In this document: piece after piece, positions 1 through 64,000 of the stretch
Position numbering within the stretch: the first letter of the stretch is position 1
Layout: every line of letters starts with the position of its first letter
Assembly (NCBI RefSeq): GCF_003018255.1
Contig: NZ_CP027440.1
DNA length: 64,000 bases
Strand: one strand, 5' to 3'
Source of the DNA: Escherichia coli
Lineage (GTDB): Bacteria > Pseudomonadota > Gammaproteobacteria > Enterobacterales > Enterobacteriaceae
Made by a program: the position numbers and the translations under genes
The notes under the pieces: model-generated
The model's database searches: none
The model's input: the letters and a program-made list of their open reading frames with translations, nothing else
What the model was told of the DNA's origin: nothing

Positions 1-116
1 ATCGCACCGTCGATACCCACATTAAAACGCTGCGTGCCAAGCTGCGCGCCATCAACCCCGATCTTTCACCGATTAATACTCATCGCGGCATGGGATATAG
101 CCTGAGGGGCCTGTAA
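1..116 (+). CDS. creB: Two-component response regulator CreB, C-terminal fragment (5' end outside window)
   Basis: Frame 3 reads ...RTVDTHIKTLRAKLRAINPDLSPINTHRGMGYSLRGL*, an OmpR-family winged-helix C-terminus; stop overlaps the creC ATG (TAATG). Confidence 0.85.
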   Translation, partial: RTVDTHIKTLRAKLRAINPDLSPINTHRGMGYSLRGL

Positions 117-1540
117 TGCGTATCGGCATGCGGTTGTTGCTGGGCTATTTTTTACTGGTGGCGGTGGCGGCCTGGTTCGTACTGGCTATTTTTGTCAAAG
201 AAGTTAAACCGGGCGTGCGAAGAGCAACCGAGGGGACGTTAATCGACACCGCAACGTTGCTGGCGGAGCTGGCGCGTCCCGATTTGCTCTCTGGGGACCC
301 AACGCATGGGCAACTGGCGCAGGCGTTTAATCAGCTACAACATCGCCCGTTTCGCGCCAATATCGGTGGCATTAACAAAGTGCGCAACGAATATCATGTC
401 TATATGACCGATGCGCAGGGCAAAGTATTGTTCGATTCGGCAAATAAAGCCGTTGGACAGGATTATTCGCGCTGGAATGACGTCTGGCTAACGTTGCGTG
501 GTCAGTATGGTGCGCGCAGCACGTTGCAAAATCCTGCCGATCCCGAAAGTTCTGTGATGTATGTTGCCGCGCCGATTATGGACGGCTCGCGGCTTATTGG
601 CGTTTTGAGCGTAGGCAAACCGAACGCGGCGATGGCTCCGGTCATTAAGCGTAGCGAGCGGCGAATTTTATGGGCCAGCGCCATTTTGTTGGGGATTGCA
701 CTGGTGATTGGCGCAGGCATGGTTTGGTGGATCAACCGCTCTATTGCCCGGCTCACTCGCTATGCTGATTCCGTCACTGACAATAAGCCCGTTCCTCTCC
801 CCGATCTCGGTAGTAGCGAGTTGCGTAAACTCGCGCAGGCGCTGGAAAGTATGCGCGTGAAGCTGGAAGGGAAAAACTATATTGAGCAGTATGTTTATGC
901 GTTAACTCATGAGCTAAAAAGCCCACTGGCGGCGATTCGTGGCGCGGCGGAAATTTTACGCGAAGGTCCGCCGCCGGAAGTGGTGGCTCGTTTTACCGAC
1001 AACATTCTGACGCAAAATGCGCGAATGCAGGCACTGGTGGAAACGTTACTACGCCAGGCAAGACTGGAGAATCGTCAGGAAGTCGTTCTGACTGCTGTTG
1101 ATGTGGCGGCATTATTTCGCCGCGTCAGCGAAGCGCGCACCGTGCAGTTGGCAGAAAAAAACATCACTTTGCATGTTATGCCTACTGAGATTAACGTTGC
1201 TGCTGAACCGGCGTTACTGGAGCAGGCGCTGGGGAATTTACTGGATAACGCCATCGATTTTACTCCCGAGAGCGGTCGCATAACGCTAAGCGCCGAAGTG
1301 GATCAGGAATACGTCACCCTTAAGGTGCTGGATACCGGTAGTGGGATTCCTGACTACGCGCTGTCACGTATTTTTGAACGCTTTTACTCTTTGCCGCGTG
1401 CAAATGGGCAAAAAAGCAGCGGTCTGGGGTTGGCGTTTGTCAGTGAGGTCGCCCGTTTGTTTAACGGCGAAGTCACGCTGCGCAACGTGCAGGAAGGTGG
1501 CGTGCTGGCCTCGCTTCGACTTCACCGTCACTTCACATAG
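116..1540 (+). CDS. creC: Sensor histidine kinase CreC
   Basis: 474-aa ORF with N-terminal TM segment, H-box (LTHELKSPLAAIRGAAE) and ATPase motifs (DTGSGIP, GLGLAFV); position after creB and before creD. Confidence 0.95.
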   Translation: MRIGMRLLLGYFLLVAVAAWFVLAIFVKEVKPGVRRATEGTLIDTATLLAELARPDLLSGDPTHGQLAQAFNQLQHRPFRANIGGINKVRNEYHVYMTDAQGKVLFDSANKAVGQDYSRWNDVWLTLRGQYGARSTLQNPADPESSVMYVAAPIMDGSRLIGVLSVGKPNAAMAPVIKRSERRILWASAILLGIALVIGAGMVWWINRSIARLTRYADSVTDNKPVPLPDLGSSELRKLAQALESMRVKLEGKNYIEQYVYALTHELKSPLAAIRGAAEILREGPPPEVVARFTDNILTQNARMQALVETLLRQARLENRQEVVLTAVDVAALFRRVSEARTVQLAEKNITLHVMPTEINVAAEPALLEQALGNLLDNAIDFTPESGRITLSAEVDQEYVTLKVLDTGSGIPDYALSRIFERFYSLPRANGQKSSGLGLAFVSEVARLFNGEVTLRNVQEGGVLASLRLHRHFT

Positions 1541-1597
1541 CTTCAAATTCTTCCCACATAGCCTTCGTATCCTGCTGCCATTGCAAAGGAGAAGACT

Positions 1598-2950
1598 ATG
1601 TTGAAATCCCCCCTGTTCTGGAAAATGACCACCTTGTTTGGTGCAGTATTGCTGTTGTTGATTCCGATAATGCTGATTCGGCAGGTGATTGTCGAACGTG
1701 CCGATTACCGTAGCGATGTGGAAGATGTGATTCGCCAAAGTACCAGCGGGCCGCAAAAACTCGTTGGGCCGCTCATCGCTATTCCTGTGACCGAGCTTTA
1801 TACGGTGCAGGAAGACGATAAAACCGTGGAGCGGAAACGAAGTTTTATTCATTTTTGGTTACCTGAGTCATTGATGGTTGATGGCAATCAGAACGTGGAA
1901 GAACGCAAGATAGGCATCTATACCGGTCAGGTCTGGCACAGTGATTTAACGCTAAAAGCCGATTTCGATGTTTCGCGTCTTAGCGAACTCGACGCGCCAA
2001 ATATCACCTTAGGCAAGCCATTTATTGTGATTAGCGTCGGGGATGCGCGTGGTATTGGTGTGGTGAAAGCGCCTGAAGTTAACGGTACGGCGCTGACCAT
2101 TGAACCCGGCACCGGGTTAGAGCAAGGCGGGCAGGGCGTGCATATCCCTTTACCCGAAGGGGACTGGCGCAAGCAGAACCTGAAGCTGAATGTGGCGCTG
2201 AATTTAAGCGGTACCGGCGATCTTTCTGTGGTGCCTGGCGGGCGTAATAGCGAAATGACCTTAACCAGCAACTGGCCGCATCCCAGTTTTTTAGGTGATT
2301 TTCTACCAGCCAAACGGGAAGTTAGCGAGTCAGGTTTTCAGGCGCAATGGCAAAGTAGTTGGTTTGCTAATAATCTCGGTGAGCGTTTTGCTTCAGGCAA
2401 TGATACCGGCTGGGAAAACTTCCCCGCGTTTAGCGTCGCAGTGACGACGCCAGCCGATCAATACCAATTAACGGACCGGGCGACTAAGTACGCCATTCTG
2501 CTGATTGCGCTGACTTTTATGGCATTCTTTGTTTTTGAAACGCTCACCGCGCAACGTTTACACCCAATGCAATATTTGCTGGTGGGGCTGTCATTGGTGA
2601 TGTTTTATTTGCTCTTGCTGGCGCTTTCTGAACATACCGGTTTTACTGTGGCATGGATAATCGCCAGTCTGATTGGGGCGTTAATGAACGGTATTTATTT
2701 GCAGGCGGTATTGAAAGGCTGGCGTAATAGCATGTTGTTTACCCTCGCGCTGTTGTTGCTGGATGGTGTGATGTGGGGACTGCTCAACTCTGCCGATAGC
2801 GCGCTGTTGTTGGGAACCAGTGTGCTGGTGGTGGCGCTGGCCGGCATGATGTTTGTGACCCGTAATATCGACTGGTATGCGTTTTCACTGCCGAAAATGA
2901 AAGCCAGTAAAGAAGTTACAACGGACGATGAATTACGTATCTGGAAATAA
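1598..2950 (+). CDS. creD: Inner membrane protein CreD
   Basis: 450-aa ORF, multiple hydrophobic segments, matches CreD length and context. Confidence 0.95.
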   Translation: MLKSPLFWKMTTLFGAVLLLLIPIMLIRQVIVERADYRSDVEDVIRQSTSGPQKLVGPLIAIPVTELYTVQEDDKTVERKRSFIHFWLPESLMVDGNQNVEERKIGIYTGQVWHSDLTLKADFDVSRLSELDAPNITLGKPFIVISVGDARGIGVVKAPEVNGTALTIEPGTGLEQGGQGVHIPLPEGDWRKQNLKLNVALNLSGTGDLSVVPGGRNSEMTLTSNWPHPSFLGDFLPAKREVSESGFQAQWQSSWFANNLGERFASGNDTGWENFPAFSVAVTTPADQYQLTDRATKYAILLIALTFMAFFVFETLTAQRLHPMQYLLVGLSLVMFYLLLLALSEHTGFTVAWIIASLIGALMNGIYLQAVLKGWRNSMLFTLALLLLDGVMWGLLNSADSALLLGTSVLVVALAGMMFVTRNIDWYAFSLPKMKASKEVTTDDELRIWK

Positions 2951-2960
2951 GGTTGAAAAA

Positions 2961-2991
2961 TAAAAACGGCGCTAAAAAGCGCCGTTTTTTT
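2961..2991. terminator. Bidirectional rho-independent terminator between convergent creD and arcA
   Basis: Hairpin AACGGCGC-taaaaa-GCGCCGTT flanked by an A-run upstream and a T-run downstream. Confidence 0.8.
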
Positions 2992-3008
2992 GACGGTGGT
3001 AAAGCCGA

Positions 3009-3725
3009 TTAATCTTCCAGATCACCGCAGAAGCGATAACCTTCACCGTGAATGGTGGCGATGATTTCCGGCGTATCCGGCGTAGATTCGAAATGTTTAC
3101 GAATACGGCGGATCGTCACGTCTACAGTACGGTCGTGCGGTTTCAGCTCACGGCCGGTCATTTTCTTCAGCAGTTCAGCACGGGACTGAATTTTGCCTGG
3201 GTTTTCACAGAAGTGAAGCATGGCGCGGAACTCACTGCGCGGCAGCTTGTACTGCTCGCCATCAGGGCCGATCAAAGAACGGCTGTTGATGTCCAGTTCC
3301 CAACCATTGAACTTGTAGCTTTCAACGCTACGACGTTCTTCGCTGACAGTACCCAGATTCATGGTACGGGACAGCAGGTTGCGTGCACGAATAGTCAGTT
3401 CACGCGGGTTGAACGGTTTGGTGATGTAGTCATCTGCACCGATTTCGAGGCCGAGAATTTTATCGACTTCGTTGTCACGGCCAGTCAGGAACATCAACGC
3501 AACATTCGCCTGCTCGCGCAGTTCACGCGCTAACAGAAGACCGTTTTTACCCGGCAGATTGATATCCATGATCACCAGGTTGATGTCATATTCAGAGAGG
3601 ATCTGATGCATTTCCGCGCCATCTGTCGCTTCGAAAACATCATAGCCTTCCGCTTCGAAAATACTTTTCAACGTGTTGCGTGTTACCAACTCGTCTTCAA
3701 CGATAAGAATGTGCGGGGTCTGCAT
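3009..3725 (-). CDS. arcA: Response regulator ArcA (aerobic respiration control)
   Basis: 238-aa [33 protein letters not shown]...; receiver domain plus OmpR-type DNA-binding domain. Confidence 0.97.
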
Positions 3726-3820
3726 GTTTGCTACCTAAATTGCCAACTAAATCGAAACAGGAAGTACAAAAGTCCCTGACCTGCCTGATGCATGCTGCAA
3801 ATTAACATGATCGGCGTAAC

Positions 3821-3961
3821 ATGACTAAAGTACGTAATTGCGTTCTTGATGCACTTTCCATCAACGTCAACAACATCATTAGCTTGGTCGTGGGTACTTT
3901 CCCTCAGGACCCGACAGTGTCAAAAACGGCTGTCATCCTAACCATTTTAACAGCAACATAA
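3821..3961 (+). CDS. yjjY: Small protein YjjY (46 aa), uncharacterized
   Basis: ORF MTKVRNCVLDALSINVNNIISLVVGTFPQDPTVSKTAVILTILTAT read directly from sequence; too short for the supplied ORF track; lies in the arcA upstream region. Confidence 0.6.
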   Translation: MTKVRNCVLDALSINVNNIISLVVGTFPQDPTVSKTAVILTILTAT

Positions 3962-4310
3962 CAGGCTAAGAGGGGCCGGACACCCAATAAAACTACGCTT
4001 CGTTGACATATATCAAGTTCAATTGTAGCACGTTAACAGTTTGATGAAATCATCGTATCTAAATGCTAGCTTCCGTCACATTATTTTAATAATCCAACTA
4101 GTTGCATCATACAACTAATAAACGTGGTGAATCCAATTGTCGAGATTTATTTTTTATAAAATTATCCTAAGTAAACAGAAGGATATATAGCATTTTTTAA
4201 CAATTCAACCGTTAGTACAGTCAGGAAATAGTTTAGCCTTTTTTAAGCTAAGTAAAGGGCTTTTTCTGCGACTTACGTTAAGAGTTTGTAAATTTGCACC
4301 GCGTAATAAG

Positions 4311-4340
4311 TTGACAGTGATCACCCGGTTCGCGGTTATT
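4311..4340 (+). promoter_or_regulatory. Putative sigma70 promoter upstream of lasT
   Basis: TTGACA at 4311-4316 followed at ~18 bp by a weak -10-like element (GGTTAT/TATTTG), about 25 bp upstream of the lasT RBS. Confidence 0.3.
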
Positions 4341-4360
4341 TGATCAAGAAGAGTGGCAAT

Positions 4361-5047
4361 ATGCGTATAACGATTATTCTGGTCGCACCCGCCAGAGCAG
4401 AAAATATTGGGGCAGCGGCGCGGGCAATGAAAACGATGGGGTTTAGCGAGCTGCGGATTGTCGATAGTCAGGCACACCTGGAGCCAGCCACCCGCTGGGT
4501 CGCACATGGATCTGGTGATATTATTGATAATATTAAAGTTTTCCCGACACTGGCTGAATCGTTACACGATGTCGATTTCACTGTCGCCACCACTGCGCGC
4601 AGTCGGGCGAAATATCATTACTACGCCACGCCAGTAGAACTGGTGCCGCTGTTAGAGGAAAAATCTTCATGGATGAGCCATGCCGCGCTGGTGTTTGGTC
4701 GCGAAGATTCCGGGCTGACTAACGAAGAGTTAGCGTTGGCTGACGTTCTTACTGGTGTGCCGATGGTGGCGGATTATCCTTCGCTCAATCTGGGGCAGGC
4801 GGTGATGGTCTATTGCTATCAATTAGCAACATTAATACAACAACCGGCGAAAAGTGACACAACGGCAGACCAACATCAACTGCAAGCTTTACGCGAACGA
4901 GCCATGGCACTGCTGACGACTCTGGCAGTGGCAGATGACATAAAACTGGTCGACTGGTTACAACAACGCCTGGGGCTTTTAGAGCAACGAGACACGGCAA
5001 TGTTGCACCGTTTGCTGCATGATATTGAAAAAAATATCACCAAATAA
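4361..5047 (+). CDS. lasT: SpoU-family tRNA/rRNA methyltransferase LasT (YjtD)
   Basis: 228-aa ORF starting MRITIILVAPARAENIGAAARAMKTMGF...; conserved start chosen over the upstream in-frame ATG at 4340. Confidence 0.9.
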   Translation: MRITIILVAPARAENIGAAARAMKTMGFSELRIVDSQAHLEPATRWVAHGSGDIIDNIKVFPTLAESLHDVDFTVATTARSRAKYHYYATPVELVPLLEEKSSWMSHAALVFGREDSGLTNEELALADVLTGVPMVADYPSLNLGQAVMVYCYQLATLIQQPAKSDTTADQHQLQALRERAMALLTTLAVADDIKLVDWLQQRLGLLEQRDTAMLHRLLHDIEKNITK

Positions 5048-5257
5048 AAAACGCCTTAGTAAGTATTTTTCAGCTTTTCATTCTGACTGCAACGGGCAAT
5101 ATGTCTCTGTGTGGATTAAAAAAAGAGTGTCTGATAGCAGCTTCTGAAATGGTTACCTGCCGTGAGTAAATTAAAATTTTATTGACTTAGGTCACTAAAT
5201 ACTTTAACCAATATAGGCATAGCGCACAGACAGATAAAAATTACAGAGTACACAACA

Positions 5258-5326
<69 letters not shown>

Positions 5327-5344
5327 CGCGTACAGGAAACACAG

Positions 5345-5380
5345 AAAAAAGCCCGCACCTGACAGTGCGGGCTTTTTTTT
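5345..5380 (+). terminator. thr attenuator (rho-independent terminator)
   Basis: Hairpin GCCCGCAC-ctgaca-GTGCGGGC followed by an 8-T run, between thrL and thrA. Confidence 0.9.
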
Positions 5381-5406
5381 CGACCAAAGGTAACGAGGTA
5401 ACAACC

Positions 5407-7869
5407 ATGCGAGTGTTGAAGTTCGGCGGTACATCAGTGGCAAATGCAGAACGTTTTCTGCGGGTTGCCGATATTCTGGAAAGCAATGCCAGGCAGGGGC
5501 AGGTGGCCACCGTCCTCTCTGCCCCCGCCAAAATCACCAACCACCTGGTGGCGATGATTGAAAAAACCATTAGCTGCCAGGATGCTTTACCCAATATCAG
5601 CGATGCCGAACGTATTTTTGCCGAACTTTTGACGGGACTCGCCGCCGCCCAGCCGGGGTTCCCGCTGGCGCAATTGAAAACTTTCGTCGATCAGGAATTT
5701 GCCCAAATAAAACATGTCCTGCATGGCATTAGTTTGTTGGGGCAGTGCCCGGATAGCATCAACGCTGCGCTGATTTGCCGTGGCGAGAAAATGTCGATCG
5801 CCATTATGGCCGGCGTATTAGAAGCGCGCGGTCACAACGTTACCGTTATCGATCCGGTCGAAAAACTGCTGGCAGTGGGGCATTACCTCGAATCTACCGT
5901 CGATATTGCTGAGTCCACCCGCCGTATTGCGGCAAGTCGTATTCCGGCTGATCACATGGTGTTGATGGCAGGTTTCACCGCCGGTAATGAAAAAGGCGAA
6001 CTGGTGGTGCTTGGACGTAACGGTTCCGACTACTCCGCGGCGGTGCTGGCTGCCTGTTTACGCGCCGATTGTTGCGAGATTTGGACGGACGTTGACGGGG
6101 TCTATACCTGCGACCCGCGTCAGGTGCCCGATGCGAGGTTGTTGAAGTCGATGTCCTACCAGGAAGCGATGGAGCTTTCCTACTTCGGCGCTAAAGTTCT
6201 TCACCCCCGCACAATTACCCCCATCGCCCAGTTCCAGATCCCTTGCCTGATTAAAAATACCGGAAATCCTCAAGCACCAGGTACGCTCATTGGTGCCAGC
6301 CGTGATGAAGACGAATTACCGGTCAAGGGCATTTCCAATCTGAATAACATGGCAATGTTCAGCGTTTCTGGTCCGGGGATGAAAGGGATGGTCGGCATGG
6401 CGGCGCGCGTCTTTGCAGCGATGTCACGCGCCCGTATTTCCGTGGTGCTGATTACGCAATCATCTTCCGAATACAGTATCAGTTTCTGCGTTCCACAAAG
6501 CGACTGTGTGCGAGCTGAACGGGCAATGCAGGAAGAGTTCTACCTGGAACTGAAAGAAGGCTTACTGGAGCCGCTGGCGGTGACGGAACGGCTGGCCATT
6601 ATCTCGGTGGTAGGTGATGGTATGCGCACCTTGCGTGGGATCTCGGCGAAATTCTTTGCCGCGCTGGCCCGCGCCAATATCAACATTGTCGCCATTGCTC
6701 AGGGATCTTCTGAACGCTCAATCTCTGTCGTGGTAAATAACGATGATGCGACCACTGGCGTGCGCGTTACTCATCAGATGCTGTTCAATACCGATCAGGT
6801 TATCGAAGTGTTTGTGATTGGCGTCGGTGGCGTTGGCGGTGCGCTGCTGGAGCAACTGAAGCGTCAGCAAAGCTGGTTGAAGAATAAACATATCGACTTA
6901 CGTGTCTGCGGCGTTGCCAACTCGAAGGCTCTGCTCACCAATGTACATGGCCTTAATCTGGAAAACTGGCAGGAAGAACTGGCGCAAGCCAAAGAGCCGT
7001 TTAATCTCGGGCGCTTAATTCGCCTCGTGAAAGAATATCATCTGCTGAACCCGGTCATTGTTGACTGCACCTCCAGCCAGGCAGTGGCGGATCAATATGC
7101 CGACTTCCTGCGCGAAGGTTTCCACGTCGTCACGCCGAACAAAAAGGCTAACACCTCGTCGATGGATTACTACCATCTGTTGCGTCATGCGGCGGAAAAA
7201 TCGCGGCGTAAATTCCTCTATGACACCAACGTTGGGGCTGGATTACCGGTTATTGAGAACCTGCAAAATCTGCTCAATGCAGGTGATGAATTGATGAAGT
7301 TCTCCGGCATTCTTTCTGGTTCGCTTTCTTATATCTTCGGCAAGTTAGACGAAGGCATGAGTTTCTCCGAGGCGACCACGTTGGCGCGGGAAATGGGTTA
7401 TACCGAACCGGATCCGCGAGATGATCTTTCTGGTATGGATGTGGCGCGTAAACTATTGATTCTCGCTCGTGAAACGGGACGTGAACTGGAGCTGGCGGAT
7501 ATTGAAATTGAACCTGTGCTACCCGCTGAGTTTAACGCCGAGGGTGATGTTGCCGCTTTTATGGCGAATCTGTCACAGCTCGATGATCTCTTTGCCGCTC
7601 GTGTGGCGAAGGCCCGTGATGAAGGAAAAGTTTTGCGCTATGTTGGCAATATTGATGAAGATGGCGTCTGCCGCGTGAAGATTGCTGAAGTGGATGGCAA
7701 CGATCCGCTGTTCAAAGTGAAAAACGGCGAAAACGCCCTGGCCTTCTATAGCCACTATTATCAGCCGCTGCCGTTGGTGCTGCGCGGATATGGTGCGGGC
7801 AATGACGTTACAGCTGCCGGTGTCTTTGCCGATCTGCTACGTACCCTCTCATGGAAGTTAGGAGTCTGA
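5407..7869 (+). CDS. thrA: Bifunctional aspartokinase I / homoserine dehydrogenase I
   Basis: 820-aa product [17 protein letters not shown]...; start at the conserved ATG rather than the in-frame upstream extension from 5365. Confidence 0.98.
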
Positions 7870-7870
7870 C

Positions 7871-8803
7871 ATGGTTAAAGTTTATGCCCCGGCTTCCAGT
7901 GCCAATATGAGCGTCGGGTTCGATGTGCTCGGGGCGGCGGTGACACCCGTTGATGGTGCATTGCTCGGAGATGTAGTCACGGTTGAGGCGGCAGAGACAT
8001 TCAGTCTCAATAACCTCGGACGCTTTGCCGATAAGCTGCCGTCAGAACCTCGGGAAAATATCGTTTATCAGTGTTGGGAGCGTTTTTGCCAGGAGCTGGG
8101 TAAGCAAATTCCAGTGGCGATGACCCTGGAAAAGAATATGCCGATCGGCTCGGGCTTAGGCTCCAGCGCCTGCTCAGTGGTCGCGGCGCTGATGGCGATG
8201 AATGAACACTGCGGCAAGCCGCTTAATGACACCCGTTTGCTGGCTTTGATGGGCGAGCTGGAAGGGCGTATCTCCGGCAGCATTCATTACGACAACGTGG
8301 CACCGTGTTTTCTCGGTGGTATGCAGTTGATGATCGAAGAAAACGACATCATCAGCCAGCAAGTGCCAGGGTTTGATGAGTGGCTGTGGGTGCTGGCGTA
8401 TCCGGGGATTAAAGTCTCGACGGCAGAAGCCAGGGCTATTTTACCGGCGCAGTATCGCCGCCAGGATTGCATTGCGCACGGGCGACATCTGGCAGGCTTT
8501 ATTCACGCCTGCTATTCCCGTCAGCCTGAGCTTGCCGCGAAGCTGATGAAAGATGTTATCGCTGAACCCTACCGTGAACGGTTACTGCCAGGCTTCCGGC
8601 AGGCGCGGCAGGCGGTCGCGGAAATCGGCGCGGTAGCGAGCGGTATCTCCGGCTCCGGCCCGACTTTGTTCGCTCTGTGTGACAAGCCGGATACCGCCCA
8701 GCGCGTTGCCGACTGGTTGGGTAAGAACTACCTGCAAAATCAGGAAGGTTTTGTTCATATTTGCCGGCTGGATACGGCGGGCGCACGAGTACTGGAAAAC
8801 TAA
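7871..8803 (+). CDS. thrB: Homoserine kinase
   Basis: 310-aa [27 protein letters not shown]..., GHMP kinase motif [10 protein letters not shown]. Confidence 0.98.
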
Positions 8804-10090
8804 ATGAAACTCTACAATCTGAAAGATCACAATGAGCAGGTCAGCTTTGCGCAAGCCGTAACCCAGGGGTTGGGCAAAAATCAGGGGCTGTTTTTCCCGC
8901 ACGACCTGCCGGAATTCAGCCTGACTGAAATTGATGAGATGCTGAAGCTGGATTTTGTCACCCGCAGTGCGAAGATCCTCTCGGCGTTTATTGGTGATGA
9001 AATCCCGCAGGAAATCCTGGAAGAGCGCGTACGCGCGGCGTTTGTCTTCCCGGCTCCGGTCGCCAATGTTGAAAGCGATGTCGGTTGTCTGGAATTGTTC
9101 CACGGGCCAACGCTGGCATTTAAAGATTTCGGCGGTCGCTTTATGGCACAAATGCTGACCCATATTGCGGGCGATAAGCCAGTGACCATTCTGACCGCGA
9201 CCTCCGGTGATACCGGAGCGGCAGTGGCTCATGCTTTCTACGGTTTGCCGAATGTGAAAGTGGTTATCCTCTATCCACGAGGCAAAATCAGTCCACTGCA
9301 AGAAAAACTGTTCTGTACATTGGGCGGCAATATTGAAACTGTTGCCATCGACGGCGATTTCGATGCCTGTCAGGCGCTGGTGAAGCAGGCGTTTGATGAT
9401 GAAGAACTGAAAGTGGCGCTGGGGCTAAACTCAGCTAACTCGATTAACATCAGCCGTTTGCTGGCGCAGATTTGCTACTACTTTGAAGCTGTTGCGCAGC
9501 TGCCGCAGGAGGCGCGCAACCAGCTGGTTGTCTCGGTGCCAAGCGGAAACTTCGGCGATTTGACGGCGGGTCTGCTGGCGAAGTCACTCGGTCTGCCGGT
9601 GAAACGTTTTATTGCTGCGACCAACGTGAACGATACCGTGCCACGTTTCCTGCACGACGGTCAGTGGTCACCCAAAGCGACTCAGGCGACGTTATCCAAC
9701 GCGATGGACGTGAGTCAGCCGAACAACTGGCCGCGTGTGGAAGAGTTGTTCCGCCGCAAAATCTGGCAACTGAAAGAGCTGGGTTATGCAGCCGTGGATG
9801 ATGAAACCACGCAACAGACAATGCGTGAGTTAAAAGAACTGGGCTACACTTCGGAGCCGCACGCTGCCGTAGCGTATCGTGCACTGCGTGACCAGTTGCA
9901 TCCAGGCGAATATGGCTTGTTCCTCGGCACCGCGCATCCGGCGAAATTTAAAGAGAGCGTGGAAGCGATTCTCGGTGAAACGTTGGATCTGCCAAAAGAG
10001 CTGGCAGAACGTGCCGATTTACCCTTGCTTTCACATAATCTGCCCGCCGATTTTGCTGCGTTGCGTAAATTGATGATGAATCATCAGTAA
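8804..10090 (+). CDS. thrC: Threonine synthase
   Basis: 428-aa ORF MKLYNLKDHNEQVSFAQAVTQGL...; immediately follows thrB. Confidence 0.98.
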   Translation: MKLYNLKDHNEQVSFAQAVTQGLGKNQGLFFPHDLPEFSLTEIDEMLKLDFVTRSAKILSAFIGDEIPQEILEERVRAAFVFPAPVANVESDVGCLELFHGPTLAFKDFGGRFMAQMLTHIAGDKPVTILTATSGDTGAAVAHAFYGLPNVKVVILYPRGKISPLQEKLFCTLGGNIETVAIDGDFDACQALVKQAFDDEELKVALGLNSANSINISRLLAQICYYFEAVAQLPQEARNQLVVSVPSGNFGDLTAGLLAKSLGLPVKRFIAATNVNDTVPRFLHDGQWSPKATQATLSNAMDVSQPNNWPRVEELFRRKIWQLKELGYAAVDDETTQQTMRELKELGYTSEPHAAVAYRALRDQLHPGEYGLFLGTAHPAKFKESVEAILGETLDLPKELAERADLPLLSHNLPADFAALRKLMMNHQ

Positions 10091-10110
10091 TATCTATTCA
10101 TTATCTCAAT

Positions 10111-10146
10111 CAGGCCGGGTTTGCTTTTATGCAGCCCGGCTTTTTT
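10111..10146 (+). terminator. thr operon terminator
   Basis: GC-rich hairpin (GCCGGGTTTGC...GCAGCCCGGC) followed by TTTTTT. Confidence 0.8.
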
Positions 10147-10303
10147 ATGAAGAAATTATGGAGAAAAACGACAGGGAAAAAGGAGAAATGCTCAATAAAT
10201 GCGGTAACTTAGAGATTAGGATTGCGGAGAATAACAACTGCCGTTCTCATCGCGTAATCTCCGGATATCGACCCATAACGGGCAATGATAAAAGGAGTAA
10301 CCT

Positions 10304-10600
10304 GTGAAAAAGATGCAATCTATCGTACTCGCACTTTCCCTGGTTCTGGTCGCTCCCATGGCTGCGCAGGCTGCGGAAATGACGTTAGTCCCGTCAGTAA
10401 AATTACAGATAGGCGATCGTGATAATCGTGGCTATTACTGGGATGGCGGTCACTGGCGCGACCACGGCTGGTGGAAACAACATTATGAATGGCGAGGCAA
10501 TCGCTGGCACCCATATGGACCGCCGCCATCGCCGCGCCATAACAAGCACAATGATCATCGTGGCGATCATCGTCCGGGGCCTGACAAACATCATCGCTAA
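10304..10600 (+). CDS. yaaX: Small secreted His/Trp/Arg-rich protein YaaX (DUF2502)
   Basis: 98-aa ORF with signal peptide [23 protein letters not shown], then a low-complexity H/W/R/G/D-rich mature region. Confidence 0.85.
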
Positions 10601-10607
10601 ATATCAA

Positions 10608-10627
10608 TGCCGGATTGCCATCCGGCA
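10608..10627. terminator. Palindromic hairpin between convergent yaaX and yaaA (putative bidirectional terminator)
   Basis: Perfect inverted repeat TGCCGGAT-tgcc-ATCCGGCA in a 39-bp intergenic gap; no strong U-tract. Confidence 0.4.
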
Positions 10628-10639
10628 TTGACTGCAAAC

Positions 10640-11416
10640 TTAACGCTGCTCGTAGCGTTTAAACACCAGTTCGCCGTTGCTGGAGGAAGCTTCATCAAAG
10701 AAGTAACCTTCGCTATTAAAACCAGTCAGTTGCTCTGGTTTGGTCAGCCGATTTTCAATAATGAAACGACTCATCAGACCGCGTGCTTTCTTAGCGTAGA
10801 AGCTGATGATCTTAAATTTGCCGTTCTTCTCATCGAGGAACACCGGCTTGATAATCTCGGCATTCAATTTCTTCGGCTTCACCGATTTAAAATACTCATC
10901 TGACGCCAGATTAATCACCACATTATCGCCTTGTGCTGCGAGCGCCTCGTTCAGCTTGTTGGTGATGATATCTCCCCAGAATTGATACAGATCTTTCCCT
11001 CGGGCATTCTCAAGACGGATCCCCATTTCCAGACGATAAGGCTGCATTAAATCGAGCGGGCGCAGTACGCCATACAAGCCGGAAAGCATTCGCAAATGCT
11101 GTTGGGCAAAATCGAAATCGTCTTCGCTGAAGGTTTCGGCCTGCAAGCCGGTGTAGACATCACCTTTGAATGCCAGAATCGCCTGGCGGGCATTCTCCGG
11201 CGTGAAATCTGGCTGCCAGTCATGAAAGCGAGCGGCGTTGATACCCGCCAGTTTGTCGCTGATGCGCATCAGCGTGCTAATCTGCGGAGGCGTCAGTTTC
11301 CGCGCTTCATGGATCAACTGCTGGGAATTGTCTAACAGCTCCGGCAGCGTATAGCGCGTGGTGGGCAACGGGCTTTGGTAATCGAGCGTTTTCGCAGGTG
11401 AAATAAGAATCAGCAT
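10640..11416 (-). CDS. yaaA: Peroxide stress resistance protein YaaA (DUF328)
   Basis: 258-aa [20 protein letters not shown]... Confidence 0.93.
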
Positions 11417-11485
11417 ATCCAGTCCTTGCAGGAAATTTATGCCGACTTTAGCAAAAAAAGAGAATGAGTTGATCGATAGTTGTGA

Positions 11486-12916
11486 TTACTCCTGCGAAAC
11501 ATCATCCCACGCGTCCGGAGAAAGCTGGCGACCGATATCCGGATAACGCAACGGATCAAACACCGGGCGCACGCCGAGTTTACGCTGGCGTAGATAATCA
11601 CTGGCAATGGTATGAACCACAGGCGAGAGCAGTAATATGGCGGTCAAATTGGTAATAGCCATGCAGGCCATTATGATATCTGCCAGTTGCCACATCAGCG
11701 GAAGACTTAGCAAGGTGCCGCCGATGACCGTTGCGAAGGTGCAGATCCGCAGACACCAGATCGCTTTAGGGTTGTTCAGGCGTAAGAAGAAGAGATTGTT
11801 TTCGGCATAAATGTAGTTGGCAACGATGGAGCTGAAGGCAAACAGAATAACCACGAGGGTAACAAACTCAGCACCCCAGGAACCCATGAGTACCCGCATC
11901 GCCTTCTGGATAAGCTGAATACCTTCCAGCGGCATGTAGGTTGTGCCGTTACCCGCCAGTAATATCAGCATGGCGCTTGCCGTACAGATGACCAGGGTGT
12001 CGATAAAAATGCCAATCATCTGGACAATTCCTTGCGCTGCGGGATGCGGAGGCCAGGACGCAGCCGCCGCTGCCGCGTTTGGCGTCGACCCCATTCCCGC
12101 CTCATTGGAAAACATACTGCGCTGAAAACCGTTAGTAATCGCCTGGCTTAAGGTATATCCCGCCGCGCCGCCTGCCGCTTCCTGCCAGCCAAAAGCACTC
12201 TCAAAAATAGACCAAATGACGTGGGGAAGTTGCCCGATATTCATTACGCATATTACCAGGCTGGTCAGTACCCAGATTATCGCCATCAACGGGACAAACC
12301 CCTGCATGAGCCGGGCGACGCCATGAAGACCGCGAGTGATTGCCAGCAGAGCAAAGACAGCAAGAATAATGCCTGTCACCAGCGGGGGAAAATCAAAAGA
12401 AAAACTCAGGGCTCGGGCAACGGCGTTCGCCTGAACTCCGCTGAAAATTATGCCGTAGGCGATGAGCAAAAAGAGGGCGAACAGAACGCCCATCCAGCGC
12501 ATCCCCAGCCCGCGCGCCATATACCATGCCGGTCCGCCACGAAACTGCCCATTAACGTCACGTTCTTTATAAAGTTGTGCAAGGGAACATTCGGCAAACG
12601 AGGTCGCCATGCCGATAAACGCGGCAACCCACATCCAGAAGACGGCACCTGGTCCACCGGTGGTAATAGCCAGCGCAACGCCAGCCAGGTTGCCGCTACC
12701 CACGCGCGCCGCAAGACTGGTACACAATGACTGAAATGAGGTTAAACCGCCTGGCTGTGGATGAATGCTATTTTTAAGACTTTTGCCAAACTGGCGGATG
12801 TAGCGAAACTGCACAAATCCGGTGCGAAAAGTGAACCAACAACCTGCGCCGAAGAGCAGGTAAATCATTACCGATCCCCAAAGGACGCTGTTAATAAAGG
12901 AGAAAAAATCTGGCAT
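11486..12916 (-). CDS. yaaJ: Sodium:alanine symporter family transporter
   Basis: 476-aa polytopic membrane ORF MPDFFSFINSVLWGSVMIYLLFGAG... Confidence 0.93.
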   Translation of the reverse strand: MPDFFSFINSVLWGSVMIYLLFGAGCWFTFRTGFVQFRYIRQFGKSLKNSIHPQPGGLTSFQSLCTSLAARVGSGNLAGVALAITTGGPGAVFWMWVAAFIGMATSFAECSLAQLYKERDVNGQFRGGPAWYMARGLGMRWMGVLFALFLLIAYGIIFSGVQANAVARALSFSFDFPPLVTGIILAVFALLAITRGLHGVARLMQGFVPLMAIIWVLTSLVICVMNIGQLPHVIWSIFESAFGWQEAAGGAAGYTLSQAITNGFQRSMFSNEAGMGSTPNAAAAAASWPPHPAAQGIVQMIGIFIDTLVICTASAMLILLAGNGTTYMPLEGIQLIQKAMRVLMGSWGAEFVTLVVILFAFSSIVANYIYAENNLFFLRLNNPKAIWCLRICTFATVIGGTLLSLPLMWQLADIIMACMAITNLTAILLLSPVVHTIASDYLRQRKLGVRPVFDPLRYPDIGRQLSPDAWDDVSQE

Positions 12917-13194
12917 GCATATCCCTCTTATTGCCGGTCGCGATGACTTTCCTGTGTAAACGTTACCAATTGTTTAAGAAGTATATACGCTACGAGGTAC
13001 TTGATAACTTCTGCGTAGCATACATGAGGTTTTGTATAAAAATGGCGGGCGATATCAACGCAGTGTCAGAAATCCGAAACAGTCTCGCCTGGCGATAACC
13101 GTCTTGTCGGCGGTTGCGCTGACGTTGCGTCGTGATATCATCAGGGCAGACCGGTTACATCCCCCTAACAAGCTGTTTAAAGAGAAATACTATC

Positions 13195-14148
13195 ATGACG
13201 GACAAATTGACCTCCCTTCGTCAGTACACCACCGTAGTGGCCGACACTGGGGACATCGCGGCAATGAAGCTGTATCAACCGCAGGATGCCACAACCAACC
13301 CTTCTCTCATTCTTAACGCAGCGCAGATTCCGGAATACCGTAAGTTGATTGATGATGCTGTCGCCTGGGCGAAACAGCAGAGCAACGATCGCGCGCAGCA
13401 GATCGTGGACGCGACCGACAAACTGGCAGTAAATATTGGTCTGGAAATCCTGAAACTGGTTCCGGGCCGTATCTCAACTGAAGTTGATGCGCGTCTTTCC
13501 TATGACACCGAAGCGTCAATTGCGAAAGCAAAACGCCTGATCAAACTCTACAACGATGCAGGGATTAGCAACGATCGTATTCTGATCAAACTGGCTTCTA
13601 CCTGGCAGGGTATCCGTGCTGCAGAACAGCTGGAAAAAGAAGGTATTAACTGTAACCTGACCCTGCTGTTCTCCTTCGCTCAGGCTCGTGCTTGTGCGGA
13701 AGCGGGCGTGTTCCTGATCTCGCCGTTTGTTGGCCGTATTCTTGACTGGTACAAAGCGAATACCGACAAGAAAGAGTACGCTCCGGCAGAAGATCCGGGC
13801 GTGGTTTCTGTATCTGAAATCTACCAGTACTACAAAGAGCACGGTTATGAAACCGTGGTGATGGGCGCAAGCTTCCGTAACATCGGCGAAATTCTGGAAC
13901 TGGCAGGCTGCGACCGTCTGACCATCGCACCGGCGCTGCTGAAAGAGCTGGCTGAGAGCGAAGGGGCTATCGAACGTAAACTGTCTTACACCGGCGAAGT
14001 GAAAGCGCGTCCGGCGCGTATCACTGAGTCCGAGTTCCTGTGGCAGCATAACCAGGATCCAATGGCAGTAGATAAACTGGCGGAAGGTATCCGTAAGTTT
14101 GCTGTTGACCAGGAAAAACTGGAAAAAATGATCGGCGATCTGCTGTAA
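13195..14148 (+). CDS. talB: Transaldolase B
   Basis: 317-aa product [40 protein letters not shown]...; conserved start preferred over the upstream ATG at 13132. Confidence 0.97.
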
Positions 14149-14156
14149 TCATTCTT

Positions 14157-14190
14157 AGCGTGACCGGGAAGTCGGTCACGCTACCTTTTC
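14157..14190 (+). terminator. talB rho-independent terminator
   Basis: Hairpin AGCGTGACCG-ggaagtc-GGTCACGCT followed by a T-rich tract. Confidence 0.75.
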
Positions 14191-14262
14191 TGAAGCCTGT
14201 CTGTCACTCCCTTCGCAGTGTATCATTCTGTTTAACGAGACTGTTTAAACGGAAAAATCTTG

Positions 14263-14850
14263 ATGAATACTTTACGTATTGGCTTAGTTTCCATCTCTGA
14301 TCGCGCATCCAGCGGCGTTTATCAGGATAAAGGCATCCCTGCGCTGGAAGAATGGCTGACATCGGCGCTAACCACGCCGTTTGAACTGGAAACCCGCTTA
14401 ATCCCCGATGAGCAGGCGATCATCGAGCAAACGTTGTGTGAGCTGGTGGATGAAATGAGTTGCCATCTGGTGCTCACCACGGGCGGAACTGGCCCGGCGC
14501 GTCGTGACGTAACGCCCGATGCGACGCTGGCAGTAGCGGACCGCGAGATGCCTGGCTTTGGTGAACAGATGCGCCAGATCAGCCTGCATTTTGTACCAAC
14601 TGCGATCCTTTCGCGTCAGGTGGGCGTGATTCGCAAACAGGCGCTGATCCTTAACTTACCCGGTCAGCCGAAGTCGATTAAAGAGACGCTGGAAGGCGTG
14701 AAGGACGCTGCGGGTAACGTTGTGGTGCATGGTATTTTTGCCAGCGTACCGTACTGCATTCAGTTGCTGGAAGGGCCATACATTGAAACGGCACCGGAAG
14801 TGGTTGCAGCATTCAGACCGAAGAGTGCAAGACGCGACGTTAGCGAATAA
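14263..14850 (+). CDS. mog: Molybdopterin adenylyltransferase
   Basis: 195-aa ORF MNTLRIGLVSISDRASSGVYQDKGIPALEEWL... Confidence 0.95.
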   Translation: MNTLRIGLVSISDRASSGVYQDKGIPALEEWLTSALTTPFELETRLIPDEQAIIEQTLCELVDEMSCHLVLTTGGTGPARRDVTPDATLAVADREMPGFGEQMRQISLHFVPTAILSRQVGVIRKQALILNLPGQPKSIKETLEGVKDAAGNVVVHGIFASVPYCIQLLEGPYIETAPEVVAAFRPKSARRDVSE

Positions 14851-14877
14851 AAAAATCCCCCCGAGCGGGGGGATCTC
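14848..14877. terminator. Bidirectional terminator between convergent mog and satP
   Basis: A-run followed by hairpin ATCCCCCC-gagc-GGGGGGAT. Confidence 0.7.
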
Positions 14878-14884
14878 AAAACAA

Positions 14885-15451
14885 TTAATGGGATTCACCA
14901 ATCGGCAGAACGGTGCGACCAAACTGCTCGTTCAGTACTTCACCCATCGCCAGATAGATTGCGCTGGCACCGCAGATCAGACCAATCCAGCCGGCAAAGT
15001 GGATGATTGCGGCGTTACCGGCAATGTTACCGATCGCCAGCAGGGCAAACAGCACGGTCAGGCTAAAGAAAACGAATTGCAGAACGCGTGCGCCTTTCAG
15101 CGTGCCGAAGAACATAAACAGCGTAAATACGCCCCACAGACCCAGGTAGACACCAAGGAACTGTGCATTTGGCGCATCGGTCAGACCCAGTTTCGGCATC
15201 AGCAGAATCGCAACCAGCGTCAGCCAGAAAGAACCGTAAGAGGTGAATGCGGTTAAACCGAAAGTGTTGCCTTTTTTGTACTCCAGCAGACCAGCAAAAA
15301 TTTGCGCGATGCCGCCGTAGAAAATGCCCATGGCAAGAATAATACCGTCCAGAGCAAAATAACCCACGTTGTGCAGGTTAAGCAGAATGGTGGTCATGCC
15401 GAAGCCCATCAGGCCCAGCGGTGCCGGATTAGCCAACTTAGTGTTGCCCAT
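14885..15451 (-). CDS. satP: Succinate-acetate/proton symporter SatP (YaaH)
   Basis: 188-aa membrane ORF MGNTKLANPAPLGLMGFGMTTILLNLHN... (GPR1/FUN34/YaaH family). Confidence 0.95.
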   Translation of the reverse strand: MGNTKLANPAPLGLMGFGMTTILLNLHNVGYFALDGIILAMGIFYGGIAQIFAGLLEYKKGNTFGLTAFTSYGSFWLTLVAILLMPKLGLTDAPNAQFLGVYLGLWGVFTLFMFFGTLKGARVLQFVFFSLTVLFALLAIGNIAGNAAIIHFAGWIGLICGASAIYLAMGEVLNEQFGRTVLPIGESH

Positions 15452-15599
15452 AATTCCTCAAAAATCATCATCGAATGAATGGTGAAATAATTTCCCTGAA
15501 TAACTGTAGTGTTTTCAGGGCGCGGCATAATAATCAGCCAGTGGGGCAGTGTCTACGATCTTTTGAGGGGAAAATGAAAATTTTCCCCGGTTTCCGGTA

Positions 15600-16313
15600 T
15601 CAGACCTGAGTGGCACTAACCATCCGGCGCAGGCAGGCGATTTGCAGTACGGCTGGAATTGTCACGCGATAGGCACTGCCGCTGACCGCTTTAACCCCAT
15701 TTAGTGCCGCGCCTACAGGGCCTCCCAGCCCCGCGCCGCGAAGCAAACCATGCCCAAGTACGCTCATTGCTGCGTGGGTGCGTAAAATGCGGGTCAATTG
15801 GCTGGAAAGCAAATGCGACACGCCTTTTGCCAATAATTTGTCTTTCATCAGCAGCGGCAGCAGCTCTTCCAGCTCATTCACCCTGGCATCGACCGCGTGC
15901 AGAAACTCCTGCTTATGTTCCTCGTCCATTTTCTTCCAGGTATTACGCAGAAATTGTTCCAGTAACTGTTGCTCAATTTCAAACGTAGACATCTCTTTGT
16001 CGGCTTTCAGCTTCAATCGTTTTGAAACATCGAGCAAAATGGCCCGATACAATTTACCGTGTCCGCGCAGTTTGTTGGCGATACTATCGCCACCAAAATG
16101 TTGTAATTCTCCGGCAATCAGCTGCCAGTTGCGGCGGTGTTGCTCGGGATGTCCTTCCATCGATTTAAACAGTTCGTTGCGCATCAGTACGCTGGAGAGG
16201 CGAGTTTTGCCTTTTTCATTATGGGTGAGCAGCCGGGCGAAATTTGCCAGTTGTTCCTCACTACAATGCTGGAGAAAATCCAGATCTGAATCATTCAGGT
16301 AATTAACATTCAT
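15600..16313 (-). CDS. yaaW: UPF0174 family protein YaaW
   Basis: 237-aa ORF MNVNYLNDSDLDFLQHCSEEQLANFARLL... Confidence 0.9.
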   Translation of the reverse strand: MNVNYLNDSDLDFLQHCSEEQLANFARLLTHNEKGKTRLSSVLMRNELFKSMEGHPEQHRRNWQLIAGELQHFGGDSIANKLRGHGKLYRAILLDVSKRLKLKADKEMSTFEIEQQLLEQFLRNTWKKMDEEHKQEFLHAVDARVNELEELLPLLMKDKLLAKGVSHLLSSQLTRILRTHAAMSVLGHGLLRGAGLGGPVGAALNGVKAVSGSAYRVTIPAVLQIACLRRMVSATQV

Positions 16314-16338
16314 TTTTTGTGGCTTCTATATTCTGGCG

Positions 16339-16743
16339 TTAGTCGTCGCCGATAATTTTCAGCGTGGCCATATCCGATGAGTTCACCGTATGACCAGAAA
16401 AGGTGATTTTTGAGACGCAGCGTTTATTGTCGTTATCGCTGTTAATGTTGATCCAGTCAGTGGTTTGCCCTTCTTTTATTTCTGAAGGAATATTCAGGGT
16501 CTGACTGGCGCTACGGGCGGCTTTGAAATAAACCGATGCACCGCTTAACTGTAAATCGCCATGGTCGGCTGAGAGTTGTATGCGTTTAACAATTCGGCAA
16601 ACAGGAAGTTTCAGCGCCAGATCGTTGGTTTCGTTACGTGGCATTGCAATGACGCCGAGGATTTTATGGTCGTTTGCCTGCGCCGTGCAGCACAGCAGCA
16701 GGCTAATCGCCAGGCTGGCGGAAAGCGTAAAAACGGATTTCAT
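16339..16743 (-). CDS. yaaI: Periplasmic DUF2541 protein YaaI
   Basis: 134-aa [26 protein letters not shown]... with signal peptide; conserved start inside the longer 148-aa track ORF. Confidence 0.85.
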
Positions 16744-16960
16744 AAGGATTCTCTTAGTGGGGAGAGGTAGGGGATGAATACCCACTAGTTTACTGCTGAT
16801 AAAGAGAAGATTCAGGTACGTAATATTTTCTTTTTATTACAATTTTTCTATGAATGTCTTGTCTGCTATTCATTCTCTATATGAATAAAATTGCTGTCAG
16901 TTTCATGTCTTGTTCTGGCATATCGCGAAATTTCTGCGCAAAAGCACAAAAAATTTTTGC

Positions 16961-17000
16961 ATCTCCCCCTTGATGACGTGGGTTACGACCCCATTTAGTA
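16961..17000 (+). promoter_or_regulatory. dnaK P1 heat-shock (sigma32) promoter
   Basis: TCTCCCCCTTGATGA (-35) and GACCCCATTTAGTA (-10), matching the sigma32 consensus CTTGAA...CCCCATNT. Confidence 0.85.
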
Positions 17001-17042
17001 GTCAACCGCAGTGAGTGAGTCTGCAAAAAAATGAAATTGGGC

Positions 17043-17073
17043 AGTTGAAACCAGACGTTTCGCCCCTATTACA
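17043..17073 (+). promoter_or_regulatory. dnaK P2 heat-shock (sigma32) promoter
   Basis: TTGAAA at 17045-17050 with CCCCTATTA about 13 bp downstream. Confidence 0.7.
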
Positions 17074-17118
17074 GACTCACAACCACATGATGACCGAATA
17101 TATAGTGGAGACGTTTAG

Positions 17119-19035
17119 ATGGGTAAAATAATTGGTATCGACCTGGGTACTACCAACTCTTGTGTAGCGATTATGGATGGCACCACTCCTCGTGTACTGG
17201 AGAACGCCGAAGGCGATCGCACCACGCCTTCTATCATTGCCTATACCCAGGATGGTGAAACTCTGGTTGGTCAGCCGGCTAAACGTCAGGCAGTGACGAA
17301 CCCGCAAAACACCCTGTTTGCGATTAAACGCCTGATTGGCCGCCGCTTCCAGGACGAAGAAGTACAGCGTGATGTTTCCATCATGCCGTTCAAAATTATT
17401 GCTGCTGATAACGGCGACGCATGGGTCGAAGTTAAAGGCCAGAAAATGGCACCGCCGCAGATCTCTGCTGAAGTGCTGAAAAAAATGAAGAAAACCGCTG
17501 AAGATTACCTGGGTGAACCGGTAACTGAAGCTGTTATCACCGTACCGGCATACTTTAACGATGCTCAGCGTCAGGCAACCAAAGACGCAGGCCGTATCGC
17601 TGGTCTGGAAGTAAAACGTATCATCAACGAACCGACCGCAGCTGCGCTGGCTTACGGTCTGGACAAAGGTACTGGCAACCGTACTATCGCGGTTTATGAC
17701 CTGGGTGGTGGTACTTTCGATATTTCTATTATCGAAATCGACGAAGTTGACGGCGAAAAAACCTTCGAAGTTCTGGCAACCAACGGTGATACCCACCTGG
17801 GTGGTGAAGACTTCGACAGCCGTCTGATCAACTACCTGGTTGAAGAATTCAAGAAAGATCAGGGCATTGACCTGCGCAACGATCCGCTGGCAATGCAGCG
17901 CCTGAAAGAAGCGGCAGAAAAAGCGAAAATCGAACTGTCTTCCGCTCAGCAGACCGACGTTAACCTGCCGTACATCACTGCAGACGCGACCGGTCCGAAA
18001 CACATGAACATCAAAGTGACTCGTGCGAAACTGGAAAGCCTGGTTGAAGATCTGGTAAACCGTTCCATTGAGCCGCTGAAAGTTGCACTGCAGGACGCTG
18101 GCCTGTCCGTATCTGATATCGACGACGTTATCCTCGTTGGTGGTCAGACTCGTATGCCAATGGTTCAGAAGAAAGTTGCTGAGTTCTTTGGTAAAGAGCC
18201 GCGTAAAGACGTTAACCCGGACGAAGCTGTAGCAATCGGTGCTGCTGTTCAGGGTGGTGTTCTGACTGGTGACGTAAAAGACGTACTGCTGCTGGACGTT
18301 ACCCCGCTGTCTCTGGGTATCGAAACCATGGGCGGTGTGATGACGACGCTGATCGCGAAAAACACCACTATCCCGACCAAGCACAGCCAGGTGTTCTCTA
18401 CCGCTGAAGACAACCAGTCTGCGGTAACCATCCATGTGCTGCAGGGTGAACGTAAACGTGCAGCTGATAACAAATCTCTGGGTCAGTTCAACCTGGATGG
18501 TATCAACCCGGCACCGCGCGGCATGCCGCAGATCGAAGTTACCTTCGATATCGATGCTGACGGTATCCTGCACGTTTCCGCGAAAGATAAAAACAGCGGT
18601 AAAGAGCAGAAGATCACCATCAAGGCTTCTTCTGGTCTGAACGAAGATGAAATCCAGAAAATGGTACGCGACGCAGAAGCTAACGCCGAAGCTGACCGTA
18701 AGTTTGAAGAGCTGGTACAGACTCGCAACCAGGGCGACCATCTGCTGCACAGCACCCGTAAGCAGGTTGAAGAAGTGGGCGACAAACTGCCGGCTGACGA
18801 CAAAACTGCTATCGAGTCTGCACTGACTGCACTGGAAACTGCTCTGAAAGGTGAAGACAAAGCCGCTATCGAAGCGAAAATGCAGGAACTGGCACAGGTT
18901 TCCCAGAAACTGATGGAAATCGCCCAGCAGCAACATGCCCAGCAGCAGACTGCCGGTGCTGATGCTTCTGCAAACAACGCGAAAGATGACGATGTTGTCG
19001 ACGCTGAATTTGAAGAAGTCAAAGACAAAAAATAA
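17119..19035 (+). CDS. dnaK: Molecular chaperone DnaK (Hsp70)
   Basis: 638-aa [24 protein letters not shown]... Confidence 0.99.
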
Positions 19036-19123
19036 TCGCCCTATAAACGGGTAATTATACTGACACGGGCGAAGGGGAATTTCCTCTCCGCCCGTGCATT
19101 CATCTAGGGGCAATTTAAAAAAG
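19036..19123 (+). ncRNA. tpke11: dnaK-dnaJ intergenic stem-loop region (position of the reported tpke11 transcript)
   Basis: Hairpin ACGGGCGAAGGGG-aatttc-CTCTCCGCCCGT in the 88-bp spacer; the sRNA assignment is from recalled literature and is uncertain. Confidence 0.3.
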
Positions 19124-20254
19124 ATGGCTAAGCAAGATTATTACGAGATTTTAGGCGTTTCCAAAACAGCGGAAGAGCGTGAAATCAAAAAGGCCTACAA
19201 ACGCCTGGCCATGAAATACCACCCGGACCGTAACCAGGGTGACAAAGAGGCCGAGGCGAAATTTAAAGAGATCAAGGAAGCTTATGAAGTTCTGACCGAC
19301 TCGCAAAAACGTGCGGCATACGATCAGTATGGTCATGCTGCGTTTGAGCAAGGTGGCATGGGAGGCGGCGGTTTCGGCGGCGGCGCAGACTTCAGCGATA
19401 TTTTTGGTGACGTTTTCGGCGATATTTTTGGCGGCGGACGTGGTCGTCAACGTGCGGCGCGCGGTGCTGATTTACGCTATAACATGGAGCTCACCCTCGA
19501 AGAAGCTGTACGTGGCGTGACCAAAGAGATCCGCATTCCGACTCTGGAAGAGTGTGACGTTTGCCACGGTAGCGGTGCAAAACCAGGTACACAGCCGCAG
19601 ACCTGTCCGACCTGTCATGGTTCTGGTCAGGTGCAGATGCGCCAGGGTTTCTTTGCCGTGCAGCAGACCTGTCCACACTGTCAGGGCCGCGGTACGCTGA
19701 TCAAAGATCCGTGCAACAAATGTCATGGTCATGGTCGTGTTGAGCGCAGCAAAACGCTGTCCGTTAAAATCCCGGCAGGGGTGGACACTGGAGACCGCAT
19801 CCGTCTTGCGGGCGAAGGTGAAGCGGGCGAGCATGGCGCACCGGCAGGCGATCTGTACGTTCAGGTTCAGGTTAAACAGCACCCGATTTTCGAGCGTGAA
19901 GGCAACAACCTCTATTGCGAAGTCCCGATCAACTTCGCTATGGCGGCGCTGGGTGGCGAAATCGAAGTACCGACCCTTGATGGTCGCGTCAAACTGAAAG
20001 TGCCTGGCGAAACCCAGACCGGTAAGCTGTTCCGTATGCGCGGTAAAGGCGTCAAGTCTGTCCGCGGTGGCGCACAGGGTGATTTGCTGTGCCGCGTTGT
20101 CGTCGAAACACCGGTAGGCCTGAACGAGAAGCAGAAACAGCTGCTGCAAGAGCTGCAAGAAAGCTTCGGTGGCCCAACCGGCGAGCACAACAGCCCGCGC
20201 TCAAAGAGCTTCTTTGATGGTGTGAAGAAGTTTTTTGACGACCTGACCCGCTAA
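19124..20254 (+). CDS. dnaJ: Co-chaperone DnaJ (Hsp40)
   Basis: 376-aa product [38 protein letters not shown]..., J-domain, G/F-rich region, four CxxCxGxG zinc-finger repeats. Confidence 0.99.
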
Positions 20255-20260
20255 TCTCCC

Positions 20261-20290
20261 CAAAAGCCTGCCCGTGGGCAGGCCTGGGTA
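20261..20290. terminator. Hairpin terminator shared by convergent dnaJ and hokC transcripts
   Basis: GCCTGCCC-gtg-GGCAGGC hairpin with an A-run on the + strand, giving a U-run after the hairpin on the hokC strand. Confidence 0.65.
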
Positions 20291-20357
20291 AAAATAGGGT
20301 GCGTTGAAGATATGCGAGCACCTGAAAAGTGGCGGGGATCACTCCCCGCCGTTGCTC

Positions 20358-20510
20358 TTACTCGGATTCGTAAGCCGTGAAAACAGCAACCTCCGTCTGG
20401 CCAGTTCGGATGTGAACCTCACAGAGGTCTTTTCTCGTTACCAGCGCCGCCACTACGGCGGTGATACAGATGACGATCAGGGCGACAATCATCGCCTTAG
20501 GCTGCTTCAT
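20358..20510 (-). CDS. hokC: Hok/Gef family type I toxin HokC (50 aa)
   Basis: MKQPKAMIVALIVICITAVVAALVTRKDLCEVHIRTGQTEVAVFTAYESE: single TM helix plus conserved C-terminal motif. Confidence 0.9.
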   Translation of the reverse strand: MKQPKAMIVALIVICITAVVAALVTRKDLCEVHIRTGQTEVAVFTAYESE

Positions 20511-20567
20511 TGCTCTCTTCTCCTTGACCTTACGGTCAGTAAGAGGCACTCTACATGTGTTCTGCAT
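20358..20567 (-). CDS. mokC: MokC, overlapping reading frame that mediates hokC translation
   Basis: 69-codon frame MQNTCRVPLTDRKVKEKRA... running into hokC in the same frame. Confidence 0.7.
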   Translation of the reverse strand: MQNTCRVPLTDRKVKEKRAMKQPKAMIVALIVICITAVVAALVTRKDLCEVHIRTGQTEVAVFTAYESE

Positions 20568-20615
20568 ATAGGGGGCCTCGGGTTGATAGTAAAATATCAC
20601 TCGGGGCTTTTCTCT
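20555..20615 (+). ncRNA. sokC: Putative Sok antisense RNA (sokC) overlapping the mokC start
   Basis: Placed by homology of position with the K-12 hokC/sokC locus; exact 5'/3' ends not determinable from sequence alone. Confidence 0.45.
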
Positions 20616-21095
20616 ATCTGCCGTTCAGCTAATGCCTGAGACAGACAGCCTCAAGCACCCGCCGCTATTATATCGCTCTCTTTAACCCATTCTGTTTTAT
20701 CGATTCTAATCCTGAAGACGCCTCGCATTTTTATGGCGTAATTTTTTAATGATTTAATTATTTAACTTTAATTTATCTCTTCATCGCAATTATTGACGAC
20801 AAACTGGATTATTTTTGAAGTATTGGCCTAACAAACATCGCCGACTGACAACAAATTAATTATTACTTTTCCTAATTAATCCCTCAGAAATCCTGACCTT
20901 AAGCTATGATTATCAGGGCTTAGGGTCACACGTCAGCGCTTACAGCCGTCAAAAACTCATCTCATCACTGATGACGCAAATCCTTCAATGCCTCGTAAAA
21001 AGCGAATTATTCCTACACTATAATCTGATTTTAACGATGATTCGTGCGGGGTAAGATAGTAAAAACGATCTATTCACCTGAAAGAGAAATAAAAA

Positions 21096-22262
21096 GTGAA
21101 ACATCTGCATCGATTCTTTAGCAGTGATGCCTCGGGAGGCATTATTCTTATCATTGCCGCTATCCTGGCGATGATTATGGCCAACAGCGGCGCAACCAGT
21201 GGATGGTATCACGACTTTCTGGAGACGCCGGTTCAGCTCCGGGTTGGTTCACTCGAAATCAACAAAAACATGCTGTTATGGATAAATGACGCGCTGATGG
21301 CGGTATTTTTCCTGTTAGTCGGTCTGGAAGTTAAACGTGAACTGATGCAAGGATCGCTAGCCAGCTTACGCCAGGCTGCATTTCCAGTTATCGCCGCTAT
21401 TGGTGGGATGATTGTGCCGGCATTACTCTATCTGGCCTTTAACCATGCCGATCCGATTACCCGCGAAGGGTGGGCGATCCCGGCGGCTACTGACATTGCT
21501 TTTGCACTTGGTGTGCTGGCGCTGTTGGGAAGTCGTGTTCCGTTAGCCCTGAAGATCTTTTTGATGGCTCTGGCTATTATCGACGATCTTGGGGCCATCA
21601 TTATCATCGCATTGTTCTACACTAATGACTTATCGATGGCCTCTCTTGGCGTCGCGGCTGTAGCAATTGCGGTACTCGCGGTATTGAATCTGTGTGGTGT
21701 ACGCCGCACGGGCGTCTATATTCTGGTTGGCGTGGTGTTGTGGACTGCGGTGTTGAAATCGGGGGTTCACGCAACCCTGGCGGGGGTAATTGTCGGCTTC
21801 TTTATTCCTTTGAAAGAGAAGCATGGGCGTTCTCCAGCGAAGCGACTGGAGCATGTGTTGCACCCGTGGGTGGCGTATCTGATTTTACCGCTGTTTGCAT
21901 TTGCTAATGCTGGCGTTTCACTGCAAGGCGTCACGCTGGATGGCTTGACCTCCATTCTGCCATTGGGGATCATCGCTGGCTTGCTGATTGGCAAACCGCT
22001 GGGGATTAGTCTGTTCTGCTGGTTGGCGCTGCGTTTGAAACTGGCGCATCTGCCTGAGGGAACGACTTATCAGCAAATTATGGCGGTGGGGATCCTGTGC
22101 GGTATCGGTTTTACTATGTCTATCTTTATTGCCAGCCTGGCCTTTGGTAGCGTAGATCCAGAACTGATTAACTGGGCGAAACTCGGTATCCTGGTCGGTT
22201 CTATCTCTTCGGCGGTAATTGGATACAGCTGGTTACGCGTTCGTTTGCGTCCATCAGTTTGA
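21096..22262 (+). CDS. nhaA: Na+/H+ antiporter NhaA
   Basis: 388-aa membrane [33 protein letters not shown]... Confidence 0.98.
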
Positions 22263-22276
22263 CAGGACGGTTTACC

Positions 22277-22303
22277 GGGGAGCCATAAACGGCTCCCTTT
22301 TCA
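22277..22303 (+). terminator. Hairpin downstream of nhaA (partial terminator/attenuator before nhaR)
   Basis: GGGGAGCC-ataaac-GGCTCCC followed by TTTTC. Confidence 0.5.
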
Positions 22304-22321
22304 TTGTTATCAGGGAGAGAA

Positions 22322-23227
22322 ATGAGCATGTCTCATATCAATTACAACCACTTGTATTACTTCTGGCATGTCTATAAAGAAGGTTCCGTGGTTGGCGCAG
22401 CGGAGGCGCTTTATTTAACACCACAAACCATTACCGGACAGATTCGGGCGCTGGAAGAGCGCCTGCAAGGCAAATTATTTAAGCGCAAGGGACGTGGCCT
22501 CGAGCCCAGCGAGCTGGGAGAGCTGGTCTATCGCTATGCCGATAAAATGTTCACCTTAAGCCAGGAAATGCTGGATATCGTCAACTATCGCAAAGAGTCC
22601 AACTTATTGTTTGATGTTGGTGTGGCAGATGCACTTTCCAAACGTCTGGTCAGCAGTGTTCTGGATGCCGCAGTTGTGGAAGACGAGCAGATCCATCTAC
22701 GCTGTTTCGAATCGACGCACGAGATGCTTTTAGAGCAGTTGAGTCAGCATAAACTGGATATGATCATCTCTGACTGTCCGATCGATTCCACTCAGCAGGA
22801 AGGGCTGTTTTCCATGAAAATTGGCGAATGTGGTGTCAGTTTCTGGTGCACTAACCCACTACCAGAAAAGCCGTTTCCTGCCTGTCTTGAAGAGCGTCGT
22901 TTACTTATTCCGGGGCGTCGCTCAATGTTGGGGCGTAAGCTATTAAACTGGTTTAACTCCCAGGGCTTGAACGTCGAAATTTTGGGTGAGTTTGATGATG
23001 CTGCGTTGATGAAAGCCTTTGGGGCGACGCATAACGCTATTTTCGTTGCACCTTCGCTTTACGCTAATGATTTCTATAACGATGACTCGGTTGTGGAGAT
23101 AGGCCGTGTTGAGAACGTGATGGAAGAGTACCACGCGATTTTTGCCGAAAGGATGATTCAGCACCCTGCAGTACAGCGTATCTGCAATACAGACTATTCT
23201 GCGCTGTTTACTCCAGCTTCAAAATAA
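22322..23227 (+). CDS. nhaR: LysR-type transcriptional activator NhaR
   Basis: 301-aa product [46 protein letters not shown]... with HTH. Confidence 0.97.
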
Positions 23228-23270
23228 ACATTTGTACTTTGCAGGCCGAATTTTGGCCTGCAGATGGATA

Positions 23271-23300
23271 TAAAAAAACCCGCCAGAGCGGGTTTTTTTA
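23271..23300. terminator. Bidirectional rho-independent terminator between convergent nhaR and rpsT
   Basis: AAAAAAACCCGCCAGAGCGGGTTTTTTT, a symmetric hairpin with A- and T-runs; a second hairpin GCAGGCC-gaatttt-GGCCTGC lies at 23241-23261. Confidence 0.85.
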
Positions 23301-23322
23301 CAAAGCTGACAACAACAGGCAA

Positions 23323-23607
<285 letters not shown>

Positions 23608-23688
23608 CTATATGGACAATTCAAAGGCCGAGGAATATGCCCTTTTAGCCTTCTTTTGTCAATGGATTTGTGCAAATAAGCGCCGTTA

Positions 23689-23907
23689 ATGTGCCGGCAC
23701 TCGTTACGTAGTGATGGCGCAGGATTCTACCAGCTTGCGGGGTGTGAATACAGCTTTTCCGCGAGAAAAATTGCAGCAGGCGGTCAGTTTCTTCCCATGA
23801 TTTGCGCCATAGCAATGAAAAGCCACTTCTTTCTGATTTCGGTACTCAATCGCCGGTTAACCTTGACCGCTGTACAAGGTATACTCGGACGATTTTCACT
23901 GTTTTGA
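23689..23907 (+). CDS. yaaY: Uncharacterized small protein YaaY (72 aa)
   Basis: ORF MCRHSLRSDGAGFYQLAGCEY... immediately upstream of ribF; weak coding signal. Confidence 0.5.
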   Translation: MCRHSLRSDGAGFYQLAGCEYSFSARKIAAGGQFLPMICAIAMKSHFFLISVLNRRLTLTAVQGILGRFSLF

Positions 23908-23914
23908 GCCAGAC

Positions 23915-24856
23915 ATGAAGCTGATACGCGGCATACATAATCTCAGCCAGGCCCCGCAAGAAGGGTGTGTGCTGACTATTGGTAATTTCGACGGCGTGCA
24001 TCGCGGTCATCGCGCGCTGTTACAGGGCTTGCAGGAAGAAGGGCGCAAGCGCAACTTACCGGTGATGGTGATGCTTTTTGAACCTCAACCACTGGAACTG
24101 TTTGCTACTGATAAAGCCCCGGCACGGCTCACCCGGCTGCGGGAAAAACTGCGTTATCTTGCAGAGTGTGGTGTTGATTACGTGCTGTGCGTGCGTTTTG
24201 ACAGGCGTTTTGCGGCGTTAACCGCGCAAAACTTCATCAGTGATCTTCTGGTGAAGCACTTGCGGGTAAAATTTCTTGCCGTAGGTGACGATTTCCGCTT
24301 TGGCGCTGGTCGTGAAGGCGATTTCTTGTTATTACAGAAAGCGGGCATGGAATACGGCTTCGATATCACCAGCACGCAAACTTTTTGCGAAGGTGGCGTG
24401 CGTATCAGCAGCACCGCCGTGCGTCAGGCGCTTGCGGATGACAATCTGGCTCTGGCAGAAAGTTTACTGGGGCACCCGTTTGCTATCTCCGGGCGTGTAG
24501 TCCACGGTGATGAATTAGGGCGCACTATAGGTTTCCCGACGGCGAATGTACCGCTACGCCGTCAGGTTTCCCCGGTGAAAGGGGTTTATGCGGTAGAAGT
24601 GTTGGGCCTTGGCGAAAAGCCGTTACCCGGCGTTGCAAACATCGGAACACGCCCAACGGTTGCCGGTATTCGCCAGCAACTGGAAGTGCATTTGTTAGAT
24701 GTTGCAATGGACCTTTATGGTCGCCATATACAAGTAGTGCTGCGTAAAAAAATACGCAATGAGCAGCGATTTGCATCGCTGGACGAACTGAAAGCGCAGA
24801 TTGCGCGTGATGAATTAACCGCCCGCGAATTTTTTGGGCTAACAAAACCGGCTTAA
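23915..24856 (+). CDS. ribF: Bifunctional riboflavin kinase / FMN adenylyltransferase
   Basis: 313-aa ORF MKLIRGIHNLSQAPQEGCVLTIGNFDGVHRGHRALL... Confidence 0.98.
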   Translation: MKLIRGIHNLSQAPQEGCVLTIGNFDGVHRGHRALLQGLQEEGRKRNLPVMVMLFEPQPLELFATDKAPARLTRLREKLRYLAECGVDYVLCVRFDRRFAALTAQNFISDLLVKHLRVKFLAVGDDFRFGAGREGDFLLLQKAGMEYGFDITSTQTFCEGGVRISSTAVRQALADDNLALAESLLGHPFAISGRVVHGDELGRTIGFPTANVPLRRQVSPVKGVYAVEVLGLGEKPLPGVANIGTRPTVAGIRQQLEVHLLDVAMDLYGRHIQVVLRKKIRNEQRFASLDELKAQIARDELTAREFFGLTKPA

Positions 24857-24898
24857 GCCTGTTATGTAATCAAACCGAAATACGGAACCGAGAATCTG

Positions 24899-27715
24899 AT
24901 GAGTGACTATAAATCAACCCTGAATTTGCCGGAAACAGGGTTCCCGATGCGTGGCGATCTCGCCAAGCGCGAACCGGGAATGCTGGCGCGTTGGACTGAT
25001 GATGATCTGTACGGCATCATTCGTGCAGCTAAAAAAGGCAAAAAAACCTTCATTCTGCATGATGGCCCTCCTTATGCGAATGGCAGTATTCATATTGGTC
25101 ACTCGGTTAACAAGATTCTGAAAGACATTATCATTAAGTCCAAAGGGCTTTCTGGATATGACTCGCCGTATGTGCCTGGCTGGGACTGTCATGGTCTGCC
25201 AATCGAGCTGAAAGTAGAGCAAGAATACGGTAAGCCGGGGGAGAAATTCACCGCCGCTGAGTTCCGCGCCAAGTGCCGCGAATACGCTGCGACCCAGGTT
25301 GACGGTCAGCGCAAAGACTTTATCCGTCTGGGCGTGCTGGGCGACTGGTCGCACCCGTACCTGACCATGGACTTCAAAACTGAAGCCAACATCATCCGCG
25401 CGCTGGGCAAAATCATCGGCAACGGTCACCTGCACAAAGGCGCGAAGCCGGTGCACTGGTGCGTTGACTGCCGTTCTGCACTGGCAGAAGCGGAAGTTGA
25501 GTATTACGACAAAACTTCTCCGTCCATCGACGTCGCTTTCCAGGCGGTCGATCAGGATGCGCTTAAAACGAAATTTGGCGTAAGCAATGTTAACGGCCCA
25601 ATTTCGCTGGTTATATGGACCACCACGCCGTGGACGCTGCCTGCTAACCGCGCAATCTCCATCGCACCTGATTTTGATTATGCGCTGGTGCAAATCGACG
25701 GTCAGGCCGTGATCCTCGCGAAAGATCTGGTTGAAAGCGTAATGCAGCGTATCGGCGTTAGCGATTACACCATTCTTGGCACGGTGAAAGGTGCCGAGCT
25801 GGAACTGTTGCGCTTTACCCATCCGTTTATGGACTTCGATGTTCCGGCAATTCTCGGCGACCACGTTACGCTGGATGCCGGTACCGGTGCCGTTCATACC
25901 GCGCCAGGCCACGGTCCGGACGACTATGTGATCGGTCAAAAATATGGTCTGGAAACCGCTAACCCGGTTGGCCCGGACGGCACTTATCTGCCGGGTACTT
26001 ACCCGACTCTGGATGGCGTTAACGTCTTCAAAGCGAACGATATTGTCATTGCGTTGTTGCAGGAAAAAGGCGCACTGTTGCACGTTGAGAAAATGCAACA
26101 CAGCTATCCGTGCTGCTGGCGTCATAAAACGCCGATCATCTTCCGCGCGACGCCGCAGTGGTTCGTCAGCATGGATCAGAAAGGTCTGCGTGCGCAGTCA
26201 CTGAAAGAGATCAAAGGCGTGCAGTGGATCCCTGACTGGGGCCAGGCGCGTATCGAGTCGATGGTTGCTAACCGTCCTGACTGGTGTATCTCTCGTCAGC
26301 GTACCTGGGGCGTGCCGATGTCACTGTTCGTGCACAAAGACACAGAAGAACTGCATCCGCGTACTCTCGAACTGATGGAAGAAGTGGCAAAACGCGTTGA
26401 AGTTGACGGCATTCAGGCGTGGTGGGATCTCGATGCGAAAGAGATCCTCGGCGACGAAGCTGACCAGTATGTGAAAGTACCGGATACGCTGGATGTATGG
26501 TTTGACTCCGGATCTACCCACTCTTCCGTTGTTGATGTGCGTCCGGAATTTGCCGGTCACGCAGCGGACATGTATCTGGAAGGTTCTGACCAACACCGTG
26601 GCTGGTTCATGTCTTCCCTGATGATCTCTACCGCGATGAAGGGCAAAGCGCCATATCGTCAGGTACTGACTCACGGCTTTACCGTGGATGGTCAGGGGCG
26701 CAAGATGTCTAAATCCATCGGTAACACCGTTTCGCCGCAGGATGTGATGAACAAACTGGGTGCGGATATTCTGCGTCTGTGGGTGGCATCAACCGACTAC
26801 ACTGGCGAAATGGCCGTTTCTGACGAGATCCTGAAACGTGCTGCCGACAGCTATCGTCGTATCCGTAACACCGCGCGCTTCCTGCTGGCAAACCTGAACG
26901 GTTTTGATCCGGCAAAAGATATGGTGAAACCGGAAGAGATGGTGGTACTGGATCGCTGGGCCGTAGGTTGTGCGAAAGCGGCACAGGAAGACATCCTCAA
27001 AGCGTACGAAGCATACGATTTCCACGAAGTGGTACAGCGTCTGATGCGCTTCTGCTCCGTTGAGATGGGGTCCTTCTACCTCGACATCATCAAAGACCGT
27101 CAGTATACCGCCAAAGCGGACAGCGTGGCGCGTCGTAGCTGCCAGACTGCGCTGTATCACATCGCAGAAGCGCTGGTTCGCTGGATGGCACCAATCCTCT
27201 CCTTCACCGCTGATGAAGTGTGGGGTTACCTGCCGGGCGAACGTGAAAAATACGTCTTCACCGGTGAGTGGTACGAAGGCCTGTTTGGTCTGGCAGACAG
27301 TGAAGCAATGAACGATGCGTTCTGGGACGAGCTGTTGAAAGTGCGTGGCGAAGTGAACAAAGTCATTGAGCAAGCGCGTGCCGATAAGAAAGTGGGCGGC
27401 TCGCTGGAAGCGGCAGTAACCTTGTATGCAGAACCGGAACTGGCGGCGAAACTGACCGCGCTGGGCGATGAATTACGATTTGTCCTGTTGACCTCCGGCG
27501 CTACCGTTGCAGACTATAACGACGCACCTGCTGACGCCCAGCAGAGCGAAGTCCTCAAAGGGCTGAAAGTCGCGTTGAGTAAAGCCGAAGGTGAGAAGTG
27601 CCCACGCTGCTGGCACTACACCCAGGATGTCGGCAAGGTGGCGGAACACGCAGAAATCTGCGGCCGCTGTGTCAGCAACGTCGCCGGTGACGGTGAAAAA
27701 CGTAAGTTTGCCTGA
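24899..27715 (+). CDS. ileS: Isoleucyl-tRNA synthetase
   Basis: 938-aa ORF with class I aaRS HIGH ([11 protein letters not shown]) and KMSKS motifs; C-terminal zinc-binding cysteines. Confidence 0.99.
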
Positions 27716-28209
27716 TGAGTCAATCGATCTGTTCAACAGGGCTACGCTGGCTGTGGCTGGTGGTAGTCGTGCTGATTATCGATCTGGGCAGCAAATACCT
27801 GATCCTCCAGAACTTTGCTCTGGGGGATACGGTCCCGCTGTTCCCGTCGCTTAATCTGCATTATGCGCGTAACTATGGCGCGGCGTTTAGTTTCCTTGCC
27901 GATAGTGGCGGCTGGCAGCGTTGGTTTTTTGCCGGTATTGCGATTGGTATTAGCGTGATCCTGGCAGTGATGATGTATCGCTCGAAGGCCACGCAGAAGC
28001 TAAACAATATCGCTTACGCGCTGATTATTGGCGGCGCGCTGGGCAACCTGTTCGACCGCCTGTGGCACGGCTTCGTTGTCGATATGATCGACTTCTATGT
28101 CGGCGACTGGCACTTCGCCACCTTCAACCTTGCCGATACTGCCATTTGTGTCGGTGCGGCACTGATTGTGCTGGAAGGTTTTTTACCTTCTAAAGCGAAA
28201 AAACAATAA
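27715..28209 (+). CDS. lspA: Lipoprotein signal peptidase (signal peptidase II)
   Basis: 164-aa membrane [33 protein letters not shown]...; ATG overlaps the ileS stop by 1 nt. Confidence 0.98.
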
Positions 28210-28214
28210 TAAAC

Positions 28215-28288
28215 CCTGCCGGATGCGATGCTGACGCATCTTATCCGGCCTACAGATTGCTGCGAAATCGTAGGCCGCATCCGGCAAA
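28215..28288. repeat. REP/BIME palindromic unit pair in the lspA-fkpB spacer
   Basis: GCCGGATGCGATGCTGACGCATCTTATCCGGCCTAC and inverted GTAGGCCGCATCCGGCA match the REP consensus. Confidence 0.85.
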
Positions 28289-28316
28289 AATCCTCAAAAT
28301 ATAAGAGCAAACCTGC

Positions 28317-28766
28317 ATGTCTGAATCTGTACAGAGCAATAGCGCCGTCCTGGTGCACTTCACGCTGAAACTCGATGATGGCACCACCGCTGAGTCTACC
28401 CGCAACAACGGTAAACCGGCGCTGTTCCGCCTGGGTGATGCTTCTCTTTCTGAAGGGCTGGAGCAACACCTGCTGGGGCTGAAAGTGGGCGATAAAACCA
28501 CCTTCTCGCTGGAGCCTGATGCGGCGTTTGGCGTGCCGTCACCGGACCTGATTCAGTACTTCTCCCGCCGTGAATTTATGGATGCAGGCGAGCCAGAAAT
28601 TGGCGCAATCATGCTTTTTACCGCAATGGATGGCAGTGAGATGCCTGGCGTGATCCGCGAAATTAACGGCGACTCCATTACCGTTGATTTCAACCATCCG
28701 CTGGCCGGGCAGACCGTTCATTTTGATATTGAAGTGCTGGAAATCGATCCGGCACTGGAGGCGTAA
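28317..28766 (+). CDS. fkpB: FKBP-type peptidyl-prolyl cis-trans isomerase FkpB (SlpA)
   Basis: 149-aa [43 protein letters not shown]... Confidence 0.97.
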
Positions 28767-28767
28767 C

Positions 28768-29718
28768 ATGCAGATCCTGTTGGCCAACCCGCGTGGTTTT
28801 TGTGCCGGGGTAGACCGCGCTATCAGCATTGTTGAAAACGCGCTGGCCATTTACGGCGCACCGATATATGTCCGTCACGAAGTGGTGCATAACCGCTACG
28901 TGGTCGATAGCTTGCGCGAGCGTGGGGCTATCTTTATTGAGCAGATTAGCGAAGTACCGGACGGCGCGATCCTGATTTTCTCCGCACACGGTGTTTCTCA
29001 GGCAGTACGTAACGAAGCGAAAAGCCGCGATTTGACGGTGTTTGATGCCACCTGTCCGCTGGTGACCAAAGTGCATATGGAAGTCGCCCGCGCCAGCCGT
29101 CGTGGTGAAGAATCTATTCTCATCGGTCACGCCGGGCACCCGGAAGTGGAAGGGACGATGGGCCAGTACAGCAACCCGGAAGGGGGAATGTATCTGGTCG
29201 AATCGCCAGACGATGTGTGGAAACTGACGGTCAAAAACGAAGAGAAGCTCTCCTTTATGACCCAAACCACGCTGTCGGTGGATGACACGTCTGATGTGAT
29301 CGACGCGCTGCGTAAACGCTTCCCGAAAATTGTCGGTCCGCGCAAAGATGACATCTGCTACGCCACGACTAACCGTCAGGAGGCGGTACGCGCCCTGGCA
29401 GAGCAGGCGGAAGTAGTACTGGTGGTTGGTTCGAAAAACTCCTCCAACTCCAACCGTCTGGCGGAACTGGCCCAGCGTATGGGCAAACGCGCATTTTTGA
29501 TTGACGATGCGAAAGATATCCAGGAAGAGTGGGTAAAAGGCGTGAACTGCGTTGGCGTGACTGCGGGCGCATCGGCTCCGGATATTCTGGTGCAGAATGT
29601 GGTGGCACGTTTGCAACAGCTGGGCGGTGGTGAAGCCATTCCGCTGGAAGGTCGTGAAGAAAACATTGTTTTCGAAGTGCCGAAAGAGCTGCGTGTCGAT
29701 ATTCGTGAAGTCGATTAA
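28768..29718 (+). CDS. ispH: 4-hydroxy-3-methylbut-2-enyl diphosphate reductase (LytB)
   Basis: 316-aa product [42 protein letters not shown]...; conserved start inside the longer track ORF. Confidence 0.98.
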
Positions 29719-29742
29719 GTCATTAGCAGCCTAAGTTATGCG

Positions 29743-29773
29743 AAAATGCCGGTCTTGTTACCGGCATTTTTTA
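29743..29773 (+). terminator. ispH operon terminator
   Basis: Hairpin ATGCCGGT-cttgtta-CCGGCAT followed by TTTTTT. Confidence 0.8.
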
Positions 29774-29783
29774 TGGAGAAAAC

Positions 29784-30698
29784 ATGCGTTTACCTATCTT
29801 CCTCGATACAGACCCCGGCATTGACGATGCCGTTGCCATTGCCGCCGCGATTTTTACCCCCGAACTCGATCTGCAACTGATGACCACTGTCGCGGGTAAT
29901 GTTTCGGTAGAGAAAACGACCCGCAACGCCCTGCAACTGCTGCATTTCTGGAATGCGGAGATTCCGCTTGCCCAGGGCGCTGCCGTACCACTGGTTCGTG
30001 CGCCGCGCGATGCGGCATCTGTACACGGTGAATCGGGAATGGCTGGCTATGACTTTGTTGAACACAACCGTCAGCCACTGGGTATACCGGCGTTTCTGGC
30101 AATTCGTGATGCCCTGATGCGTGCGCCAGAGCCCGTTACCCTGGTGGCCATCGGCCCGTTAACCAATATTGCGCTGTTACTTTCACAATGCCCGGAATGT
30201 AAGCCGTATATTCGCCGTCTGGTGATCATGGGCGGTTCTGCTGGTCGCGGCAACTGCACACCAAACGCCGAGTTTAATATCGCTGCCGATCCAGAAGCGG
30301 CAGCCTGTGTCTTCCGTAGCGGCATCGAAATCGTCATGTGCGGTCTGGATGTCACCAATCAGGCAATATTAACCCCTGACTATCTCGCTACCTTGCCGGA
30401 GTTGAATCGCACCGGAAAAATGCTCCACGCCCTGTTTAGTCACTACCGTAGCGGCAGTATGCAAAGTGGACTGCGAATGCACGATCTCTGCGCCATCGCC
30501 TGGCTGGTGCGCCCGGACCTGTTCACTCTCAAGCCGTGTTTTGTGGCAGTGGAAACGCAGGGCGAATTTACCTCTGGCACGACGGTGGTTGATATCGACG
30601 GTTGCCTGGGCAAACCAGCCAATGTACAGGTGGCATTGGATCTGAATGTAAAAGGCTTCCAGCAGTGGGTAGCTGAGGTGCTGGCTCTGGTGCCGTAA
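29784..30698 (+). CDS. rihC: Non-specific ribonucleoside hydrolase RihC
   Basis: 304-aa [27 protein letters not shown]... (IU-nucleoside hydrolase DTDPGIDD motif). Confidence 0.97.
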
Positions 30699-30849
30699 CC
30701 TGTCACATGTTATCGGCATGCAGTCATTCATCGACTCATGCCTTTCACTGATATCCCTCCCTGTTTATCATTAATTTCTAATTATCAGCGTTTTTGGCTG
30801 GCGGCGTAGCGATGCGCTGGTTACTCTGAAAACGGTCTATGCAAATTAA

Positions 30850-31686
<837 letters not shown>

Positions 31687-32089
31687 CCACAAAATATTTA
31701 TAGTGATGCAAAAATAACACATTTAATGCATTGAATATAAAGGGCTTTAATTTTTAGCCCTTTTATTTTTGGTGTTATGCTTTTAAATTTAATGCAAGTG
31801 CTGAAAATTACATGTTTTGTATTCTGTTTTTGTTGTTTTAATGTAAATTTTGACCATTTGGTCCACTTTTTTCTGCTCATTTTGATTTCATGCAATCTTC
31901 TTGCTGCGCAAGCGTTTTCCAGAACATGTTATATGATCTTTTTGTCGCTTAATGCCTGTAAAACATGCATGAGCCACAAAATAATATAAAAAATCCCGCC
32001 ATTAAGTTGACTTTTAGCGCCCATATCTCCAGAATGCCGCCGTTTGCCAGAAATTCGTCGGTAAGCAGATTTGCATTGATTTACGTCAT

Positions 32090-32135
32090 CATTGTGAATT
32101 AATATGCAAATAAAGTGAGTGAATATTCTCTGGAG
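32090..32135 (+). promoter_or_regulatory. carAB P2 region with tandem ARG boxes (ArgR operator)
   Basis: Two adjacent 18-bp elements resembling the ARG box consensus (TGTGAATTAATATGCAAA and GTGAGTGAATATTCTCTG) just upstream of the carA UUG start. Confidence 0.7.
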
Positions 32136-32141
32136 GGTGTT

Positions 32142-33290
32142 TTGATTAAGTCAGCGCTATTGGTTCTGGAAGACGGAACCCAGTTTCACGGTCGGGCCAT
32201 AGGGGCAACAGGTTCGGCGGTTGGGGAAGTCGTTTTCAATACTTCAATGACCGGTTATCAAGAAATCCTCACTGATCCTTCCTATTCTCGTCAAATCGTT
32301 ACTCTTACTTATCCCCATATTGGTAATGTCGGCACTAATGACGCCGATGAAGAATCTTCTCAGGTACATGCACAAGGTCTGGTGATTCGCGACCTGCCGC
32401 TGATTGCCAGCAACTTCCGTAATACCGAAGACCTCTCTTCTTACCTGAAGCGCCATAACATCGTGGCGATTGCCGATATCGATACCCGTAAGCTGACGCG
32501 TTTACTGCGCGAGAAAGGCGCACAGAATGGCTGCATTATCGCAGGCGATAACCCGGATGCGGCGCTGGCATTAGAAAAAGCCCGCGCGTTCCCAGGTCTG
32601 AACGGCATGGATCTGGCAAAAGAAGTGACCACCGCAGAAGCCTATAGCTGGACACAAGGGAGCTGGACGTTGACCGGCGGCCTGCCAGAAGCGAAGAAAG
32701 AAGACGAGCTGCCGTTCCATGTTGTGGCTTATGATTTTGGTGCCAAGCGCAACATCCTGCGCATGTTGGTGGATAGAGGCTGTCGTCTGACCATCGTTCC
32801 GGCGCAAACTTCTGCGGAAGACGTGCTGAAAATGAATCCAGACGGCATCTTCCTCTCCAACGGTCCTGGCGACCCGGCCCCGTGCGATTACGCCATTACC
32901 GCCATCCAGAAATTCCTCGAAACCGATATTCCGGTATTCGGCATCTGCCTCGGTCATCAGCTGCTGGCGCTGGCGAGCGGTGCGAAGACTGTAAAAATGA
33001 AATTTGGTCACCACGGCGGCAACCATCCGGTTAAAGATGTTGAGAAAAATGTGGTGATGATTACCGCCCAGAACCACGGTTTTGCGGTGGATGAAGCAAC
33101 ATTACCTGCAAACCTGCGTGTCACACATAAATCCCTGTTCGACGGTACGTTACAGGGCATTCATCGTACCGATAAACCGGCGTTCAGCTTCCAGGGACAC
33201 CCGGAAGCCAGCCCTGGTCCACACGACGCCGCGCCGTTGTTTGACCACTTTATCGAGTTAATTGAGCAGTACCGTAAAACCGCTAAGTAA
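32142..33290 (+). CDS. carA: Carbamoyl-phosphate synthase small (glutaminase) subunit
   Basis: 382-aa product (L/M)[23 protein letters not shown]... initiating at TTG (known non-AUG start); class I glutamine amidotransferase motif GICLGHQ. Confidence 0.97.
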
Positions 33291-33307
33291 TCAGGAGTAA
33301 AAGAGCC

Positions 33308-36529
<3,222 letters not shown>

Positions 36530-36582
36530 TAGCGTGTCATGGCGGATATTTTTCATCCGCTAATTTGATCGAATAACTAATA

Positions 36583-36610
36583 CGGTTCTCTGATGAGGAC
36601 CGTTTTTTTT
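36583..36610 (+). terminator. carAB terminator
   Basis: Hairpin CGGTTCTC-tgat-GAGGACCG followed by TTTTTTTT. Confidence 0.8.
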
Positions 36611-36789
36611 GCCCATTAAGTAAATCTTTTGGGGAATCGATATTTTTGATGACATAAGCAGGATTTAGCTCACACTTATCGACGGTGAAGTTGCATACTA
36701 TCGATATATCCACAATTTTAATATGGCCTTGTTTAATTGCTGCAAAACGAGTCATAGCCAGACTTTTAATTTGTGAAACTGGAGTTCGT

Positions 36790-37185
36790 ATGTGTGAAGG
36801 ATATGTTGAAAAACCACTCTACTTGTTAATCGCCGAATGGATGATGGCTGAAAATCGGTGGGTGATAGCAAGAGAGATCTCTATTCATTTCGATATTGAA
36901 CACAGCAAGGCGGTTAATACCCTGACTTATATTCTGTCGGAAGTCACAGAAATAAGCTGCGAAGTTAAGATGATCCCTAATAAGCTGGAAGGGCGGGGAT
37001 GCCAGTGTCAGCGACTGGTTAAAGTGGTCGATATCGATGAGCAAATTTACGCGCGCCTGCGCAATAACAGTCGGGAAAAATTAGTCGGCGTAAGAAAGAC
37101 GCCACGTATTCCTGCCGTTCCGCTCACGGAACTTAACCGCGAGCAGAAGTGGCAGATGATGTTGTCAAAGAGTATGCGTCGTTAA
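36790..37185 (+). CDS. caiF: Transcriptional activator CaiF of the cai/fix operons
   Basis: 131-aa product MCEGYVEKPLYLLIAEWMMAENRWVIAREISIHFDIEHSKAVNTLTYILSEV... Confidence 0.95.
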   Translation: MCEGYVEKPLYLLIAEWMMAENRWVIAREISIHFDIEHSKAVNTLTYILSEVTEISCEVKMIPNKLEGRGCQCQRLVKVVDIDEQIYARLRNNSREKLVGVRKTPRIPAVPLTELNREQKWQMMLSKSMRR

Positions 37186-37214
37186 TGTCGTTTCGTTGAT
37201 ACCGTGCGACCTGG

Positions 37215-37299
37215 TCGCCGGATGCGATGCTGGCGCATCTTATACGGCCTACGGTTCCTTTCCAGCCAGGTCGGATAAGGCGTTTACGCCGCATCCGGA
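37215..37299. repeat. REP/BIME palindromic units between caiF and caiE
   Basis: CGCCGGATGCGATGCTGGCGCATCTTATACGGCCTACG plus inverted AGGTCGGATAAGGCGTTTACGCCGCATCCGG. Confidence 0.85.
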
Positions 37300-37303
37300 A
37301 AGA

Positions 37304-37894
37304 TCACCGTTTCGGCGTCACATCCGTCGTCCCCTGCAAACGGGGGCGATTTTCCTCCATTTGCCTCAGTGGCTGCGTTTCATGTAATGATGCATGACAG
37401 CGCCCGACAAGATCCTTATACTCTTTGGTATTCAACCGTTTCCAGTGTAACTCGTCGTCACTCACGCTGCGTACAGCGCGGGCTGGCGTACCCATCAACA
37501 ACTGGCGTTTCTCGCCGCGAAAGCCCGCTTTGACAAAGCTCATAGCGGCAACAATGCTCTCTTCGCCAATGATCGCGCCATCCATAATCACGCTGTTCAT
37601 CCCGACCAGTGCATCGCGACCAATCACACAACCATGCAGGATCGCTCCGTGCCCGATATGGCCGTTTTCCCCAACGATGGTGTCAGTGTCGCAGTAGCCA
37701 TGCATAATGCAGCCATCCTGAATATTGGCTCCCGCTTGCACGATCAACCGCCCGTAGTCACCACGCAGTGAGGCGAGTGGGCCGATGTAGACACCGGCTC
37801 CCACAATCACATCGCCAATCAATACTGCACTGGGATGGACAAACGCCGTCGGGTGAACCACCGGAATTAATCCCTCAAAGGCGTAATAGCTCAC
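37304..37894 (-). CDS. caiE: Carnitine operon protein CaiE (hexapeptide-repeat acyltransferase-like)
   Basis: 196-aa product (GTG start) ...[33 protein letters not shown]... with left-handed beta-helix repeats; an in-frame ATG 21 bp upstream (37915) would give 203 aa. Confidence 0.9.
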
Positions 37895-37899
37895 GGTTG

Positions 37900-38685
37900 T
37901 TAACGTCCTTTCCACACCGGATCGCGCTTCTCGGCAAACGCCAGCGGCCCTTCAATGGCATCTTCCGAATGCAGAACCGATGGATAGTGTTTCAACACGC
38001 CGCTGCGAATATAGCGATACGCTTCTTCTACCGGCATTTCGCTGGTGGTGCGGTAGATCTCTTTCAGCGCCGCAATCGCCAGTGGAGCGCTGTTAACCAG
38101 CTGCTGCGCCAGTTCGCGGGCGTTATCCATCAGTTCCGCCTGGCTAACCACGCGGTTGACTATCCCCCAACGCTGCGCCTCTTCTGCGCCCATTCGTCTG
38201 CCGGTCATCACCATTTCATTGACGATGGCAGGCGGCAGGATCTTCGGCAGACGCAGCACGCCGCCGCTGTCAGGAACGATGCCCAGTTTGGCTTCCGGCA
38301 GGGCGAAGCTGGCATTATCGGCACAAACAATAAAATCTGCCGCCAGCGCCAGTTCGAAACCGCCGCCAAAGGCGTAGCCGTTCACAGCTGCGATAACCGG
38401 TTTGTCGAGATTGAAAATTTCGGTTAATCCCGCAAAACCTCCCGGGCCAAAGTCAGCATCCGGTGCTTCGCCTTCTGCTGCCGCTTTTAAATCCCAGCCC
38501 GCGGAAAAGAATTTCTCTCCGGCACCGGTAATAATGGCGACACGTAATTGCGGATCGTCACGGAAATTTAGAAATACTTCGCCCATTTCAAAGCTGGTTT
38601 TTGCATCAATAGCATTCGCTTTTGGACGATCAAGGGTAATTTCCAGAATTGATCCATTGCGGGTCAGATGTAATGATTCACTCAT
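37900..38685 (-). CDS. caiD: Carnitinyl-CoA dehydratase (crotonase family)
   Basis: 261-aa product [38 protein letters not shown]...; the track ORF extends to 38793 (297 aa) but the conserved enoyl-CoA hydratase start is at MSESL. Confidence 0.93.
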
Positions 38686-38793
38686 TCCTTTTCTCCATTT
38701 TTGCTTTTTCAGGGACGACAACATCCCTGCAAAAAATGCATATTGTTTTAGAGCGTGATTATTAGCTGACAGGGTAGTTCCCTGCCGTTTCAT

Positions 38794-40347
38794 TTATTTC
38801 AGATTCTTTCTAATTATTTTCCCCGAGCAATTACGTGGCAGATCTTTTCTGATCTCCAGATAAGAGGGCACTTTAAATTTCGCCATATTCTGTTCACAGA
38901 AGCAGAAGAATTCCTCTTCGCTCAATGTTTCACCTTCATTCAGCACCACAAATGCTTTGATGGCTTCATCGCGAATCGAATCTTTAATACCCACAACCAC
39001 GATATCCTGAATTTTTGGATGGGTGGCGATGATATTTTCGAGCTCCACGCAGGAGACATTCTCGCCACCGCGTTTGATCATATTGCAGCGGCGATCGACG
39101 AAATAAAAAAAGCCCTCTTCGTCGCGGTATCCGGTATCGCCGGTATGTAGCCAGCCATCGGCTTCCAGCACTTTCGCAGTGGCTTTCGGGTTGAGAAAAT
39201 ACTCTTTGAAGATGGTTTTCCCTGGTACGCCTTTAATACAGATTTCACCGAGCTCACCAGCCGGGAGGGGACGATTGTGATCGTCGCGGATCTCCGCTTC
39301 GTAGCAAAAGCCCGCCCGACCAATCGACGGCCAGCGCCGTTTATCGCCAGGGCGATCGCCGATAATGCCCACAATGGTTTCCGTCATCCCATAAGACGTC
39401 AGCAAGCGAACGCTGAAGCGTTCACAAAACGCGTCTTTTTCCTGCTCCGACAGGTTGAGATAAAACATCACTTCCCGCAGGCAGTGTTGCCGATCGTTGG
39501 CTGAAGGCGGCTGCACCATCAACGTACGAATCATCATCGGAATACATTCGGTAATGGTGGCGCGGTACTTCTGCACCTGTCCCCAGAAGGCGCGGGCGCT
39601 GTATTTCTCGACCAGCACAAAGGTGGCCCCGGCAGAAAACGCCGCCATCGCCGCAGTACACTGGCAATCGATATGAAACGCAGGCATTACCGTCAGGTAG
39701 ACGTCATCGTCACGCAGTGCACACTGCCAGGCGGAGTAATATCCAGCGAAGCGCAGGTTGTAATGAGTTATCACCACCCCTTTCGGTCGGGAGGTGGTGC
39801 CGGAGGTGAAGAGAATTTCCGCCGTATCGTCAGTCGATAGCGGCGGTGCATAGCACAAGGTGGCAGGTTGTTGATTTTTCCGTTGAGTAAACGAACTCAC
39901 GCCATCATCAGCGGGAAGTACCATATCTGTCAGGCAAATGTGCCGCAACTGAGAGGCATCTTCCTGCTGAATCTGTTGATACATAGGATAAAATTGCGCA
40001 CTGGTCACCAGCAGGCACGCCTGGCTATTTTGCAGGATCCACGTGCTTTCTTCGCGCAACAGGCGGGCGTTAATCGGCACCATAATCGCGCCAATTTTTG
40101 CCAACCCGAACCAGCAAAAGATAAATTCCGGGCAGTTGTCGAGATGTAGAGCAACCTTGTCGCCTTTGCGAATCCCCAGCACATAAAACAGGTTTGCCGT
40201 GCGGTTAATCTCCTGATTTAACTCAAGATAACTATACCGGTTAACGACTCCGCTGCTGGATTCACAAATCAGCGCCGTTTTATGACCGTAAACGTCCGCC
40301 AGATCGTCCCACATTTGACGTAGATGTTGTCCGCCAATGATATCCAT
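38794..40347 (-). CDS. caiC: Crotonobetaine/carnitine-CoA ligase
   Basis: 517-aa adenylate-forming enzyme [29 protein letters not shown]... with AMP-binding motif [11 protein letters not shown]. Confidence 0.95.
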
Positions 40348-40419
40348 TGCACCTCTATCCATTTTGTTCGTTTGTTATTGAGCGGGCGCTAGTCAGGCAA
40401 GCTGACTGACGCCACGCGT

Positions 40420-41655
<1,236 letters not shown>

Positions 41656-41669
41656 TTATGTAGCGCATG

Positions 41670-41757
41670 ACTGCCGGATGCGGCGTAAACGCTTTATCCG
41701 GCCTACATTCGTGCTCCCGTAGGTCTGATAAGACGCGTCAGCGTCGCATCAGGCAGC
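41670..41757. repeat. REP/BIME palindromic units between caiB and caiA
   Basis: GCCGGATGCGGCGTAAACGCTTTATCCGGCCTAC and GTAGGTCTGATAAGACGCGTCAGCGTCGCATCAGGCA. Confidence 0.85.
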
Positions 41758-41765
41758 GCACGGAC

Positions 41766-42908
41766 TTAGCGGTATTGCTTCAGCACCGCGCGACCCAGCG
41801 TCAGGATCTGCATTTCGTCAGATCCCCCGGAAACGCGGTCTACACGCAGGTCACGCCAGAAGCGGCTGATGCGGTGGTTGCCCGCAATCCCGACACCGCC
41901 CAGCACCTGCATTGCGCTATCCACCACTTCAAATGCCGCATTGGCGCAGAAGTATTTGCACATCGCTGCATCGCCAGAGGTGATGGTGCCGTTGTCTGCT
42001 TTCCACGCTGCTTCATACAGCATGTTTTTCATGGAGTTTAATTTGATCGCCATGTGGGCGAATTTTTCCTGAATCAACTGGAAACGACCAATAGCCTCGC
42101 CAAACTGCACGCGCTGGTTGGCGTAGCGCGCCGCATCTTCAAAGGCGCACATCGCCGTACCGTAGTTGGTCAGGGCTACCAGGAAACGTTCATGGTCGAA
42201 CTCTTCTTTGACGCGGTTAAAGCCGTTACCTTCCCGACCGAACATGTCTTTCTCGTCCAGTTCCACGTCGTCAAAAGTGATTTCACAGCAGCTATCCATA
42301 CGCAGACCGAGCTTTTCAAGTTTGGTCACTTTGATGCCCGGTTTGCTCATATCAACAAACCATTCGGTGTAGACAGGTTTGTCCGGAGAAGCCCCGTCGC
42401 GCGCCATCACCACGATGTACGGGGTGTAGGCGCTACTGGTAATAAAACACTTACTACCATTAAGATAAATCTTACCATTTCTACGGGTATAAGTCGTTTT
42501 CAGGCTACCCACGTCGGAGCCTGCGCCCGGTTCGGTAATTGCTGAGTTCCACATCTGCTTACCGGTGCCGCGGAAAGCCATGATCTTGTCGATCTGCTCT
42601 TGCGTACCTTCACGCAGGAAGGTGTTAAACCCGCCCGGTAACTGATACAGCACGTAAGTTGGCGCTCCCAGACGACCCAGTTCCATCCACACGGCGGCGA
42701 GAGTAACAAACCCCGCGTCCAGACCACCGTGTTCTTCCGGGATCAGCAGACTGTCGATACCCATATCCGCCAGGGCTTTGACAAAACGTTCCGGGTAGAC
42801 GCTGTCACGGTCGCACTCGGCAAAATAGGCCTCCCAGTTTTCGCTGGCCATCAGTTCGCGGATACCGGCGACAAACAGTTCCTGCTCATCATTTAAATTA
42901 AAATCCAT
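41766..42908 (-). CDS. caiA: Crotonobetainyl-CoA reductase (acyl-CoA dehydrogenase family)
   Basis: 380-aa [38 protein letters not shown]... Confidence 0.97.
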
Positions 42909-42938
42909 CTTTCAACCTCTTGATATTTTGGGGGTTAA

Positions 42939-44456
<1,518 letters not shown>

Positions 44457-44705
44457 TTAATTCCACTGTGAAAACGAATATTTATTTTGCGTTCCCGTTT
44501 GTTTTATTTTTGTTAACATTTAATATAATTATTATTAACCTCGTGGACGCGTTAATGGCTAACTCATAATGGGTATTCAATAAGCTGCATTCTGTGATTG
44601 TTATCACATTTTTGTTTCGGGTGAATAGAGGGCATTTTTTTCGTTAATTTTGATTATTAATCAGTTTGTTATGCTCTGTTGTGAGTAAAAAAATAGCATC
44701 TGACT

Positions 44706-44836
44706 TTCAATATTGGTGATCCATAAAACAATATTGAAAATTTCTTTTTTCTACGCCATGTTTTCAATATTGGTGAGGAGCTTAACAATATTGAAAGTTG
44801 GATTTATCTGCGTGTGACATTTTCAATATTGGTGAT
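44706..44836. promoter_or_regulatory. cai/fix divergent control region: two complete CaiF-type sites plus a third half-site
   Basis: TTTCAATATTG-N13-CAATATTGAAA occurs twice (44706-44739 and 44763-44796); a third TTTCAATATTGGTGA copy lies at 44821-44835. Matches the reported CaiF site architecture (11-bp inverted half-sites, 13-bp spacer). Confidence 0.75.
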
Positions 44837-44926
44837 TAAAGTTTTATTTCCAAATTAAAGGGCGTGATATCTGTAATTAACACCACCGATATGAACGACG
44901 TTTCCTTCATGATTTCTGGAGATGCA

Positions 44927-45697
44927 ATGAAGATTATTACTTGCTATAAGTGCGTGCCTGATGAACAGGATATTGCGGTCAATAATGCTGATGGTTCATT
45001 AGACTTCAGCAAAGCCGATGCCAAAATAAGCCAATACGATCTCAACGCTATTGAAGCGGCTTGCCAGCTAAAGCAACAGGCAGCAGAGGCGCAGGTGACG
45101 GCCTTAAGTGTGGGCGGTAAAGCCCTGACCAACGCCAAAGGGCGTAAAGATGTGCTATCGCGCGGTCCGGATGAACTGATTGTGGTGATTGATGACCAGT
45201 TCGAGCAGGCACTGCCGCAACAAACGGCGAGCGTACTTGCTGCAGCCGCTCAGAAAGCAGGCTTTGATTTGATCCTCTGTGGCGATGGTTCTTCCGACCT
45301 TTATGCCCAGCAGGTTGGTTTGCTGGTAGGCGAAATCCTTAATATTCCGGCAGTTAACGGCGTCAGCAAAATTATCTCCCTGACTGCAGATACCCTCACC
45401 GTTGAGCGCGAACTGGAAGATGAAACAGAAACCTTAAGCATTCCGCTGCCTGCGGTTGTTGCTGTTTCCACTGATATCAACTCCCCACAAATTCCTTCGA
45501 TGAAAGCCATTCTCGGCGCGGCGAAAAAGCCAGTCCAGGTATGGTCGGCGGCGGATATCGGTTTTAACGCAGAGGCAGCCTGGTCAGAACAACAGGTTGC
45601 TGCGCCGAAACAGCGCGAGCGTCAGCGCATCGTGATTGAAGGCGACGGCGAAGAACAGATCGCCGCATTTGCTGAAAATCTTCGCAAAGTCATTTAA
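44927..45697 (+). CDS. fixA: Electron transfer flavoprotein beta-subunit homolog FixA
   Basis: 256-aa product [27 protein letters not shown]...; the upstream in-frame extension (44864) is not conserved. Confidence 0.95.
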
Positions 45698-45711
45698 TTA
45701 CAGGGGATGCT

Positions 45712-46653
45712 ATGAACACGTTTTCTCAAGTCTGGGTATTCAGCGATACCCCTTCTCGTCTGCCGGAACTGATGAACGGTGCGCAGGCTTTAGCTAATCA
45801 AATCAACACGTTCGTCCTCAATGATGCCGACGGCGCACAGGCAATCCAGCTCGGCGCTAATCATGTCTGGAAATTAAGCGGCAAACCGGACGAGCGGATG
45901 ATCGAAGATTACGCCGGTGTCATGGCTGACACTATTCGCCAGCACGGCGCAGACGGTCTGGTGCTGTTGCCAAACACCCGTCGCGGCAAATTACTGGCGG
46001 CGAAACTGGGTTACCGCCTTAACGCGGCGGTGTCTAACGATGCCAGCGCTGTTAGCGTGCAGGACGGTAAAGCGACAGTGAAACACATGGTTTACGGCGG
46101 TCTGGCGATTGGCGAAGAACGCATTGCCACGCCGTATGCGGTTCTGACCATCAGCAGCGGCACGTTCGATGTGGCTCAGCCAGACGCGTCACGCACTGGC
46201 GAAACGCACACCGTGGAGTGGCAGGCTCCGGCTGTGGCGATTACCCGCACGGCAACCCAGGCGCGTCAGAGCAACAGCGTCGATCTCGACAAAGCCCGCC
46301 TGGTGGTCAGCGTTGGTCGCGGTATTGGCAGCAAAGAGAACATTGCGCTGGCAGAACAGCTTTGCAAGGCGATAGGTGCGGAGTTGGCCTGTTCTCGTCC
46401 GGTGGCGGAAAACGAAAAATGGATGGAGCACGAACGCTATGTCGGTATCTCCAACCTGATGCTGAAACCTGAACTGTACCTGGCGGTGGGGATCTCCGGG
46501 CAGATCCAGCACATGGTTGGCGCTAATGCGTCGCAAACCATTTTCGCCATCAACAAAGATAAAAATGCGCCGATCTTCCAGTACGCGGATTACGGCATTG
46601 TTGGCGACGCCGTGAAGATCCTTCCGGCACTGACCGCAGCTTTAGCGCGTTGA
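45712..46653 (+). CDS. fixB: Electron transfer flavoprotein alpha-subunit homolog FixB
   Basis: 313-aa [33 protein letters not shown]... Confidence 0.97.
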
Positions 46654-46703
46654 TCCACTCTGGCAGGGCTGCATTTTGGCCCTGCCGCTGACAGGGAGCT
46701 CTT

Positions 46704-47990
46704 ATGTCCGAAGATATCTTTGACGCCATCATCGTCGGTGCAGGGCTTGCCGGTTCGGTTGCCGCACTGGTGCTCGCCCGCGAAGGGGCGCAAGTGTTAG
46801 TTATCGAGCGAGGCAATTCCGCTGGTGCCAAGAACGTCACCGGCGGGCGTCTCTATGCCCACAGTCTGGAACACATTATTCCTGGTTTCGCTGACTCCGC
46901 CCCCGTAGAACGCCTGATCACCCATGAAAAACTCGCGTTTATGACGGAAAAGTCTGCGATGACTATGGACTACTGCAACGGTGACGAAACCTCACCATCC
47001 CAGCGTTCTTACTCCGTTTTGCGCAGTAAATTTGATGCCTGGCTGATGGAGCAGGCCGAAGAAGCGGGTGCGCAGTTAATTACCGGGATTCGTGTCGATA
47101 ACCTCGTACAGCGCGATGGCAAAGTTGTCGGCGTAGAAGCCGATGGCGATGTAATTGAAGCGAAAACGGTGATCCTTGCTGACGGGGTGAACTCCATCCT
47201 TGCCGAAAAGCTGGGGATGGCAAAACGCGTTAAACCGACGGATGTGGCGGTTGGCGTGAAGGAACTGATCGAATTACCGAAGTCGGTTATCGAAGACCGT
47301 TTTCAGTTGCAGGGTAATCAGGGTGCGGCTTGCCTGTTTGCGGGTTCCCCCACTGATGGCCTGATGGGCGGCGGCTTTCTTTATACCAATGAAAACACCC
47401 TGTCGCTGGGGCTGGTTTGTGGTTTGCATCATCTGCATGACGCAAAAAAATCGGTGCCGCAAATGCTGGAAGATTTCAAACAACATCCGGCCGTTGCACC
47501 GCTGATCGCGGGCGGCAAGCTGGTGGAATATTCCGCTCACGTAGTGCCGGAAGCAGGTATCAACATGCTGCCGGAGTTGGTTGGTGACGGCGTATTGATT
47601 GCCGGTGATGCTGCCGGAATGTGTATGAACCTCGGTTTTACCATTCGCGGTATGGATCTGGCGATTGCCGCCGGGGAAGCAGCAGCAAAAACTGTGCTTT
47701 CAGCGATGAAAAGCGACGATTTCAGTAAGCAAAAACTCGCGGAATATCGTCAGCATCTTGAGAGTGGCCCGCTGCGCGATATGCGCATGTACCAGAAACT
47801 ACCGGCGTTCCTTGATAACCCACGCATGTTTAGCGGCTACCCGGAACTGGCGGTGGGCGTGGCGCGTGACCTGTTCACCATTGACGGCAGTGCGCCGGAA
47901 CTGATGCGCAAGAAAATCCTCCGCCACGGCAAGAAAGTGGGCTTCATCAATCTGATCAAGGATGGCATGAAAGGAGTGACCGTTTTATGA
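46704..47990 (+). CDS. fixC: FAD-dependent oxidoreductase FixC (ETF-QO-like)
   Basis: 428-aa ORF MSEDIFDAIIVGAGLAGSVAALVLAREGAQVLVIERG... (Rossmann GxGxxG). Confidence 0.97.
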   Translation: MSEDIFDAIIVGAGLAGSVAALVLAREGAQVLVIERGNSAGAKNVTGGRLYAHSLEHIIPGFADSAPVERLITHEKLAFMTEKSAMTMDYCNGDETSPSQRSYSVLRSKFDAWLMEQAEEAGAQLITGIRVDNLVQRDGKVVGVEADGDVIEAKTVILADGVNSILAEKLGMAKRVKPTDVAVGVKELIELPKSVIEDRFQLQGNQGAACLFAGSPTDGLMGGGFLYTNENTLSLGLVCGLHHLHDAKKSVPQMLEDFKQHPAVAPLIAGGKLVEYSAHVVPEAGINMLPELVGDGVLIAGDAAGMCMNLGFTIRGMDLAIAAGEAAAKTVLSAMKSDDFSKQKLAEYRQHLESGPLRDMRMYQKLPAFLDNPRMFSGYPELAVGVARDLFTIDGSAPELMRKKILRHGKKVGFINLIKDGMKGVTVL

Positions 47991-48274
47991 CTTCTCCCGT
48001 CAATGTGGACGTCAAACTGGGCGTCAATAAATTCAATGTCGATGAAGAGCATCCGCACATCGTTGTGAAGGCCGATGCCGATAAACAGGCCCTGGAGCTG
48101 CTGGTGAAAGCGTGCCCCGCAGGTCTGTACAAGAAGCAGGATGACGGCAGTGTGCGCTTCGATTACGCCGGATGTCTGGAGTGCGGCACCTGTCGCATTC
48201 TGGGGCTGGGGTCGGCGCTGGAACAGTGGGAATACCCGCGCGGCACCTTTGGTGTGGAGTTCCGTTACGGCTGA
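47987..48274 (+). CDS. fixX: Ferredoxin-like protein FixX
   Basis: 95-aa ORF MTSPVNVDVKLGVNKFNVDEEHPHIVVKADADKQALELLVKACPAGLYKKQDDGSVRFDYAGCLECGTCRILG...; overlaps the fixC stop by 4 nt. Confidence 0.95.
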   Translation: MTSPVNVDVKLGVNKFNVDEEHPHIVVKADADKQALELLVKACPAGLYKKQDDGSVRFDYAGCLECGTCRILGLGSALEQWEYPRGTFGVEFRYG

Positions 48275-48332
48275 TGTTGGTTTGATACGTAATGCCGTAC
48301 TGACTCTCATTGCAAAAAAACAGGAATAACCC

Positions 48333-49664
48333 ATGCAACCGTCCAGAAACTTTGATGATCTTAAATTCTCCTCTATTCACCGCCGCATTTTGCTGTGGGG
48401 AAGCGGTGGTCCGTTTCTGGATGGTTATGTACTGGTAATGATTGGCGTGGCGCTGGAGCAACTGACTCCGGCGCTGAAACTGGACGCTGACTGGATTGGC
48501 TTGCTGGGCGCGGGAACGCTCGCCGGGCTGTTCGTTGGCACATCGCTGTTTGGCTATATCTCCGATAAAGTCGGACGGCGCAAAATGTTCCTCATTGATA
48601 TCATCGCCATCGGCGTGATATCGGTGGCGACGATGTTTGTCTCATCCCCCGTCGAACTGTTAGTGATGCGGGTACTCATCGGCATTGTCATCGGTGCAGA
48701 TTATCCCATCGCCACTTCGATGATCACTGAGTTCTCCAGTACCCGTCAGCGGGCGTTTTCCATCAGCTTTATTGCCGCGATGTGGTATGTCGGCGCGACC
48801 TGCGCCGATCTGGTCGGTTACTGGCTTTATGATGTGGAAGGTGGTTGGCGCTGGATGCTGGGTAGCGCAGCGATCCCCTGTTTGTTGATTTTGATTGGTC
48901 GATTCGAACTGCCTGAATCTCCCCGCTGGTTGTTACGCAAAGGGCGAGTAAAAGAGTGCGAAGAGATGATGATCAAACTGTTTGGCGAACCGGTGGCTTT
49001 CGATGAAGAGCAGCCGCAGCAAACCCGTTTTCGCGATCTGTTTAATCGCCGCCATTTTCCTTTTGTTCTGTTTGTTGCCGCCATCTGGACCTGCCAGGTG
49101 ATCCCGATGTTCGCCATCTACACCTTTGGCCCGCAAATCGTTGGTTTGTTGGGATTGGGTGTTGGCAAAAACGCGGCACTGGGGAACGTGGTGATTAGCC
49201 TGTTCTTTATGCTCGGCTGTATTCCACCGATGCTGTGGCTAAACACTGCCGGACGGCGTCCATTGTTGATTGGCAGCTTTGCCATGATGACGCTGGCGCT
49301 GGCGGTTTTGGGGCTGATCCCGGATATGGGGATCTGGCTGGTAGTGATGGCATTTGCGGTGTATGCCTTTTTCTCTGGCGGGCCGGGTAATTTGCAGTGG
49401 CTCTATCCTAATGAACTCTTCCCGACGGATATCCGCGCCTCTGCCGTGGGCGTGATTATGTCCTTAAGCCGTATTGGCACTATTGTTTCGACCTGGGCAC
49501 TGCCGATCTTTATCAATAATTACGGTATCAGTAACACGATGCTAATGGGGGCGGGTATCTCGCTGTTTGGCTTGTTGATTTCCGTAGCGTTTGCCCCGGA
49601 GACTCGAGGGATGTCACTGGCGCAGACCAGCAATATGACGATCCGCGGGCAGAGAATGGGGTAA
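48333..49664 (+). CDS. yaaU: MFS-family transporter YaaU
   Basis: 443-aa ORF with 12 predicted TM segments and sugar-transporter-like motifs. Confidence 0.93.
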   Translation: MQPSRNFDDLKFSSIHRRILLWGSGGPFLDGYVLVMIGVALEQLTPALKLDADWIGLLGAGTLAGLFVGTSLFGYISDKVGRRKMFLIDIIAIGVISVATMFVSSPVELLVMRVLIGIVIGADYPIATSMITEFSSTRQRAFSISFIAAMWYVGATCADLVGYWLYDVEGGWRWMLGSAAIPCLLILIGRFELPESPRWLLRKGRVKECEEMMIKLFGEPVAFDEEQPQQTRFRDLFNRRHFPFVLFVAAIWTCQVIPMFAIYTFGPQIVGLLGLGVGKNAALGNVVISLFFMLGCIPPMLWLNTAGRRPLLIGSFAMMTLALAVLGLIPDMGIWLVVMAFAVYAFFSGGPGNLQWLYPNELFPTDIRASAVGVIMSLSRIGTIVSTWALPIFINNYGISNTMLMGAGISLFGLLISVAFAPETRGMSLAQTSNMTIRGQRMG

Positions 49665-49771
49665 TTTGTTCAGATTTCTCTCTTTTCTGAATCAATATTA
49701 TTGACTATAAGCCGCGTGAATATATGACTACACTTTGTGGGAAAACAAAGGCGTAATCACGCGGGCTACCT

Positions 49772-50294
49772 ATGATTCTTATAATTTATGCGCATCCGTA
49801 TCCGCATCATTCCCATGCGAATAAACGGATGCTTGAACAGGCAAGGACGCTGGAAGGCGTCGAAATTCGCTCTCTTTATCAACTCTATCCTGACTTCAAT
49901 ATCGATATTGCCGCCGAGCAGGAGGCGCTGTCTCGCGCCGATCTGATCGTCTGGCAGCACCCGATGCAGTGGTACAGCATTCCTCCGCTTCTTAAACTTT
50001 GGATCGATAAAGTCTTCTCGCACGGCTGGGCTTACGGTCACGGCGGCACGGCGCTGCATGGCAAACATTTACTGTGGGCGGTGACGACCGGCGGTGGGGA
50101 AAGCCATTTTGAGATTGGTGCGCATCCGGGCTTTGATGTGCTGTCACAGCCGCTACAGGCGACGGCAATCTACTGCGGGCTGAACTGGCTGCCACCGTTT
50201 GCCATGCACTGCACCTTTATTTGTGACGACGAAACCCTCGAAGGGCAGGCGCGGCACTATAAGCAACGTCTGCTGGAATGGCAGGAGGCACATC

Positions 50295-50302
<8 letters not shown>
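49772..50302 (+). CDS. kefF: KefC ancillary subunit / quinone oxidoreductase KefF
   Basis: 176-aa [48 protein letters not shown]... Confidence 0.97.
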
Positions 50303-52828
<2,526 letters not shown>

Positions 52829-52849
52829 GTTTGTATAGAATTTACGGCT

Positions 52850-52905
52850 AGTGCCGGATGCGACGCCGGTCGCGTCTTATCCGGCCTTCCTGTATCAGGC
52901 TGTGT
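52850..52905. repeat. REP palindromic unit(s) between convergent folA and apaH
   Basis: GCCGGATGCGACGCCGGTCGCGTCTTATCCGGCC and a flanking partial unit. Confidence 0.8.
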
Positions 52906-53748
52906 TTAAGACGCCGCCGCTTCGCCCAAATCCTTATGCCGGTTCGACGGCTGGACAAAATAGTGTTTATCTTCCCAGCGCAGGCAGGTTAATGTACCAC
53001 CCCAGCAGCAGCCAGTATCCAGCGCGTAAATACCTTCCGGCGTACCTTTGCCTTCCAGCGATGCCCAGTGACCAAAGGCGATGCTGTACTCTTCAGCGAC
53101 AGGGCCAGGAATCGCAAACCACGGTTTCAGTGGGGCAGGGGCCTCTTCCGGCGATTCTTTGCTGTACATATCCAGTTGACCGTTCGGGAAGCAAAAACGC
53201 ATACGGGTAAAGGCGTTGGTGATAAACCGCAGTCTTCCCAGCCCCCGCAATTCCGGTGACCAGTTATTTGGCATATCGCCGTACATGGCATCAAGGAAGA
53301 AGGGGTAGGAGTCGCTCGACAGCACCGCTTCTACATCGCGCGCGCACTCTTTGGCGGTCTGTAGATCCCACTGTGGCGTGATCCCGGCGTGGGCCATCAC
53401 CAGCTTTTTCTCTTCGTCGATTTGCAGCAGAGGCTGGCGACGCAGCCAGTTAAGCAGCTCGTCGGCATCCGGCGCTTCCAGCAGCGGTGTCAGGCGATCT
53501 TTCGGTTTATTGCGGCTGATCCCGGCAAATACCGCCAGCAGATGCAGATCGTGATTGCCCAGCACCAGACGTACGCTGTCGCCTAAGGATTTCACATAGC
53601 GCAGAACATCCAGCGAACCCGGGCCGCGCGCGACCAGATCGCCCGTCAGCCAGAGGGTATCTTTCCCAGGGGTAAATTCTACTTTATGCAGCAATGCGAT
53701 CAGTTCATCGTAACAACCATGAACGTCGCCAATAAGGTATGTCGCCAT
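52906..53748 (-). CDS. apaH: Diadenosine tetraphosphatase (symmetrical Ap4A hydrolase)
   Basis: 280-aa [46 protein letters not shown]... (metallophosphatase GDVHG motif). Confidence 0.98.
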
Positions 53749-53754
53749 ATTCTT

Positions 53755-54132
53755 TTAATGAATGAGTGTGGGAACGGCGAGTCGGAATACGGGAATGTCG
53801 ATGCTGAAAGGGACGCCATTTTCATCGATCATTTCGTAGTGACCCTGCATGGTGCCCAGCGGGGTTTCAATGATTGCACCGCTGGTGTACTGGTACTCTT
53901 CGCCAGGTGCGATAAGTGGCTGGACGCCAACCACTCCTTCGCCCTGGACTTCGGTTTCACGGCCATTGCCATTGGTGATCAGCCAGTAACGCCCCAACAA
54001 CTGCACTGGCGCTCGCCCCAGATTGCGTATGGTTACGGTATAAGCAAAAACGTAACGTTCATTATCAGGTGAAGATTGTGCCTCAATGTAGACGCTTTGA
54101 ACCTGAATACACACTCGGGGCGAATTGATCAT
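53755..54132 (-). CDS. apaG: ApaG (DUF525) protein
   Basis: 125-aa product [39 protein letters not shown]... Confidence 0.95.
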
Positions 54133-54134
54133 CG

Positions 54135-57228
<3,094 letters not shown>

Positions 57229-57280
57229 ACTTTTTCCATTTCAATTAACCGCACTGCGGATTACGTGGTAAATCAACAAA

Positions 57281-59635
57281 TCACAAAGTGTTTTGATACG
57301 GCAGAATGTTCGAACGCAGCATCTCTTGCGTACCCAGACCGTAGTTGGAGCTCAGGCCGCGAAGTTCGATGTTAAAGCCGATTGCGTTGTCATATACCGC
57401 ATGTTGTTTATCGTTATCCCAACCGTTCAGCTTCCGCTCGTAACCGACGCGAATTGCATAGCAGCAGGAGCTGTATTGCACACCTAACATAGAGTCGGCT
57501 TGCTTGTTCGCATTGGTGTCGTAGTAGTAGGCCCCAACAATTGACCAACGATCGGCAATTGGCCAGCTGGCGACGGCACCTACCTGCGAAATACCATTCT
57601 TATATTGCTCAGCAGTGGAATAGTACTTAGGCAGCGTAGCCTGAATATATTCCGGGCTGGCGTAACGGTAATTCAGCTGTACCAGACGGTCTTCATCCCG
57701 ACGGTATTCAATGCTGGAGTTACTGGTCGCTACGTTATCCAGACGTGTATCGTACTGAATTCCGCCACGCAATCCCCAACGCTCTGAGATACGCCAGTAA
57801 GTATCGCCTGCCCACACCAGTGAGCCCGTTTTGTCGTCATTCTCCCATGTTATGTTGTCATCGCCAGTGCGAGACTCCGTGAAATAGTAGATTTGACCAA
57901 CGGAAATATTAAAACGTTCAACGGCAGCATCATCATATATGCGAGATGTGACACCGGTCGTCACCTGGTTAGCGGAGGCAATACGGTCAAGACCGCCGTA
58001 AGTCCGGTCCCGGAACAGGCCAGAGTAGTCAGATTGCAGCAGAGACGAGTCGTAGTTATAGATGTCGCTCTGATCGCGATACGGCACGTATAAATACTGC
58101 GCGCGCGGTTCCAGCGTTTGGGTATAACCCGGCGCCAGCATTTCCATATCGCGTTCAAAGACCATTTTGCCGTCAACTTTGAATTGCGGCATTACGCGGT
58201 TAACGGATTCGTCCAGCTTGGTTGTGTTTCTGGAGTTATACCAGTCAAGATTAGTTTGCTGATAATGGGTTGCCAGCAACTTCGCTTCGGTATTGATGCT
58301 GCCCCAGTTATTAGAGAGCGGCAAATTGATGGTCGGTTCCAGGTGAACACGGGTTGCTTCAGGCATGTCGTCTCTGGTGTTAACAAAGTGCACTGCCTGG
58401 CCGTAAATGCGTGTATCAAACGGACCAACATCATTCTGGTAGTAGTTAACGTCTAACTGCGGCTCTGCCGAGTAGCTACTGGTGTTCTGCTCGCTGAAGA
58501 CCTGGAACTGCTTGGTTGAAACGGTGGCATTGAAGTTTTGCACCGCATAGCCAACGCTGAATTTTTGCGTTGCGTAGCCGTCAGTACTGGAACCGTACTT
58601 GTTATCAAAATCATTGAAGTAGCTAGGATCGCTGACCTTGGTGTAGTCGACGTTGAAACGCCACACCTGATCCATGACCCCGGAGTGGTTCCAGTAGAAT
58701 AACCAACGACGTGAACTGTCATCGTTCGGGTGTTCATCTTCATAGACTTTATCTGAAGGCAGATAGTCCAGTTCCATCAAGCCAGCGCCCGCCTGGGAGA
58801 GGTAGCGGAATTCGTTCTCCCACATGATATTGCCACGACGATGCATATAATGCGGCGTGATGGTGGCATCCATATTTGGCGCGATGTTCCAGTAATATGG
58901 CAGGTAGAACTCAAAGTAGTTGGTGGTGGTGTACTTGGCGTTCGGGATCAAGAAACCAGAGCGACGTTTGTCACCCACCGGCAACTGCAAATAGGGGCTA
59001 TAAAAGATCGGTACCGGACCCACCTTAAAGCGGGCGTTCCAGATCTCCGCAACTTGTTCTTCGCGGTCATGAATAATTTCGCTGCCTACCACGCTCCAGG
59101 TGTCAGAACCCGGCAGACAGGAGGTAAAGCTACCGTTATCCAGAATGGTATAGCGGTTTTCGCCACGTTGTTTCATCAGGTCCGCTTTACCGCGACCCTG
59201 GCGACCCACCATCTGGTAATCACCCTCCCAGACGTTGGTATCTTTGGTGTTCAGATTCGCCCAGCCTTTCGGCCCTTTGAGGATCACCTGGTTATCGTCG
59301 TAATGGACATTACCGAGCGCATCAACGGTACGTACCGGCTCTGGTTGTCCTGGCGCCTCTTTTTGATGGAGCTGCACTTCGTCGGCCTGCAGACGGCTGT
59401 TACCCTGCATGATATCCACGCTGCCAGTAAACACGGCGTCATCCGGGTAGTCCCCTTTCGCGTGGTCAGCATTGATAGTCACGGGTAAGTCATTGGTATC
59501 GCCCTGTACCAGAGGACGGTCATAGCTTGGCACGCCCAACATGCACTGTGAGGCGAGGTCGGCTGCCAGTCCCTGTTGACTATAAAGGGCGGTGGCAATC
59601 ATGGTGGCCAGGAGAGTGGGGATACGTTTTTTCAT
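57281..59635 (-). CDS. lptD: LPS-assembly outer membrane protein LptD (Imp/OstA)
   Basis: 784-aa [46 protein letters not shown]... with signal peptide and beta-barrel-rich C-terminus. Confidence 0.98.
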
Positions 59636-59889
59636 ACGTTGATTTTATTGTTCCATCATCGGTAACGTTGCGCGTGACAAACGGTCAGAGACTAACGTAC
59701 TCGTCATCTCTACGCTAGTGTTAATCCTGTCCGAATAGCGTCAGTGGTGTTAGGCACGGCATTGAATGACAGGTATGATAATGCAAATTATAGGCGATGT
59801 CCCACAATTGACCGCAGCCGGAAAACGGTAAAAGCACCTTTATATTGTGGGAGATAGCCCTGATATCCGTGTGTCGATTTGGGGAATAT

Positions 59890-60705
59890 ATGCAGTATTG
59901 GGGAAAAATCATTGGCGTGGCCGTGGCCTTACTGATGGGCGGCGGCTTTTGGGGCGTAGTGTTAGGCCTGTTAATTGGCCATATGTTTGATAAAGCCCGT
60001 AGCCGTAAAATGGCGTGGTTCGCCAACCAGCGTGAGCGTCAGGCGCTGTTTTTTGCCACCACTTTTGAAGTGATGGGGCATTTAACCAAATCCAAAGGTC
60101 GCGTCACGGAGGCTGATATTCATATCGCCAGCCAGTTGATGGACCGAATGAACCTTCATGGCGCTTCCCGTACTGCGGCGCAAAACGCGTTCCGGGTGGG
60201 AAAATCAGACAATTACCCGCTGCGCGAAAAGATGCGCCAGTTTCGCAGTGTCTGCTTTGGTCGTTTTGACTTAATTCGTATGTTTCTGGAGATCCAGATT
60301 CAGGCGGCGTTTGCTGATGGTTCACTGCACCCGAATGAACGGGCTGTGCTGTATGTCATTGCTGAAGAATTAGGGATCTCCCGCGCCCAGTTTGACCAGT
60401 TTTTGCGCATGATGCAGGGCGGTGCACAGTTTGGCGGCGGTTATCAGCAGCAATCTGGCGGTGGTAACTGGCAGCAAGCGCAGCGTGGCCCAACGCTGGA
60501 AGATGCCTGTAATGTGCTGGGCGTGAAGCCGACGGATGATGCGACCACCATCAAACGTGCCTACCGTAAGCTGATGAGTGAACACCATCCCGATAAGCTG
60601 GTGGCGAAAGGTTTGCCGCCTGAGATGATGGAGATGGCGAAGCAAAAAGCGCAGGAAATTCAGCAGGCCTATGAATTGATTAAGCTGCAGAAAGGGTTTA
60701 AATAA
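59890..60705 (+). CDS. djlA: Membrane-anchored DnaJ-like co-chaperone DjlA
   Basis: 271-aa product [36 protein letters not shown]... with C-terminal J-domain (HPD motif in EHHPDKL). Confidence 0.96.
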
Positions 60706-60713
60706 GTTTCAAC

Positions 60714-60802
60714 GTGTAGGCCTGATAAGACGCGGCCCGCGTCGCATCAGGCAATCGGCGCAAAATTGCCGGATGCGGCGTGAACGCCTTCTCCGGCCTA
60801 CC
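60714..60802. repeat. REP/BIME palindromic unit pair between djlA and rluA
   Basis: GTAGGCCTGATAAGACGCGGCCCGCGTCGCATCAGGC and GCCGGATGCGGCGTGAACGCCTTCTCCGGCCTAC in inverted orientation. Confidence 0.85.
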
Positions 60803-60822
60803 GAACTTCGCCAGCGTGACTA

Positions 60823-61482
60823 TTAAAAATCCGCTGGTGCTTTAAACGTCATACTATTGCCATACGCCGGATGGGTAATCGTCAGCATCTCTGCATGTAG
60901 CAACAAACGTGGTGCCATTGCTCTCGCTTCTGGTGATGCATAAAAACGATCGCCGAGAATCGGATGACCCAGCGCCAGCATATGCACACGCAGCTGATGC
61001 GAACGCCCGGTAATCGGTTTTAACACCACTCTTGCCGTGTTATCCGCCGCATATTCCACCACTTCATACTCCGTCTGCGCAGGTTTACCTGTTTCGTAAC
61101 AGACTTTCTGTTTCGGGCGGTTTGGCCAGTCGCAAATCAGCGGCAGATCCACCAGACCTTCCGCAGGGGATGGATGCCCCCAGACGCGGGCCACATACTG
61201 TTTTTTAGGCTCGCGCTCGCGGAACTGGCGTTTTAACTCCCGCTCCGCGGCTTTGGTCAGCGCCACTACAATCACGCCGCTGGTAGCCATATCCAGACGA
61301 TGCACCGATTCTGCCTGCGGATAATCACGCTGAATGCGCGTCATCACGCTGTCTTTGTGCTCTTCCAGACGACCCGGCACAGACAACAAACCGCTCGGCT
61401 TGTTGACCACCATAATATGGTCATCCTGATACAGGACAACCAGCCAGGGTTCCTGCGGCGGATTGTAGTTTTCCATCCCCAT
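60823..61482 (-). CDS. rluA: 23S rRNA / tRNA pseudouridine synthase RluA
   Basis: 219-aa ORF MGMENYNPPQEPWLVVLYQDDHIMVVNKPSGLLSVPGR...HRLDMATSGVIVVA... (RluA-family catalytic Asp motif). Confidence 0.97.
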   Translation of the reverse strand: MGMENYNPPQEPWLVVLYQDDHIMVVNKPSGLLSVPGRLEEHKDSVMTRIQRDYPQAESVHRLDMATSGVIVVALTKAAERELKRQFREREPKKQYVARVWGHPSPAEGLVDLPLICDWPNRPKQKVCYETGKPAQTEYEVVEYAADNTARVVLKPITGRSHQLRVHMLALGHPILGDRFYASPEARAMAPRLLLHAEMLTITHPAYGNSMTFKAPADF

Positions 61483-61493
61483 CTTCGGCTCCG

Positions 61494-64000
61494 TTACTGA
61501 TGCGTCACAACGATCAAACGCAGGGCATCCAGACGCCAGCCTGCCTGATCCAGGCTTTCCATTACCTGCTGACGGTTGCTCTCAATGGCGGTCAGTTCGT
61601 CGTCACGAATGTTCGGGTTAACTGCACGCAGCGCTTCCAGACGAGACAGCTCGGCAGACAGTTTTTCGTCGGCTTCGTTACGTGCGGCATCAATCAATGC
61701 ACGGGCAGATTTCTCGATCTGCGCTTCCCCCAGCTGAAGGATAGCGTGAACATCCTGCTGCACGGCGTTAACCAGCTTGCTGCCGGTGTGACGGTTAACC
61801 GCGTTAAGCTGGCGGTTAAAGGTTTCAAACTCTACCTGCGCCGCCAGGTTGTTGCCGTTTTTATCCAGCAGCATACGTACCGGCGTCGGTGGCAGGAAGC
61901 GGTTGAGCTGCAACTGCTTCGGAGCCTGGGCTTCAACCACATAAATCAGTTCCACCAACAGCGTACCTACCGGCAACGCTTTGTTTTTCAACAGTGAAAT
62001 CGTGCTGCTACCGGTATCGCCAGAAAGGATCAGATCCAGACCGTTGCGGATCAGCGGATGCTCCCAGGTAATAAACTGTGCATCTTCACGCGCCAGCGCC
62101 ACTTCACGGTCGAAGGTGATGGTGATGCCATCTTCCGACAGGCCAGGGAAGTCCGGCACCAGCATATGATCGGACGGCGTCAGCACGATCATGTTGTCGC
62201 CGCGATCGTCCTGATTGATACCGATAATATCGAACAGGTTCATGGCGAAGGCGATCAGGTTGGTATCGTCATCCTGCTCTTCAATGCTTTCTGCCAGTGC
62301 CTGGGCTTTTTCGCCACCGTTGGAATGGATTTCCAGCAGGCGGTCACGACCTTGTTCCAGCTGTGCTTTCAGCGCTTCATGTTGCTCGCGGCAGTTTTTG
62401 ATCAGATCGTCAAAGCCTTCGGTTTGATCCGGTGAAGCCAGATAGTTAATCAGATCGTTGTATACACTATCGTAAATAGTGCGTCCGGTCGGGCAGGTGT
62501 GCTCGAATGCATCCAGACCTTCGTGATACCAGCGCACCAGCACCGACTGAGCAGTTTTTTCCAGATAAGGCACATGGATCTGAATATCGTGCGCCTGACC
62601 GATACGATCCAGACGACCAATACGCTGCTCCAGCAGATCCGGGTTGAATGGCAGGTCAAACATCACCATGTGGCTGGCGAACTGGAAGTTACGTCCTTCA
62701 GAACCGATTTCCGAGCACAGCAGTACCTGCGCACCGGTGTCTTCTTCAGCAAACCAGGCGGCAGCGCGGTCACGTTCGATAATCGACATGCCTTCGTGGA
62801 ACACAGCAGCGCGGATACCTTCACGTTCGCGCAGTACTTGCTCCAGTTGCAGCGCAGTGGCAGCTTTGGCGCAGATCACCAGCACTTTCTGAGAGCGATG
62901 GCTGGTCAGGTAGCCCATCAGCCATTCAACGCGCGGATCGAAGTTCCACCAGGTGGCGTTATCGCCTTCAAATTCCTGATAAATACGCTCCGGGTAGAGC
63001 ATATCGCGAGCGCGATCTTCCGCACTTTTACGTGCGCCCATAATGCCGGAGACTTTAATAGCGGTCTGATACTGCGTCGGCAGTGGCAGCTTAATAGTAT
63101 GCAGCTCGCGTTTCGGGAAGCCTTTCACACCGTTACGCGTGTTACGGAACAGCACGCGGCTGGTGCCGTGGCGATCCATCAGCATCGAAACCAGTTCCTG
63201 ACGGGCGCTCTGGGCATCTTCGCTGTCGCTGTTTGCTGCTTGCAACAGCGGCTCGATATCCTGCTCGCCGATCATCTCACCGAGCATGTTCAGTTCATCA
63301 TTGCTCAGTTTGTTACCTGCCAGCAGCATGGCAACGGCGTCCGCAACCGGACGATAATTTTTCTGCTCTTCAACGAATTGCGCAAAATCGTGGAAACGGT
63401 TCGGGTCCAGCAGACGCAGACGGGCGAAGTGGCTTTCCATCCCCAGCTGTTCCGGGGTTGCGGTCAGCAGCAGAACGCCCGGCACGTGCTCTGCCAGTTG
63501 TTCAATGGCCTGATATTCGCGGCTCGGCGCATCTTCGCTCCACACCAGGTGATGGGCTTCATCGACCACCAGCAGATCCCATTCGGCTTCACAGAGATGT
63601 TCCAGACGCTGTTTGCTACGACGAGCAAAATCCAGCGAGCAAATCACCAGCTGTTCGGTATCGAACGGGTTGTAAGCATCGTGCTGAGCTTCGGCATAAC
63701 GCTCATCATCAAACAGAGCAAAGCGCAGGTTGAAACGGCGCAGCATTTCTACCAGCCACTGATGCTGTAAGGTTTCCGGGACGATAATCAGCACACGTTC
63801 AGCAGCGCCAGAGAGCAGTTGCTGATGCAGGATCATCCCGGCTTCAATGGTTTTCCCTAAACCCACTTCGTCAGCCAGCAGGACGCGCGGCGCGTGGCGG
63901 CGGCCAACATCATGAGCGATGTTGAGCTGGTGCGGGATCAGGCTGGTACGCTGACCGCGCAGGCCGCTGTACGGCATACGGAACTGTTCGCTGGAATACT
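61494..64000 (-). CDS. rapA: RNA polymerase-associated SWI2/SNF2 ATPase RapA (HepA), C-terminal ~835 codons (5' end beyond window edge)
   Basis: Minus-strand ORF running to the window edge with helicase motifs ([11 protein letters not shown] Walker A; DEAH box LVVDEAHHL); the ATG at 63977 is internal and the true start lies off-window. Confidence 0.95.

What the first reader, a model, noticed from the sequence alone, without database searches (positions are those of the whole stretch)
37186..37303. caiF-caiE spacer carries a REP pair and is about 33 bp longer than in K-12
This is another REP-associated length polymorphism, here between convergent caiF and caiE. The caiE stop lies only ~5 bp from the second REP unit.
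Basis: partly seen in the sequence, partly recalled or inferred. Interest (0 to 1): 0.15.

Follow-up and report, generated by a model that had tools for sequence, protein, structure and literature searches.

The report
Ordinary REP pair in caiF–caiE spacer
The gap between the convergent carnitine genes caiF and caiE holds one pair of the common E. coli "REP" palindromic repeats and is 33 bp longer than in K-12 because K-12 has lost part of the pair; this kind of strain-to-strain variation is well known and ordinary.

Summary
The caiF–caiE spacer (37186-37303) is 118 bp, against 85 bp in K-12 MG1655. It holds two inverted REP units: a z2-type unit at 37217-37252 and a y-type unit at 37266-37298. 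The y stem starts 5 nt from the caiE stop codon. This is a single BIME-2-type doublet.

The locus has several alleles among 5,426 complete E. coli genomes:
- 85 bp, K-12 type: 1,895 genomes.
- 208 bp, two tandem pairs: 766 genomes.
- IS1397 in the z2 loop, full-length or a 99-bp remnant: 135 genomes.
- The rest, about 48% by subtraction, are presumably single-pair alleles like the window's.

The K-12 form looks derived. E. whittamii and two divergent "E. coli" species representatives carry intact pairs. K-12 keeps only the last arm of the y unit, and the best alignment needs two deletions (15 + 18 bp), not one 33-bp indel.

In every genus examined, a hairpin starts 0-8 nt after the caiE stop, and it is a U-tract terminator in Proteus and Yokenella. 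The REPs therefore most likely act as 3'-end hairpins for the two convergent transcripts. That function is inferred, not shown.

BIME copy-number variation and IS1397 targeting of REPs are both published phenomena. Interest is low.

The parts
36790..37185 (+). caiF CDS (131 aa), transcriptional activator of the cai/fix operons; stop TAA at 37183-37185
   Evidence: ORF list. Homologous loci are annotated caiF (WP_000333125.1).
37186..37303 (.). caiF-caiE intergenic spacer, 118 bp (85 bp in K-12)
37207..37214 (+). Left-flank arm CGACCTGG. It is complementary to 37266-37273 (CCAGGTCG) and so brackets the z2 unit plus linker. In K-12 this pairing becomes part of one continuous long stem.
   Evidence: Inverted repeat I3; K-12 fold
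37217..37252 (-). z2-type REP unit. GTAG plus the palindrome reads on the - strand (CTAC at 37249-37252 on +), so it is an iREP on the + strand. One stem substitution (TTATACGG instead of TTATCCGG).
   Evidence: Pattern match with 1 mismatch, 0 expected by chance. About 37 nt, matching the z2 length in PMC8266576. Unit typing.
37253..37265 (.). 13-nt linker GGTTCCTTTCCAG between the GTAG ends of the two units ('type W' linker)
37266..37298 (+). y-type REP unit. Palindrome at 37270-37298. The GTAG position (37266-37269) reads CCAG, so the tetranucleotide is degenerate.
   Evidence: Pattern match with 0 mismatches; head tetranucleotide listed
37299..37303 (-). 5 nt (UCUUU on the cai mRNA) between the caiE stop codon and the first base of the y stem
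   Evidence: Read from the sequence; fold
37304..37894 (-). caiE CDS (196 aa, GTG start as in RefSeq homologues); stop codon at 37304-37306; last gene of caiTABCDE

Best explanation
The spacer holds one BIME-2-type REP doublet: a z2 unit and a y unit in inverse orientation with their GTAG ends facing across a 13-nt linker. It sits where the convergent caiF transcript and the caiTABCDE operon transcript both end.

Shown:
- Both units belong to the E. coli REP family.
- The locus is multi-allelic in E. coli.
- The window's pair is identical to the distal pair of one class of two-pair arrays.
- IS1397 has inserted into the z2 loop in some strains.

Inferred, history: the ancestral Escherichia spacer carried at least one z2-y pair. 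Copy number moves between one and two pairs by unequal recombination or slippage between tandem units. The K-12-type 85-bp allele arose by deletions that removed the linker and the core of a y hairpin. That left a z2 remnant without GTAG, fused to flanking complementary sequence as one long hairpin. The window is therefore '33 bp longer' because K-12 is shorter, not because the window gained DNA.

Inferred, function: when transcribed, the REP hairpins act as 3'-end structures. They would block 3'-5' exonucleases and attenuate read-through for both mRNAs, taking the place of the U-tract terminator found at this position in other Enterobacterales. The y hairpin lies 5 nt from the caiE stop, inside the <16-nt range in which REPs are reported to lower translation of the upstream gene. 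As a BIME-2 it may also bind DNA gyrase.
For: REP identity: (3 hits each in the window, 0 in shuffles). Unit lengths and BIME definitions come from PMC8266576 and PMC3333891.

Length difference.

Allele counts: 1,895 genomes K-12 type; 766 two-pair; 135 with an IS1397 junction at this locus. The inserted sequence is annotated as an IS1397-family element. Full-length IS1397 flanked by a TGG duplication in SCU-102, and a 99-bp remnant in 118UI and VTB96959v.

Unit typing: the window pair equals the Ecol_316 distal pair (0/81 differences). The O55:H7 pair equals the H3 distal pair (0/81). Pairs within one array differ at 4-7 of 81 positions.

Polarity: intact pairs in E. whittamii (117 bp), E. 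coli E69 (118 bp) and SCPM-O-B-8794 (208 bp). K-12 aligns best to an Ecol_316-like array with 105 + 18-bp gaps and an identical left flank, or to the window with 15 + 18-bp gaps.

Conserved position: a hairpin starts 0-8 nt after the caiE stop in all 32 alleles and taxa folded. In Enterobacteriaceae sp. 89, Atlantibacter, Yokenella and Proteus it is followed by a U run.

Literature: REPs <16 nt from a stop codon down-regulate translation (Liang et al. 2015, as cited in PMC12306157). [quoted passage not shown] IS1397 inserts specifically into REPs (PMC1525189).
Against: There are no transcript-end, stability or expression data for this locus, so every functional statement rests on family-level literature.

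The window allele's - strand RNA does not fold significantly better than shuffles (z = -1.5); the + strand gives z = -2.9.

No U-tract terminator lies in the spacer. Terminator-like hairpins sit just beyond it on each strand (37331-37346 on +, 37104-37086 on -), so the real transcript ends could lie outside the REPs.

The y unit lacks GTAG. By PMC8266576 it would therefore not be a TnpA_REP substrate, so present-day mobility is unlikely.

Escherichia sp. MOD1-EC7003 has an 84-bp single-REP spacer, so a short form is not unique to the K-12 lineage and the polarity rests on few outgroups.

The share of single-pair alleles (about 48%) comes from subtraction and a 40-row sample, not a direct count.
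Confidence: 0.85

Rival explanations
1. The extra 33 bp is a gain in the window's lineage. K-12's short spacer would be ancestral, and a y REP was later added next to a solitary z2 REP, for example by TnpA_REP-mediated spread.
For: A second short allele (84 bp, single z2) exists in Escherichia sp. MOD1-EC7003. The K-12-type allele is common, at 1,895 genomes.
Against: K-12 and MOD1-EC7003 both keep the terminal y arm (CATCCGGC) without the rest of the unit, which looks like a deletion scar. Their junctions differ (AACCAGGTCG versus CTACGGGTGT), pointing to independent losses. Three other species-level Escherichia representatives carry intact pairs. The y unit lacks GTAG in all E. coli alleles sampled, and GTAG is required for TnpA_REP activity (PMC8266576).
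Confidence: 0.07
2. The length alleles are functionally different regulatory variants under selection. K-12's remodelled long hairpin and the one-pair or two-pair arrays would set different cai mRNA stability or CaiE translation, tuning carnitine metabolism between lineages.
For: K-12's spacer folds into a roughly 25-bp stem with z = -6.7 on the cai mRNA strand, against -3.9 on the other strand. Two G-to-A changes (CCGG to CCAG on both arms) give G.U pairs on the - strand RNA but A.C mismatches on the + strand. A stop-proximal hairpin is retained in every allele and genus. The <16-nt rule comes from Liang et al. 2015 via PMC12306157.
Against: Two transitions both falling the favourable way has about a 1 in 4 chance. 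All alleles keep a hairpin at 0-6 nt from the stop, so the proximity effect, if any, need not differ between them. BIME copy-number variation is widespread and usually treated as neutral (PMC3333891). No expression data exist.
Confidence: 0.12
3. The palindromes are simply a bidirectional intrinsic terminator and not members of the REP family.
For: The position between convergent genes is where bidirectional terminators sit. Other genera have a genuine terminator here.
Against: No U or T run follows either hairpin in the spacer, and the terminator scan finds nothing there. Both units match REP consensus patterns found elsewhere in the window (28218, 41674-41754, 60769). The z2 unit also matches a REP near frlR in another genome (H40). 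The REP-specific IS1397 has targeted the z2 loop.
Confidence: 0.02

Closest known systems
BIME-2 (bacterial interspersed mosaic element, z2 + y REPs; Bachellier et al. 1994/1997; Ton-Hoang et al. 2012, PMC3333891)
   Same: A z2 and a y unit in inverse orientation with a short variable linker. Tandem copy number at the locus differs between strains (one or two pairs). It lies at the 3' ends of transcription units.
   Different: This window has only one copy. The y unit has CCAG instead of GTAG. The two pairs in the 208-bp arrays differ at 4-7 of 81 positions, whereas tandem copies at one locus are described as well conserved.
REP sequences within 15 nt of a stop codon that down-regulate translation (Liang, Rudd & Deutscher 2015, cited in PMC12306157)
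   Same: The y hairpin starts 5 nt after the caiE stop codon, within the reported effective range.
   Different: No evidence here for ribosome stalling, tmRNA tagging or reduced CaiE. I could not check whether caiE was among the genes listed, because the paper is not held.
IS1397 insertion into REP loops (Clement et al. 1999; Bachellier et al. 1997; summarised in PMC1525189)
   Same: Related alleles carry IS1397, full-length or as a 99-bp left-end remnant, inside the loop of the same z2 unit.
   Different: The window itself has no IS1397 sequence in the spacer.
REPIN (REP doublet forming a long hairpin; Bertels & Rainey 2011, PMC3116915)
   Same: Two inverted REPs that can pair with each other as one long hairpin. 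The + strand MFE structure does this.
   Different: REPINs are defined mainly in Pseudomonas as the mobile unit. Here one unit lacks GTAG, and there is no sign of recent mobility.
BIME-1 / RIB-RIP elements (z1 + y with a long L linker carrying an IHF site)
   Same: [quoted passage not shown]
   Different: The first unit has z2 length and sequence, not the roughly 29-nt z1. The linker is 13 nt, not the long conserved L linker.

Membership tests
E. coli REP (y / z1 / z2) | Imperfect palindrome of 30-40 nt that forms a stem-loop with a conserved internal mismatch or bulge | tested here: met
   Both units match REP consensus patterns and fold as hairpins with the internal bulge. Lengths of about 37 nt and about 35 nt fit z2 and y (PMC8266576).
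E. coli REP (y / z1 / z2) | Conserved GTAG tetranucleotide 5' of the palindrome foot | tested here: inconclusive
   The z2 unit has it (CTAC on + at 37249-37252). The y unit has CCAG at 37266-37269. So one unit is intact and the other is a decayed copy.
E. coli REP (y / z1 / z2) | High copy number and extragenic location | tested here: met
   Three copies of each pattern in 64 kb against 0 in shuffles. An extra REP hit near frlR, and 1-3 places per genome. The location is intergenic.
BIME-2 | Composed of z2 and y in inverse orientation with a short linker | tested here: met
   z2 at 37217-37252, y at 37266-37298, 13-nt linker. Definition from PMC3333891. Assigning the units to z2 and y relies partly on consensus sequences recalled from memory.
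BIME-2 | Occurs as tandem copies whose number varies between strains | tested here: met
   The window has one copy. 766 genomes carry two tandem pairs at this same locus.
BIME-2 | Bound and cleaved by DNA gyrase | not testable with these tools
   Needs in vivo cleavage mapping (Espeli & Boccard 1997 is cited in PMC8266576).
BIME-1 (RIB/RIP) | z1 + y separated by a long conserved L linker with an IHF site | tested here: not met
   The first unit has z2 length and sequence, and the linker is only 13 nt.
Translation-modulating REP (Liang et al. 2015) | REP positioned fewer than 16 nt downstream of a stop codon | tested here: met
   5 nt between the caiE stop (37304-37306) and the y stem (37298). 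For caiF the distance is 31 nt, so the feature is not met on that side.
Translation-modulating REP (Liang et al. 2015) | Causes ribosome stalling and tmRNA-dependent reduction of the upstream protein | not testable with these tools
   Requires reporter or tagging experiments.
Rho-independent terminator | GC-rich hairpin immediately followed by a U/T run | tested here: not met
   No terminator-like site within 37186-37303. Outgroup genera do have one at this position.
naRNA4 (Rfam RF02564, REP-derived nucleoid-associated RNA) | Score at or above the Rfam gathering threshold | tested here: not met
   Best hit 32.2 bits against a gathering score of 59.5. This is generic REP resemblance only.

The most novel reading that the evidence does not exclude
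The hairpin next to the caiE stop codon may be under selection, and the spacer alleles may not be neutral. K-12's 85-bp form is a remodelled hairpin of about 25 bp whose arm substitutions are tolerated (as G.U pairs) only on the cai-mRNA strand. Two independent losses of the y unit (the K-12 lineage and Escherichia sp. MOD1-EC7003) both kept the stop-proximal CATCCGG arm. On this reading, REP copy number and shape would tune cai mRNA 3'-end stability or CaiE translation between E. coli lineages.
Probability: 0.12. Interest if true: 0.3.

Novelty: already known. Interest (0 to 1): 0.08.

Why it matters
It matters little beyond annotation. It is a clean, quantified example of a BIME-2 locus showing all the classic kinds of variation in one 85-1,553-bp spacer: copy-number change, hairpin-core deletion and IS1397 targeting. 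It is also a reminder that K-12 is not the ancestral or the majority state at such loci; only 35% of complete genomes share its allele. Practically, the spacer could serve as a small typing marker. Anyone engineering cai/caiF expression should know that the 3' UTRs differ between strains.

Tried and rejected
(1) I looked for REP features in the curated K-12 record, to ask whether K-12's remnant is annotated as a REP. The NC_000913.3 copy held here lists no REP or repeat features anywhere in 1-45 kb, so the absence is uninformative and I dropped it.

(2) Three papers could not be read: Liang et al. 2015 (DOI and PMC4427526), Liang & Deutscher 2016 (PMC4829296) and Eichler et al. 1996 (PMC177796). 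Their content is cited only second-hand, via PMC12306157 and PMC2131755.

(3) The RepRanger supplements and the Ton-Hoang supplements have no searchable caiE or caiF entry.

(4) My own dinucleotide-shuffle script hung. z-scores come from the strand folding instead.

(5) The Rfam search gave only sub-threshold naRNA4 hits.

(6) The terminator scan found nothing in the spacer.

(7) I first read the 208-bp allele as a recent tandem duplication. I rejected that because the two pairs differ at 4-7 of 81 positions and the arrays are mosaics of three unit types.

(8) A single 33-bp indel (the MAFFT alignment) is disfavoured. Pairwise alignment prefers 15 + 18 bp even with a high gap-open cost.

Full report
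**What is there.** The window region carries carB (+), caiF (+, 36790-37185) and, convergent to it, caiE (-, 37304-37894), the last gene of caiTABCDE. The spacer 37186-37303 is 118 bp. In K-12 MG1655 caiF ends at 34695 and caiE begins at 34781, giving 85 bp.

**The two palindromes are REPs.**
- 37217-37252 matches a z2-like consensus pattern with one mismatch.
- 37270-37298, on the other strand, matches a y-like pattern with none.
- Each pattern has three hits in the 64-kb window and none in 100 dinucleotide shuffles.
- The z2 unit keeps the family's GTAG tetranucleotide (CTAC on + at 37249-37252). The y unit has CCAG at that position.
- The GTAG ends face each other across a 13-nt linker.
- The y stem begins 5 nt from the caiE stop codon.

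By the published definitions this is a single BIME-2-type doublet. Those definitions are: REP y about 35 nt, z1 about 29 nt, z2 about 37 nt; a BIME is a REP plus an iREP with a linker; BIME-2 is z2 + y in tandem copies (PMC8266576; PMC3333891).

**Population picture.** The locus is present in 5,415 of 5,426 complete E. coli genomes. Queries spanning allele-specific junctions gave these counts:

| Allele | Spacer | Genomes |
|---|---|---|
| K-12 type | 85 bp | 1,895 (35%) |
| Two tandem z2-y pairs | 208 bp | 766 (14%) |
| IS1397 junction in the z2 loop | 205 or 1,553 bp | 135 (2.5%) |
| Remainder, presumably single-pair like the window | 118 bp | about 48%, by subtraction |

- The remainder estimate agrees with 17 of 39 locus hits in an evenly spaced sample.
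- 446 genomes are >=99% identical to the window over 518 bp.
- The foreign DNA in the 205-bp allele is the first 99 bp of IS1397.
- Strain SCU-102 has the full-length element at the same loop, flanked by a TGG duplication, giving a 1,553-bp spacer. Strains 118UI and VTB96959v have the deletion remnant.
- IS1397 is reported to insert specifically into REPs (PMC1525189).

- Type W: the window, P31_YH1, and the distal pair of Ecol_316.
- Type O: O55:H7, GD33, and the distal pair of H3, CUVET20 and OW1E2.
- Type P1: the proximal pair of every two-pair E. coli allele sampled.

The window's pair is identical to the Ecol_316 distal pair, and the O55:H7 pair is identical to the H3 distal pair. Pairs within one array differ at 4-7 of 81 positions. 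The two-pair arrays are therefore mosaics rather than fresh duplications. Changes between one and two copies have happened more than once, as expected for unequal recombination among tandem BIME units.

**K-12's allele is derived.**
- E. whittamii (117 bp), "E. coli" E69 (118 bp) and SCPM-O-B-8794 (208 bp), all separate species-level representatives, have intact pairs.
- K-12 retains the distal arm of y (GTCGCATCCGGCAAGA) but lacks the y core, and it has lost the z2 GTAG.
- Pairwise alignment prefers two gaps (15-bp linker + 18-bp y core) against the window.
- Against an Ecol_316-like array it prefers 105 + 18 bp, with the fewest mismatches and an identical left flank.
- The 18-bp gap removes the core of the y hairpin between short CG repeats. 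I interpret this as a hairpin-stimulated slippage deletion; that is inference.
- Escherichia sp. MOD1-EC7003 has an 84-bp spacer that lost the y unit through a different junction. I read this as an independent event.

**Likely function (inferred).** Convergent caiF/caiE synteny is conserved from Escherichia to Proteus. On the cai-mRNA strand a stable hairpin starts 0-8 nt after the caiE stop in all 32 alleles and taxa folded:
- a hairpin followed by a U run in Enterobacteriaceae sp. 89, Atlantibacter, Yokenella and Proteus;
- a simple GCCGGATGG...CCATCCGGC hairpin in Pseudocitrobacter and some Citrobacter;
- REPs in other Citrobacter and in Escherichia.

The position is conserved while the element filling it changes. 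The spacer has no U-tract terminator. The most likely role of the REP pair is therefore as 3'-end hairpins that stabilise and attenuate the two convergent transcripts, in line with the roles summarised for REPs and BIMEs in PMC3333891. The y hairpin also meets the <16-nt criterion for REP-mediated down-regulation of the upstream gene's translation (Liang et al. 2015, via PMC12306157).

None of this is demonstrated for caiE or caiF. The - strand fold of the window allele is not exceptional (z = -1.5).

K-12's allele folds as one long stem, strongest on the cai-mRNA strand (z = -6.7). Two arm substitutions there are G.U-compatible on that strand only. This is a weak hint of selection that I rate at about 12%.

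**Comparison and verdict.** Everything seen here has been described for E. coli BIMEs: a z2-y doublet, strain-dependent tandem copy number, partial decay, and IS1397 in a REP loop (Bachellier et al. 1997 and Ton-Hoang et al. 2012, as cited; PMC1525189). The refinements are that K-12 is the shortened form and that the locus has at least five allele classes. It is an ordinary feature of low interest.

Noticed in passing
window 41674-41754: A second y + z2 REP pair (y at 41674-41702 on +, z2 at 41719-41754 on -). By offset from K-12 coordinates it lies in the caiA-caiB gap, so it is a BIME inside the cai operon transcript.
   Followed up: no
window 28218-28253 and 60769-60797: Further REP units: a z2-type copy that matches the pattern perfectly at 28218-28253 (+), and a y-type copy with 1 mismatch at 60769-60797 (+).
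   Followed up: no
window 37331-37346 (+) and 37104-37086 (-): Terminator-like hairpins with T-rich tails lie just beyond the spacer on each strand, inside the 3' coding ends of caiE and caiF. If used, the two convergent transcripts would overlap across the whole REP spacer. The count is not above shuffled expectation (3 found against 1.4 +/- 1.2).
   Followed up: partly
L069 (E. coli SCU-102) 1994-3546; L068 (118UI) 1995-2199; L004 (VTB96959v) 501-705: IS1397 sits in the loop of the z2 unit of this same spacer. It is full-length with a TGG target duplication in SCU-102. In 118UI and VTB96959v it is a 99-bp left-end remnant that also lost 12 nt of the REP arm. The insertion points differ by 1 nt, suggesting two separate insertions.
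   Followed up: partly
L009 (E. albertii NBRC 107761): The contig ends inside the last codons of caiF, right before this spacer. That fits an assembly break at repeated DNA (REP or IS) at the same locus.
   Followed up: no
L025 (Citrobacter amalonaticus S646) spacer, 231 bp: An unusually long caiF-caiE spacer, with about 190 bp of non-REP sequence between a REP-like hairpin and caiE. Other C. amalonaticus representatives have 39-69 bp.
   Followed up: no
L008 (Escherichia sp. MOD1-EC7003) spacer, 84 bp: The y unit has been lost through a junction different from K-12's, but the deletion again ends immediately 5' of CATCCGG. The shared right breakpoint is unexplained; it could reflect a hotspot, selection or coincidence.
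   Followed up: partly
window 37304-37915: The mechanical ORF for caiE extends to a GTG at 37915 (203 aa). RefSeq homologues are annotated from the GTG at 37894 (196 aa). The older literature (table in PMC2131755) lists CaiE as 203 aa.
   Followed up: no

Follow-up and report, generated by a model that had tools for sequence, protein, structure and literature searches.

CaiF and the caiT-fixA interval

The divergent region between caiT and fixA in Escherichia coli raises the question of why the left half of the CaiF operator, which occurs there twice as part of a complete site, is present a third time without a partner, and what this third copy (hereafter copy 3) contributes to regulation. In enterobacteria, CaiF alone regulates anaerobic carnitine metabolism specifically; this pathway bears on the production of gamma-butyrobetaine and TMA in the gut, and the accepted model of CaiF action rests on two upstream sites. 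It is also the sensor of current L-carnitine biosensors, which are built on the fix promoter (PMC12083890; PMC8085414), and its effector is crotonobetainyl-CoA (PMC12083890). According to two papers that quote Buchet 1999 (PMC12083890; PMC3680233), the published CaiF sites F1 and F2 have the form TTTCAATATTG-N13-CAATATTGAAA, and purified CaiF footprints these two sites only. Among the accessible papers up to 2025, F1 and F2 alone are listed and CaiF binding at copy 3 is not reported; judged from its sequence, copy 3 is a partnerless CaiF-type half-site, probably embedded in the fix promoter, that appears not to have been annotated.

The window analysed here, a stretch of 64,000 nucleotides of E. 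coli DNA, includes caiF itself (Table 1), the product of which scores 28.5 bits against the Pfam family PF07180 CaiF_GrlA (cut-off 25) and aligns to GrlA (PDB 4KT5_C) over the HTH region (E = 0.001).

Three copies of the repeat and two complete sites

The 15-mer TTTCAATATTGGTGA is present in the window in three exact copies, all on the plus strand (44705-44719, 44762-44776, and 44821-44835), with start-to-start spacings of 57 and 59 bp, and a repeat search recovered the same three-copy family. When up to two mismatches were allowed there were six occurrences in the window against 0.12 expected, a number that none of 100 shuffles reached. The three exact copies sit within the 473-bp divergent caiT-fixA interval, and copies 1 and 2 are followed, after a 13-bp spacer, by CAATATTGAAA (44729-39 and 44786-96), forming complete sites. 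The original prediction had placed three copies at approximately 57-bp spacing in this region, with two of them forming complete sites of the CaiF architecture and the third, nearest to fixA, lacking a partner; its coordinates and spacing are borne out by the exact search, as are the two complete sites, the missing partner and the proximity to fixA.

Copy 3 retains the left 11-bp half TTTCAATATTG exactly (44821-31) together with the GTGA tail, and resembles F1 and F2 in its identity at 15/15 positions, its orientation, its regulatory region and its 57-59 bp period. Its conserved core is TTCAATATTGGTGA (44822-35), and it has an internal 8-bp palindrome, CAATATTG. It differs from F1 and F2 in lacking a right half, in its apparent location in the core promoter, F2 and F1 being centred upstream at about -70 and -127, and in being more strictly conserved than the full sites. 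At the canonical 13-bp offset the right half CAATATTGAAA shows 5/10 mismatches in the window, and the best match anywhere between +14 and +45 has 3/10 mismatches. The half-sites of the interval follow one another in alternating steps of 24 bp and 33-35 bp, a pattern that ends in copy 3, which is 59 bp from the nearest left half and 35 bp from the nearest right half. The GTGA tail of TTTCAATATTGGTGA also constitutes the left half of the CRP-like motifs nested in F1 and F2; at copy 3 only the GGTGA half of this nested pattern (GGTGA-N6-TnACA) is present and a scan allowing up to three mismatches gave no hit, the sequence in the second position being TTTTA, which agrees with TCACA at 2/5 positions.

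Other assignments for the sequence around copy 3 were considered and discarded. A degenerate right half in the downstream block GTTTTATTT, at 10-bp spacing, matches in its TATT core only, and a sigma-54 promoter (TGGCAC-N5-TTGC) read through TGGTGA-N5-GTTTT has the TGG, but 12 nt downstream TT instead of GC. By direct reading, neither an IHF nor an FNR consensus fits at copy 3. Elsewhere in the window, an isolated exact TTCAATATTG at 9328 and a palindrome with one mismatch within caiF (36889-36900) look like chance occurrences. At the downstream border of the interval, the mechanically called fixA open reading frame takes as its start a GTG that precedes the annotated ATG by 63 nt (44864-45697; 277 versus 256 aa), and the longer 277-aa form of FixA is used by some database entries (P0002, 277 aa).

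Table 1. Features of the caiT-fixA regulatory region and associated genes, in window coordinates.
Feature	Position	Strand	Basis or remark
caiF, 131-aa regulator	36790..37185	+	ORF; Pfam PF07180 CaiF_GrlA
caiT, first gene of caiTABCDE	42939..44453	-	
Perfect CRP site TGTGAttgttaTCACA	44593..44608		Centre 44600.5; motif scan
CaiF site F1, distal full site	44705..44739	+	Centre ~-127 of fix; match in repeat and architecture
CRP-like GGTGAtccataAAACA, nested in F1 spacer	44715..44730	+	Centre 44722.5; motif scan
CaiF site F2, TTTCAATATTG-N13-CAATATTGAAA, promoter-proximal full site	44762..44796	+	Centre ~-70 of fix
CRP-like GGTGAggagctTAACA, nested in F2 spacer	44772..44787	+	Centre 44779.5; 2/10 mismatches
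Putative fix -35 hexamer GTGACA	44814..44819	+	Consensus scan; kept only in Escherichia/Salmonella/Citrobacter-type lineages
Copy 3, partnerless CaiF-type left half with GTGA tail (A-box)	44821..44835	+	Exact match
Putative fix -10 hexamer TAAAGT	44837..44842	+	Consensus scan; fits inferred start at 44849; not kept in distant genera
Second conserved block GTTTTATTT	44841..44849	+	6 bp after the A-box; overlaps inferred fix start at 44849
fixA, first gene of fixABCX	44927..45697	+	

Promoter context of copy 3

A consensus scan of the interval returned a single sigma-70-like promoter on the plus strand, GTGACA-17-TAAAGT, and copy 3 lies wholly within its 17-bp spacer. The transcription starts of the two operons can be placed relative to the CRP sites of the region. 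In Buchet 1998, the cai and fix starts reportedly lie 289 bp apart, with CRP site 1 at position -41.5 relative to cai and the other two, sites 2 and 3, at -69.5 and -126.5 of fix, respectively. Scanning with the pattern TGTGA-N6-TCACA identified the motif GGTGAggagctTAACA within the F2 spacer, which we take to be the published CRP site 2, the motif GGTGAtccataAAACA within the F1 spacer, presumably site 3, and the perfect match TGTGAttgttaTCACA, which is assumed to represent site 1 and would lie at -41.5 of the cai promoter if cai transcription begins at 44559 on the minus strand. From the motif centres and the reported offsets, fix transcription would begin at 44849 and cai transcription at 44559; these positions are separated by 289 bp, and the reported numbers are thus consistent with the sequence. 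E. coli K-12 carries two 1-bp deletions upstream of F1 and the figure of 289 is therefore good to approximately 2 bp, with the arithmetic on the fix side being unaffected. Copy 3 would thus be situated at about -28 to -14 of fix, given a start derived in this manner from reported coordinates.

The hexamers of the E. coli promoter are not conserved outside Escherichia/Salmonella/Citrobacter-type lineages, whereas the 14-mer TTCAATATTGGTGA is. In other genera the block GTTTTATTT, which has 1.73 bits per column among 13 genus-level representatives, may supply the -10 element (TATTTT or TAATTT); the promoter would then have shifted in the Escherichia/Salmonella/Citrobacter-type lineages, and the 14-mer would cover the -35 element and the spacer in the other genera. 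With either assignment of the -10 element the 14-mer would be inside the core promoter. Two further motifs were observed in this region. A CRP-like sequence, TGTGAcattttCAATA (44813-44828; 3/10 mismatches, centre -28.5 of fix), shares positions with both the lone half-site and the -35 hexamer; it is restricted to Escherichia/Salmonella/Citrobacter-type lineages. In the fix leader, a TGnTA motif (44865-44869, approximately +17 to +21) is kept in 13/13 genus representatives and resembles an extended -10 element, but without the T at -7.

Conservation across genera

When 100,044 species genomes were scanned with the pattern TTCAATATTG-N13-CAATATTGAA, 65 loci were detected, 46 of which are caiT-fixA regions, belonging to Escherichia, Salmonella, Citrobacter, Proteus, Yokenella, Atlantibacter, Trabulsiella, Pluralibacter, Phytobacter, Pseudocitrobacter, Intestinirhabdus, Entomohabitans and other Enterobacteriaceae. 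Since an exact full site was what brought these loci into the sample, six loci were added that had been found through their FixA or CaiF proteins, namely those of S. enterica, S. bongori, Cedecea davisae, Providencia rettgeri, P. alcalifaciens and a record labelled Aeromonas veronii. All six of these protein-found loci have the lone 14-mer without a mismatch, while their full sites carry 1-4 mismatches.

Across the 53 cai-fix loci, which represent approximately 20 genera, TTCAATATTGGTGA is exact at the lone position in 47; of the two halves of the proximal full site, the left is exact in 42 and the right in 31. The distance between the lone half-site and the proximal full site is 59 bp in 46/53 loci, and in 51/53 the half-site precedes the fixA ATG by 102-107 bp, its position being about -106 in nearly all of the 46 loci from the scan. 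A right-half partner was found in 0/53 loci, the canonical offset showing 4-6/10 mismatches and the interval from +14 to +45 at least three mismatches throughout. Among the 13 genus-level representatives, the lone 14-mer has 1.89 bits per column and the two F2 halves 1.94 and 1.96, against 0.64-0.89 for the flanks. No other copy of the 14-mer or A-box, which might have marked a further CaiF target, exists in approximately 730 kb of locus sequence and the window, and its orientation is always that of the fixA strand.

The number of full sites upstream of the half-site varies from one to three, while the terminal half-site is constant. A single full site is present in Pluralibacter, Atlantibacter, Yokenella, Trabulsiella, RIT691 and strain 89, in which the intergenic length ranges from 324 to about 600 bp; two are present in Escherichia, Salmonella, Citrobacter and Phytobacter; and Proteus has three at a 59-bp period, which are still followed by the lone half-site (e.g., locus L061, 6340-6490, and locus L005). 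A proximal full site of the F2 type occurs in all genera examined and F1 in some lineages only. In Entomohabitans the lone element has been lost. The two distal left halves in Proteus read TTGTTGA in place of TTGGTGA.

Retention of the 14-mer while the promoter hexamers drift is the reverse of what a purely polymerase-driven constraint would produce. Since the motif is constant between lineages, co-variation cannot separate recognition by CaiF from another constraint.

Variation within E. coli

The 34-nt core around copy 3 (44812-45) is identical in 5314/5389 complete E. coli genomes, and a 64-nt segment enclosing it (44797-860) in 4871/5390. For a control 64-mer located upstream of F1, on its cai-promoter side (44610-44673), identity is limited to 3/4738 genomes, and 652 genomes in which the region is present have no match to it at all. 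Within E. coli, 1-bp indels are also tolerated in the gap that separates the cai promoter from the array. The wider segment 44582-44678, between the cai promoter with CRP site 1 and F1, is hypervariable within the species, an example being strain 2015C-4136CT1, which has dozens of differences there and almost none from F1 to fixA. In E. coli SFE8 (locus L069, 1749-2509), IS26 replaces the region from just upstream of F1 and fixA is not in its usual place, so that the CaiF sites and the fix promoter are absent there. Of 5403 matches to the cai-fix intergenic region among E. coli genomes, three come from records that carry a plasmid label.

A proposed role in activation of fix

Copy 3 is very probably a working part of the known cai-fix switch. 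We favour, with a probability of about 55%, the reading that it is a recognition element for CaiF which lacks a partner, is kept functional by selection, and lies in the fixABCX core promoter, where it serves to activate fix directly. One to three full CaiF-type sites, each enclosing a CRP-like motif, form an array that ends in the lone half-site, and in the model proposed a CaiF protomer would occupy that half-site, probably only with the help of the CaiF/CRP complex at F2, RNA polymerase, or the effector crotonobetainyl-CoA, which would have been absent from the 1999 footprints. From approximately -28 to -14, CaiF could then activate fix by touching polymerase or by reshaping the spacer. A right half would land on the -10/start region, which would explain its universal absence, and a lone site without a cooperative partner would need a perfect match, so that it would be expected to be the best-kept element. 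We infer occupancy of copy 3 by CaiF, the positive effect and the contact mechanism alike. Of the roles that the original prediction had offered for the third copy, that of an auxiliary site is supported by the very strong conservation of the 14-mer across genera (exact in 47/53). The alternative of a helical-phasing element is neither needed nor specifically supported. The fixed 59-bp spacing between F2 and copy 3 also holds F2 and its nested CRP-like motif at a constant distance from the promoter, and the gap between cai promoter and array accommodates single-base indels.

A 50-bp region overlapping the fix mRNA start is reportedly required for expression of cai. If this result holds, copy 3 may also anchor a higher-order complex that serves cai, and the two roles are not exclusive. 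In a stronger form of this idea, copy 3 would be the end of a wrapped or looped CaiF-CRP array, the main role of which is to activate the distant cai promoter and co-regulate both operons. This possibility, which overlaps the direct-activation reading and does not exclude it, has perhaps one chance in several of being the main function. It would account for the regular alternation of half-site steps that ends at copy 3, for the identical orientation of every A-box, for the lack of a CaiF motif near the cai promoter, and for the dependence of cai transcription on the fix start region that Buchet 1998 reportedly found. However, the hypervariability of the segment between the cai promoter and F1, with its 1-bp indels in E. 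coli, argues against strict phasing towards cai, and the genera with one full site differ widely in intergenic length.

It is unlikely, although the position of the 14-mer within the core promoter would be compatible with it, that the sequence is conserved for a reason unrelated to CaiF, polymerase or another factor requiring the 14-mer and its identity with a CaiF half-site being historical. Such a constraint could act on TTCAAT as a -35-like element together with the spacer, since distant genera have TTCAAT 17 bp upstream of the possible -10 element TATTTT/TAATTT, or on GGTGA, which is the CRP-like half in F1 and F2. TTCAAT agrees with TTGACA, however, at only 3/6 positions; the second CRP half is absent, as described above, and a CRP dimer centred near -9.5 would block the promoter. 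Furthermore, spacers normally vary, yet all 14 positions are fixed here and are identical to the proven left half of a CaiF site, whereas the E. coli hexamers themselves are not conserved.

[quoted passage not shown] Copy 3 might accordingly be read as a negative operator, at which a CaiF protomer (perhaps effector-free) or another repressor silences or caps fix, acting as a governor or autoregulatory brake, and a perfect lone site in the spacer would be compatible with such occlusion, as would the overlap of copy 3 with the clade-specific CRP-like sequence TGTGAcattttCAATA. This is less probable still, in that CaiF is described solely as an activator of both operons, copy 3 is co-conserved with an activating full site at a fixed 59 bp, and a repression phenotype is unreported in the accessible papers.

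The suggestion that the third copy is a decoy, or the functionless left half of a decayed third site or of a tandem duplication, draws on the third complete site of the Proteus array, which indicates that site number changes in evolution, and on the similarity of units 1 and 2 beyond their motifs (repeat family D2, 79% over 29 nt), but is very improbable, as neither a decoy nor a relic would be kept without change in one fixed place through approximately 20 genera with diverging flanks, Proteus has the lone half-site in addition to three full sites, the half-site is exact in 47/53 loci with the supposedly decaying partner traceless in all of them, and the E. coli core is nearly invariant (5314/5389). 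Derivation of unit 3 by tandem duplication was likewise rejected, only 7-8 of its 33 non-motif positions being shared with units 1 and 2, which is background; the identity is therefore attributable to selection on the motif rather than to residue of a duplication.

Comparison with other promoter-embedded activator sites

GrlA, the regulator of LEE1 P1 in EHEC and EPEC, belongs to the same Pfam family as CaiF (PF07180), and its structure (PDB 4KT5) is the one to which CaiF aligns. In PMC4730234, citing Islam 2011, GrlA is proposed to activate LEE1 P1 from within the -35/-10 spacer. The LEE1 P1 promoter is located upstream of ler and reads TTGACA-18-TACACA. Copy 3 resembles the GrlA target in being without a long dyad and may do so in its location between the -35 and -10 hexamers, the fix promoter and start being assigned by a consensus scan and reported coordinates, and action of CaiF at copy 3 may, by analogy, be of the same kind. 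The fix spacer is 17 bp in contrast to the 18 bp of LEE1 P1; GrlA-type activation involves a non-optimal 18-bp spacer, the shortening of which makes the activator dispensable. Unlike GrlA at LEE1 P1, CaiF also uses upstream full sites and CRP. When the CaiF motif was compared with the spacer of LEE1 P1, no resemblance beyond AT-richness emerged.

Activators of the MerR family (MerR, CueR and SoxR) have their cis element between the -35 and -10 hexamers, where copy 3 would also lie, and CaiF, like them, could sit on the face of the DNA opposite polymerase. CaiF is nevertheless a PF07180 protein and not a member of the MerR family, and the fix promoter has a 17-bp rather than a 19-20-bp spacer, with a lone half-site carrying the 8-bp palindrome rather than a full dyad operator. 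The spacer of 17 bp is optimal, so that models built on an overlong spacer, as for MerR and GrlA, are not applicable to fix.

A third comparison is provided by AraC at araBAD, where the promoter-proximal half-site I2 overlaps the -35 element and is occupied only in the presence of inducer. Copy 3, too, is a single half-site at or within the core promoter and might be occupied only in the presence of an effector, and the CaiF region as a whole may be similar to the AraC I1-I2 system, with upstream sites holding the regulator and CRP co-activating. Copy 3 differs from I2 in that the protein families are unrelated and in its distance of 59 bp from the nearest left half, I2 being adjacent to its neighbour.

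A more speculative proposal, which we regard as rather unlikely, is that one mode of action is common to the family of CaiF and GrlA, in which a single asymmetric site in the core promoter would be decisive and would be switched by an effector (crotonobetainyl-CoA for CaiF), the F sites with their nested CRP motifs serving to load or hold the regulator. By analogy, this would amount, with the same reservation, to an AraC-I2-like 'light switch' in an unrelated family of small winged-helix proteins. Effector-switched occupancy would explain why the footprints of apo-CaiF are limited to F1 and F2, and a decisive site in the core promoter would explain the need for the fix-start region even for cai expression.

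If CaiF does touch the transcription machinery at the half-site, the mechanism of activation changes from the accepted one, in a way that is testable by a few point mutations; in copy 3, CAGTACTG can be substituted for CAATATTG with the hexamers and the 17-bp spacer kept. CaiF would also be tied mechanistically to the virulence regulator GrlA, and a rational handle on the basal level and dynamic range of the biosensors would be gained. If copy 3 reflects mere promoter constraint, it becomes a minor annotation.

Occurrences of the scanned pattern outside cai-fix regions

The remaining 19/65 loci of the scan are non-cai, unrelated matches that were set aside, with no CaiF homologue adjoining. 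They comprise an ftsK-like coding sequence in Ignatzschineria, a repeated element in Thiofilum, 21-bp tandem arrays in Paludibacter and other Bacteroidetes, and scattered single occurrences. The palindrome TTCAATATTGAA occurs in arrays or pairs at 21-bp spacing in Paludibacter and in unrelated, partly GC-rich genomes (locus L059, 6043-6340; locus L031, 2462-2680; and loci L014, L021 and L040), with no link to cai, fix or CaiF. A contig assigned to Tsukamurella asaccharolytica (locus L032; 628 bp, coverage 1.0) is almost identical to the ftsK-like region of Ignatzschineria (loci L016 and L053, reverse strand) and looks like assembly contamination.
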